A DNA stretch of 63,132 bases, filler included, from Octopus bimaculoides (lineage: Eukaryota), in the NCBI RefSeq assembly GCF_001194135.2. It is 6 parts of 5 records of this genome, joined end to end, with 100 filler letters (N's around TTAATTAATTAA, not from the genome) between each part and the next. Parts side by side here need not be neighbours in the genome. Positions count along the whole stretch, not along the records: positions 49,168 to 57,915 come from NC_068983.1; 5 more parts are not named here. One strand, given 5' to 3'. The translations under genes and the position numbers were made by a program. Each line of letters opens with the position of its first letter. The first letter of the stretch is position 1. Under the pieces are notes generated by a model, which saw only the letters and a list, made by a program, of their open reading frames with translations, had not been told where the DNA came from and made no database searches. This document shows, in pieces, positions 1-63,132 of this stretch.

Positions 1-106
1 CGAATTTTTGATTTGTTATAATTTTTATGACATCTTATTTCTTATTCTTTCTGGTGATTTTAGGTCAGAAAATAGATTTGTTTTGGCATTAGTGTTTTGG
101 ATGGTT

Positions 107-165
107 GGATGTTAGTTAGTTGGCTGGTTCGTTGGTTGGTTGGTTGGTTGGTTGGTTGGTTGGTT
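107..165. repeat. (TTGG)n microsatellite
   Basis: Direct reading of ggttggttgg... run, downstream of the Penelope-like fragment. Confidence 0.9.
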
Positions 166-559
166 TTTTGATTGGTAGTATGTTTCGTGACCTCACTTTA
201 TTTTGATGGAGAACCTGTTTTTGTTTTGGTCAAGTTTTGTACTCTGCTTGGCTGATTTCCCTTTAGGGACTCGATCATTAATTTTTGCCTAATGGTCATC
301 AACCTTTCCGGTTGGCTAATTCTCTTGCGGAGTCAGTTTTTCTGTGGGTTCGGTTCTGATCGGAGGTAAAATGTCTTTGGCCTAGTGAGAATGTTTGAGA
401 ATGTGTATGGTGTTATTGTATAGTGATATGGAGTTTCAGAACTGAGAGGGAAGTCTGTTCCTGAAATTTTAAAATTATGTCTGTTGTATCTGGTTGTTCT
501 TTGTGGAAACAACTGAGTTTTTTTCATCTTTTTAGTATGTTATTAAAGGATATTTCGTA

Positions 560-1240
560 GGGTATTTCGTATGTTATTAAAGGGTATTTCGTTGGATATT
601 TTTTATGAGCGTGCTTTCCTTATTCAATTGGAATTGGGTTGAAGTATTTCCGGTGCATTGATAGAAAGTCATTGATCTAGGTGTTTGCTGATGGGAATTT
701 TCCTCGTCGTGGGGTTCCAGATTTGTTACCTGTGTACCATCAGTCTGTCCCTCAAGGTCAAACTAGTTTGATCTATGTAGTTTCCATCACACCCCACCAC
801 ATTTGAGGACATAGAGTAAGTTCTTCAATGCACAAGTGAAGTAATTTTTTATGGTGAAAGTTTGACCTGACTTAAATTTATATGTTGAACCCTCCAAGGT
901 GCAAGTCTCGCAGTTAGGGCGGTTGAATATTTTGGATAATAGAGTTGTATTTCTAGTGGGTAATTTGACGCTGGTAAGGAATGCGATTGTCATTTTTAAT
1001 TATTCTGTGCTTTTTGCCCCCGCAAGTCGTTCATCATGTGGGGTATGTTTCGATGGATGATATTGTATGCTTTCATGTTCCTCGGATTGTGTGTTGATAC
1101 ATAAATTAAAGTTTTAATGTGTTTCATGGTGTTTTCTTGTTTTTCATAACTCTTGGATGTTTATCGTTTTTCAACGTTCTATACCGATTTTGATTAAACT
1201 AGCCGGATATTTTCCTTCTAATAATTTTTTTAAAAGTTCT
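560..1240 (-). mobile_element. Decayed Penelope-like element: RT C-terminus plus GIY-YIG endonuclease
   Basis: Minus-strand translation across frameshifts gives ...LEGKYPASLIKIG..., LIYVSTHNPRN, then FTCALKNLLYVLKCGG/CDGNYIDQTSLTLRDRLMVHR and NKESTLIKKYPTKYP. This is the typical PLE thumb + GIY-YIG layout. Stops and frameshifts are present. Confidence 0.75.
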
Positions 1241-2064
1241 TATAGCGTTTATCTCGGGTTTGCCAAGTTGAGAGTACATTGATAAGCAGGAAGACAGACA
1301 CATAAATATACAGCAAATCAGACATATACACATATATATGATATATATGACTGTGTGTCTGTTTTTAACGCTCGTCTAACTTTCTAATCAGCAAGCATAC
1401 CGAAGCCCAGTGGTCTTAAACGAATCAATATTTTGCCTTTGGGGGAGCTACAATCAACAACACTTATCTATGCCATTTGCTACATTATAAACCTAGATAT
1501 ATACATAAGGACTTGTATCCTTTGGGAGCTCAACGAAATCATTCGATTTGTCACTAATATAACATTCAGTCTGTTTCGAAAATAAAAGAAATGACAAAAA
1601 TTCTGATGGTCGAAGCTAAAATGCCTTTGATCATAGATCTGCTCAAATAGGGCTGGGTTGGGGTTGTATTGGATAACAAAAACTAAATAAACAAATATAA
1701 TTAGTTATTTCAATGAAAGAATGCAAATATTTTGTAGACGATGCGCATGGATATTAAATCAATATCTCTTGATGCAAGATACTTATGTTAACGTCACATT
1801 GGTACTTGTTTTATGGAATCAGATGTTAGTCATAAAAAGAAAATACTAAGGCAATATTTCGATCAGCGCATTCTTGGTTCTATCTTTCCAGAAACTGTGA
1901 TGAATTGACATTGTGAAAGTTAATTACTTCAGCGAAATGTGTTGCTATAACATTTCTTCTCTTTCGCAACACATTTTACTATTCAGGATGTTATTCTTTC
2001 TTCATTATACATCACTAAAGAAGACTGATTTAAATGATTTAGGACTTCAAATTTAAAACACAAT

Positions 2065-2071
2065 ATGGATG

Positions 2072-2120
<49 letters not shown>

Positions 2121-2477
2121 CGATGATGATGGCGATGATGACGACGANNNNNNNNNNNNNNNNNNNNNNNNNNNNNNNNNNNNNNNNNNNNNNNNNNNNN
2201 NNNNNNNNNNGAAGAAGAAGAAGAAGAAGAAGAAGAAGAAGAAGAAGAAGAAGAAGAAGGAGAAGAAGAAGAAGAAAAAGAAGAAGAAGAAGAAGAAGGA
2301 GCAGGAGCAGGAGCAGGAAGAGCAGGAGGAAGAGAAGGAGAGGAAGAAATAAAGGAGGATGATAATCACTACCCCCACCCCCACCACCACCATGACTTCG
2401 ACAACATCGACTATAAAGATGACGATGGTGACGACGACCATGAGAATGGTGGTGGTGGTGGTGGTGGTGGTGGTGGT
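2065..2477. repeat. Compound trinucleotide microsatellite (GAT)n - gap - (GAA)n/(GGA)n - (GGT)n
   Basis: Direct reading. It explains the poly-D/K/M/H pseudo-ORFs in the ORF track. Confidence 0.95.
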
Positions 2478-3239
2478 TCATTTTATTGAACATTGGTGAT
2501 TACGCAGTGAGTGTTTGTCTAAAACCAGACCTATTTGTTATATCACACTTTATCTCCAGAAACTATACTTCCTTTTGATTCTTTCCCTTTAATTTTCTTT
2601 ATTTCGCTGCTCCTCCGTATATTCACTCCCCACATTTCCTCCTTAATGTCATCATCATTATCTTGATTCCTATTACAATAAATCAAAGGCAAGAACGAGA
2701 AACTTCATTCCTCAGAGATTGTTTTCTTCTCCTCAAAGTTGTTATCAGGGACTTCTTAATGTATTAAACACACATTTATGCAAATAATATGAGTATTTTG
2801 CATGTAATGCATAGATTTAGCTAAATAATTTACATTTTCATTTTGCGTATTTCTCGAAAGTATTTAATTTTTATATTACGCTTGTATTTTATTCTGTTAT
2901 TGTTTGTGAACAAATAAATGAATTGAAAATATTGTAAATTGCAGAGTGAAAGTTATAAAACACAAAGGTTTTGAGTTCCATAATCTGTGAACATACACAG
3001 CACAAAAGCACAGTCACAGCTCATATGAAGAAACATATGTGAATGTAATTCATCCAGATTTGACAATGCACATTGAGAATACTGGAAGTTGCTACTGATA
3101 ATGAAGCTAAAGATTTACGTTGTAATTCCCATATGCATCAGTTGGACACAAAATACCCAAAGATATCCGAGGTAAAGATATATATGTTTTAAGTTTCACC
3201 TAGAATACTTAAAACCCACAGTGAATTAATTCTTTCCTA

Positions 3240-3600
3240 TTCGTAACGACGTTGCTTTTTCTACACTCCACATCCCAGACTGCATCCAAAAACATGGCAT
3301 CCCAAATGACTACTACTCGTCTACCAATACTTTGCAGCATTTGGTCCACAGAAATGCTGTCTCACTACTTTTCTATTTGTATAAAAAATCCATTTGAGAC
3401 ACACATTTCTGCCTTTGAGGCAATACCCAGTGTGTGTCTCCCAAAGCTGAGTACAAACTAAACACCCCACACCATTCTCCATTGAACCAAACACCTCTAG
3501 AATTTTATCCATCAACATTCTACACACCATTTAAGGAATAGTCAAACCAATCAGTTACAAAAACGTGGAACACCCTACAAATGTCACAGGCAAATCTTTC
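3240..3600 (+). mobile_element. Possible Penelope-like RT thumb remnant
   Basis: FLHSTSQTASKNMASQMTTTRLPILCS, IHLRHTFLPLRQYP and TFYTP...VTKTWNTLQ resemble PLE motifs YLHxxSxHP...RLxRICS, FxxRGYP and TYHP...WxxLQ. Highly diverged. Confidence 0.4.
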
Positions 3601-5019
3601 TTCTTTTTTTTAATATTTAATAAGCAATTCTTTGGAATCAGTGTATATCTTCTGTGATTTGTACCTTCATTAACAATGGCAAACACTCGTGTGCTAGATT
3701 ATATTATCGCTTGTATAACACTAAGAAACTGGAGCTAATGGCCAACTGTCATTATAGGGGATTAACAGTCCCAAATAGTTTTAATTCACGCTTGTGAAAA
3801 GCGAGATAGTGTAGCAAAATTTAAAAGCATGTGTTGCTGATTAAATATTAGTTTGTTTATTTTTTCATTAAACGGAGGTTATGAACAAGTTAGCCTTGAC
3901 ATAAGGAATACTCTGGTGTAACATATATTTCATGTCCATTGTCGTTGGAAACGAAAGGTAGTCTGCCGATTCAAAACTGCTTGCGGTTTGAATGATATCC
4001 ACTCTTCCTTTTTTTCAGCACGTAATTTGGTTTCTATGCTTATTTTATGTTCAGGAACTGTCACACCAAAAAATTGATTATTGAGAAACAAATGACAACG
4101 CATGCAACTGTGTCTTTCAGAGGTTTTTTTTTTCTCTTTTTACATATATATATTAGTTTGATTTTGAGAGAAAAAGTGAAAAAGGGAGAAAGAGAGAGTG
4201 TGTAAGACAACGATGCACTAANNNNNNNNNNNNNNNNNNNNNNNNNNNNNNNNNNNNNNNNNNNNNNNNNNNNNNNNNNNNNNNNNNNNNNNNNNNNNNN
4301 NNNNNNNNNNNNNNNNNNNNNNNNNNNNNNNNNNNNNNNNNNNNNNNNNNNNNNNNNNNNNNNNNNNNNNNNNNNNNNNNNNNNNNNNNNNNNNNNNNNN
4401 NNNNNNNNNNNNNTATATATATATATATATATGGTATACTAGCGACGACAAATGAAATTTTCAATTTGATTTTACATTGCGTATAGCTGCCTTTATAATT
4501 CTCATATTAGCATTTTGCTAAAGCAGCCATAAATTCAAGGATGAATTCATATTGTATATACTAACAGTGAGGATTTAGCCAAACCTTCCAGTGACGGAAT
4601 ATTCGCTATTGATGAGTTTCTAATTTGCAAACGAAACTAGTCTAGAATAATAATGTAACTATGCTGTGGGCAGTTATTTCCCCTGTTGGTATATGAAAAT
4701 GTGCTTTCCTGCGTCACCAAGGGTTTTTTAACTCTTATTTCTAGCAATATAGGTGCTGCACGGCACCTTCCGTTACAATTAGCGACAATTAAATCCTTAG
4801 GATGAGTCATTCGGAGTTTTGGTTCCTCAGTCGAGTTCCATATTATCTTTGCAATTTCGGCTGGTATATATATATATATATACATATATACATAAAAGAC
4901 GAAGGCAGGTTTTGAGCCTCTGCTCTTCAACAGAAAGTGACAAGAGGAAATAAACAGAGAGCGAATATGTGTGTGTGTGTGTGTGTGTGCAAGTATGTAT
5001 GTATATATATATGCATAAT

Positions 5020-5260
5020 TCAATATATTTGTACTACTTCTATTTCTGTACCAACATAACCCTTCACTCTTTCAATTTTAAACTTTAAGAAATCACCTAC
5101 ACAAGCAATGGTGCCAGAAGTACAGTCATCTCTACCAACACCAGGATATACGACTGTATCCACGTCATAATGTTCAATTCTCCTTGTTAACAACACACTC
5201 TTTCTATTGTCATCACCAACCATGACCAACTACTCATCCTCCTTCCCTCAAAATGACACT
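5020..5260 (-). mobile_element. Possible SGNH-esterase-type ORF1 remnant of a CR1/L2-group LINE
   Basis: LVMVGDD...TVVYPGVGRDD...LK...GYVGTE resembles SGNH blocks VGDS / CYPGA / HVGTND. Confidence 0.35.
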
Positions 5261-6599
5261 GAAGATGGAGCCCTGCAATACATATTCATTTCCGCTGCAA
5301 TACATATTCATTTCATTCCATTTCCACACTCTTCACCAGACCCAATCACCTTTAGTTCTATATACATGAAAGTTCTTGGTCTGTAGCTCTACCGATTCAC
5401 TATTTTAGCGCTCCCTCTACATTATTCCACAACAAAACAGAAAAACCATTGCCTCCATTGAACGGACTGCAAATAGAAACAACAATCTTAAATCCTAAAC
5501 AAGTCTCTTAAATTTGTTTACTGCGTCTGAAAATTTGTAGATTTCGTTGATTAGTAATTTCCCAGGTTAGTGTGCTAATCTTAGGGGATATAATTGATCG
5601 GAGAGAACAATAACCGTTTTCCCCATTCTTAACGCTCCTTTATTTTTCTCCAATCTATTTCCTTCACTAGGCTTATAGTGTCTTGCAGCGTGAAGGGAGG
5701 AGGAGGGCATTCCTGTGGATATAGCAGAATAATGTTAGGGAATAGATGGCTCTCGGGATGGACATCTTTATAAGGATACAGCATTTGTGATGGCGATAGT
5801 TATTTTGGGAATTTGAAGAAAGTAGGGGAAACCTTGATGACAGGTGTAGTTGGTGAGAAAGATATTAGGGGGCTGGCATGTTCCTTTTAATTTTCAAATC
5901 ATCTGCGAATAAGCTGATTTTTTTATCGACGAATGCTTCAATTTTGATATTTAAACATTGTGAACGTATTTATTTAAACATTTAAATATTTAAACATTGT
6001 CAATTTTGTTTACACTATAGAGATGATGGGTGATTTTCTGCCATATTTTATAAATAGTTTCTTATATGAGAGGGTTACTTCGAAAGGAATGCAAAAGTGG
6101 ACATAAAATTTTTATTAACTGACAAGCATCGTTCAAATTTCAAATTTCACACGCATTTCTTACATTCTTGTAGACTTACCTGTTTGACTCCATTTATTGA
6201 ATACGTTAGCTACCACTTAACTACATGTTTTTCATATAAAAGTCATTCCTGGGTGAAAATATCCATCTATATTTCATGGTGTCATGCCAGTCCATATACA
6301 TTGATTCAAATTCTTTATATTTTTCAGACAAGTACTGAAAAAACTATGTATCGTAGAAATCTGGTAATGGTCACCGTATTTGCCCATTATAAATCTCTCC
6401 CATTCTATTCTTTACTAATTTAGATTTCAAAACTTTCCCCTTTGTCTCTTTTCACCATAATTAATCATTTTGACATGTAAAATTTTGATATGTTGTTTAA
6501 TTGGCCGTCTTTAATATTTCTGTCTCCACTTATCCTGTTTTGGATGATTATTCGTATATTTGCTAACAGGCACACGTCAAAAATCCAGTTTCTCTTATG

Positions 6600-6745
6600 A
6601 CGTATTGTTTCGGCAATGTCGACTTCGGTTCAAATTCCGTGGAGGTCGACTTTTCCTTTCATCCATTCGGGGTCGATAAAATAAATACCAAATGGACTCC
6701 ATTGACGATGCAATCATCTTAAACCCCCGCCAAAAATTGAAACAA
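6600..6745 (+). mobile_element. SINE family B fragment
   Basis: ttcaaattccgtggaggtcgacttttcctttcatccattcggggtcgataaaataaatacc matches the body of the 58960-59191 copy. Confidence 0.7.
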
Positions 6746-7959
6746 ATATTGTTTTGAATAAATCGTATTCATTGACTTCCCCACATGAGGTTATTTCTCC
6801 AGAGATAGAAACTATTCTAGTAGTTCAGAAAAACAAGCAAAACAAAAAAAAATCCATCAGAAGAATAGCGAATAAGGACGCAGTTCTTTTGATAGTGTGA
6901 ATAATGGCAAAGAAAGACATTTGATTCCTTAATACAAGATCTTAAACTAATTTGACGTTCATGTAGCAAAACATTACTACTGTTTCGTGATGCTATGTAC
7001 TTAAATAGAGTTTGTTGTTTTTATGATTTTTTTTTATCATTTTCGCTTAATATTTATTCTCCATCAAGTATTTCTAGAGGATTTGGAATTAGTTGCTTGT
7101 TATATTTAGACAGAAGGTCATCTGTCAATCTTGTCTTTCACAAGGCTCCTATTGATCAAGGTTCGTTGAGGATGGAAACAGTTTTACAGCTGAGTGAACA
7201 GAGTAGAATGTTGCTTGTAATAATTGTCATACATTGAAGATGGAGGAATACAAGTGAAGAACAACAGGATGGTATTTGTAAAGGTCTATCAGTTCACGTC
7301 AAACAATAAATGGTACGTTTAGCTGTTTCAAGAGTAAATACCCGCTAATCATTTGCAGCTTCATAGCGTACACAGCTGGAATAAGAACTTTGTAAGACGT
7401 AGTTGAATAAATTCCTCGTAGAAGGATACCGATGTTTCCATATATATGAGACAAATTAGAATGGGAGAGAGTGAATGGTAAAGAAAGCTATAGAGAGATA
7501 AAGAGTAAAAGGCAAATAGATAGAAAGAGCGATGTGGAGAGATGCATAGATAGAGACACAGAGATATTAAGACGCAGATAAGTAATGGAGAATTGTAAAG
7601 AGAGAAATAGACACAGTGAGAGATGAAAAGATAGAAATAAAAAGAGATGGTACAGAAATAAAGAAAGAGGAAGAAGAATAAAGAGTAAAACGAAGAAACC
7701 AAATTATTGATAAAGAAAAAATGGAAGGTGAGGAGATATAGCATGTAAGTTAATTCTTACGGAATATGATAATGAGAAACTATGTTGAGAGAAGAGAAAA
7801 CGAAAGAAAGAAATATGTAATTAGAGACTTTGATATTTGCGCGCACACACACGCAGAGACGCATGCACATGCATCTGAATCTACGCACACACACAGACAC
7901 ATATAAATGTGCGTTGTTGCGTGTGTGTGGGAGGTGTTTGTGTGTGTGGGAGGTGTTTG

Positions 7960-7962
7960 TGT

Positions 7963-8030
<68 letters not shown>
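7960..8030. repeat. (TG)n microsatellite abutting the Gypsy remnant
   Basis: Direct reading. Confidence 0.95.
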
Positions 8031-8032
<2 letters not shown>

Positions 8033-8039
8033 GGTCACA

Positions 8040-10620
8040 AAAGGCAGCTCCCCGATTATATAGCAGTACGTCTGCAGCAGATACGGAAATTCGAAACAAT
8101 GTCGGTGGGAGAAGTATTAGATAAGACGTGAGAGTTGACGCAAAACAACACACACGACATATCGGTGAGAATGACAGCGGCTAGGCGGCGAACAGTGGCA
8201 ACAAGGGTATGGTGAGACAAACGGCTGAGGAACCATGTTTTAGATGGCGAGGGTATGTACGGAACTAAAACCAGTAGTGGTGTATTATCGATGTGCCAAA
8301 CCTGGGCGCGTAGCAAAATATAGCCAGCAAGGAAACACGGAGAGGGGAATTACAGTGCCGCTAGTTAAACCGCTCACGCCCCCACCCCCATCATCAACAC
8401 AACAAATTGAAGGCGCACTACCTATCGATGCCTGTAAAGACGTTTCGTGGGGCGTGACAGGGCAGGAGTAAAATTTGGTGATCGGTGTGCTGCATTCTAT
8501 GAGCGTGGAGCGGAGGAAGAAGGCTGTAGGGGTGACAGCACAGAAGTCTTCATCTTCAGTTGTGCCTATGGTATTCCCTCTCTCTTCCATCCTGAGTTCG
8601 ACGGTGAAAGATGGACGTAGGAGTAAGAACTTTCCACCCCACGTCCCGTAATGAGGGCACACCCTGAAAGGAGAAGCCATGTTCGGGTTTGAAACAGAGA
8701 TGAACAAATGGATAGAGCGATGAATTTTGATACCATGGAGAGAAGAGGCGACGAGCGGTGTTGATGGTTGTAGTTGAGCCGACAATGAAGACGGTCCGAC
8801 CGGTGTTGGACTTTGGGGAGTTAAATGAGCATGTGTCCTGTCATATGGAATGCGAGGTAGCGGATGTGTGTGAGGAAACTTTACCGGAAGAGAGGTGAAT
8901 GTCAGCAGCAGCTACGAACGTCAAACTCAAGTCAGCCTATCTGCAGCTGCAGGTATCCGAGAATATGTGGATGTACCAACTAGTGAGGTAAAAGGGAAGA
9001 ACATACTGCCTATCTCGACTGGGTTTCGGCCTGAGTTCACTAAAGATCCTGGTAAAGATCCTCAAAACAATTTTGGAAATTCATATATTGATGACATCCT
9101 GGTAGATGAGAGTGTGGCATCGACAGTGGAAATCATGAATAATTCTAGGAGGTTCAGATTTGTGACAAAACAGCCAGAGGCTTTAGTAGAAGGTATGGCG
9201 CTGGCGCTCAGGTTCGATAAAGATAAAGCGGGTAGGCTTGTGTTTCACAGAGGAAACGAGCCTAAATCAGGATATGAATAGGCGAGTGTTGTTCTTCTTG
9301 TGACAATCTGGTGGATCACTACCCTGTTGCAAAACGACCCAGAACGGTATGTAGCTACACTAAAAGGTGAGCAGAAGGAGTGAACTAGGGTGAGAAGGCG
9401 ATTGTGATGACACGAGATGTCTTGTAGAGAATGCGAGCGAAAGATCCAGTGAAGAACAGCTGGCATGTTCATGACACAAAAATGGGATTGTGCCGTGTGA
9501 CGCGAGCAGTATAGCGTTGGGAGTCATTCTGGATATAGAAGGTTTTGAGGTGGAAGATGCAATGTGGCTCAGGAAGAAGGACGACTACAACCACATCAAT
9601 GTAGCTGAACCGGACGATGTATTAAATGTGAGATAAGGACTACGAGATAGCTGTGAGATGAGGACTACGAGCTGTTGAGATGAGGACTGATTCTGTCACG
9701 GTTCGTGGATGGATGGCATCAGTGATCACCAGCTAGGAGACGATTTGCTCGAAAATGATCTCCAACTAGAGGATTCGCTGAAATGGTGATTAAACGAGGG
9801 CGCTAGCCGCTGAGTTCGGCCTGGAGTTGCATGTACTATTCGTGCCCTCAGAAAAAAATAAAGCGGACGTTCTAACCAGAGTAAAAAACACTGGTTGAAA
9901 ATAGGAGAAGAAATTCTGAGTGAAATAGCTGCGGTTTGACCGCTAGAGGGCACAGAATTGAGGAGGTTCACAACATGCATCACACGGGGGTCGATAAGAA
10001 GTTGTTTTAGCTTAGGACGTTCCACTCCGATGTCACCAGGGAGAGCGTTCGGAATGTAGTGGGGACAATCCATTGACCCTGCATCGAGCGAACATGAAGC
10101 ATGTAAGTTTCGGGTGGAGGAAGACTAGAAGCAGCTAGCCATAGACATAACACACTATCGGAGAAAGGCATACCTCTCAATAGTCGACGGTGTTCCAGGG
10201 CGGATGGTTATTTTGCGAGAGACCAGGGTGGAAACTGCAACCGAAATCGCGTAAGTGCTGAATGCAATGTTCTCCTAAAGCTTTTGATGGACAATAGCAA
10301 GTTTTTCGCTCAGAGCAGCTGAGGGAGATGCTTGAAAGGAGAAGCATAAGACCTGCATGCAGGTCCGGTGGAAAGGGTATTGTGGAACGGCACCATCGTA
10401 CCCTCAAAACTATGGCTGCGAGGAGACGAATCTCTCACACGGAGGCAGTCATCTGGGGGTAGGCAAACGCAAGAGTGAGTTCCGCAATGGTACAAATGGA
10501 GACACACGAACGTGGTGTTGCAGCAACAAGAAGTCGAAGGGCTTACGTTTCTATAAGTGGTAGATGAAGAGTGAGTGGAGCCCCCGAATTCTCGGTGCAC
10601 AACACTGTGGGAAAAAGGAA
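8040..10620 (+). mobile_element. Decayed Gypsy/Ty3 LTR retrotransposon internal region (gag knuckle, RT, RNase H, integrase); no LTRs recognised
   Basis: Degenerate zinc knuckle YRCAKPGRVAKY (~8285-8325). RT: KWIER*ILIPWREE, LKSAYLQLQV, RTYCLSRLGFGL, SYIDDILVDE. RNase H-like: WLRKKDDYNHINVAE. Integrase: LAIDITHYRRKAYLSIVD...GIVERHHRTLKTMA. Many stops and frameshifts. Confidence 0.9.
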
Positions 10621-10759
10621 TTATGTATCAGTGAATGGAATGCGATTACAGCAAACAGTTCAAAGTAAAACTTAACTTCTACTATTTGGATACCTGTACA
10701 CACGGACAAAGATTAATTAGAAAAAATACTCACTTGTCCACATTTTTAATCTAATGTAA

Positions 10760-11990
10760 GCTCATCATTCGATTTCTCAAGTCTGTCTACATTTACGGGA
10801 GTCTTCCCACTATCCACACTTCTACCTTTCCTTTTCTCCCAAGCATCTCTGTCTTCATTGTGTAATCCACCTTTCGGAGGATGTTTTTGTAAACAGTATT
10901 ACCGCGCAGAAGTTCCCACATTTGTCCCTTGCTTTGTATTTAACCCCACATTGCAGATAATGCGTAAACCCTCATCAAACTATCTACACGCATCCTAACA
11001 TACTATTACATAAAACATATAAGCCATATGTGAATGGACAGCATTGGGTCTGCCAATAGCTATCTCATTACCATCCAACCATCCAACTGAGCTTCCCAAA
11101 TATAGACTCATACTCACCGCTCTCTCTCTCTCCCCTCTCTCTCTCTCTCCCCTCTCTCTCCCTTTCTTCTCTTCTCTTTTTGTGTCTTTCTCTTTCGTTC
11201 TGTTCAGATTTATCATGAGACTTGGAAATTTACTATAAAGTATCCGAATTCCTGAGAAGGGCAATCTTTATGACCTTATCAAAAAAGCTATTTTGTTTTA
11301 TCACTTCCATTTGAAACATCTAAAAGGTGAGAGGGATAATCAATAACATCAACCGTCTCCATCATCGAAATCCCTTCACTCCTTAGTAACAAGCATTACG
11401 ACTTTCGTATAATCAGCTCTAAGCCAAATCTACAATGGCACTCAAAAAGTGTGTTTACGAATTTCTCGCCAAATTCGTAAACACACTGTTGATACTCTCA
11501 ATATCGGTAACACTTTCGTTTTTATCAGACAATCATATAAGCAGGAAAAACGGCAACCTTCGGGTACTATCCGTCTTTCATCTCATGGACCAACAGTTTT
11601 TGCAGAACCTATCATGTTGTCCTGTGTTACCCGAATCTCTATCAAATCTAGTGTGATACACAATTAAGGTCCCCCACCAAACATATATACATTTTTCTTT
11701 CAAAGCATGAACAACCCATGTCTCGTTGTCTACAATTCTTTCTATACTTATCCAAGTAACACCTCCCTTAATTAGTCTCTTGTTTCTCTCTCTACACCTC
11801 TTTCAGATACAATCCATGATCCATGAACAGATATCACGGAAATATACTTTATCATGGCAATTGTTCCCACCCCTCCCAATTGTACAAGGATACAATCACA
11901 ATAGAAGTGAATAACTATCTCGTTCACTAGTAGAGTATCATCTTGCTCCAAGGAGATAACTAATTTTGTTTTACCTCTGATCAAGTATTT
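10760..11990 (-). mobile_element. Highly decayed non-LTR remnants (APE-like CLVGDLNCV; VWIVG SGNH-like motif)
   Basis: Short motif matches only: CLVGDLNCVSH (~11650-11690) and GRKGKVEVWIVG (~10810-10845). Confidence 0.3.
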
Positions 11991-13014
11991 CCTACTTGCT
12001 GAAGTTGCTCACCCTGTCACCAACCCCAGACACCGAAATGATTAATACAAGATCTTCCTCTACAGATTATACTGTTCTGGAATTTTCTAACTGTACATGT
12101 TTATTTATACTTTTTCTACAGACATCGAATTGAAAATCTTTAATGGAAATGTTATTCGTTTCGATCTTGCCGGTCTCAGAGGGCCTGCGAAATTCATGGA
12201 AATATCACCTTTCTCTGCATGAAGCATACTAAAAAAGAAGAAAAAAAATCTTAGCTGCCTTGACAACTAGTGTATTACATCTATAGAAGAATGGGAATGA
12301 TCAATACATGTTTTGACCAACTGGCATATTTAAGAGATTTATCAGTGGAAAAGGATGATTTTAGTAATAAAATGGTCTAAACCACGTAACTATGTATGTG
12401 CGTGAGTGAGTGTGTGGCTTTATGAGAGACAGATTATGTGTACATCGATAAAGTGTTCTCCCTTTCGTTCTTGATATATGTCTCTGTGTGTGCGTGTGTG
12501 TGCTTGTGTGTACACATACACGCATATGTACGTATGTGTGCATGTGTGCGCCCACGCGAGCGCGTACATACACACACAGACACACGCAGGTGTATGAGAA
12601 TTTATGTTTCAGTTACTGATAAACCCAAACCGTGGTTTCTTCTCGGTATCTGGATGGATATAAACAATAGGTGGATATGAGGGGTCGAAGGTGAATTCTT
12701 CCTGGATTTATATTCACCGGAATAGGAGCATTAAATCATGATATGTTTTTCATTGTATACGTGTCTAAAGTATAATTACATCTACATCACGCTCCGCACA
12801 TTTCTTTCCTGAAATAGTTTTAGAAAGAAGATCGTATGTGTGTGTGAATGTGGGATGTGCAATATGTATGTATTTGTGCGAATATGAATGTTAGTGCATG
12901 TGCAAATGTGCATTTGGTCTGTACTTGTGAGTGTGTTTATGCAGAGAATACATTTTTGAAATATTTTTATAACCCGTATAAGAATACGAAACTGACATGC
13001 ATATGTACAAACTT

Positions 13015-13015
<1 letters not shown>

Positions 13016-13092
<77 letters not shown>
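13016..13092. repeat. (TATC)n microsatellite before gap
   Basis: Direct reading. Confidence 0.95.
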
Positions 13093-13094
<2 letters not shown>

Positions 13095-14866
13095 ATANNN
13101 NNNNNNNNNNNNNNNNNNNNNNNNNNNNNNNNNNNNNNNNNNNNNNNNNNNNNNNNNNNNNNNNNNNNNNNNNNNNNNNNNNNNNNNNNNNNNNNNNNNN
13201 NNNNNNNNNNNNNNNNNNNNNATATATATATATATATATATATATATACATGTGTGTATGTATGTACGATAGTATATTGAAGCGTGTGTCCATGTGTCTA
13301 TGTGTCTACATGTATCTATATGTGTGTGTATGTTTACATGTGGAAGTGTTATTGTTTTAGTAGGTTTTGGGAAAGTATATCTAGAATATAACTTGGATAT
13401 GCCAAAGAGAGTCAAATGCTTTTAATAATAAATAATTTTATATAGTTACAAAAGCACCACAGCATCATCAGTAAGATGTCAATACAGGAGAATTATACCT
13501 GGTCGCTGGAACTGCTAGACATAGCAAAGAAATAGCCCTGAAATCACATAAAGAAGCTAATTATAAAGGATAAGTTAATAATTATAATGTATCTCCTTAC
13601 TAATACAGGCGGATCATCTCCTCAAATAAGTTGAACATAGTCTGCTCAGCCAGAACTGAAGATTGATCAAACCAAACAGAGCCACATCAAAACAATGGCA
13701 ACGGCAGCGACAACGAAGCACCAAACACGTGAGGAATTTCTCTTAAAATAATCCGAAACTTACTAATTATAACTTCTGTATTAGATTTTGGGCAAAATAG
13801 AATAAAACAAAAGCAAACAAATATATAAAATAGAAAAAAAAAAACCAAGCATTCTTGGAAAGTCTCCTCTCTTGTAATGGCATTTAATTCCTGACAGCCA
13901 CAGTGTTAGGAATGTTACAGAAGTAACCTTTTAATTTCAATTTCAGATAGAGTAAATAGTTTTCTGGAGCCATTTCAGAAGAATTTAGATACAGTGAGTG
14001 AAAGGGAGGAGTGAGAGAAAGAGAGAGAAAAAGAGAGAGAGAGAGAAGAAATGAGGAAAAGACATATAGTCTAAATGTGTGCTTGTGCAGACATGAGTTC
14101 ATGTGTGTGTATGTATATGAGGGTCATCGTGTGCGTAGATGGAGGTATGTGTCATTTTCTGAATGCGTAAATTCATTGGTATGATTAATCGCAGTGCGTG
14201 CACATATGTCTATGAGTTAACGTGACTGTATCGGAGTTGTCTCAATCAAATAAGTCTGTACATATACGTGTGTATACGTGTGTGCCTCATTGTGTATACT
14301 TTTATGCAAATCAGTATAAATGTGTGCTTGTACTATATGCATATATTTAGACGTATGTTAGGATCCTTAAGTGTAAGCGTCTACGTGTTTCAAGACTTGA
14401 ATTTGTATATATCATCTGCGTATGTCTGTATGTTCGCATATGTATATGAGTGTCTACGTGAGTGTAATTATGAATGTATGTGTATGTTCCTCTCTGTGTG
14501 CGTATGTGTGTGTGATTGTGTGGTTGTGTGTGTGTGCGTGTGCGTATGTGTGTGTGTGAGTGTATTCGCGTGCTTATATGTGTCGTGCGCAACAGTCTGA
14601 AAATCTGAAAGTGTAAATGTACTTGGTCTATACAAATATGCATCCTTGTATTTGCATTCATAAATACGAATCACTGCGAATAAGCGTATATGCTTTTTTT
14701 TATTAATTTATCTCCTACGCATCTGTGTGTGTCTGGGTCAGCGTGTGTATGTTTTTGTATATTTGTTAATCTGTGAATTCATTTATGAAGCTGCGTATGA
14801 ATCTATGTGTATGCGTGTCTGTGTGGGGGATGTGCATGTACATATATGTATGTGTATATATATACG

Positions 14867-14904
<38 letters not shown>

Positions 14905-14921
<17 letters not shown>

Positions 14922-15134
14922 GAGAATGTGTGTCTGTCTGTCTGTCTGTCTGTGTGAATCCCTAAAACTCGAGAACTACGCAACCAATTTCATTCAAATT
15001 TTACACATGCCTTACTTAGGGTTCCAGTTGTGTTTTAGTCAAAAAAAATTATCAACTTCTTGCAGAGTTCGAGCACACGGCAACATAATATCTCCTCCAC
15101 TATTTAAGTATTACGTGTCAAAAGTGAAACAAAA
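14905..15134 (+). mobile_element. Helitron/Helentron-associated non-autonomous element (DINE/HINE-like) 5' part; related sequence at ~45118-45330
   Basis: tatatataaatgagaatgtgt-(GTCT)n-...aactcgagaactacgcaaccaatttcattcaaattttacac is the typical HINE layout. The segment atctcctccactattta...ttacgtgtcaaaagtgaaa recurs at ~45190-45235. Confidence 0.5.
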
Positions 15135-15985
15135 NNNNNNNNNNNNNNNNNNNNNNNNNNNNNNNNNNNNNNNNNNNNTTAATTAATTAANNNNNNNNNN
15201 NNNNNNNNNNNNNNNNNNNNNNNNNNNNNNNNNNTAAGGAATGGAGTGAACGCATGTTATAACTGCATACTTTATTCCGACATATGCTTCGAAGAATTAC
15301 AATTGTGATCTTTGCTACCCTGGTTTCTATTAACTCATTTATTCTATCCGAATTATTGTTAATTAGGATAAAATAAATACATATAATTTATATATATATA
15401 TATATATATGAGGTCCAGGGATCGAAGCGTAGGAAGAATGAAGCAAACCGATACCGATATAAATATAAAAAGCAACTTTCAGGTACTGGATTGTTTTCGT
15501 ATCGAAGTATGATAAACTTTTAAAAATTCTTTTCATATTTCACGGTAGACGACCAGGGTTGCCGGGTGTATGCGAATAAGAATACAAGAGTTAAGAAAAT
15601 TAGTCGATATGATCCGGGCTACACGTGTTTCATCGCGAGTGGAACTTCAGAAGTGGTAAATATTCAAGAGAAATGTATACCGCAGGGTACGCTTCCTGCA
15701 AAAGGATATCTTGGTTAAATGAAAAGTTTACGTTGTCGCAATGCGGTACATGTTAACATATGGAAGATTCAATGTGAATTTGTAGAGAACACAGAAAGAG
15801 GGTAGATATAAATGTTGTGAGGAATAAGGATTAACAGAATGAAAAACGAGCGAGAAAGAAAAAAAGATATAAGGGAGTTAGAGGAATGAGAAATTTAAGC
15901 AAGGTCATTTAACCGGTAGTATTCCTCTCACCCACAACAAAAAAAGGCTAGTTTATGAGTTTCATTTTTCTGCCTTTCTCTCTTT

Positions 15986-16285
15986 TTTACTTGTTTTAGT
16001 CATTTGACTGCGGCCATGCTGGGGCACCGCCTTTAGTCGAGCAAATCGATCCCAGGACTTATTCATTGTAAGCCTAGTACTTATTCTATCGGTCTCTTTT
16101 TGCCGAACCGCTAAGTTACGGGGACGTAAACACACCAGCATCGGTTGTCAAGTGAAGTTNNNNNNNNNNNNNNNNNNNNNNNNNNNNNNNNNNNNNNNNN
16201 NNNNNNNNNNNNNNNNNNNNNNNNNNNNNNNNNNNNNNNNNNNNNNNNNNNGGGGGGGGGGGCAAACACAGACACACAAACATAT

Positions 16286-16336
<51 letters not shown>

Positions 16337-16465
16337 TACGACGGGCTTCTTTCAGTTTCCGTCTACCAAATCCACTCACAAGGCTTTGGTTGGCCGGAGG
16401 CTATAGTAGAAGACACTTGCCCAAGGTGCCACGCAGTGTGACCGAAGCTACTTACCACACAGCCA
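15986..16465 (-). mobile_element. SINE family A (tRNA head, CORE-like middle, RTE-like tail ...CCAGCATGGCCGCAGTC..TGACTGAAAC)
   Basis: Near-identical to copies at 17517, 38998, 44789 and 50628. Minus strand shows GGCACCTTGGGCAAGTGTCTT. Spans an N gap. Confidence 0.9.
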
Positions 16466-16489
16466 AGAATGGTAAAGCCGTTTTGGAGA

Positions 16490-17060
16490 AGCTTTCACGG
16501 TCTCTGTTTACGGTGTCAGTATAAGATTTCTGCGCCTGTTGAAAGATATTGGGAACGGAATAAAGAGTTACGTCTCAGGATGGCTGTTTTAAGTGTGTGA
16601 CGATAAATCATTAATGTATAGCAGAGTAGGTAATAAAGCAGAAAGCTGCAGCACGTACAGTTCTTAGCACAAAAACAGTTCCCTCAACACACAGAAAGAG
16701 TTGAACCAGACAGGTAACCGATTTATGAGCAGCTTCCTATCTGATTTAAGAACGGTTTCCTATCTCCTAAGTGAGCAGCATCGATCGGAAATTCTCAAGC
16801 CGAACACAGTTGAAAGCTCTGCGAATGTAGAGGGCGACAATATTACTTTAGCCAACTTTCTCAAAGCAAAATCCCCAACAGCTGGTCACCTGTGTATTTA
16901 CCTTTATATGAAACCTATTAGTAGCCATTATCAAAAGCACATTCAATATTCAGATGAACATCGGTCTTAAAAAGCTTTCTCCATAACCTTATCGATAGTT
17001 GAGGTGGATACGTTAGCATGATAGTTGACAGCATCAGAGAAGTTGACTCTCAAAGGGAAT
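16490..17060 (-). mobile_element. Decayed Jockey/CR1-group RT fragment
   Basis: NYHANVSTSTIDKVMEK, IVALYIRRAFN and LSALLPTLLYINDLSS correspond to the NYRPIS / LDISKAFD / GSVLSPTLFLLFINDL motifs. Confidence 0.6.
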
Positions 17061-17474
17061 AGAACACTTAAAAGTGTGTTTTCAAATATCAGGTTAGAGA
17101 AAGAATGTAGATGTGTACCTGTATATATATATGTAAATATATTATGCAGACACACACATACACACACACATTCAGGCATACATACACACATTCATACATA
17201 TATATATACATGTATATGTATATATATATATATGAATGCATATATATATACATATACTTGCATTCATACATATACATATATATATATACATATGTACATA
17301 TAAGTACATGTACTTAATATATATGTACATATATATACATATGTATATATATATTTATATATATATACATATGTATATATATGTACATATATATTATGTA
17401 TGTATATAGAGTCAGTCGCAAACATATATATACATATATATACACATGTACATATAAGTATATGTACATATGTG

Positions 17475-17510
<36 letters not shown>

Positions 17511-17516
17511 CTCGCA

Positions 17517-17728
17517 TTTACTTGTTTCAGTCATTTGACTGCGGCCATGCTGGAGCACCGCCTTTAGTCGAGCAAATCGCCCCCAGGACTTATTCTTTGT
17601 AAGCCTAGTATTTATTCTATCGGTCTCTTTTGCTGAACCGTTAAGTTACGGGGACGTAAACACACCAGCATCGGTTGTCAAGCGAAGTTGGGGGGGACAA
17701 ACACAAACATACATATATATAAATATAT
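17517..17728 (-). mobile_element. SINE family A, 3' half
   Basis: Matches 15986-16150 and 38998-39180 (tttacttgtttcagtcatttgactgcggccatgctgg...). Confidence 0.9.
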
Positions 17729-17788
17729 ANNNNNNNNNNNNNNNNNNNNNNNNNNNNNNNNNNNNNNNNNNNNNNNNNNNNNNNNNNN

Positions 17789-17832
<44 letters not shown>

Positions 17833-18345
17833 TTACAGCCATTTTAATAGATACAAGTAGAGACACTGTAGGTTCATGTGTGTATGTGTGTGTATATGTG
17901 TGTTTAAAAAAGAGAAGAACAGACAGACAGAAATTTCAAGTATATATATACTTTTACATGTATGTGTACGTATTCGTGTGTGTATATATGCCTATACACA
18001 CACGTGCATGTAATATTGTAATATATGTAATATAGATAAGCTGATAATATCAATGTTGAAAATATTCTCTCACCAGGTATCATTTATATTCAATATTATT
18101 TAGCGTTGGATTTCTGGTGTATGCTTGTTGCATCTACACCGGTGTTGTTTATGTTGCTGTTGTTGTATTTACTGCTACTGCTGTTTCCCTTTATTGGCTT
18201 TCGTTTTTTTTGTTTTTGTGTTTTTTTTTTCCTATTGTTAGTCACTTTTGTATTAAAATGCTGTTTATTAATCTAACGCTTTTGATGTTTAAAGAGCAGT
18301 TCTGTAATCTCAACATAAATTGAAATATCGATTGAAGCTATTTAC

Positions 18346-18407
<62 letters not shown>

Positions 18408-18929
18408 NNNNNNNNNNNNNNNNNNNNNNNNNNNNNNNNNNNNNNNNNNNNNNNNNNNNNNNNNNNNNNNNNNNNNNNNNNNNNNNNNNNNNNNNNNNNN
18501 NNNNNNNNNNNNNNNNNNNNNNNNNNNNNNNNNNNNNNNNNNNNNNNNNNNNNNNNNNNNNNNNNNNNNNNNNNNNNNNNNNNNNNNNNNNNNNNNNNNN
18601 NNNNNNNNNNNNNNNNNNNNNNNNNNNNNNNNNNNNNNNNNNNNNNNNNNNNNNNNNNNNNNNNNNNNNNNNNNNNNNNNNNNNNNNNNNNNNNNNNNNN
18701 NNNNNNNNNNNNNNNNNNNNNNNNNNNNNNNNNNNNNNNNNNNNNNNNNNNNNNNNNNNNNNNNNNNNNNNNNNNNNNNNNNNNNNNNNNNNNNNNNNNN
18801 NNNNNNNNNNNNNNNNNNNNNNNNNNNNNNNNNNNNNNNNNNNNNNNNNNNNNNNNNNNNNNNNNNNNNNNNNNNNNNNNNNNNNNNNNNNNNNNNNNNN
18901 NNNNNNNNNNNNNNNNNNNNNNNNNNNNN
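18408..18929. other. Assembly gap flanked by (TC)n and (TA)n
   Basis: N run. Other large gaps at 33620-33859 and 35964-36951. Confidence 0.99.
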
Positions 18930-18964
<35 letters not shown>

Positions 18965-18998
18965 TCACAGACATATATATATATGCACACATATATGA

Positions 18999-19043
<45 letters not shown>

Positions 19044-19273
19044 TACATATGTAGATACATATATACATATATGCATGTAATCATGTATAGTTTAATATTT
19101 TATAGATGCATAAGTATGCATGTATTGCATACGTACATACATACACACACTCCCTCTCTCTCTCTCGCACGCACACACATATATACACGCACATATTATA
19201 TATGGGTGCCTATGTACATGTATATATACACATCTCTGCATATTCATGAGTTATGTCATATTTACAGAATTTG

Positions 19274-19338
<65 letters not shown>

Positions 19339-20859
19339 TATGTATTATGTATGTATGTATGTATGTATGTATGTATGTATGTACGTATACACGCGCGCTC
19401 GCATATATAAAGGGGTGTTAGTATGTATTAAATATAGATTTGTATTCTTATATTTTCTTTTGTTTTTATTTGCGAATTCGGATATTCATTTTTTTATTTT
19501 CTTTCTATTTTTGTTTTCTCAGTCCTGAAATATTTCTTCTTTAAAGTTTTCTGTGTATCTCATAGCCATGTTATAGTTTATAACTTTGTGTTTTGTATAG
19601 TTTAGGAGCTAATAACAAAAACCTAACAATACAAGTAAAACTAAAATTTAACAACACTTGTAGAACTAAAATTTAAAGAAATACAGAAAAGAAAAATGCG
19701 AAAATGAAACAAACAAAAACCAAATAATATATAATAAGTAGCTGCGTCAGCATAAACATGGCGGTCCTTCAGAGCTTTTGTTAATTCACTGTTCGTTCAA
19801 TCATCTTCAAGTGATTCTTAGTTTATAAGAAGCTATGAAGTTAAATGATCAAAGATCTGTTTTCTTTTTCTTTTTATCCTTTTTTACGGAAATGATACTT
19901 CGGGGAGAAAGACTTCATTTTGTTCTCTTTTCTTTCTCTTTAATGGCGATACATGAAAGCAAAAATCAACGACATCAACAACAACAAAAATAGAATCATG
20001 GTAGGAATAATTTTAAAAGTAATATAATATTGTGTCGTGTTATCTATACTCATGAGATGACTTGATATTGAAGATTATATTGTATAGAATAAAATTTGAA
20101 TAAACAATCAATATAGATTTATATTAAATATTTATGTATCTTTTGCCGTAGTCTTCTACTGAAGTGTTAGTTGCAAAAATATACACAAAAGCAAGGGGAC
20201 AAAATTGTCAGAGATTTCAAAATATTTAAGTTTCAATATTTTTATACGGTTTTTCTGTTTAGCAGGTTTGTTTGAGCGTCTAGGGAAGTGATTTACAGCA
20301 CTTGTTCTGATTCTGCTTTCTGATTTCAAATTCTGCGGAGTTCAAAATTGTCAGTCGTCCCGTCGGGGTCGATAAATGAAATACCAGTCAGGCACGGGGG
20401 TTGATATAATCGATTAGCATCTTCTGCACAAAACTGCAGGCCTTGGCCTTCACTGAAATAGTATTACTGTTATAGAAATTGAGTGAGAGAGCGGTGCATG
20501 CCATCAAAGTGACACTGGGGTAAAATCTACGATGTTCAGAATACCCATCATGACGACCCGTCTGATAAGGGTACACCAGGCACATGCAGCACAACCATAT
20601 GTACGCGACATGTTGATCTTATATCAAAATAGACAACGCTTGATTTTGCAAGTGGTTCCCAGTTAGAATTTTCAAAAGGTTCCTGAATAAGGATTGTTTA
20701 CGGGGTTGAAAGAAACACTCATGTTTCCAGAGGTGAATTATTCAAATTTTGAAGAATTCCTCTCAACACATGGCTATGATGATCCCCCACCACTTATGCT
20801 CGTGATCAGCAGAGTCGCTATGATTCATGGTTCGGAAAAATCTGGATTTTGCAATACGG

Positions 20860-21316
20860 ACGATCTTCCTGGATCCGGAAGGTAAGTCGGTGGTCCTGGA
20901 CGTGACAGACAGCGAAGGATATACTTTCAGGCTAGTTGCTGTCTATGACTCCCACAGGGGCGGGACGACCGTATGAAAGGATAATGATAGCTAATCCGAG
21001 ACAGATGTGTGCTACCTTTCAGCGGCGATTTGCTCAACTGTTCGGGAGCAGCCGTGTGCCGAGTCGCAGGATTGTATTGACAACTTTAGACCCATAACTC
21101 TTTTGAATGCAGAGTTCAAACTTTTGGCCAAGGTGTTAGCTACGAGGTTGGCACTTGTCGTCGGGATCTGGTAGGGAAGGCACAGACATGTCCCATCACG
21201 AAAATATCCATCCACGACAATTTCCACCTCATGCGATACCTCATTGAGAAAGTGGCTAAAGAACCTGGCACGGGTGGGGCCCTGATCAATTTAGATCAGT
21301 CTAAATCTTTCAATCT
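20860..21316 (+). mobile_element. Tx1/L1-clade fragment (internally deleted APE + RT domains 1-3)
   Basis: DPEGKSVVLDVTDSEGYTFRLVAVY (APE), then IDNFRPITLLNAEFKLLAKVLATRL...IHDNFHLMRYLIEK...GALINLDQSKSFN (RT). Confidence 0.85.
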
Positions 21317-23790
21317 TAAATTGAGTGTAATTTATGAGAATTGCTTGTTTCTGCACAACACACATAAGCGCTTCTGTTTCTGGCTTCAAGTCCATCTTTC
21401 TTAGCCAACGCCACCTTCTATCGTTGTCTGTAGTCCTGCCCAACTTTTTCGCAGACAGCAGGTACGTTTTTTTCATTCCATTTTCTTTCGTTTTCCTTAT
21501 TCCTTTTTGTCTTTATATACTTCTGTCGCCACGAGAATGTTTATCCTGACTGTACCAGACATTTTCACATGAACCAGTAAGCGTTCTCTGTCACGTCTGA
21601 TATACACCTCACCAAACTATTTTCTTCTGAACATATACCGATTTCACAGTTGATTAGCCCTCACCCACCTTTCTATCTAATTAGATACACCTATCAATAT
21701 CGCTTTCGGGGTTGGCTGTTCCATGCATTGTGAGTACTTTATTCGATTTTCGGACCAACCCCTGTAACTCTTCTTCCATTTAAATAGTAATACCTGTATC
21801 ATACCTCAATAATGCAATCATCCATTAATTGATTACTTGAAACTTTTCTATTCAGTTTTGACTGTAGCACTTGTTAACGTCTTCGGAGACAGTTGTGTGT
21901 AAAGCTTTTCTTCGTTGTTTCTTCCATCAGTTCATTCACTTCCAATCAGTCTAGGTATAGAAACCCAGTATCGTCAGTCCTTTCTATGATTACATTTTAC
22001 GATAATTGGGAAAGTTAATTCTATTAACTTTCTCTCTCGTCAGTACCATTATTCCACATCTTTTTCGACCCAATTCCATTTTTGTATTCTTTTCTCATGC
22101 AATGAAATATGTTCACTAAAGCACTGGTTTGATGTCATCCATAAGTAATAGATGGTTGATCGTTTGTTATTTCCCGTTAAACTCACATCCAGATATTACT
22201 TTTTTCAATAACAATGTTAAAGGAATTTTGCATAAAATAAATAATGAAAGGGACACACTATCACCTGCAAAAATCATTCTCTTGATTCTTAACATTCTAA
22301 GGTTCTCTCTTCCAGCTTACCATGCCTTTTTACTTAAAACATTTGGTATTCTTTGTACTCTCAAACATTCGATGATCCACGAACGTGTTATCGTATTATA
22401 GTCGTTGCAGTAATCTATCAAAGCCATTGTAAAACGTGTCTTGCTCACAGTCTTTCATCACCATTTTATATACGAGTTCCCCGCAATTCCATTTATAACC
22501 CCTTTGCTCAACAGGGAGAATTCCGTTATCATCAAGAAATGCATACATTCCATTAGCTATTATTCCAGAGAACGGGTTCCACATCAGTGCCAAACATGAT
22601 ATGGATCAGTAATTATCCACAGCATTTCCTTTTGAAGCACCCTTCAAACAGAGTTACTCTTCGTCCAATATTTATCCCCTCAGGAATTTCTTCATTTCCG
22701 TTTATCGGTGCATTAAGTTGTTCTACTGCTCTTTTATGGCATCCTGTCAGCTTGTTTATCCAAAACGCCTGAACACCATCATGTCCAACTGCGTTCCAAT
22801 TACTCATCTTCTATTTCCTTGTCACACATTCTTTTTTCAATTCTTTTTCTTTTTTTCCCTGTTGGTAGATTTTTTTAGCCACTTATTCTCAGTATTATAC
22901 TTCTCCTCCTAACTCTACATCTTACTTCTAAATACATGACTTTCTTCTGCTTCTGATACGCTTCTTTGGTGTGCTAATTTCGCAGTTATTCCTTGATAAA
23001 AATTTCTTCTGATCAGTTTCAAATAATTTGTTTTATCTCCATTGCTTCACTATTTGATCATAGATTATGATTTTCCTCTTTTTGTCAAAATACGCTCTTT
23101 TGTTCTTCATTTACAACCTTCAGCCCTTTTCTTTCGATACAATTTTTTTTTCATTATATTCTATTCATAGCCATTCCTAAGATCATCCTTTCTCTTTCCA
23201 ATATCAACACATCACGATCAAGCTTATCTATGTCACCTAATATTCTTATTTTCTACCACGAGTCTTTGCTTTCTTTTATTCTTTGACTTTCTGTCTCATG
23301 CTTTTCGCTTCAACTTGATAAGCCTATTGGAATCTGTTATGTTACTTTTTCTTCTGTGAAAAATTCACAATTGTAGAAATCTGCATAGATTCTTGATTTA
23401 GTTTCCACTGACAGGTCAGTTTTTTTTTTTAAATCACCATCACATTTTAAACCCTGTGAATTTACTCATTCCGACACCCCATTAATTAGTGTATACCCAT
23501 CCTCAACCAGCAAACTACCTCTATCTATATTCTGCTGATCAAAAAATACAGTAATGTCACCAGAAATTCCATTTGTTACCATTTCGCTTCTGTTACATTG
23601 AATAGTATCATCCAGTTCCAATTATTTTTATTCATTCTCCTGTAATTCTTGTTCCACACCCGTATCACAATTAAAACTTTCATTAAATTCTTGCTTAATC
23701 GCTTCAAGTTCAAGCTCAGATAACCATCAGTTCTTCGAATTACTCTGTCAGGTTAAAAATCGTCTGCTCTTTGGTTAAACAGTGTTTTCA
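21317..23790 (-). mobile_element. Decayed R4/Dong-type (RLE) non-LTR retrotransposon, pre-RT through post-RT region
   Basis: NWNAVGHDGVQAFW, GILPVEQRG, IKRMIFAGDS...INHLLLMDD and WRWLRKMDLKPETEALMCVVQKQAILINY are all characteristic of this clade. Many stops. Confidence 0.85.
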
Positions 23791-24930
23791 TTTTCCACTC
23801 ACTGTTTTGTAGCTTTTCTATCCAAGTTCTCTAGCTCGATATTTGTCCTTTTCAGAAAGGAGACAGAGTATCTCTATACTGGTATAGCCCATGTATTCAC
23901 GGCTTTGATTTTGGTTCCCACTATTTAAAATTGTTTAGAGCTCATTCCTATTCCTCCTCTTTATCGTATTATAGTCATTGCAGTAATCTATCCAAGCCCT
24001 TGTGAAACGTGTCTTCTCTTGCTCACAGTCTTTCATCACCATTTTAGATACGAGTGCCCCGCAATTCCATTTATAACCCCTTTGCTCAACAGGGAAAATT
24101 CTCATCTCTCATTTCTCCTTCCACTATCCTATCGGCTTGCTGTACTTTTGGATACTTACATCCCTCATTATTCCACAGCGATCTAATGATGATGTCATCT
24201 GGTGATTTTATGCGATCTGAGTTTACCTTCCAACGTCTCTTTCTAATTAGTTCTCCGCACTTTTTTTTTTTTACCTCAAACTACATTCCAATATCTTTAC
24301 TGAATACTTGTCTCATTTTTTTGTATACAGCTTGAAGTCATCCAGACAAATTAGATAATTTATTCTCATTTTGGATTTTGTAAACTCATAAACAGCTCTG
24401 GATTTTCTCAGTATACTTGTCAGAGGAATAATCTCAATAACGAAGAGTAATGGATAGAGGGAATCTGCCTGGAAAACGCGCTTGCGTATTTTCAAGTTGC
24501 CGAGCGATTCATTTGCTCATGGCAGCTCTACTTCCCACACTCCCATTGCTTTCTCCAAAATGCTGTTTACTTTTTCCTTGACTGCGAGCGTTCTCAGACA
24601 CTCTAAGAACTAGTTGTGTGAGACATTGTCGTAAGTCCTCCTGTAATATATCCATCCAACAGCTAAATTGTTCTTTTATAGTCGTAATTAAAATAATATT
24701 CTACTGTCTCTATATAGCAGATCAGGAATTCGCGTTGGTTTCTTCTTATATCCTTTTTGCTCCTCTGGCAATAGATTCTCTTTTTCCAGAAAATTATATG
24801 CTACATCTGCTATGATATATAGAGGATGTATTTCCCTGGCGTCCACGTATCATATTTCATATAGATTTCTAATTATTTTTTAAACCACCAGGTTATCTTG
24901 GGACTTAAGGAAACAAAAGTTTTCTATTAT
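23791..24930 (-). mobile_element. Second, scrambled R4/Dong-type RT fragment(s)
   Basis: NLLPEEQKGY, GWIYYRRTYDNVSH, IRKRVFQADSLYPLLFV...INYLICLDDFKLY and IKAVNTWAIPV. Includes a ~130-bp duplicate of 22387-22525. Confidence 0.8.
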
Positions 24931-25059
24931 TCAGAATGCAAGAAATAAGCTCTAACTAAAAGTATGAAAATAAGCATGGAGGTTTAGGACAAACTTATGA
25001 AAATGCTTCGGATAAGTAAATGGTTAACAAGGACTAATAATAATAGTTTCTACTGAAAG

Positions 25060-25260
25060 CAGAAGGCCTCAAATTGGGGGAAGGGATTAAGTCGATAACA
25101 TCGACCCCAGTGCGTAACTGGTACTAATTTTATCGACCTCGACAGGATGAAAGGCAAAGTCGACCTCTATGGAATTTGAACTCAGAAGGTGAAGACGGAC
25201 GAAATACTTCAAAGCATTTTCCACGGCGTACTAACGATTCTGCTAGCTCGCCGCCCTACG
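25060..25260 (-). mobile_element. SINE family B
   Basis: Minus strand ggcggcgagctagcagaatcgttagtacgccg...gttcaaattcc...gtcgactttgcctttcatcc matches the 58960-59191 copy. Further decayed copies at ~25540-25650, 26500-26870, 29960-30330, 37730-37905, 52230-52440. Confidence 0.85.
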
Positions 25261-25917
25261 AGAACTAATAATAATATTAATGAAAAACTTAACTCAAGAA
25301 CGGGAGGGGAAGTAATTCTGTAATTTAAATTAAGAAAAGAAGTGTTTGATACATCTGTATTGATATTCATCATCCTGTCCGATTATCACGAACTTGAAAT
25401 TAAGCAACAACCATAAGGTTCACAACAAAATTTGGACAAACGTCAACAACATTATAAGCATTCTAGCGTAAGCACATTACTGTAAATTTGTTTTAGAAAG
25501 TCGGATACTCGGTTGAAAGAAACTCAGAGCATTTTTGGAGACTTTTACGCGATGAAGTTGATTTTAAGCCGATTTGAAATCAGAACGACGCTATGAACAG
25601 AAACAATTACCCCAAGGTATTTTATCCGATGCTCTAACCATTCTATGAATTCACTGCCTTTGGAGGGAAGTAATTTAGCCGATTGAATTGATCCCAATAA
25701 GTGAGTGGTACTTCAGCGACCTCTTAAAAATGAAAAAGTGATGTAGATGTTAGGCTGTTGTAAATTCTGGAATAAAAGACAATTTGCCCTACGCTCTAAG
25801 CATTCTAACTATTCTTCCACCCTTAGAAGAATAAACATTATTCTCTCTAATTTTTGGTACAAGGCCAGCACGTAGAGAGGAGAATGTTTGTTACATCGAC
25901 TCTAGTACTTGGCTGGT

Positions 25918-26297
25918 GTGGAGGCGCAATGGCCCAGTGGTTAGGGCAGCGGACTCGCGGTCATAGGATCGCGGTTTCGATTCCCAAACCGGGCGTTGTT
26001 AGTGTTTATTGAGCGAAAACACCTAAGGCTCCACGATGCTCCGGCAGAGGATGGTGGCGAACCCTGCTGAACTCTTTCACCACAACTTTCATCACTCTTA
26101 CTTCCTGTTTCTGTTGTGCCTGTAATTCAAAGGGCCAGCTTCGTCACACTGTGTCACGCTGAATATCCCCGAGAACTACGTTAAGGGTACACGTGTCTGT
26201 GGAGTGCTCAGCCACTTGCACGTTAATTTCACGAGCAGGTTGTTCCGTTGATCGGATCAACCGGAACCCTCGTCGTCGTAAGCGACGGAGTGCCAAC
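25918..26297 (+). mobile_element. SINE family C (tRNA-derived head, tail ...ACGGAGTGCCAAC), full length, nested in a family B copy with 14-bp TSD
   Basis: A-box TGGCCCAGTGG and B-box GGTTTCGATTCCC. TSD AGTACTTGGCT(G/A)GT at 25904-25917 and 26298-26311. Second copy at 40911-41296 (-). Confidence 0.92.
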
Positions 26298-26658
26298 AGT
26301 ACTTGGCTAGTACTTATTTCATCAACCCCAAAAATATGAAAAGCAAAAGCGACTTCGGTGACATTTGAACCCATAACGTAAGAAGTCTGAATAAACGTCG
26401 CTAAGCATTTTTCGGACGTGATAACGATTCTGCCAGTAGACTGTCGTCAACAGAAATACCATAATAATACTATAGGGAAAAGACCTGAAATTCTGGTCAG
26501 TGGTATTAACTGATTACATCGACCATAATATTCAACTGCTACTTATTTTGACGACCCCAAAACGATAAGGGATGAAGTCGAACCTGGCGGAATTTGATGT
26601 AAAAACAGTATTTTTCCCGGTGTGCCAACGACCCTACCTGCTTGCTGCCTTAATAATG

Positions 26659-26696
<38 letters not shown>

Positions 26697-28324
26697 TTCA
26701 GATTTTGGCACAAAGCCAGCAATTTCGTGGGAGGCGATATGTCTACATCCATCCCAGTGCTCAATTGGTGCCCATTTTATCGGTGCTATTTGAAATCAGG
26801 ATTTAAAGCAAAGAGGAATGCCGCTAAGCATTTTGTTTGGCATACTAAATATTCCACCAGCTCACCGCCTTCACCAGTATAAAAATAATACAAATTGTTC
26901 AAACAGCAGAATAAAATCTATGCCATGGTGGAAGAACGTAAGAAGTTTAACATTTGGAGTTTAACGAGGGGTTCAAACTGAAATGATAGATTGTTGCTCT
27001 ACCTCACAATATAAAATTTATTCCACTATTTGAACATTTTATATAACTATTTGTCAGCGCACTACATCTTAGTGTCCTCGGGTTTGCTCTTTTACTCTGT
27101 GTGTGTGTGAGTATGTGCGTGTTTTTGTTTTCTTTTTGCTGATATACACAACTATTTCTAATACAAAGCGAAAAAAAATTGATACAGCAATATTCTCACA
27201 TATCTGGTCATTGAAGGAGAACGTTACTGATTATATAACTACAGATCAGTGAAAAATATTAGATAATTCTTCTTCTTCTAAGCTCACTAACGTAATTCAA
27301 TTTCTGCGCTTTGCTGATTTGATGCTTGTTGATGCAGCCCACCTTAACTCTCCAACAACAGAACATATTCTATAGTCTGGTTGATTATCAAAAGCAACAA
27401 TCTTCAAATGAAGAGAAGAAAAAGCTACTCACTGTGCGGGTCAGAAATATATATTTCTCTGTAGATAAATAATCTTAAAAGAGAGAGAATGGGATTAAGG
27501 GAGAGATATCTGCACAAGAACAGACATAACGCAGTAGTTAAATAGTTCCATTCTAAACCATAGAGATCCAGGTTCAAATACGCTGTGATGCACCTAGGGA
27601 GAGTGTCCTTTATATTACTCTCACACCAAGGGTGATTGATGCTGATATTGTATCAGGAGGATTCTTCAGAAGGAAACTGCGCCGAATTCCAACATAGGCC
27701 TGTGCGTGTGTGTGTGCGTGTATATGTGTGTGCGTGCGTATGCGTGGGGGGAGAGAGTGTGTGTGTGTTTATACATGTGTGTGTAAATATATCTATGATG
27801 TATTAGGTATGTATGTATGTATGTACGCACGCACGCATGCATGTATGTATGTATGTATGTATGTATGTATGTATGTATGTATGTATGTATGTATGTATGC
27901 CGGGGTTTTGCGCATTTATATAGATGTATGCCTGTATAATAATTGTGAATTGATAAACAAGTTGATTTCTCATACCAAATAAAGTCAATCAGCTTCAGGA
28001 GATTTTAAACATTTTAAGTTTCTGCACAAAAAATACAATGACTGTATTCGTATTTCTATAAATATAAGTGTACGTATATGTTAATAACATGTGCGAACAG
28101 GATGCCGCATGCACTTGTGTCGAAGGACAAGAAGACAAAGCGAAGAAGCTGAACGGACACAATGCCGAACGGACATAAAGCTGAACGGTCACAATAAGGA
28201 ATAAAAAAAAAACATTCCTACCTACATAGTTTAATGACCAATTCATTAATTTGGCACTTAAGATTTAACGAGATTAAATTTTAATTTTCATATGTCGTTT
28301 CGGCATATTTGTGTATTTAAGTCT

Positions 28325-28475
28325 CTGCAACTTAGCGATTCAGCAAAAGAATCATAATAAAATAAGTACCGCGCTTTTAAAAAAAAAAATAAGCCCTGGC
28401 TTCAATTCATTCGGCTTCAAATTTCTTCAACTCGGTGCTCCCGCATGGCCACAATTTAATGACTGAAACGAGTAA
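28325..28475 (+). mobile_element. SINE family A 3' tail, diverged
   Basis: aacttagcgattcagcaaaaga...ggtgctcccgcatggccacaatttaatgactgaaacgagtaaaa. Confidence 0.7.
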
Positions 28476-28744
28476 AAGTTAAAAAGGAAAAAAAAAAAAG
28501 AACATCATTGATCTTGAGACGTAGACATGGAATTCTTGTAAAATTGGCGTGGAACATTAAACCACACATACACACATGCACATATGTATGTTCAGTTCCG
28601 TTTTTAATTTTTTTGAAATTCTTCGTCTGATAAACGAACTGGTTTCTAACAAAGGTACAGAGCATCATTGCTGGAATGTAGATAACAAAAACATTGCATA
28701 TTTTTTTTTAACTTCTGCTTACTGATTTTATTCATAATGTGCGA

Positions 28745-29075
28745 GTTAGTTGGTTGATTTCTTTTTCTGAAAACTCTAGCCTTATCCAAATTGTCACTTA
28801 GGCATTTTACTCGCAAAACCAAACTACCAATTGTTATTGGTATAAATGTGCATCTATTATCTGAATATAGAAGCTGGAGGTTTCGAAGAATTTGTCCACA
28901 GTTATCCTCTTTCTCTTTGATTTACAAAGAGATATTCACATCAGCAGGACAGCTGACCTCTATGACGGTACGTACTTTTTCTTATCTGACTCAAACAACA
29001 ATATCCGGCCTGTTATGTTTATACTTGATAGATGTTTTCACGGAAAGGTTCCACCAGTATTCCTTGTGCTGATGT
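28745..29075 (-). mobile_element. Restriction-like endonuclease (RLE) domain remnant of an R4/Dong-type element
   Basis: HNRPDIVV*...VIEVSCPADVNISL*IKEKEDNCGQILRNLQLLY...FIPITIGSL matches the PD..D/E-(x)-EK RLE consensus. Confidence 0.8.
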
Positions 29076-30396
29076 TTGTGTATGTATTCAATAATAGGGA
29101 TATTCACTATTTATTCAAGGACAGACTTTTTTTTTCCTAATGGCATTGTATATTATTTTTGCAACAAAAAAATGTACGTGTATATTTATATGTATGTATG
29201 CATGCACATACATATGTGTATGTATCTATGCATTGCATGAGTGTGTGTATGCAAGCATGTATCCTAAGCAATGCCTGACTAATTGCAGTGCGATTCTATA
29301 TCTCTTCAAAAGGAAATTTCGGTGCATAACGAAACATCCTCATATATGAGTAACACGGACTGTTCAGCTGACAGCATAAGAGATTGCTGAAATGAAGTAA
29401 TGGCTTATGGTGATTGTAAATGTGTCTCCAAGTCTAAATATGATAGATCAGCGGGTTGAGAGTTTAACACATCAATAAGTGATCAAATAAGGTGGGGATG
29501 AAAGAGAAATTTAACTTGTGACGTTTATATATTAGTATTAGCCGTTATTGAAAAAATAACAGTAATATCAGAGAAAGAAAGGAGTAGTTGAGTAGTTTTC
29601 AGCTCTGAATCTGTGAAAATAATTGTTAGATGGTTATTGTTATTGATTTGCGCCAGGACAGCGTAAAAGATGTTGAGGTTTAAAATTTAGTACATAAATA
29701 CCTACAAGTGTTGACAGCGAAGTAGAATAAACAAAAATGAAATATAGCAAAGTAGTCATTAAGTTTTGTTGATGGTGTTTTGGTGTGAATATAGAGTATT
29801 TAGAGTGTGTTTGGCATTCTAGAAGAATGTGTCTGATAGAGAATAATAAGAGAAAAATGAGAATAATTAACTGGTTTTATTTCGAAAACAATACGAATGG
29901 TCTAGAAGCCAGCAGAAGCCAGTAGTTGCAGAAATATATATAATACTAATAATAAGCTTTTCTATAATAGGCACAAAACCTGAAATTTTGATGGGTAGGG
30001 GTCTAGTTGACCCCATTGAATGACTGGTTCTTATTTTATCAACCCTGAAAGCATGAAAAGCAATGTCTACCTCAATGGAGTTTAAACTCAGAATGTAAAA
30101 ACCTGATGAAATGCCACGAAGCCTTTTTTTCTAGCGTGTCAGCTCTCCGCCTTTACGCTACTATTAATGGTTTCAAATTTTGGCACAGGGCCAACAGATT
30201 ATTGATGGCAATGTGAAGTTGACTGCATTGGTTCTTATTGTTTTATCGACCCCGATAGGATGGAAGGCGAAGTCAACCTCGGAAGAATTCTAACTCACCC
30301 CATAAAGACGGATGAAATACCGCTAACATTTGGTTAAAATAATACAATTAAACGCATAGTTACAGAAACAAAATTGTAAAATATTAAATTATTTAA

Positions 30397-30652
30397 TATT
30401 ATTTACATTCGATGGATATTTGTCCTCATCTTGTTTGTTGATAACACAACGTTTCGGCTGATATACCCTCCAGCTTTCTTCAGGTGTCTTGGGGAAATTT
30501 CGAACCTGGGTTCTCATTCCTAAGGTATTTTTCGATGTTATTATTATTATTATTATTATTCAGGTCATTGCTTGGAATCGAAATCTGAATCTTGGGGTTA
30601 GTAGCCCGCGCTCTTAACCACTACGCCATATGTCCGTGGGCATATAGAACTG
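30397..30652 (-). mobile_element. Complete tRNA-headed SINE (family E) with internal (AAT)n and a hammerhead motif; 15-bp TSD
   Basis: Head TGGCGTAGTGGTTAAGAGCGCGGGCTACTAACCCCAAGATTCAGATTTCGATTCC (A/B boxes). Perfect TSD tattaaattatttaa at 30382-30396 and 30653-30667. Confidence 0.85.
30443..30488 (-). ncRNA. Minimal type I hammerhead ribozyme motif (PLE-type)
   Basis: RNA: GACAC CUGAAGA A AGCUG GAGGGUAUAU CAGCC GAAAC GUU GUGUU. Stem I is GACAC/GUGUU, stem II is (A)GCUG/CAGC(C), both core boxes are intact, and stem III is reduced to the palindrome AACGUU. Confidence 0.7.
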
Positions 30653-31294
30653 TATTAAATTATTTAAGTCGACAATAAGTTTATCAATGCTGTAGAGGGT
30701 AAAAATTAGCTAAAATATTGTCTGAGAAATCGTAAAACTTATACGACTCGATAACCGGTTCTGATTCCACTTTCCCAGTTACTCTAACAAAGATTTTGAG
30801 TAGATTATTAAATTTCTAGTATCGTGTACCGCTTCTTACAAACGTACACATACAAAAATATACGAGGGGGTGCTGAAAATTTCCTGGCTTATGGTTAGGT
30901 ATAATGAAAGAGGAAGAGAGACAGATACAGAAAGAGACATAGAGAGGGGTCGAGAGTACTGTACTCATACATTAGGGGACTGTTTGAGTGACAAGTATTG
31001 ATTGTTATACGATCCAAACTATGAGCGCGATGAAGATCCTTGTGTTTGACCTTTCCGTATGCAAGTCCCTGCATATTCACATACATAACAAACATCCATA
31101 TATATGCGCGCGCGCGCGCGCGTATCTGTGTGTGCGTGTGTATCTGTGTCTGTGTGTTGTGTTCGTGTATATTCATAAGTGTATATACATATATTTACAC
31201 GTACATGCGTACACACCCACACTCACACACACGTATAATATACATATATACATATACATGCAAACACCCACCCACCCACACACACACACACACG

Positions 31295-31344
<50 letters not shown>

Positions 31345-31438
31345 NNNNNNNNNNNNNNNNNNNNNNNNNNNNNNNNNNNNNNNNNNNNNNNNNNNNNNNN
31401 NNNNNNNNNNGAAATAATATGTGTAACTATATATGTAT

Positions 31439-31474
<36 letters not shown>

Positions 31475-32134
31475 TTACTTGCATTCATAGCTGCAAGCAT
31501 TTACACAAACATACATACACGCACATATATGCATACATTCATACATACACACATACATACACGTACACACACATATATACATACATACATACATACATGC
31601 ATACATACATACATGCATGCATACATGCATGCATACGTACATATGTACATACATACATACGTACATACATGCATACATACGTACATACATACATACATAC
31701 ATACATACACACAGGGTAATACTGACGTTACATGCTCAGAAACATTTCTGATGGAACTTGTTCAAAAATCTTATCAGTTTTGTGGAAACGAGTAAATATG
31801 TCTTGTGTTTATGTATTTATTTATTTTTTTCTTAAAAAGGAAAAAAAATGAATCCTTCATGTGGATAGCATTGTATAAAGTAAATTTAAAATTAAAGGAG
31901 AGAGAAAGAGGGAGAGAGAGTAAGCGTGGAAGATTGATTGCGATCTAGTTATGAAATGCTATATGCATGCGCGCTCGCACGCACGCATGCACACATACGC
32001 CTGCGCGCGCGCACGCACACACAGACGTGAATATATATATGTGTGTGTGAATATATAAATATGTATACATAAATATGTTTGTATATATGTATGTACGTAT
32101 GTATGTATATACATATATATATATATACATACAT

Positions 32135-32167
<33 letters not shown>

Positions 32168-32447
32168 NNNNNNNNNNNNNNNATATATATGTATATATGT
32201 ATATATATATATATAGATAGATAGATAGATATATGTTTAGATATATATATATATATATAGTCCTCGATAAGGGGAATTAGAATACATTATTCATCACATG
32301 CGCGCGCACACACGCAAGCTTGTATATATGAGTATGTTAGCCAATATATATATAAATATATATCCCATGCATCTATATATACATGTAGATATAGGTATGT
32401 ACATACATGTACGTATATATGCATATACTCATATATTAATTGTATTG

Positions 32448-32482
<35 letters not shown>

Positions 32483-33551
32483 AATGCGTGTATGTGCGTG
32501 TGTACATGAGTGTACGTGCACGTGCTTGTGTGTGTGCTTGTGTGTTTGTGTGTGTGTATACTAACCAATCTCCTCAATGAAGGGAAATTAAAACAAATTC
32601 TTCCTCACACACACACACACACATACACACTGAACGAAATAACATAAATCAACGTATGATTAAATAAATAGAAATATTTTTTTTTAAACAAACAAACAAA
32701 CAAACAAACAATATTATATAAATAACTGATTAAAAGTAAGTACTATAAATACAAAGATAACATTAAGTTCAGATAAGAAATTCAATTAATATTTATTTTT
32801 ATTTATATATTTATTCATTCCCGATTAAACTAAATTTATGTCCGAATTTGAATGAAGAAGAAAAATGAGGAATCTGCTTAAAAAGTGGCGGAATGATTCC
32901 GTAACATTAAAGAAATCGGATCAATAAGCAATAGCCAGCACAAAGAGAATACAAAGACACCGAAAATAGAGAAGAAAATCACGTTTTTTGTGGGGGGTTT
33001 TAGCGTTGCTGTGTTTATTGCGGGGTGTTTTTGAGTTGGGTTTTTTTTTATTCTCAAAAAAATCATCCAATAGGAAATAAAAGATGGAACATATTTCTTT
33101 TACACGCATGCGTAACGCAACATTTACAATGCCAGTAATTCGGTACAATTCATCCGAGAGAAGTAAATATAAAAAGTGAAAGGAAATAAAAAAAATATTG
33201 AGGTTCAACTACTTCATCTTTTTATTTGTTTCTTTGTACTGATTTTTTTTCTTTAAACGAAGAATAATAAAACTAATAAAAATAAAATATGAAATGAAGT
33301 ATTTCTTTCTGGCATTTTCTGAGAGGTTTCTTTTCCTTTTTAACTATATCTTTCTTTATTTTCGTAATTTTTTTTTGTTCTTCATGTTTGCCTGTATGGT
33401 TTGTTTTTTTCTTATCCCCTTATATTCCTGTTTTAACCTTAAATTAAGCATAAAACAAGCAATCTCCCTATACATTTTTCACCAAAAATGAAAAAAAAAG
33501 AAAGTAAAATGAAATATATCGATAAAAAAATTCGTACATGAATGTGTGTGT

Positions 33552-33588
<37 letters not shown>

Positions 33589-33859
33589 TGTGTGTACAAA
33601 CATATATAATTGCATATATNNNNNNNNNNNNNNNNNNNNNNNNNNNNNNNNNNNNNNNNNNNNNNNNNNNNNNNNNNNNNNNNNNNNNNNNNNNNNNNNN
33701 NNNNNNNNNNNNNNNNNNNNNNNNNNNNNNNNNNNNNNNNNNNNNNNNNNNNNNNNNNNNNNNNNNNNNNNNNNNNNNNNNNNNNNNNNNNNNNNNNNNN
33801 NNNNNNNNNNNNNNNNNNNNNNNNNNNNNNNNNNNNNNNNNNNNNNNNNNNNNNNNNNN

Positions 33860-33900
<41 letters not shown>

Positions 33901-34734
33901 TATATATGCATGTGTGACCACGTATACATGCATACGTACATACATACAAGTGTATATTTTACAAAAGAAAGAATAGAAAGGAACTTTTATTTTCCTCATT
34001 TCGTTTGATTATGTTCTTGTGCCTTAGAGAAATCGCAATTGGTCTATTTCCTGAATAGAAAAGCTTTCTTTGAGAAATGCTGGCGAATTTCAAACGATAA
34101 GCCGTGCCACATGCTGTCTTCCGATTGGGAAAATGAGATGACGTCAGCACAATGCGATTTATCTTCGCTTTCTTGTTCTCTTTATTTCTCGTATCGTTCA
34201 GTCCGATTTTCAGCCTTGATTTCTTTTGTTTTTTTATAGTTTTATTTTTGTTTATTCTACATATATGTTTTTATCATTGTCTGTGTTTTTCCACTAATCT
34301 GTGTGTTTAATGTGTAGGTGTATGCATGTGTATATGTTCTTTTGGCATATTTATTTCTATTTTTATTTCACATCATATGCAAACAAACTAAGTGTGATAG
34401 TTGCAGACAGTAGTTATGTGTGAACTATAAAAAAAAAACCCGTAAGATTATGTGTAAATCAGAGTAAACTAGCAATAAAAGCATGGTATAAACACGTGAG
34501 TGTTACTAATATGTACATGCATATATATATATATATATAAGCATCAGTATGTGTAGGAGTGCCGGCATGTATATGTGCCTGTATGCATGTTTGTATGTAT
34601 ATATAACACGCAGTAAGAATTAGTAGTATTTCAATGTATGTGTACATGTGAGGAACATATGCATAAATATGTATATACAGAGACAGAGCGATGGGTGGAT
34701 AAACAGATTGATAGACAGATATATAGACAGACCA

Positions 34735-34818
<84 letters not shown>

Positions 34819-34930
34819 GTATTAGCATTTTTCACTTCAAATCTATACAACCAATTCTTTGGTTTTCTTGATCACTGAAATAAATGTATACCTAGGTATA
34901 CATGTACAAATATATACATACATGTATATA

Positions 34931-35291
34931 CAGTAGAACCTCACAGTACGAGTGTCCCGTTGCACGAGTAATTTGCTGTACGAGCCGAGCCTCGTACGAA
35001 TTTTTGTCTTGAAGTACGAGCGGAAATCCGCAGTACGAGCGCACAAATCGTCCCATCTTTAAGATAACCCAGTTAATAAAACCAGTTTACATATTTATTT
35101 TGCATTCTCCTTTTTATAATTGTCATTTTACTTGTAACTACACCTTTTCTGTTTTAAAACCCATAAAAAATTACTTTTGAATGGTTTTGTGGGGCTGGAA
35201 CGGATTAATTATATTTTAGTTAATTTCAATGGGGAAAATTGATTTGTAAAACGAGTAAATCGTAAGACGAGCTCGATCATGGAACGAATTA
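34931..35291 (+). mobile_element. pogo/Tigger-like non-autonomous DNA transposon; 3' TIR missing
   Basis: TA|CAGTAGAACCTC... start and subterminal ...tacgag repeats. It ends at ggaacgaatta, followed by (TACA)n. Confidence 0.6.
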
Positions 35292-35380
35292 TATATGTAT
35301 ATACATACATACATACATACATACATACATACATACATACATACATACATACATACATACTACATATATATATATGTGTG

Positions 35381-35963
35381 TGTATCATATATCTTGACTT
35401 CAGTAAAGCGTTCGTCAGGGTTGACCATAATATCTTACTCACAAAATTGGCAAATGTTGGAATCCATGGAAAACCTCTACACTGGATTAAGTATTTCCTG
35501 GAGAATAGAACACAAGAAGTTGTAGTCGATGGAGTCCACTCAAGCCCAACAAAAGTCACCAGTGGTATCCCTCAGGGGACTGTCTTGGGCCTGCTGCTCT
35601 TTATAATTTACATAAATGACCTTTCCAGCGTCGTAAATCACTGCAAAGTGAAAATATTTGCAGATGACACTAAGCTCCAGCAAATCATCAATGAAGAAGA
35701 CCGAACTCAACTCCAGACTGATCTATAAGCTGTGAGTAAATGGGCAAACAAAAACAAAATGAAACTGAACGAGGGAAAATTTGAGCTGATGCATTTTGGA
35801 AGAAAGTCTATACTAAAACTGCCATACTCTCTTCCTTCAGGGGAACCGCTCACGGCATCCAATAATATCAGAGATCTGGGTGTAATTGTTGACAACAATC
35901 TCAATTGGAGTGCCCACATCAACAATAAGGTCAATATAGCTCGTAGGATGAGCTCCTGGATCT
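35381..35963 (+). mobile_element. CR1-clade RT fragment, well preserved, running into a gap
   Basis: YLDFSKAFVRVDH...SGIPQGTVLGLLLFIIYINDL...KIFADDTKL...WANKNKMKLNEGKF...RDLGVIVDNNLNW. One in-frame stop near 35726. Confidence 0.95.
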
Positions 35964-36952
35964 NNNNNNNNNNNNNNNNNNNNNNNNNNNNNNNNNNNNN
36001 NNNNNNNNNNNNNNNNNNNNNNNNNNNNNNNNNNNNNNNNNNNNNNNNNNNNNNNNNNNNNNNNNNNNNNNNNNNNNNNNNNNNNNNNNNNNNNNNNNNN
36101 NNNNNNNNNNNNNNNNNNNNNNNNNNNNNNNNNNNNNNNNNNNNNNNNNNNNNNNNNNNNNNNNNNNNNNNNNNNNNNNNNNNNNNNNNNNNNNNNNNNN
36201 NNNNNNNNNNNNNNNNNNNNNNNNNNNNNNNNNNNNNNNNNNNNNNNNNNNNNNNNNNNNNNNNNNNNNNNNNNNNNNNNNNNNNNNNNNNNNNNNNNNN
36301 NNNNNNNNNNNNNNNNNNNNNNNNNNNNNNNNNNNNNNNNNNNNNNNNNNNNNNNNNNNNNNNNNNNNNNNNNNNNNNNNNNNNNNNNNNNNNNNNNNNN
36401 NNNNNNNNNNNNNNNNNNNNNNNNNNNNNNNNNNNNNNNNNNNNNNNNNNNNNNNNNNNNNNNNNNNNNNNNNNNNNNNNNNNNNNNNNNNNNNNNNNNN
36501 NNNNNNNNNNNNNNNNNNNNNNNNNNNNNNNNNNNNNNNNNNNNNNNNNNNNNNNNNNNNNNNNNNNNNNNNNNNNNNNNNNNNNNNNNNNNNNNNNNNN
36601 NNNNNNNNNNNNNNNNNNNNNNNNNNNNNNNNNNNNNNNNNNNNNNNNNNNNNNNNNNNNNNNNNNNNNNNNNNNNNNNNNNNNNNNNNNNNNNNNNNNN
36701 NNNNNNNNNNNNNNNNNNNNNNNNNNNNNNNNNNNNNNNNNNNNNNNNNNNNNNNNNNNNNNNNNNNNNNNNNNNNNNNNNNNNNNNNNNNNNNNNNNNN
36801 NNNNNNNNNNNNNNNNNNNNNNNNNNNNNNNNNNNNNNNNNNNNNNNNNNNNNNNNNNNNNNNNNNNNNNNNNNNNNNNNNNNNNNNNNNNNNNNNNNNN
36901 NNNNNNNNNNNNNNNNNNNNNNNNNNNNNNNNNNNNNNNNNNNNNNNNNNNN

Positions 36953-37026
<74 letters not shown>

Positions 37027-37939
37027 TATGTTTATAAATGTATGTATAAAATAACCGCAATCGAAAATATAATAAATAAGGCAGACTACATAAATGTAGT
37101 GTGCCTTATCTCTATACAACACCTAATATATGTCACTTTCTAGTGTTCTACATAACGAGTTTACGTAGATTTAATATTCTGCTGAAATCATTCTCATTTT
37201 TCGACATTTGATGCACCAGTGTTTTCAGTAGAGAAATCTGGGTGTAAATTTAAGAAGTGTAATTTAGGAAATATACGTCAACGAATATTTTCGAAATCGT
37301 TATTCATCTTGTCAACTCTATCACTATAAAAATAATTCTAGATTTGTTAGGAAATTAGGAGATGTATTTAAAAACATGGCAAGCCAAGGTTAACCAGTGT
37401 TCCATCAAATTTTTTTGTTTTTACATCTCTCCACTTTGAGATTCTTCAAATACTGTCTCTTATTAATTTTTGCAGCTCAAAATTTTCAAAATACTTTTGA
37501 GTGATATTGAAATCCCTAGGTTTAATGTTTTGTTTGTGGCTTTAACAAATACCTTCATTAATCCAGGCTCAGTATGAAAATATTTATTTGGTGAAGTGGT
37601 GATAATATTTTCTTCGGATAAACTGATTGGATATCATTCCTTTCGGGTATATATGAAGAGTTGGTTGGCTTCTTCTATCTTCTGTTGCGATGCTCAGTAA
37701 TAGCACAAACAACCCATATGAATATTGGTTTCAAATTCTGGCACAAGGCCAGCAATATCGGGGGTGGATTAATTCGATTACATCGATAGGATGAAAGGCA
37801 AAGTCAACCTCGGTGGGATTTGAACATAGAACGTAAAGACTGATGAAATGCCATTATGTACTTCGCCCAGTGTGCTAACGATTCTGACAGCTCCTCGCCT
37901 TGATCTCATATAAATATTAGAAGCAATAAAATAAAAAAA

Positions 37940-38188
37940 AATGCACCCTTTTAAAGCCTAGCCAGGCTCATGGGCCCGGTTTCCCGGTTTCAATGGCGTA
38001 TGTGTTCCGCAGCTGGACGAGACGCCAGTCCATCGCAGCGTTACTCATTTTTGTCAGCTGAGTGGACTGGAGCAACGTGAAATGAAGTGTTTTGCTCAAG
38101 AACACAACGCGTCGCCCGGTCCAGGAATCGAAACCACAATCTTACGATCATGATGTTGACACCCTAACCACTAAGCCACGCGCCCCCA
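37940..38188 (-). mobile_element. SINE family D (tRNA head + V-SINE-like central domain)
   Basis: GGGGGCGCGTGGCTTAGTGGTTAGGG...GGTTTCGATTCCTGG head, then GCGATGGACTGGCGTCTCGTCCAG, which resembles the V-domain core from recollection. Confidence 0.7.
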
Positions 38189-38997
38189 CATTAGAAGCAG
38201 TACTGCATGGTTTATCCTATTTGCGTGTCCATTTACGTAGCAATTTCTATAAATCTTCTCAAAGATTCAACTGATGATTTTTGTTTTCAATTGCATTAAA
38301 AACTATACGTTAATATTAGTTTCTTTCAGATCCCTTCAGTATGCATTAGGAATGGATGGTTTTAACTTTCCAATGATCAATAAAATAGCTTTCCAACTTC
38401 CTTATAATCAATCAATAAACACTGCTTTCAACAAATCTTTGAGATAAACTTGCAAAAAGTCCATTTATGCCATGAAGATGACAGGTAAGATAGTCCACTT
38501 TGAAATAAGCTTTAGAATAAAAATTTGGTTTTCGACTATAAATTAATATATTTTCTTCAAACGGGAACCGAGAAATTCTACCTTACCATTGAACATTCGT
38601 AAATCGTTCTCAAGAGCCTTTAAGCTTTCTGGCATCAAACGAATTGAACTTAGCTGTATATTCTGGTTCGTATTTCAAATGTAAATAAAATTTAGGAGTC
38701 CCATCAACCGTTGTAACGTCTTTAATTCTCGTCAATATTGTTGCATCTATCTTGGGATGTAAAGAAACAGACAGAGTTTTATCATATGAGATAGATCTAC
38801 TCTCAGAACTTAGACTAAAATAATCGCTTTTGTGTCTTTCTCTAAGAATCCCCTTTCATACTAACATTTCACAAATATCGGTCTGGCGTGTATTCTTTTT
38901 GCTCCCTCGACAGCAATGGAACTGTTAAAAAAAGCTTTGGGGTTTTCTACGATTTTTCTTTTTTCTAACCTGTCATGCAGACCATTTACACATACTC

Positions 38998-39336
38998 TTT
39001 TACTTGTTTCAGTCAATTGATTGCGGCCATGCTGGGGCACCGCCTTTAGTCAAGTAAATCGACCCCAGGACTTATTCTTTGGAAGCCTAGTACTTATTCT
39101 ATCGGTCTCTTTTGCCGAACCGCTAAGTTATGGGGACGTAAACACACCAGCATCGGTTGTCAAGCGATGTTGGGGAGCAAACACAGACACACAAACATAT
39201 ACACACACATACATATATACATATACATATATACGACAGGCTTCTTTCAGTTTCCGTCTACCAAATCCACTCACAAGGCTTTGGTCGGCCCGAGGCTATA
39301 GTAGAAGAGACTTGCCCAAGATGCCACGCAGTGGAA
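38998..39336 (-). mobile_element. SINE family A
   Basis: Matches the other family A copies. The 5' end is lost in the gap. Confidence 0.9.
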
Positions 39337-40296
39337 NNNNNNNNNNNNNNNNNNNNNNNNNNNNNNNNNNNNNNNNNNNNTTAATTAATTAANNNNNNNN
39401 NNNNNNNNNNNNNNNNNNNNNNNNNNNNNNNNNNNNTTTCCACATCTACAATCTTTTGAAGTGTGCCACTTCCACACATCATAAAATCTTCCCATTTCTC
39501 ATCTAACGCCAAACGATTTACGGAGCGTACTGGGTTCTTTTCTTGTGGCACCAGCGCAATTGAGCTTAGCAAGAAATTTCTAAGACAAGTTCCCTTGCTG
39601 GAGTGGTGGTACAATATTGAGGGAGGTGACTTTCTGTCGAATGTTCAGAGGATTAGCACAGGGTCAGGGAAGAGAAGGCGGAGGAGATAATATGTGATGG
39701 TACAAGAGGCTGTGGAAAGCAACGATATCAAGAAACCGTAGCTAGATTGAGAAATGTGGAGATTTTATGATGTGTGAATGTGACACACTTCAGCGGGTTG
39801 TAGAGGTGGAAATTGCGTATGTGTGTGTTATGTATATATGCGTATATGAGCTTTTCTTTGTGCGCGCAAGTGTGTGTGTGTGTGTTCGCGCGGCGTTTTA
39901 AGAATGTGATAACTGTTATTTTGTTTGTATGCAATAATAATGTAACTTCTTTTACTTTATAAGATTTAGTTAAACCGTTATTTTATAGAAACCGTTTTAT
40001 TAATGCAACGCAGTCCTGCATATCTGCAGACTTTTCGCATTACTGAAGTCTTTAGGTGCATCTATTTCCTTATATTCAGAAGGCCTTAATAATTTTCCAT
40101 GTCTTACTTAAAATTTCGATTTAGTCATCGGAATTAAAATGTTAGGAATGAAAGCCACGCTTTAAATAATTGTATTTATTATCAGAAATATGTAACTGTA
40201 TCTACAGTCAACCCAGTTTTAAGGAAATTGCAATTTAAACAGAATATAAGAATATAAGAAGATAATCTTCAGTAATCCTGCTATTGTTTTACTTAC

Positions 40297-40449
40297 GTCT
40301 TTGGCAATATGGCTCTTTATATCCAAGTAAGCATCCATGTTCACATTTACTAAGGATCCGGAAGTGACAGTCACTAAGGTGTTTACAGTGACATTGGTAT
40401 TTTTGGTCTTTTCCAAACAAGTCAACTCCTTTATAGCTTTCACAATTCT
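40297..40449 (-). CDS. Internal exon of a Cys-rich EGF/laminin-EGF-like extracellular protein
   Basis: Acceptor tctttctaaag, donor GTAAGT, 153 nt, phase 1-1: ENCESYKGVDLFGKDQKYQCHCKHLSDCHFRILSKCEHGCLLGYKEPYCQR. It fits the molluscan xFG..C.Y.CHC...C...GC..G...CQ pattern. Confidence 0.7.
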
Positions 40450-40910
40450 CTTTAGAAAGATAAAACACCAACAATATCACAAGATTTCTTTCAACAATTC
40501 ATAAAATTTATTTCGTTAATATTAATGAATATGCAAACGTCTTTAGATTAACATAGGGTGAAAATTCATACCATAGAAAGATCAATCTCAATAATGAGAA
40601 ATAAGTCAATCTACGTATTACTATTAGATTCAATTTGCATACAGTTTACTTCTACGATGCTCTTCTGCCTACTTTTAATATTAATTTATTATATATCGCA
40701 AAATTTTGGTCCTAGACATAGAAAGGATATGACAATTAGGGATTAAGAACTTCATATTCTGAGGTTTTAAGTTTCCTTAATATATAATGATGCATTTTTA
40801 ATGCTCTTGTTATTTAGCCATCACTCAGCAGTGTTTCAACTCTCATGATGTTTTGTTTTGTGTGAGGAGATGGCAAATATCAGAAGTATTCCAGTTGATG
40901 CTTAGCAAAT

Positions 40911-41296
40911 GTTGTTGGCACTCCGTTGCTTACGACGTCGAGGGTTCCAGTTGATCCGATCAACGGAACAGCCTGCTCGTGAAATTAACGTGCAAGTGGC
41001 TGAGCGCTCCACAGACACGTGTACCCTTAACGTAGTTCTCGGGGATATTCAGCGTGACACAGAGTGTGACAAGGCTGACCCTTTGAATTACAGGTACAAC
41101 AGAAACAGGAAGTAAAAGTGAGAGTAAGTTGTGGTGAAAGAGTACAGCAGTTTTCACCACCATCCCCTGCCGGAGCCTCGTGGAGCTTCAGGTGTTTTCG
41201 CTCAATAAACACTCACAACGCTCGGTCTGGGAATCGAAACCGCGATCCTATGACCGCGTGTCCGCTGCCCTAACCACTGGGCCATTGCGCCTCCAC
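40911..41296 (-). mobile_element. SINE family C, full length, in the intron between the two Cys-rich exons
   Basis: Reverse complement of 25918-26297 with high similarity. Confidence 0.92.
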
Positions 41297-41516
41297 CAGT
41301 GTGTATATATATATACAAATACACGTAATTATACATAACAAACGTAATTATATATAACAGCACGCTCAGCAAAAACACAGAATACCACACAATATCACAT
41401 TCTATCGAAGGATTACTAAACAGTTAAAGGATGATGGATGATACAAAATATGAGAATAAGAGCTGCATTATGTTATATTAATTGATATTGAATACGATTA
41501 AAACTTCTAAACTTAC

Positions 41517-41603
41517 CATGAATTCTGAAACAGCTACTTTTACAGAACTGTTCTCCCCTCTTATCGTCTGCGACGCAATCACCTTTAGTGATATTGCACT
41601 GGG
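41517..41603 (-). CDS. Upstream internal Cys-rich exon of the same - strand gene
   Basis: Acceptor ctttttctttttatattaaag, donor GTAAGT, 87 nt, phase 1-1: QCNITKGDCVADDKRGEQFCKSSCFRIH. It splices in frame to 40449 (CAT G|AG AAT = H-E-N). Confidence 0.65.
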
Positions 41604-42374
41604 CTTTAATATAAAAAGAAAAAGAGGTTTGTCTTTAAGAAGACATAAAGTGTGACATTCAAAGAATCTAGCAGAATAAAAAGAAATGATAGTTATATTT
41701 TATTCGGAGATATAAATGTCTTTTCTTGAAACATATTTTACTAAGAATGAAAACCAGACGTAAACTTTTCAACAAAATCACCGAACGAAATCTTACTGCC
41801 GTGATCATAACTAATGTTATAATATCATAATCCTATAAAGTCTACAAAATTTATGCAATAGAATACAGTACATAGTTGTTTTCTTGAGATTTAGAACCGG
41901 AGAAAAGAAGCAAGAAAGATAGGATTTGGTAGCGATGAGTTAAATGTTGTTAGAGTAGTTTTTGTTAGACATCGTAAAGATATTCACAGACGTGCCGGGC
42001 TTCATTCATTCTTCAGCATACGTCGTACGTGAAATATTTGGATAAATTTAGGGATATGACACCAACTAGGACGATGCATGCGCATAGCTTGTCTATAATA
42101 TATACTGATCTCTATTTAGTTCTGGCAGAAAAATGAATATCCAAATTCATCGATTTAGTTTAAACCAGGTATAAGAAAACTTTCTAGAGAAGCGGGCCGT
42201 ATGATATAGGGATCATCATCAGTCGAGTCGCACTACTAAAAGGTAAGTAATTTCTTGTTGGACGTGCCTTTCCGAAAGTCCCGCGGGCATTAGTTTGGCC
42301 ATAACTGTTTTATTCCAATACAGATCTAGCGTATTGGAAGTAAATTTCGATAAAGCTTTGATCACACGAAATGC

Positions 42375-42440
42375 TCCCTAAAGCCTCCAACCTTTGCAGT
42401 AATGGCTCAAGAGCCAACACATATAAAAGCGGAGTCAGTA
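42375..42440 (-). mobile_element. Short Tx1/L1 RT remnant
   Basis: LTPLLYVLALEPLLQRLEAL corresponds to the (GCP)LSPLLYVLALEPLL motif. Confidence 0.6.
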
Positions 42441-43626
42441 TGCGAGTCATCGATGATGTTTCCATTACCGAAGTTGCTATTAATTCAAAATCTAATTTTG
42501 TTCCACTTGTACTACACCATTGTACTACCCCAAAAGCACACCAGCAAATAGACTGCGACAGTATATGTGTATGTGGGGAATTTCAACCATGTTTCGTGGT
42601 CTGCTACCACAACAGCTCCTTTATAGGATCCAGTTAGCTCAAGGCATCATCAGGAGGAACCACGTCCGGTTTCGGCCCCTACTCCTCTACCGTTTTGACG
42701 TGGCGGGGCCCCCACTTTCAGAGGTGTCTTCAGCTTTGGTGTTGGGTGCATGTCTTCTTTCTTCTATTCCCTGGCCTCTTCGATGCAGCATCAACGAGTG
42801 TCAGCGTCCGACTGACTGACTGTCTTGTCAAATTCCCCTTTTTATACCTGCTGCTAGGCCCCAGCAGGCTACCCCAGCAAGTTGTCACATGACACTGTAT
42901 GGATGAATGTGTGTGAGAGTGTGTGATGTATGTGTAAGCTACGATATGTGTAGGAGCTGATGGTGTCATCTCTTCGGTGCGCATATGCATGTGTGGTAGA
43001 GGATGTGTACGCTAGAGTGTGGGGTTTTATCAGCCATGTGTGAGTACCTGCGTGCAAGTAACGAAGAATTGGGAAGAGAATTACTATAGGGAAATGTTTC
43101 TCGACCAATTCGAGGAATTTGAATATTTAATTTCAATCAATAAATTTACGCCTATGTTTGCACTACTTTCTGTACAACTCTGTATGTGTGCGTGAGTGTA
43201 TGTGTGTGTGTGCGCACGTATGTATGTGTGAGTGTGCATGAGTGTGTGTATAGTGGTGAATCATATGACATGGAGACATCTATATGTTACATTTATGTGT
43301 ATGAAGCGTTAGAATTGTATATATATGTAGGAGTGGCTGTGTGGTACGTAGCTTGCTTACCAACCACATGNNNNNNNNNNNNNNNNNNNNNNNNNNNNNN
43401 NNNNNNNNNNNNNNNNNNNNNNNNNNNNNNNNNNNNNNNNNNNNNNNNNNNNNNNNNNNNNNNNNNNNNNAGGAAATAATAGTTATACCCAAAGATAAGA
43501 GTTGTCTTACACAATGTAATTAATAGTATGATTGCGTGTATTAATATAGTTTCATTAATATCACTTCTTTCTTTACATCGCAATTCTTGTGAAATAGTTT
43601 GGTCGGTCGACAGCTGCCCCAAAGTG

Positions 43627-44323
43627 TGTATCTCATCGGGTGATAAATAAATGCAACTCGTTAAAATAACTTTACTGCAATATAACTTCCTGTTTTGTAG
43701 AAAGAAAAGCAGCCAGACGGAGGAAATATCTTCATTTATANNNNNNNNNNCGGAGGAAATATCTTCATTTATATAAAAGATCAAAAATAAAATCACAGAT
43801 AGCAAAAAGAGAAACAAACACGCAATCCAGCGAGAAAAGTATTAACAATAACCGTTAACAAATATGGATGTATAATGCCCAATGCAGTGGAAATGAAATT
43901 TGACTAACTGTTAACATAATTTAATTTACTTTAAGGTATGGATGACTTAAATTTACTTATAACCGCCCCATTCTTACAAACACAAAGTAGATAGCTAACT
44001 CACTTTGTGAACATGAGTGCACCAAATCTCACGTTGCGTATGCTCACATTTTTNNNNNNNNNNNNNNNNNNNNNTGTACTCGCGCCATGCAGCTTGCCCG
44101 AGGGCGTTTATACATCCATATTTGCTAACGGTTATTTTTTATAATTTTCTTGCTGCATTGCGTATTCGTTTCTCTTTTTGCCTTCTGTGATTTTATTTTT
44201 GATCTCCTATATAAATGAAGATATTTCTTCCGTCTGGCTGCTTTTCTTTCTACAAGACGGGAAGTTACATAGCGGAAAAGTTACTTTAACGAGTTGTATC
44301 TATTTATCACCCGACGAGATACA
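43627..44323. repeat. Long imperfect inverted repeat (arms ~43627-43880 and 44102-44323); probable foldback/long-TIR element
   Basis: tgtatctcatcgggtgataaata...agccagacggaggaaatatcttcatttata...aataaccgttaacaaatatggatgtata is mirrored on the opposite strand with scattered substitutions. Confidence 0.8.
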
Positions 44324-44551
44324 TCTGCACCACCAGATGCTCCGGAGTCAGTTGTTTAGTGTCCCACCTATGGGGAATCGATGCTAGATGTGTTGGAACA
44401 ATTGTCGTGATTAACAATAAATTCTCGTATATTCCATCTTCCGTCTNNNNNNNNNNNNNNNNNNNNNNNNNNNNNNNNNNNNNNNNNNNNNNNNNNNNNN
44501 NNNNNNNNNNNNNNNNNNNNNNNNNNNNNNNNNNNNNNNNNNNNNNNNNNN

Positions 44552-44588
<37 letters not shown>

Positions 44589-44788
44589 CAGAAAATTAAT
44601 ATAGACAACCATGTGCAATGTGTTACCAAAAAGCAAAATTATGACTGTCATTAAATATGAAAGCTCTTCATTTTCGATTACGTTAGTGTATATAAATGCA
44701 CATACATACTCACTGATGCATGAAAAACATACATAAATGAAAGCATACATGCACATATACATATAAATGTGTACATAAATCTGAATGT

Positions 44789-45105
44789 ATGGCTGTGTGG
44801 TAAGAAGTTTGCTTCCCAACCACATGGTTCCGTGTTCAGNNNNNNNNNNGCTGTGTGGTAAGAAGTTTGCTTCCCAACCACATGGTTCCGTGTTCAGTCT
44901 CACTGCGTGGCACATTGAACTACTGTCTTTAGTATAGTATCGGGCCGACCAAAGCATTGTGAGTGGATTTGAAAACGGAAACTGATAGAAGCCCGTCGTA
45001 TGTATATGTATANNNNNNNNNNTGGATTTGAAAACGGAAACTGATAGAAGCCCGTCGTATGTATATGTATATGTATATGTGTGTGTGTGCGTGTTTGTGC
45101 TTGTT
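44789..45105 (+). mobile_element. SINE family A, 5' part (with contig-overlap artefacts)
   Basis: ggctgtgtggtaagaagtttgcttcccaaccacatggttccgtgttcagtctcactgcgtggcac... Another head lies at 43328-43370. Confidence 0.85.
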
Positions 45106-45620
45106 CCTCCCTCTTTTAACTTCTTGCATACTTCCAGCCCACAGCAACATCATATCTCCTCCNNNNNNNNNNGCCCACAGCAACATCATATCTCCTCCAC
45201 TATTTAACTATTACGTGTCAAAAGTGAAATAAAAACACTCATATCATTCGAACCGGAATCTCAAAAACATTGTCACCTTACATCTCATTCTCANNNNNNN
45301 NNNACATCTCATTCTCATTTAAGTACCACGACAGGCAAATAAAAATTACATGTAATATATAAATTTGCAATGGATTACTAAATCTTGTGCCTCCCCTAAG
45401 TATAACTGTTATTATCCCCTAGGAACTGTTATTATTCTACATAAATCAGTGTCTGGATCTTGTTCAAAATGGGGGTACCAGTATTTTCTTAACGAAACAC
45501 TTTGAAACTTGGGACACTGGNNNNNNNNNNNNNNNNNNNNNNNNNNNNNNNNNNNNNNNNNNNNTTAATTAATTAANNNNNNNNNNNNNNNNNNNNNNNN
45601 NNNNNNNNNNNNNNNNNNNN

Positions 45621-45912
45621 ATGACCTGATTGGATGCGATGTTCGATATCCTTACCAGATCCAGCAGTTTGATGGCAGAAAACTTCCAAGATAGCAGAAA
45701 TCCTCAACAACCTCAATTGATTGGTTGTCGATGGTGATGTTGGGGCCGTCAAGGCTGGTACGAGGAGCTGGTTGAGCGAGCACTTTGGTTTTGGCGATGT
45801 TCACTTTCAGGCCGAAGGTCTGATAAGCTCTGCTGAAGTTGTTCATTGAGGTTTGGAGGTCCTCTGCACTTGAAGCTGGGGCTGCGTTATCATCGGCGTA
45901 TTGAAGCTCACT
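45621..45912 (-). mobile_element. RTE-clade RT fragment (YADD region)
   Basis: SELQYADDNAAPASSAEDLQTSMNNFSRAYQTFGLKVNIAKTKVL...IEVVEDFCYLGS. Confidence 0.95.
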
Positions 45913-46660
45913 CACTTGAAGAACAAGGTTCCGGATATATGATCTTATGGAAAGGAAAGGAGCCTGGCCAACCTCATATGCACGGTGTGGGTTTTGTAAT
46001 CAAGACAAAACTTGTAAAACCTTCAATTTGACTCCGTCCTGCATCACGGAGAGAATCATGTCCATCCGAATTCCCCTCTCAACATCTTCCTTCATCACCA
46101 TCTTTTCCATCTATGCTCCAACATTGGATGCTGAGGACAATATAAAGGAAGAGTTCTACCATCAACTCGACCAACAACTCACAGCTGTCCCCAGTTCAGA
46201 TAAAATCCTTCTACTGGGTGACTTCAATGCAAATGTTGGCAAAGACCATCAACTTTGGGAGAAGGTTGTCGGGGAAAGACAGAGTCGGGAACTCCAATGC
46301 AAATGGACATCTTCTTCTTGGACTGTGCTCTGAACACCGACTTGCTGTGACAAACACCTTCTTCAGGCAACGGAACTGCTTCAAGACCACATGGCAACAT
46401 CCCAGATCCAAGCATTGGCACCTCCTAGACTATGCCATCACAAGACAATGTGATCTCAAAGATGTTCTGATCACTCGTTCTTTGCTGTCTGCTGACGACT
46501 GTTGGATCGACCACCATCTGGTTGTCACACGGATAAGATGGACTCTGATGAAGAAGACATTCCCCACAAGATCAAATCCACCTTCCCGGAGGAAGTACGA
46601 CACCACTGCCCTCCGAAACCCCCAGAAGGTCCGTCTTTTTCAAGGTGCCTTTACACAGAG
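45910..46660 (+). mobile_element. RTE-clade APE endonuclease fragment, inverted relative to the adjacent RT
   Basis: HGVGFVIK..ERIMSIRIPL..SIYAPTL..LLLGDFNANVG..NANGHLLLGLC..VTNTFF..TTWQHPRSKHWHLLDYAITR..DHHLV. Few frameshifts. Confidence 0.95.
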
Positions 46661-46699
46661 CTGCTTGGGTGCTTTTACATGACACCATATGGGTGCTTT

Positions 46700-49000
46700 T
46701 ATGTGGCAACACCACCAGAAGGATCGGCCTTAACACTTTTTGAATATGACCAGGCACCTGGTGTCTCATTCCTTTGTCAACCCACCTGAAAAGTTCAGCT
46801 TCTTGAGGTCATTCTTCAGTACTTCATCCCATGTCTTCCTGGGTCTCCCACTCGAACATGTTCCATCTACTTTGAGAGATCAGTGCTTCTCTATGGAGCT
46901 GTCCTCATCCATCCACATCAAATGACCAAACCCAGATAGTCTTCTCTCTTGCACACAGCAACCAATTCCTCCTAAGGCCTAACTTCTCTCTCAAAACACA
47001 CTGGCACTTTGTCAGACGTGTACACTTACAATACACATCCAGCGAAGCATACTAGCCTCATTCATTCCTAACCTTAGCCCATCCTCTGCATTCAGGGCCC
47101 ATGTCTCAGTACCATGTACAATTGCTGTCCATACACATGCATCATACAATCTTCCTTTCACTTGGAGAGATAGACATTCTGTGGCCAACAGAGGTAACAG
47201 CTCTCTGAATTTCCTCCTCCATCCTATTCTTACTCTAGCTATTACACTCTCCGTGCATCCTCCCCTTCTACTAATTTGGTCTCCTAGGGTAGCAGAAGTT
47301 ATCTACTACCTCCTAACGAGCCACTGGGGCATTTGAGAGAATCAATTTCCCAAGTCTCTAAAGTTTTTATGGATCCCGTGCATCTTCCACATACGAAAAC
47401 TATCTTCTCTGATAACCTTCCAATTAACCCACTGGACCTCTTGTGGCCATAGCTTGCACCAGGTACACTTATATAGAGTTCCTGCTTACACCTTTCTTTC
47501 AAATCGAGTAAGGCCACCTAACCGAGGTGGGTAGGGTCCTGTCAGTTCTCTTGCTAAACCTTAGTTTTTGCTATGTTAATCTTAACCCATTACCTACCAG
47601 TGATAACTTAAAAATTACAAATTTCGTAATTATCTCTCAATATTTACACATATCTAACCTTTTTGCTATATCTACCAGGTATATTTCTCTGATATTGAAA
47701 TGAGGTTTGCTAATTTTTCACCCAATATCTCGCTTATTTCTATTTGAAATGTTATTTTGATCATTCCAGCGTGTTTCTAAGGCTGTTTTATGCTAGAAAT
47801 CAAAGTTTCATAAAAAAAAAAAAAAATTCCAGTTAATAGAATTATGGGAGGTAATGGGTTAAGACCCTTAGATTCTAGGTTTTGCTTCCACACCTGGAAT
47901 TTTTCATCTAACTCTGATATGGGATCCACTATGAGGGTCAGCTCATCAGAATATAGTAATTCCCAGGGGCTGCTGGTCTTGAATTCCTCTGTTATAGCCT
48001 GGAGGACAATGATGAAAAAGAGGAGACTGAGGACTGAGCCTTGATGAACCCCTACCCGTACACCAAATTCTCCACTGTACTTGTGGTTAACTCTCACCTG
48101 ACTGATAGCATCTTTGTTCACAGCCTGTACAGCTTTCACCACCCACTCATTTATCCCTAGCCTCCTCAGGGCCCACCATATCACACAGGAGGGCATTTTA
48201 GCAAATGCTAAATGTATTGGTTTATTCTGAGCTAAGTACTTCTCTTGCAGTTGCCTGACTATAAAAATAGCATCAGTAGTGCTTCTTCCCCACACAAAGC
48301 CGAACTGCATTTTATCAAGCCAAATTCTGCTCCTGATTAATTAGGCAATAGCTCTCTCTCTCTCTAGTTGTCATCACCTGGTCCAGGAGTTTGATGCCTC
48401 TATAACTGCTTCTATCTAAAGCATCACCTTTACCCTTGTAGCAGCTAACAATTATGCTTCTACACCAGTCTCTGAGCAATACACATTCTTGAATGACCCA
48501 GTTAACTATGTAGATGACCAGCCCTTAACTTACCTTACCCAATATTTTGAGCATCGCAGCAGTGATTCCAGACGGACCAGGGGTTTTCCCAGTTTTCATG
48601 TTTTTAACTGCCTTGTCTACTGTACTACTGTCCACTCAGGATAGCTGATCTCCCTGTTCGGATCACATGAGAGATACTGTCTTTATTCCATTCATTCTCT
48701 ACAATCTTGCATAGTAACTTTTCTACACTTCTCTCTCATCCACGTCGTCGAATGCAAGCCTACCATTATCCATCTGCACACACACACACTTCTCTCCTGC
48801 AATGTATCGATTCTCACTGACACACTGTCTGGCAACCCGGAACACTTCAGGTCTCTGATCTTCACACTTGCAGGACTTTGGCAAACCTCCACATTTTCTG
48901 CTTCTACCATAGTGAAATAGACATCTGACATCTAGCCTCCCTTTTAGCCATCTTATAAGATTATTTGTGCCCCCCCACCCCACCAGCTCATTCTTTTTCA
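46700..49000 (-). mobile_element. Second, older RTE-type LINE (post-EN, RT, C-terminus), 5' truncated
   Basis: KTGKTPGPSGIT, QFGFVWGRSTTDAIFIVRQLQEKY, GVHQGSVLSLLFFIIVL, WELLYSDE, GFGHLMWMDED and GRPRKTWDEV. Confidence 0.92.
47586..47858. mobile_element. piggyBac-type MITE (273 bp) with TTAA TSD, inserted in the RTE RT
   Basis: TTAA(47582-47585) CCCATTACCTACCA ... TGGGAGGTAATGGG TTAA(47859-47862). Removing it restores ESKGL-KINIAKTKV. Confidence 0.9.
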
Positions 49001-49167
49001 GGCGTGTTTTTCTCTTTTATGGATCTGACAATGTCACTGTTCGGGTATATATGTCGTCGTTTAACGTNNNNNNNNNNNNNNNNNNNNNNNNNNNNNNNNN
49101 NNNNNNNNNNNTTAATTAATTAANNNNNNNNNNNNNNNNNNNNNNNNNNNNNNNNNNNNNNNNNNNN

Positions 49168-49200
<33 letters not shown>

Positions 49201-49496
49201 GTAGTATATTGCCACTTAAGTGTGGCTGACCCCTAGGGGTGGATGTTACTGTTGCTTTTAGCCCCAGGAGGACATCTCCTCCAGCTGGCTTATCGACACA
49301 CGACTGTGTCCTGTTTGCCAAGGGAAGTTATCCCTCTCACCATTTCCCAAAGTACCATGCTGTAAGATTGAACCTAAGGCCTCATGATTGCAAAGTTAAT
49401 CATGCTCTAAACTATTTTTGATTTATTTATTTATTGTTTAGCTAAAAATAGAACTGTAAGACACCATTTTAGACATTGTTCTTTCTCATTTTTCAG

Positions 49497-49684
49497 GATT
49501 GCTGTATCAGTGGGAGAAGTTGCGTGCCCTGGCAGTGGAGCGTCAAAGCCAGTGCCGAGAACTGTGCCTACTTAATACAAGTCTCATGACAGTTTACAAC
49601 TGGCTACAAGAGTTGTCGACCCTCATCAAAAAAGAACAGTTCAAAGGCTTACCTGACGCACAACAAATCATCAAAATTACACAG
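49497..49684 (+). CDS. Spectrin-repeat/KASH (nesprin-family) protein, exon n-4
   Basis: Acceptor ttctcatttttcag, donor GTCAGT, phase 1-0: LLYQWEKLRALAVERQSQCRELCLLNTSLMTVYNWLQELSTLIKKEQFKGLPDAQQIIKITQ, with spectrin helix C (W..L...RQ) and helix A (WL.E) patterns. Confidence 0.88.
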
Positions 49685-50627
49685 GTCAGTTGCTGGAATA
49701 AGCTAAAAAGAATTTTATTATCATTAATCTTGCACTAATTTTTATAAAACAATTTTTCTTTGTGAAAAAAACCATTCTTGTCATTTAAAAACACAACTGT
49801 ATTCTAGTCATTGACTCAGTTCCACTGCAATCTTGAAGTAGATCTGTGACAGTGACCAGGTCACTGACCTATAACAAAAATTTTAACATCTCAAAGAATA
49901 AATGGAAAGTAAATTTAAACAGTGTTCTGTGCTTTAAATGGCTAAAATAACTCTTCCGTGATGTAATTTCTTCTGTCTGAATACGTGGTTTCAGATCAAG
50001 TCACAGTAGACTCCTTGACTTTTATTAAGCTTTTTCAGAAATATGAGGAGAGTTATTTTGATTTAACACGAAATGCTTTTGCTAGAGGAGAAATTAGAAT
50101 TGACTGATTTGTATGTGTGCGTAAAAACAACAAATTTCTCAATATACACTCACAGAAAGTTAAGTATTTAGTGTCTGTAGCTACTTCCATACCATAGTTT
50201 CATGCACCTTGTATTGTAGCCAACAGCTACAACAAAGCAAAACAGTAATGTCTTACATTGGCTTATCAGAAAACTCATATCAGTATACTAGTCCATGCAT
50301 AGTTTATCTTGTCAGCTCCATACAATGATAATTCCAAATAGTGCAATTTATGTTTGACTGAGCAGTATCATATTATAAACCACTCAACACCAATAATGAA
50401 CAGAAAATTGGTGCTAATATTGAATTATAGTAGGCAACATGAAATTTTTGCTATCTCAATTTGGGACAACAGATAGAGAACTTGTCACATCATACACAAC
50501 ATAACTTGCCACTGCTTTGTTTTTCACTTCAACTACACCATTCCACTATGTTCAAATTTCATGAGTACTGGCACCAAACAATGGTATGAAAGTAGCTAAC
50601 AATTTGTGTGTGTGTGTGCTGCATATA

Positions 50628-50912
50628 TAGGTGCTGGTGTGGCTGTGTGGTAAGTCTCTTGTACTATAGCCTCAAGCTGACCAAAACCTTGTGAGAAAAT
50701 TTGGTAGACAGAAACTGAAAGAGGCCTATCATGTGAATGTGTGTGTATCTCCGTTTGTCCTCCACTACCACCTGACAACAATGTAACTTAGCAGTAAGAC
50801 AAAAGTATCAGGGTTCAAAAAATAGAATAAGTCCTGGAGTCGATTTATGTAACTAAAATTCTTCAAGGTTGTGTCCCAGCATGGCTGCTATCTAATGACT
50901 GAAATAAATAAA
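50628..50912 (+). mobile_element. SINE family A, diverged, intronic
   Basis: ggctgtgtggtaag...actatagcctc...ttggtagacagaaactgaaaga...cccagcatggctgc...tgactgaaa. Confidence 0.8.
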
Positions 50913-51440
50913 CGATATATTTATACTTTCTACTGTGTGTCTTAATTTCAAGTTATGGAGTTTTCCCTTTGAGTACATATTTCAATGGACATCTGTGATG
51001 TTTGCCACTATAACCTTGTCATTCACAACCTGGTTGGTGAAAGCCTGAAAGAGGACTAATTTTCTTTTTAGCCTCAGGCATTTTCACGTGTTTCACCTAA
51101 AGAGCAAGCTACTTTCTCAGTTTTTCAATATTTAATGACTTTAATCTCATCATGCTGGATTGATTAGCACAGCTATTCTAGATAATCCCTCACTGCTTCA
51201 TTCAACCTATATTGTTTCAATGTTACTTATACTGCTGCTATTACTACTAATAATAGTAAACAGTATTCATTTGTTTTATTTTTATGATTAATTCACTCAT
51301 TATCAGAAGCATTATTGACTTTTTGTCTGTTGTTTTTGTTTTTAAATTTTACTTTTTATCTGTCTTTTCAAAAAAGGAAAAACCTTCTATTTTTCTGAAA
51401 CAATCACAGTAAATAGCTAATGTCTGTTTTATTCTTACAG

Positions 51441-51595
51441 GAAAAGCAAGCCTTATTTGAAGAAAAAATGTCTAAACTGAATGAATTAAAGGAATCAGTG
51501 CTCTCCTTTAAAGAGCAGCACCCAACCATAAGTGTTGAAGGTTTCCTCATGAAGATAGGGAAATGCATTACTGAGTTAAATTCTCTAAGAGATAA
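51441..51595 (+). CDS. Spectrin-repeat/KASH protein, exon n-3
   Basis: ttttattcttacag / GTACGT, phase 0-2: EKQALFEEKMSKLNELKESVLSFKEQHPTISVEGFLMKIGKCITELNSLRD(K). Confidence 0.88.
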
Positions 51596-52539
51596 GTACG
51601 TCTTACTGCTTAATTTTATTTGACTTTAACATTTATTTTTTCTTAAATTTTGACCCTTGCATCTCTGGAAAAGTTAGTATTCTAATGATGATGGCCACTG
51701 TGATGATCATGACAATAAGAACACTATCTCTTGATGCTGTTTAGTTCTGTCAGCCCAATTCAAATAGACCTCTGATCAATGGAATTCCTACTTTGACCAT
51801 ACTGATTATATTTTCAAGTATATCTTTTCGACCATCCTGACTATATTTTCAATGTGTCGTTTTTTTCACAGGTGTGTGTAATTTGAAACCAGTGTTTATA
51901 GGAGTACATTATCTAAAGTCCTTCAGTTTTTTAGAGGTTTTTTTTTTTTTTTTTTTAAAGATGGAAGAGTACAATTTGAGAGAGGTTTGTCAGCTCAATA
52001 TTTTGTTGAGTTAGGCAACAATGGGGGTAATAGAGTGGCTGAAGTGTGAGATTGACAATCCATATTCATGATCATAAATCACATTCCAGATAATATATTT
52101 CAGTGTTTCCATTAATCAGACATCAATGTTTTACATTGCTTCTGACTGACTCACCTGAAAATTATCTAGTGCTAAGGTCAATCTGTCAGCACTGAGGCCT
52201 GTACATTAGATTTTATTATATTCTCTCCACAAAGTGGAGAGCTGGTAGAATTATTTGCATATTAAACAATATGCTAAGAAGCATTTCTTCTGGCTTTTTA
52301 TGTTCAAATTCTGCTGAGATTGTCTTCACCTTTTATCCCTTCAAGAGTTGATAAAATAAGTACCAGTTGAGCACAGAGTCAAACGCAATTGACTTCACTT
52401 TCCCATCGAAACTACTGGCCTTGACCCAAAATTAGAATTATATTTTTTCTCCTCTGAAAACCTTAATATGAAGTACTGATGCAAAATACTAATGCAATGT
52501 TTATATTAAATTAACACTAATTTCTTGTTGTATTTCTAG

Positions 52540-52717
52540 ATGTGCTACAAAACTTCCTCAGTTACAGAAGTACTTATTAGTATGGTATGAGTACAATGAG
52601 ACCAAGAAAGAACTAGACTATATGCTGAGACAGCAACGGCAGCAGTTGGATAGCATAGTCTATCATTTAGAGGTAGATTTACCAAAACATCAACCCAATG
52701 TGCAAAATGATTTAAGA
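52540..52717 (+). CDS. Spectrin-repeat/KASH protein, exon n-2
   Basis: ttgtatttctag / GTGAGT, phase 2-0: CATKLPQLQKYLLVWYEYNETKKELDYMLRQQRQQLDSIVYHLEVDLPKHQPNVQNDLR. The ORF track does not show it; it was found by manual reading. Confidence 0.88.
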
Positions 52718-53436
52718 GTGAGTGCTTGTTTACTTTCATTCATCCCAAGTATCCTCTGATTTCTTTTTTTTTTTTATCATTTTCTTTTTGTCTTTCTTAA
52801 AACAGGAGGCAAAATATGGTGAAACTTAGAAATAAATATTTTAAAGTATAAAATACATTTCCCTATCTGCCTCAGTTAACTTGGTTGAAAATAAAATAGG
52901 TGCCTCTTCTATTTCCTGTAAAGAACTATAAAAATGTAGATTTAAAAAAAAAAATATGAATGCAATTATCTGAACTTCCAGAAATGAACATATAGAGAGG
53001 CATTCAAAAAAAAAACAATGAAGAAAAAAGGAAATGTAATTTAGATTGCTAAGAAGTGAGAGCTGAGCTTTGAGTCTACAAGTGACTAAATTGATGTGGC
53101 TTGGGCAGCCATAACAATATGTCTGATAGCTCAGCAACTTAATATACAAAGACGAGTGGAGTATCTTACTTAAAAATCAAGAGTTGGCATCTGGATAGGC
53201 ATCTTGCCATAGAATATAGCCTCAAAAAAATCTTGTCCAATTCATGCTGGCATGGAAAAAGTGGAAGTAAAAAACTACGATGACGATACTCATGTTTTGC
53301 TTATTTATCAAATGTTGATGATTAGTGGCAGCAGACAAACAAAATGGAAAGAGCTAGAATATATTTGAAATAATCAATATTTGCAGATAAGATGAAATAA
53401 TAAGAGATAAATGAATTGTTACAAATTATTCCGAGA

Positions 53437-53603
53437 TTGAAGCACCCACTACACTCTTGGAGTGGTTGGCGTTAGGAAGGGCATCCAGCTGTAGAAACTC
53501 TGCCAAATCAGATTGGAGCCTGGTGTAGCCATCTGGTTCACCAGTCCTCAGTCAAATCGTCCAACCCATGCTAGCATGGAAAGCAGACATTAAATGATGA
53601 TGA
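53437..53603 (+). mobile_element. RTE-related SINE/LINE fragment ending in (GAT)n; related copy at ~53170-53290
   Basis: ggttggcgttaggaagggcatccagctgtagaaactctgcc...ccaacccatgctagcatggaaagcagacattaaatgatgatga. Confidence 0.65.
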
Positions 53604-53695
53604 ATTAAGTAAATTACGATACATGTAATCAACATATTTCTTGTTGTGTTAGTATCTTCCTTTTAATTTTTGATTTTATTTTCTTTATTATTTAG

Positions 53696-54039
53696 GCTGT
53701 CCAGAAAAGCTTGAGTCTCTGCCAAGAAAAACTTGACCAACTGCAATCTTACCGTCTCCAGTTGACCTGCTATTTGGACCGCTCAGCTTGTGCCGGCATT
53801 TCTGCTGATTATTCTGAATATCGAAGTCTGCTGTTTGCTATAAAACAGCAGTGTCAAAAATCTATCGCCAAGGCAGCTCGGCTCAACTCAAACAGGGCTG
53901 GTAAACCTGCCCGTATTGAACACACTCTACAGGCAAGCAACAATGGTTCGTTAGGCAGAGGTCGCTCCCTTGTGTTTCCTTCCCATATCACTCCTACATC
54001 TACCACTCCTGACTTGGCTAAAGAGGAAACAAATATCAG
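53696..54039 (+). CDS. Spectrin-repeat/KASH protein, exon n-1 (helical region + S/T/P-rich linker)
   Basis: ttctttattatttag / GTGACT, phase 0-2: AVQKSLSLCQEKLDQLQSYRLQLTCYLDRSACAGISADYSEYRSLLFAIKQQCQKSIAK...TPDLAKEETNI(R). Confidence 0.88.
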
Positions 54040-54459
54040 GTGACTTTTGCATTTTTTTTTGTCTTTTTATTGCATCAATTTTTTTTTCTTTGCCAAACTT
54101 TATGGTTATTTCTGTTTAACAAATTATAGAATTTGTTTTATTCCTGTTGGTTTTTAACCCTTTAGCATTTAAACTAACCATATGTGGCCCAATTTTATAT
54201 TCAAACCAGCCAAATCCAACTTTTCACACCTACCCTCATCTCCAACACCATCTATCTCTCATCTACCACTCTGACTCTCTCTCTATCTTTCTCTCCTTCT
54301 CTCTTTTTCAACTGGGGTAGCCGAGTATCTCCCTTAACTTTATCGGTCTGTTATACTCTAACCTCTCATCTGGCACAAAACCACTTTCCATGGTTCCAGT
54401 TAAGTACTAGGATTGATTTAATTAACTAACTTATCCCTCAAATTTACGGCTTTATACCT

Positions 54460-54647
54460 ATGTTAGAAACTAATAATTGTTAACACATTAGAGAAAATGC
54501 TTAGTGGCATTTTTTCTGGCTCCTTTCATGCTGATTTTGCCATGGTTAACTTTGCCATTTATTCTTTGAGATTTAAGTACTGGGATCAATGTCACAATCT
54601 AACCCCTCTCTCTAAAATCACTGATCTTGTGCCAAAATTTGAAACTA

Positions 54648-54685
<38 letters not shown>

Positions 54686-54686
54686 G
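54460..54686 (+). mobile_element. Decayed SINE family B with (TAT)n tail ending just upstream of the KASH-exon acceptor
   Basis: gaaaatgcttagtggcatt...actttgcc...aagtactggg...ttgtgccaaaatttgaaac followed by (att)n. Confidence 0.6.
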
Positions 54687-54717
54687 TTTAATATTATTGT
54701 TTCTATTATTGTTTCAG

Positions 54718-54922
54718 AAGTGAAAATGGAACGCCGACTTCAGCAGTGGCAGTTCCCAGAACTACATCATCTAACTTTCAAAACACAATGCAAGGGCTGG
54801 TGCTTGTCTGCGTAGCAGGACTTGCTTATTTGGCAGACCCTGAAGCTCTTGAGAAGCTAATCAGCTTCTCGATCCAGTTGAACCCCGAGTTAAGATACAT
54901 CAATGGTGCACCACCTATTTGA
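54718..54922 (+). CDS. Terminal exon: transmembrane segment + KASH peptide
   Basis: gtttcag acceptor, phase 2: SENGTPTSAVAVPRTTSSNFQNTMQGLVLVCVAGLAYLADPEALEKLISFSIQLNPELRYINGAPPI* (TGA 54920-54922). P-11, L-9, R-8, Y-7, G-4 and terminal PPx match the KASH consensus. Confidence 0.92.
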
Positions 54923-55519
54923 GGCCCCTATAAAAAAGTTTTGTGTTCAATGATATCTACCCCCATTTTACTACAAAATATTGCAACAATTTTTGTTGTT
55001 ATGGCTTACAATTTTTCTATTCATGATCAACACTTACTGGTACCGATTCATTTTCCAGTGGGATATGGAGAGGGGCACTATTCAGCAGTACAATAATGTC
55101 AAAAGTAAAACGAAATGAATTCATCCAAATTTTAAATTTCCAAGATTTTTAAAACGTTAACAAAGAAACGTCTTTAACAGCAATTTAATATAGATCGCAA
55201 TTTTGATTTATCAACATTTTCCAAATTAACAGGAAAAAAAATTTGTTTATTTTTGGCTTTTTGAACAAAGATGAAAAAGAAAAATTGGACAAAACAATAA
55301 TGTATTTTGAAATTTTTGGCTCTAACCATGATTTCATGTTTTACGACAAGGATTTGATGCTGTTTAATTTAACAAAACAGTCCAAGTATTGCTGAATAGA
55401 TATCCTTTTGTGGTGTGGATTTCAGGCAGCTCCTCCATACCAGTAAGTGTTGTTCATAGCAATTTTATTTAACCCTCGTTTCTAACTAGCTTTGTGTGAA
55501 GTTTAGGCTGTGTAAAATT

Positions 55520-55567
<48 letters not shown>

Positions 55568-58500
55568 CAAAACATGAAATTTAGTAACCAAACCAACACA
55601 GCTCAACAAAGTATAGTTGGCTATATACAGTATTTCAAAATAGGCTGGAACCAGTATATATAATATCTATACACTTATTCAAATTTAGATGAAGGCTTTG
55701 ATTTAAGCAGTGTTCTCTTCCAATATATATATATAATATAATATATATATGTATATATAATCATTTAACACTGGTTGGGAGTTTATTGTGAAAGTTTTTT
55801 ACATCTAGTTGTGCCTATTTTTTTTTAATCTTTTTATCTCTGAAATAAATTAGAGGGTTTTACATTGCATTGAAATGTTTGGGTAATTAAGTGACATTGT
55901 TCATTTGGATGGAATTATTCTTGGGCAATGTTTTTATTTATTTAAATCCGTTTCTGGATTTCAAAAGTCAGAAATTTTATTTTTTTTAAATGCTTCTGTG
56001 GAGCAGAATTTTGGATTGTAGAGAATAATATTTATTTTGTAAAATTATAATTGACAAAAACTGATCTGAACTACTGTTAAGTGACATTTAATTTCAGTTT
56101 TTTTTTTTTACCTGTATTTATATATTTTAGCTTTAATTTATTATTTTTTTAATTTATATATATATTTTTTTCAAATCAAATTTATAATGTATTAAGTATA
56201 CAAATTCTATTTACACATTTAATTCGATATTATTGGGGGTTCCTTTCCAATCCCTTTTCCTTTACATTGTCTCCCTACTCAATTAATTTATAATATTCTG
56301 ATACACATAAAACTGTATTCCTGTGTAATTCTACTCCAGACCCTAGGAATGAGTTTGAATCTTAGTTTACAGTTGATATAATTCAGTTTGGTTATAGAAT
56401 ACTCACATGGAACTGAGAAGTAATAAGGATTTAAATTCCAACATGTAGGGCATAATATTTCCCTTTTCTCTTGGAGAAAAAAATGTGTGGGGCTGGAACA
56501 TTGCAGGTTTAAACATGGTTCATAATCTACATTGTTTAAATACTATCAGCCTGCTTCCAATGAGAAAACGGTAGTTTTTTTTTTTTTTTTTTTTTTAATG
56601 GTTAGTTGAGAATATTCTTTAACTTGTTGGTTAATATCAGCAAGTATTTACAAGTTGAAAGATATGGACCTTGGATTTAATGGCACGAATTAAACATTGT
56701 TTATCAGGTTAACCAGATTTACCATGATGTAAGATTTTCTTATTTTATTGGTGATCAAAACAAAAGAAAACACACCATCAACTGCAGTATTATGACACTT
56801 GCTGTGGGACCAGAATATTGAGTTGGTAATATTAGTGGGAAATCAGGCTATGTAATTACATGAAATGCTTCAAACCATGATACTGGAGCAAATTTAAGAG
56901 GACAGCAAATTTGTTGGCTCTTCCAAAATTCTGTAGTCATTTCAAGACTAGAATTCAACAAGACACTGTAACCTTTCTCGGAATTCCCATCACTGTCATG
57001 GTCTGATTAGTGAACATTAAAAAAAAAAAAAATTATATCTTATTTTTTTAAATAGAAATCTTACATTACCCTTGTATGCAATTGCCTTGTTTTGGCTTTG
57101 CTTATATGATCAAGTGGAGATTACTAGAATACACTAGGTGCTTGCTAGCAATAGCCATTATGTCAAGTCCTGTCAGAGACTGCCAAAACTGTAAACACCC
57201 CTGCCCTCAATCCCCCCCATCACACCTTTTGCCCTTCCCTATTTTTTTTTTGGCCTTCCTGCCCCCCCCCCCTTTTTTTTTTACATCAAATTAAATATGT
57301 TATTTCAATTCCCTTTCAAAAATGACTGACCTTATGAAAGAAGTTATATTTATAAACTCAGAGATGAACCATGTTTAGAGGTTCATGAAACCTCTAATCG
57401 TGGTTCTGATAAATCTTAATATGACTAGTGACGCCAGTTTGATCAGTATTTTTTTTTTTTTGACAGTCATTAACTTAATCGTGATCAAATTTGATTGATA
57501 AGTAAAGGAAATTAGGTGAAGCTTGTATTTGCTTATCCATATACACTGTCACACTCCAAAGGAAATATGCTTGGAGTGACAGAATGTATGCATACATGTA
57601 CACACTCATAAATGTATGTGTATGCATATATATACATATATACATCTGACACATTCCTCTATGTGGGTTATATATATGTTTTGTATGTATGGCAGTATAT
57701 GTAAGTGCTCGTATACACACTAAGTTAGGTGTGGCTACGTACACACTTACATACACTTGTACTTATACAAAACTGATATCCAGAAATGGATTTGAAATGG
57801 CATGTGAATAAATATCCATGCACAAATCCTGCTTAACTATATGCATGCATGTGAGTGTATGTGTGTAGATACATCATTTTACATATACACACACATATAT
57901 ATATATATATATATANNNNNNNNNNNNNNNNNNNNNNNNNNNNNNNNNNNNNNNNNNNNTTAATTAATTAANNNNNNNNNNNNNNNNNNNNNNNNNNNNN
58001 NNNNNNNNNNNNNNNACGACATATAAGCTTTCATAACCTTTTTTTTTTTAATTTTCAGAAAATTCTTGTGAATTTATATTCTACACACGGGAATTCATAC
58101 GATTATGCAAAAAAAAAAAAAAAAAAGAAAAATTGGGTGCGTGATTTAAAGCCTATTGAGCTGTTATTTTAAGCACATCTCACGACTAGGGTACAGGCAA
58201 CAGATGGGCACAAGCCGCAGAACACAGCGTCAACGCACGTGGTTTCGCGTTGAATATATTTGTCAACACATGTGCCTTCTTGCAGACAAAAGTGTTCTCA
58301 TGTGTGGCTTGTTACTATGGAAACAGGCATGAGTGTGTCTGTGGCTTACGATTGGCTAAAATTACCCAACATTTGCAAACGTTAAAAGCTATTAACTTTT
58401 TATTTATTGATTTATGGCTAAAATGAATTTCGTGTCAATTATTAGAATACAAAACTACATCATTACACCAAATATGAAATCAATTGGAACAGAAATTGAA

Positions 58501-58959
58501 GAAATTGAAAAGTGCAGCCGAACAGAAAAGATCGAAATAATTTCCTTTTTTGTTTGCTTAAAACGAACCTCGTTCAAGCATATGACGTATTGAACAGAGG
58601 CAGTAGGTTTTATCTATAAAAAGACCGACAAGAAGACCTTACAAAAAATGAAATTGTGATATAAAAGATAACTTCTTCGTTGAGTATAATGGACTGAATA
58701 CAAATCCAGAGCTGGATATCTTACAAGAATAACAAAATTGAGTGATATATATGATCGAAGGGGATTTGTTGTGTCAAAGAAAATATAAAAAATGAGCAAC
58801 AAAAGCAATGTGATAAAAGAAGTAATATACATATGCAACATAGGAGTCAGCCCAGCGGACAAAGCTATTGTAATATTATAAACATCTCATGGGACACTGA
58901 GTGCGTGTGTTAATAATATTAGCATAATGAATGCGCGTGTCAATAATCTTTTCTGTTCT

Positions 58960-59191
58960 TTCCTACTGTAGGCGCAAAGCCCGAAAAATGTTTTTGGAGG
59001 CGGGGCCAGTCGATTAGATCGACCTCAGTACGCAACTGGTACTTAATTTCTCGACCACGAAAGGATAAAAGGCAAAGGCAAAGGCAAAGGCAAAGTCGGC
59101 CTCGGCGGAATTTGAACCCGGAACGTAAAGTCAGGCGAAATACCGCTAAGCATTTCGCCCGGCGTGCTAACGTTTCTGCCAGTTCGCCGCC
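58960..59191 (-). mobile_element. SINE family B, full length, well preserved
   Basis: GGCGGCGAACTGGCAGAAACGTTAGCACGCC...GGGTTCAAATTCCGCCGAGG... Internal (AAAGGC)4 expansion. Flanked by a 29-bp near-perfect direct repeat. Confidence 0.9.
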
Positions 59192-59540
59192 TTGCGTGTG
59201 TTAATAATATTGGCATAATGACTCTTCCTAGACATAAGAAAATACATATGAATGTTGTAATGAATATATCACAAAAATACAGATGTAACATGAAAGGTAA
59301 ACTCCTTCAAGTTTCTATTGGCCAGTTACAGATGTTATATCTGTATTTTCCCAATATATTTATTTCAGCACTCACAGGTATGTTTTCTTTTTGTGCCATT
59401 CATTTTGAATTACCCTGTATCATATATATTCAGTACCGGAAACATTATTGTGGATTTTTAGAAAACACTATATATTTTAAATAGAAACATTACTATTTCT
59501 AAATCTTTCAAAGAGAGATATTCGTTGACAGTTCTCTAAA

Positions 59541-59774
59541 GTAAAGACTATTTGCCAACATAATGCTGCTGTCCTCGAAGGGACGATTGTTACTGTTGTT
59601 TAGCCTCAGGAAACATCGTTTCCATCTGGCTATACGGCACAATATCTGTTCGAAAATATAAGGACACAGATATTGTGTCGTAAAGCCAGCTGGAAACGAT
59701 GTTTCCTGGGGTTAAACAACAGTAACAATCGTCCCTTCCAGGACAGCCACATTACGTTGGCAAATAGTCTTTAC
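59541..59774. mobile_element. Palindromic MITE-like element, 109-bp arms, 16-nt loop
   Basis: Arms 59541-59649 and 59666-59774 are reverse complements with 9 mismatches by manual alignment. Confidence 0.9.
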
Positions 59775-60123
59775 TATATATTTTGCTTGTTTGGTTATTT
59801 AAATGAGACAAATAAGTTTAAATCATTAATCTTCACACAATTACGACTACATTCTCTGACTTTGATTTCATCTACGGCTTATACGGGTTTCTAGTGACAC
59901 CAGGCAATAATGTGCTTCTGATGTGTGGCAACATTAAATTGCATTATGCAACTCAGCTGCTGCAGCCCACGTTTCTTTCAGTTTTAGTCGAATAGTGGTC
60001 GGTGTTGGGCGCTTGTATATGTTCTAATGACTTTTTAGTTACTCTGTGTTGTATAAGTTACAAATTCATGTAGTAAGTTGCACTTAAAGTGTAAATAACG
60101 TGTTCTTTCAATTCCAGGCCAAG

Positions 60124-61290
60124 ATGGGTAAGCAAAGCGATCTTAGTCCCCATAAAATTAGACAAATAGAAGTGTATTTGAGGGATACCTCAGTTAAACA
60201 GAGAGAATTGGCAAAGAAACTAAATGTTTCAACTCAAACAATTAGTGCAATTAAGAAAAAAATGGAAACGTGCGAGGATTTCATGGCAAAAAGGGTTGGT
60301 AACTGGTAGGAAACGAGTAACAACTCCAAGGATTGATAGAAAAATAAAAAGAATTTCTCTCAATAATAGAAGAGCATCTTGTAGTAAGATTTCCTGCAAA
60401 TTAATAGAACATCAATGTGCATAGAAGAACAATTAACAACAGACTTTTGGAAGGTGGATTGCACACATATCATCCAAGGAAAAAAAAACATGCATGGGCT
60501 AAAAATCATATTGCATGGACGTCTGAGCAATGGGAGTAGGTAAGGCTATATAAAACAGTGGATTAGAGTCTTTATGTATTGTATCCATGATATTATTGAT
60601 AAAATAAAGATATTACCATTGATTTCAGTCACCAAACCAGCTTTATAAAGGATTATTTAAAAATAGCTTTTAATTTCTAATTGTGATAGACTGAAACAAT
60701 AACTTATTCTGGATGTCATATTAATCAAATATGGTTTTCAATTGTTGCAGGTGGTGTTTTCGAATGAATCCACCATAGCAGTGCTCGATGATCGGGTGTA
60801 AAGTGCAAGAAGGAGCCTTGGCGAAGAATTTCGTCCGGATTGTCTTCGAAAAAAAACTAAAATTTCCACAGAAGATTGTGGTTTGGGGGACAATTTCTGC
60901 CCATGGAACTAGTCGCCTGAAAATAATTGAAGGTTCTATGAATCAAGAGAACTACATAGAGGTACTTAGAAGTAGACTAATACCACAAGTACGGGAATGG
61001 TATGGGGACAGGTCTTGGATATTCCAACAGGACTCAGCACCATGCCATACAGCAAAATCGGTAAAGACATGGGTCACCGAAAATGCTGTTAACGTACTTC
61101 TATGGCCAGGAAATTCACCTATAGTGTCTGTTGGAAGATGAAATACAATAATCCCCTATAACAACCAAATGCCTCCTTATTGAGCACCTCATACAAGTTT
61201 GGTTCCATTCGGACGGAATCAAGAATATTAGTTCGTGGCATGCCTCGACGTGTACAAGCACTTAATTCTGCTAGAGGAGGGTAAACTGAA
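60124..61290 (+). pseudogene. Tc1 transposase pseudogene with one GT-AG intron (60540-60750)
   Basis: MGKQSDLSP...HTH...GRKRVTTPRIDRKI...WTSEQWE*|VVFSNES...IVVWGTIS..FQQDSAPCHTAK..WPGNSP. The first catalytic D reads N, the DLNPIE block is deleted, and there are frameshifts. Confidence 0.9.
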
Positions 61291-61408
61291 ATACCAGTTC
61301 TGCGTAAATATAAAGAAATAAATCATCTGCCGATATATAAATTCAGTTTATTTTACCTCTATTTATAGAAATACCCAAAATGTCAAAAATCCATAATAAT
61401 GTTTCCAG

Positions 61409-61493
<85 letters not shown>

Positions 61494-61543
61494 AGATTAG
61501 ATTCCTTGGATAAGAATCACAAAGAATCACAAAGGGGACTTAC

Positions 61544-61629
61544 TTGAACTCATACGAAATATAACTGCAACAATTAGACTCCCACCGGCGATACTCTGGA
61601 AAAGAATACACGTTTTCTTCCGTCCAATT
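61544..61629 (-). CDS. Candidate exon of an MFS/SLC22-like transporter (TM8-9 loop and TM9)
   Basis: Strong acceptor (T-run ttcttcag) and donor GTAAGT. The phase 2-1 frame reads IGRKKTCILFQSIAGGSLIVAVIFRMSS, with the xGRR/K loop motif followed by a hydrophobic helix. Confidence 0.5.
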
Positions 61630-61672
61630 CTGAAGAAAAAAAAAAAATAAAGGCAAGCATATCTCAACTTAC

Positions 61673-61729
61673 GTCTGTAATTGGTTCCAAGATACGCGAA
61701 TTAACTCGGAAAATGACGTAAAGAAGAAA
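61673..61729 (-). CDS. Candidate preceding exon of the same putative transporter
   Basis: tactttag / GTAAGT, phase 2-2: FFFTSFSELIRVSWNQLQ(T). In frame with the next exon, but the intron is only 43 nt and the frame is ambiguous. Confidence 0.3.
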
Positions 61730-62416
61730 CTAAAGTATTAAAAAGATTCATTAGCGTATATCTGTTTTAATAAATGGTTTTTTGTATATTTTCGCACGTA
61801 TCTTATTTGATTTTCCACTCCAGTATTAGTTTCCGGTGCTTTTTAAAAATCTTGATGCTTTTAAACATTTTCGCTGAGGGCGACATAAAGTCGGAAGTTG
61901 AGCTTTATTTTTCCATTACTTTCTTAAAAGCACCAGAAAAAAGAAAGAGAAGCCAAAGACGTAACGTGAAACAACGTAATTAGAGGGATGCCTGTGTTCT
62001 TACATAACAGAACTTATTGATTTCTATTGAGAAAAGGCACAAGACCACAAATTTAGAGAAGGGGAATTTTATTTTGAATGTCTTAAAGTCAGAAGTGCAT
62101 CGGCTGTGAATCGTTTACATTATCTACGTGACTGAAAGGATGAAAAGGGGAATTTAGTCTTAAAGCAAGGATACTGGCCGATGCTTGCAGCAGAGTGGAT
62201 TCTATAAAGGACCCCCACTCCGTGGCTCTGTTGGTAGTGGTTGTTAAACTGAGTGATGGATTAAGTGTATGTTTGTCCCTATAACACAAACCGTATATGA
62301 GATTCTATCAAACTATTGTAGATTTCGTTATCAGTACAACAACAACAATGACGACGATGACGACAACAACAAAACAGCCTGTGGCGCTTGAGACATTTGG
62401 AGGGGCTGGGCCGCCA

Positions 62417-63039
62417 GCGAAATGTTTTTTCCCACGAGTTTTCCGGACCCTAGTAATTAACTCATTTGCATACAGCCAATCAGAGCTCACCTTGACCTTG
62501 CTGTCGCCGTTCAGCTTTCATATTATGCCTAGACGCAAAGCCGAACATAACATTCGTGAAAGTGTCAAAAATAACCAATCTCTTGGTAAAACACACTTTA
62601 CCAAGTAAACTCAAGACGAAGAACGGTGTTGTAAGTCGACCGATCGCCAAGTTATGCCTGATTTTAGAAAGAAACAAGTAATTAGATAGATTTGCATCTA
62701 TACCTATTATCGGATTTTGTTAGGGCCCCATATAGTAAAGATGTGGATGGGAAAAATGTGGATAGAGTGTGATGTGCTAGCAACTAACCCCCCTTATGTT
62801 TTACAAAGTAAACAACACAAATAACTACGCAGAGGCAGCCATGGTTGAAATAAGAACAAGAACAACAAGCATTATTAAGAGAGAAAAGAAACATAGTCGT
62901 TCCTTACCCAAGTGACCTTATCTTATCGCCCATCACTTGTTATGCGCTCATAAATTAGTTCGATAGTCGAGCTCTGATTGGCTGTATGCAAATGAGTTCA
63001 TAACTGGGGTCCGGAACTCTCGTGGGAAAAAAATTTCGC
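62417..63039. mobile_element. Internally deleted DNA-transposon-like element with ~72-bp inverted repeats
   Basis: 62417-62488 and 62969-63039 are reverse complements (gcgaaa...cccacgag...ccggaccc...aactcatttgcatacagccaatcagagctc). True outer ends are uncertain. Confidence 0.75.
62464..62483 (+). promoter_or_regulatory. Octamer (ATTTGCAT) + NF-Y CCAAT box (AGCCAATCAG) module, mirrored at 62974-62993
   Basis: Exact consensus motifs read directly. Function is inferred only. Confidence 0.45.
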
Positions 63040-63132
63040 GAGCCACCAACGGCGAAGTTCTTGCCATCGTTGGCGGCTTGCTTTACCGAGGTGCTAGGTG
63101 ATGCCCGTGAGGGTACTTGGCTCACCATCCCC

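What the first reader, a model, noticed from the sequence alone, without database searches (positions are those of the whole stretch)
54718..54922. Atypical KASH domain: APPI terminus, no Cys at -23, short TM
Seen: five exons splice in frame into ~356 aa of spectrin-like repeats, an S/T/P linker, a ~16-residue hydrophobic segment (MQGLVLVCVAGLAYLA) and the luminal peptide DPEALEKLISFSIQLNPELRYINGAPPI. Established: canonical nesprin KASH ends in PPPX, with a Cys at -23 that disulfide-bonds to SUN and supports force transmission. Here -3 is Ala and -23 is Leu. The usual RVLRAALPLQLLLL pre-TM motif and nesprin-1/2 adaptive domain are not evident. From recollection, the spacing (P at -26, ...RYIxGxPPI) resembles Drosophila Klarsicht. 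Inference: a divergent, possibly mollusc/cephalopod-specific LINC component that binds SUN non-covalently.
Basis: partly seen in the sequence, partly recalled or inferred. Interest (0 to 1): 0.7.

Follow-up and report, generated by a model that had tools for sequence, protein, structure and literature searches.

The report
Octopus Klarsicht gene tail (KASH)
This is the last five exons of the octopus version of Klarsicht, a known protein that ties the nucleus to the cytoskeleton; its membrane anchor lacks the usual cysteine (as in all molluscs) and one of three prolines (only in Octopus), a mild variation on a known theme.

Summary
Five + strand exons with AG/GT borders splice in frame into 355 aa ending ...RYINGAPPI-stop. 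This peptide is an exact suffix of Octopus bimaculoides XP_014782353.1 (LOC106877836, 1409 aa; UniProt calls it "KASH domain-containing protein"). An intronless transcript-type contig from a related octopod joins the same five exons. dN/dS between the two is 0.08.

The gene is not a cephalopod-specific invention. It is the mollusc orthologue of Klarsicht: five collinear conserved blocks are shared with a fly protein that NCBI names klarsicht, and the other non-mollusc hits that carry a name are klarsicht proteins, "KASH domain-containing" or uncharacterised.

Arthropod, priapulid and brachiopod orthologues have Cys-Cys at -23/-24 (EPxCCD). All 25 mollusc sequences keep the 28-residue luminal peptide, Pro -26, Phe -17 (one has Leu) and Pro -11, but have no Cys there.

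Among cephalopods, Ala at -3 occurs only in Octopus species. Argonauta, a cuttlefish and a second decapodiform have PPPI. Ala -3 recurs independently in some bivalves and a snail.

The SUN-contact residues Tyr -7, Leu -9, Pro -11 and Phe -17 are kept, so non-covalent SUN binding is the likely mode. The upstream 241 aa fold as two spectrin-like repeats. This is a modest variant of a known kind, and the locus is already annotated.

The parts
49497..49684 (+). Exon A. It corresponds to exon 6 of the 10-exon Sepia model. The first 2 nt complete a Gly codon begun in an upstream exon outside the piece. It encodes LLYQWEKLRALAVERQ...IKITQ, the start of spectrin-like repeat 1.
   Evidence: AG acceptor and GTCAGT donor. 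tblastn of the Sepia orthologue matches here. A transcript-type contig block covers 49495-49685.
51441..51595 (+). Exon B, encoding EKQALFEEKMSKLNELK...NSLRDK.
   Evidence: AG acceptor and GTACGT donor. A transcript-type contig block covers 51437-51595. The exon boundary is the same in Sepia.
52540..52717 (+). Exon C, encoding CATKLPQLQKYLLVWYEYNETKKELDYML...NDLR. This is part of the long helix shared by the two repeats.
   Evidence: AG acceptor and GTGAGT donor. Contig block 52537-52711. In the AF2 model helix 95-159 has pLDDT above 90.
53696..54039 (+). Exon D. It holds the end of spectrin-like repeat 2 (to about 53899) and then a disordered Ser/Thr/Pro-rich linker. Reading through its donor (CAG|GTGA) gives ...EETNIR-stop, a product without KASH.
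   Evidence: AG acceptor and GTGACT donor. Contig block 53695-54042. Residues 246-305 have pLDDT below 50. ORF 53711-54043. The O. vulgaris model P0089 ends at ...EETNIR.
54718..54922 (+). Exon E coding part, which is the finding's coordinates. It holds the end of the linker, the TM segment, the luminal KASH peptide and the TGA stop.
   Evidence: Exact suffix of XP_014782353.1. Pfam KASH PF10541 scores 17.8 bits, below the gathering score of 23.
54788..54835 (+). Transmembrane core MQGLVLVCVAGLAYLA (residues 312-327 of the 355-aa peptide).
   Evidence: It is the highest Kyte-Doolittle window in the peptide (2.01 over 15 residues). AF2 predicts helix 308-327.
54836..54919 (+). The 28-residue luminal KASH peptide DPEALEKLISFSIQLNPELRYINGAPPI. 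Ala -3 is at 54908-54910, Tyr -7 at 54896-54898, Pro -11 at 54884-54886 and Leu -23 at 54848-54850.
   Evidence: It aligns end-to-end with nesprin-1 KASH in PDB entries 4dxr and 6r15 (NFARSFHPMLRYTNGPPPL). It is identical in three Octopus species.
54923..55215 (+). 3' UTR, minimum extent.
   Evidence: The related octopod's transcript-type contig aligns through 55215 within a block (54716-55215) that is 87% identical overall; the contig ends there.
54646..54713 (+). A (TAT)n / TATTGTTATTAT microsatellite that forms the T-rich tract just upstream of the last acceptor.
   Evidence: and the sequence.

Best explanation
The piece holds the last five exons of Octopus bimaculoides LOC106877836, the mollusc orthologue of the outer-nuclear-membrane protein Klarsicht.

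The encoded C-terminus has four parts:
- two tandem spectrin-like three-helix repeats (residues 1-241);
- a disordered Ser/Thr/Pro-rich linker of about 60 residues;
- one transmembrane helix;
- a 28-residue peptide that ends with a free carboxylate in the perinuclear space.

Inferred mechanism. The protein is tail-anchored in the outer nuclear membrane. Its luminal peptide binds a SUN-domain trimer in the kinked KASH1/2-like way:
- the terminal (A)PPI sits in the SUN pocket;
- Tyr -7 and Leu -9 sit in the cleft under the KASH lid;
- the peptide kinks at Pro -11;
- Phe -17 sits in the hydrophobic pocket of the neighbouring protomer.
There is no SUN-KASH disulfide, because the luminal peptide has no Cys.

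The cytoplasmic part lies mostly outside this piece. By homology with Klarsicht it would couple the nucleus to microtubule motors.

Shown here: gene identity, splicing, orthology, purifying selection, fold and residue conservation. Inferred: membrane topology, SUN binding, motor coupling and the lower force tolerance of a disulfide-free link.
For: Identity and splicing:
- The peptide is an exact suffix of XP_014782353.1.
- An intronless contig joins the same five exons.
- The Sepia gene has the same exon structure.

Selection against a related octopod:
- dN/dS is 0.083 overall, 0.032 in the repeats and 0.196 in TM+KASH, at dS 0.36.

Orthology to Klarsicht:
- A profile built from only the two cephalopod sequences finds 86 proteins.
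- The named non-mollusc hits include 'klarsicht protein' entries from Macrobrachium, Anabrus, Bacillus, Hetaerina and the fly Eurosta.
- BLASTP of the octopus protein against fly Klarsicht gives five collinear blocks: KDELWAAI..., the N-terminal repeat, an identical SFSETAWDNYQ, DFYHVL...CQTNIKCLE, and KASH.
- Against nesprin-2, only the N-terminal repeat pair and a weak KASH match are found.

KASH features:
- The tail aligns end-to-end with the nesprin-1 KASH peptide of solved SUN-KASH complexes.
- Tyr -7, Leu -9, Pro -11 and Phe -17 are the contact residues listed in PMC6527376 and in bioRxiv 10.1101/2020.06.19.161265. All four are present.

Fold:
- The AF2 mean pLDDT is 81. Five long helices have pLDDT above 90, and a helix covers the TM segment at 308-327.
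- All top Foldseek hits are two-repeat spectrin, plectin or nesprin structures with probability 1.0 and TM-score up to 0.65.

The disulfide is not needed for binding:
- PMC6527376 reports that a 14-residue KASH peptide still binds SUN.
- It also reports that UNC-83, KASH5 and ZYG-12 work without the Cys.
Against: - Pfam KASH is below its gathering score for the octopus tail (17.8 against 23). Mollusc tails score 15-31 bits, whereas arthropod and brachiopod Klarsicht tails score 49-81 bits. The domain is therefore strongly diverged.
- The PPPX motif is described as required for SUN binding, and here -3 is Ala. No experiment known to me tests a single Pro-to-Ala change at -3.
- No SUN protein of octopus was examined and no complex was modelled.
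- Orthology to Drosophila melanogaster Klar itself was not tested. The fly sequence used is from Eurosta, and its 'klarsicht' label is NCBI's.
- A Haliotis orthologue is labelled 'unc-83-like', and Plakobranchus and Gryllus ones 'A-kinase anchor protein (6)'. Database names are not unanimous.
Confidence: 0.8

Rival explanations
1. A cephalopod- or mollusc-specific new LINC component with no counterpart elsewhere.
For: Only one hit appeared in the word-indexed protein search. Pfam does not call KASH or spectrin in the window part. NCBI labels the gene 'uncharacterized'.
Against: - The exhaustive profile search finds full-length relatives in gastropods and in Lingula, nemerteans, Priapulus and arthropods; the second, alignment-based search adds bivalves, a chiton and annelids.
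- Five collinear blocks are shared with fly Klarsicht.
Confidence: 0.03
2. An ordinary nesprin-1/2 (SYNE1-type) gene whose odd KASH end comes from assembly or sequencing errors.
For: The N-terminal repeat pair of the full protein is similar to late repeats of nesprin-2 (E 3e-44 to the family profile).
Against: - The same GCA (Ala) codon and Cys-free peptide occur in an independent transcript-type contig and in the O. sinensis and O. vulgaris proteins.
- The protein is 1409 aa, not giant.
- Outside the repeats and KASH there is no similarity to nesprin-2.
- A nesprin-type KASH (Timema, Fukomys) looks different.
Confidence: 0.01
3. A decaying KASH. In Octopus, or in molluscs generally, the tail no longer binds SUN, and the protein works elsewhere, for example on ER or on other organelles as the KASH-less Drosophila Klar isoforms do.
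For: - The tail has lost about 50 bits against the Pfam KASH model relative to arthropod Klarsicht.
- The Cys pair and the pre-TM motif are lost, and Pro -3 is lost in Octopus.
- A few relatives have degenerate ends: Babylonia ...NGPSGL, Dimorphilus ...DGAAQ, P0010 ...GPTGQ.
- Reading through the last intron gives a KASH-less product.
Against: - The luminal 28-mer is identical in three Octopus species and differs at only one residue in a fourth octopod at dS about 0.3-0.36. dN/dS is 0.20 for TM+KASH.
- Across 25 mollusc sequences the length (28), Pro -26, Phe -17 (one has Leu), Pro -11, Leu -9, an aromatic or His at -7, Gly -4 and Pro -2 are kept (24 of 25 or all). That is a re-optimised consensus, not drift.
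- The stop codon stays exactly after position 0.
Confidence: 0.12
4. The family is the orthologue of C. elegans UNC-83 rather than of Klarsicht, or the two are the same ancient family.
For: NCBI names the Haliotis orthologue 'nuclear migration protein unc-83-like'. UNC-83, like this protein, lacks Cys -23 and is a motor adaptor.
Against: - No nematode sequence was recovered in either search.
- UNC-83 has a short 18-residue KASH, against 28 here.
- Every block-by-block comparison made here was with arthropod Klarsicht.
Confidence: 0.04

Closest known systems
Klarsicht (Drosophila klar; 'klarsicht protein' of other arthropods)
   Same: - Five collinear conserved blocks, including an identical SFSETAWDNYQ.
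- A C-terminal TM plus a 28-residue luminal peptide with Pro -26, Pro -11, LRY at -9 to -7, and G-x-PP-[IV] at the end.
- Spectrin-like repeats.
- By literature, a dynein-binding KASH protein that needs the SUN protein Klaroid for nuclear migration in the fly eye (PMC6357990).
   Different: - Arthropod Klarsicht has Cys-Cys at -23/-24 (EPxCCD), the pre-TM motif WRVxRAALPxQ and PPPX, and scores 74-80 bits on Pfam KASH.
- The octopus tail has Ala-Leu at those positions, NFQNTMQG in place of the pre-TM motif, APPI, and scores 17.8 bits.
- Fly Klar is also much longer (2359 aa in Eurosta).
Nesprin-1/2 KASH (KASH1/2) in the solved SUN2 complexes (PDB 4DXR, 4DXS)
   Same: - The end-anchored alignment SFSIQLNPELRYINGAPPI / NFARSFHPMLRYTNGPPPL.
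- Pro at -11, which defines the kinked binding class.
- Tyr -7, Leu -9 and Phe -17.
   Different: - No Cys -23, hence no disulfide to the SUN2 Cys563 equivalent.
- Ala instead of Pro at -3.
- No RVLRAALPLQ motif.
- The cytoplasmic part is not a giant spectrin-repeat rod and has no CH domains.
[quoted passage not shown]
   Same: No Cys at -23, so the SUN link is disulfide-free. According to PMC6527376 such a link still moves nuclei or chromosomes. The presumed role as a microtubule-motor adaptor is also shared.
   Different: Those are described as short KASH domains (UNC-83 has 18 residues), and KASH5 has Leu at -11 and binds straight. The mollusc peptide is full length (28 residues), keeps Pro -11 and Phe -17, and has simply replaced the Cys pair.
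Plant KASH proteins (WIP, SINE)
   Same: They bind SUN without cysteines and without a strict PPPX end (consensus (V/I)PT). This shows that the SUN pocket accepts non-proline residues at -2/-3 (PMC13200780).
   Different: They have unrelated cytoplasmic domains and a much shorter luminal part (9-13 aa). They do not share an origin with animal KASH proteins according to that paper.

Membership tests
KASH domain (tail-anchored SUN ligand) | The domain lies at the extreme C-terminus, and the reading frame stops right after position 0 (one extra residue abolishes binding). | tested here: met
   TGA lies directly after Ile at 54917-54919. The end position is the same in all orthologues. The requirement is stated in PMC6527376.
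KASH domain (tail-anchored SUN ligand) | A single TM helix followed by a luminal peptide of about 8-32 residues. | tested here: met
   Hydrophobic core at residues 312-327, AF2 helix 308-327, and a 28-residue luminal peptide.
KASH domain (tail-anchored SUN ligand) | A terminal PPPX motif. | tested here: not met
   The end is APPI. Pro -1 and Pro -2 are present, and -3 is Ala (GCA, 54908-54910). Argonauta, Sepia and another decapodiform have PPPI. Ala -3 also occurs in Dreissena, P0004, P0114, P0007 and P0026.
KASH domain (tail-anchored SUN ligand) | An aromatic residue at -7 and Leu at -9, which are buried under the KASH lid. | tested here: met
   Tyr -7 and Leu -9 are present. Their role is described.
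KASH domain (tail-anchored SUN ligand) | Cys at -23, which forms the SUN-KASH disulfide. This is a feature of long KASH domains (KASH1-4, ANC-1). | tested here: not met
   Position -23 is Leu, and no Cys occurs in the last 30 residues. The same holds for all 25 mollusc orthologues at -23/-24, while arthropods, Priapulus and Lingula have Cys-Cys.
KASH domain (tail-anchored SUN ligand) | Pfam PF10541 at or above its gathering score. | tested here: not met
   17.8 bits against 23 (E 0.0043) for the 67-aa tail. Five of 10 other mollusc tails pass, with scores of 15-31 bits.
KASH domain (tail-anchored SUN ligand) | SUN-dependent localisation to the nuclear envelope, or direct SUN binding. | not testable with these tools
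   This needs cell or binding experiments, or a multimer model. The structure tool here folds single chains only.
Klarsicht family | Collinear conserved cytoplasmic blocks shared with insect Klarsicht, in addition to KASH. | tested here: met
   Five ordered BLASTP blocks against Eurosta klarsicht P0158. The family alignment shows SSCDAS invariant and DSDSD, W-x3-Q and N-x2-C nearly invariant. Most blocks lie upstream of this piece. Within the window, arthropod hits align to exons A-C (profile positions up to about 350).
Klarsicht family | Closer to Klarsicht than to other KASH families when searched without bias. | tested here: met
   Among the 86 hits of the cephalopod-only profile, the non-mollusc hits that carry a name are klarsicht proteins, 'KASH domain-containing' or uncharacterised (one cluster also holds a Gryllus entry labelled 'A-kinase anchor protein'), and none whose name was looked up is a nesprin. 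Nesprin-2 appears only with the broad 16-sequence profile, and only through its repeats.
Klarsicht family | Direct comparison or phylogeny with Drosophila melanogaster Klar, including its alternative LD-domain 3' exon. | not tested
   No D. melanogaster sequence was retrieved. No LD-like alternative exon was looked for beyond a failed search for the O. vulgaris alternative C-terminus.
Spectrin repeat | A three-helix bundle of about 106 residues, with tandem repeats joined by a continuous helix. | tested here: met
   AF2 helices 2-44, 51-88, 95-159, 165-197 and 202-241 have pLDDT above 90. The Foldseek top hits are two-repeat spectrin, plectin and nesprin-2G structures with probability 1.0 and TM-score (normalised to the target) up to 0.65.
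Spectrin repeat | Pfam PF00435 at or above its gathering score within the window-encoded part. | tested here: not met
   There is no Spectrin hit at E<=10 on the 355-aa peptide. PF00435 passes only in the N-terminal part of the full protein (residues 142-229, 33.9 bits).

The most novel reading that the evidence does not exclude
Molluscan Klarsicht may represent a third, so far undescribed SUN-KASH binding mode: a full-length, Pro -11-kinked KASH in which the ancestral Cys-Cys clamp was replaced, once at the base of Mollusca, by a conserved amphipathic segment (DP[DE]xLxxLxxF).

That segment would hold the neighbouring SUN protomer or the membrane non-covalently, giving a releasable or force-limited LINC link. 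In Octopus, Ala -3 would further tune the affinity of the pocket.

If the molluscan SUN partner has co-evolved, for example by losing or repurposing the Cys563 equivalent, this would be a natural experiment on what the disulfide is for.
Probability: 0.15. Interest if true: 0.5.

Novelty: new member of a known kind. Interest (0 to 1): 0.27.

Why it matters
Mostly it settles an annotation. A gene listed as 'uncharacterized protein' or 'KASH domain-containing protein' in Octopus, and variously as 'unc-83-like' or 'A-kinase anchor protein 6' in other molluscs, is the Klarsicht orthologue.

For people who work on LINC complexes there are two small but clean comparative facts:
- A whole phylum has dropped the -23/-24 cysteine pair from an otherwise full-length, kink-class KASH peptide while keeping it under purifying selection.
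- Position -3 of 'PPPX' has changed to Ala several times independently, and position -1 to Ala or Ser.

Both facts argue that the disulfide and the first and third prolines are dispensable for at least some motor-driven LINC functions. They also give natural variants with which to test that. Pfam's KASH model misses many of these proteins.

Tried and rejected
- The word-indexed protein search with the 355-aa peptide gave only one hit, Sepia. The exhaustive profile search was needed to see the family.
- phmmer of the 67-aa and 41-aa tails against PDB gave designed helical repeats first. The nesprin-1 KASH peptides came only at E 0.75-1. This is informative for the alignment but not significant on its own.
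- Pfam on the window peptide gave no spectrin hit and a sub-threshold KASH hit.
- I looked in the piece for the alternative KASH-less C-terminus of an O. vulgaris model (...SSCKDYIRSGAEFSAHEARACSDLQAI). It was not found, so it is either encoded outside the piece or an annotation artefact.
- Rfam at gathering thresholds found nothing in the piece on either strand.
- A literature search for a described Klarsicht-AKAP6 relationship, and one for Klarsicht in molluscs, found nothing on the point.
- The 'unusually short TM' was considered and rejected as a distinguishing feature. The uncharged run is the same length (14, one 15) in the 11 molluscs checked, and 13 in arthropod Klarsicht and in the two nesprin-type proteins checked.
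- The sequencing-error and SYNE1 readings were considered and rejected.
- I did not retrieve an octopus SUN protein, so the state of the partner cysteine is unknown.
Full report
**1. What is in the sequence**

The piece (49168-57915) is AT-rich (22-42% GC) and eukaryotic in look. On the + strand, five open stretches are bounded by AG acceptors and GT donors:
- 49497-49684
- 51441-51595
- 52540-52717
- 53696-54039
- 54718-54922

Joined, they give 1070 nt. The first two bases finish a codon begun upstream of the piece. The rest reads 355 codons and a TGA stop at 54920-54922.

Counting the last residue as position 0:
- -3 is Ala (GCA, 54908-54910).
- -7 is Tyr, -9 is Leu, -11 is Pro and -17 is Phe.
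- -23 is Leu and -26 is Pro.
- The 28 luminal residues contain no cysteine.

**2. Whose gene it is, and whether the splice chain is real**

The 355-aa peptide is an exact suffix of two database entries:
- P0091 = XP_014782353.1, 'uncharacterized protein LOC106877836' of Octopus bimaculoides (1409 aa). Its UniProt entry A0A0L8GDC7 is named 'KASH domain-containing protein'.
- A shorter UniProt isoform.

Independent support for the junctions comes from two sources:
- The Sepia (Acanthosepion pharaonis) orthologue P0001 has 10 exons on locus L001. Its last five have the same boundaries.
- A 4755-bp intronless contig carries the whole 1406-aa reading frame of a closely related octopod (Logan assembly of run SRR3401912, locus L002). 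It aligns to the window in five blocks that are contiguous on the contig and end within a few bases of the predicted junctions. It continues 293 nt past the stop as 3' UTR.

Between window and contig, dS is 0.36. dN/dS is 0.083 overall, 0.032 in the helical region, 0.23 in the linker and 0.20 in TM+KASH. The coding sequence is real and constrained.

**3. What family it belongs to**

The word-indexed search found only the Sepia protein. An exhaustive HMMER search with a profile of just the two cephalopod sequences found 86 proteins.

The close hits are 1100-1900-aa proteins of gastropods: Patella, Lymnaea, Bulinus, Plakobranchus and Candidula.

The distant hits come from Lingula, the nemertean Tubulanus, Priapulus, Limulus, a spider, a centipede, a prawn and insects. 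Several of these NCBI calls 'klarsicht protein': Macrobrachium, Anabrus, Bacillus, Hetaerina and the tephritid fly Eurosta.

A second search with a 16-sequence alignment added more gastropods, bivalves (Sinanodonta, Mercenaria, Mactra, Mya, Solemya, Dreissena), a chiton, Argonauta, annelids and a tick.

BLASTP of the octopus protein against Eurosta klarsicht gives five blocks in the same order:
- KDELWAAIESNYQYLMD...
- an N-terminal spectrin-type repeat
- an identical SFSETAWDNYQ
- DFYHVL...TCQTNIKCLE
- the KASH end

Against a nesprin-2, only the N-terminal repeat pair and a weak KASH match appear.

I therefore read the gene as the mollusc orthologue of Klarsicht. Database names are not unanimous: a Haliotis orthologue is 'unc-83-like', and Plakobranchus and Gryllus ones are 'A-kinase anchor protein (6)'. 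I treat those names as labels, not tests. D. melanogaster Klar itself was not retrieved.

**4. The tail in comparison**

Arthropod, priapulid and brachiopod orthologues read:
...W-R-V-x-R-A-A-L-P-x-Q-(TM)-E-P-x-C-C-D-...-P-Q-L-R-Y-V-x-G-P-P-P-[VI]
They have Cys at -23 and -24 and Pro at -26.

All 25 mollusc sequences (7 cephalopod, 10 gastropod, 8 bivalve or bivalve-like) show the following:
- Nearly all keep the same luminal length (28), Pro -26, Phe -17, Pro -11, Leu -9, Tyr or His at -7, Gly -4 and Pro -2. One or two sequences depart at single positions, for example Ser -26 in Gigantopelta.
- They carry two non-cysteine, mostly hydrophobic residues where the cysteines were.
- They have no cysteine in the last 30 residues. 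The single exception is a Cys at -14 in Babylonia, whose end is degenerate.

The loss of the cysteine pair is therefore a mollusc-wide character, not an octopus one.

Ala at -3 has a narrower distribution:
- Among cephalopods it is found only in O. bimaculoides, O. sinensis, O. vulgaris and the Logan octopod.
- Argonauta hians, Sepia and a second decapodiform have PPPI.
- The octopus codon is GCA in both DNA sequences available. Sepia has CCG.
- Ala -3 also occurs in Dreissena, in two other bivalve-like sequences, in a caenogastropod-like sequence and in P0026.
- Position -1 is Ala or Ser in heterobranch snails and in Mactra.
- Only Pro -2 is constant.

The pre-TM motif survives in snails and bivalves in reduced form, as W-L-[RK]-S-x-P-x-Q. 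In cephalopods it is reduced to a single Gln (NFQNT[MW]QG).

Measured against Pfam's KASH model:
- Arthropod and brachiopod Klarsicht tails score 49-81 bits.
- Mollusc tails score 15-31 bits.
- The octopus tail scores 17.8 bits, and the gathering score is 23.

This explains why the precomputed Pfam column shows no KASH for the mollusc proteins.

The 'short TM' is not a distinguishing feature. The run free of charged residues and proline is 14 residues in nearly all of the 11 molluscs checked (15 in one), and 13 in arthropod Klarsicht and in the nesprin-2 and insect nesprin-type proteins checked. AF2 draws a 20-residue helix (308-327).

**5. The rest of the window-encoded protein**

Pfam finds no spectrin repeat in the 355 aa. 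An AlphaFold2 model built on a 25-sequence alignment (mean pLDDT 81) shows five long helices with pLDDT above 90:
- 2-44
- 51-88
- 95-159
- 165-197
- 202-241

These form two three-helix bundles that share the long middle helix. They are followed by a disordered stretch (246-305, pLDDT below 50) and the TM helix.

Foldseek against the PDB returns two-repeat fragments of spectrin, plectin, alpha-actinin and nesprin-2G as the top matches. Probability is 1.0 and TM-score on the target is up to 0.65, although E-values are only 5e-3 and weaker.

**6. How it most likely works**

From the crystal structures as summarised in the papers read here:
- The KASH C-terminus sits in a pocket of one SUN protomer.
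- Tyr -7 and Leu -9 are buried under the KASH lid.
- KASH1/2 kink at Pro -11.
- A large hydrophobic residue at -17 enters a pocket on the neighbouring protomer.
- Cys -23 forms a disulfide with SUN2 Cys563.

The octopus peptide has every one of these determinants except the cysteine and the first proline. The same literature reports three relevant points:
- A 14-residue KASH still binds SUN.
- The disulfide is needed for maximal force rather than for binding.
- UNC-83, KASH5 and ZYG-12 act without it.

Plant KASH proteins bind SUN with a (V/I)PT end and no cysteines. Drosophila Klarsicht is described as a dynein-binding KASH protein that depends on the SUN protein Klaroid.

My reading is therefore a tail-anchored outer-nuclear-membrane protein that binds SUN non-covalently in the kinked mode and links the nucleus to microtubule motors.

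The steps from sequence to topology, SUN binding and motor coupling are inference. No SUN protein of octopus was examined and no complex could be modelled with the tools at hand.

**7. Rivals**

- A lineage-specific new component is excluded by the family's distribution.
- A mis-sequenced SYNE1 is excluded by independent sequences and by the lack of nesprin features.
- A decaying, non-binding KASH cannot be fully excluded. It is made unlikely by the identical 28-mer in three Octopus species, the dN/dS of 0.2 and the tight mollusc consensus.
- The relation to UNC-83 remains open.

**8. Verdict**

It is wrong about lineage-specificity.

The locus is already annotated, although its Klarsicht identity is not. 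What is new is comparative and modest:
- a phylum-wide loss of the KASH cysteine pair in a full-length, kink-class KASH;
- recurrent relaxation of PPPX to [PA]-P-[PAS]-X.

Noticed in passing
window 54037-54043: The donor of the penultimate exon reads CAG|GTGA. Retaining the last intron therefore stops translation after one more codon (...EETNIR-stop) and would give a protein without TM and KASH. An O. vulgaris gene model (P0089, 1340 aa) ends exactly there. Drosophila klar is known to make KASH-less isoforms. Whether octopus does is untested.
   Followed up: partly
window 54646-54713: A (TAT)n / 12-mer microsatellite of about 68 bp sits directly in front of the KASH exon's acceptor and makes up its T-rich tract. 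Length variation there could affect use of the last exon.
   Followed up: no
outside the window: P0091 residues 97-128, 679-683, 904-914, 975-1035: The full-length family has short motifs that are strongly conserved from molluscs to insects:
- KDELWAAIxxNYxYLMD
- SSCDAS, which is invariant in 16 sequences
- SFSE(T/N)AWDNYQ followed by an acidic W-containing stretch (...ALQWSGEMEFEEE)
- DDSDSDLEDFHH...CxTNIxCL
The two Trp-acidic stretches resemble kinesin-light-chain-binding motifs. That resemblance rests on my recollection and was not tested.
   Followed up: partly
outside the window: P0091 residues 141-355: The N-terminal spectrin-repeat pair of the family is clearly similar to late repeats of vertebrate nesprin-2 (25% identity over 224 aa; E 3e-44 to the family profile). 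Some orthologues are auto-named 'A-kinase anchor protein 6'. A common origin of this repeat pair in Klarsicht, nesprin-1/2 and AKAP6 may be worth a look.
   Followed up: partly
P0108 (Babylonia), P0127 (Dimorphilus), P0010: A few family members end in non-KASH-like sequences (...HDNGPSGL, ...HIDGAAQ, ...HEFGPTGQ). These may be real decay of the SUN-binding end in those lineages or gene-model errors at the last exon.
   Followed up: no
P0020 and P0021 (Logan ORFs): Two short predicted proteins read through the KASH stop codon as Trp (...NGAPPIW..., ...NGPPPIW...). These look like ORF calls made with a genetic code in which TGA is Trp, so they are artefacts of the collection rather than C-terminal extensions.
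   Followed up: no
window 49168-49196, 55523-55561, 55723-55759 and the last ~20 bases before 57915: (AT)n microsatellites lie at both ends of the piece and in the downstream region. The piece begins inside the intron upstream of exon A, and the preceding exon (Sepia exon 5) is not in it.
   Followed up: yes
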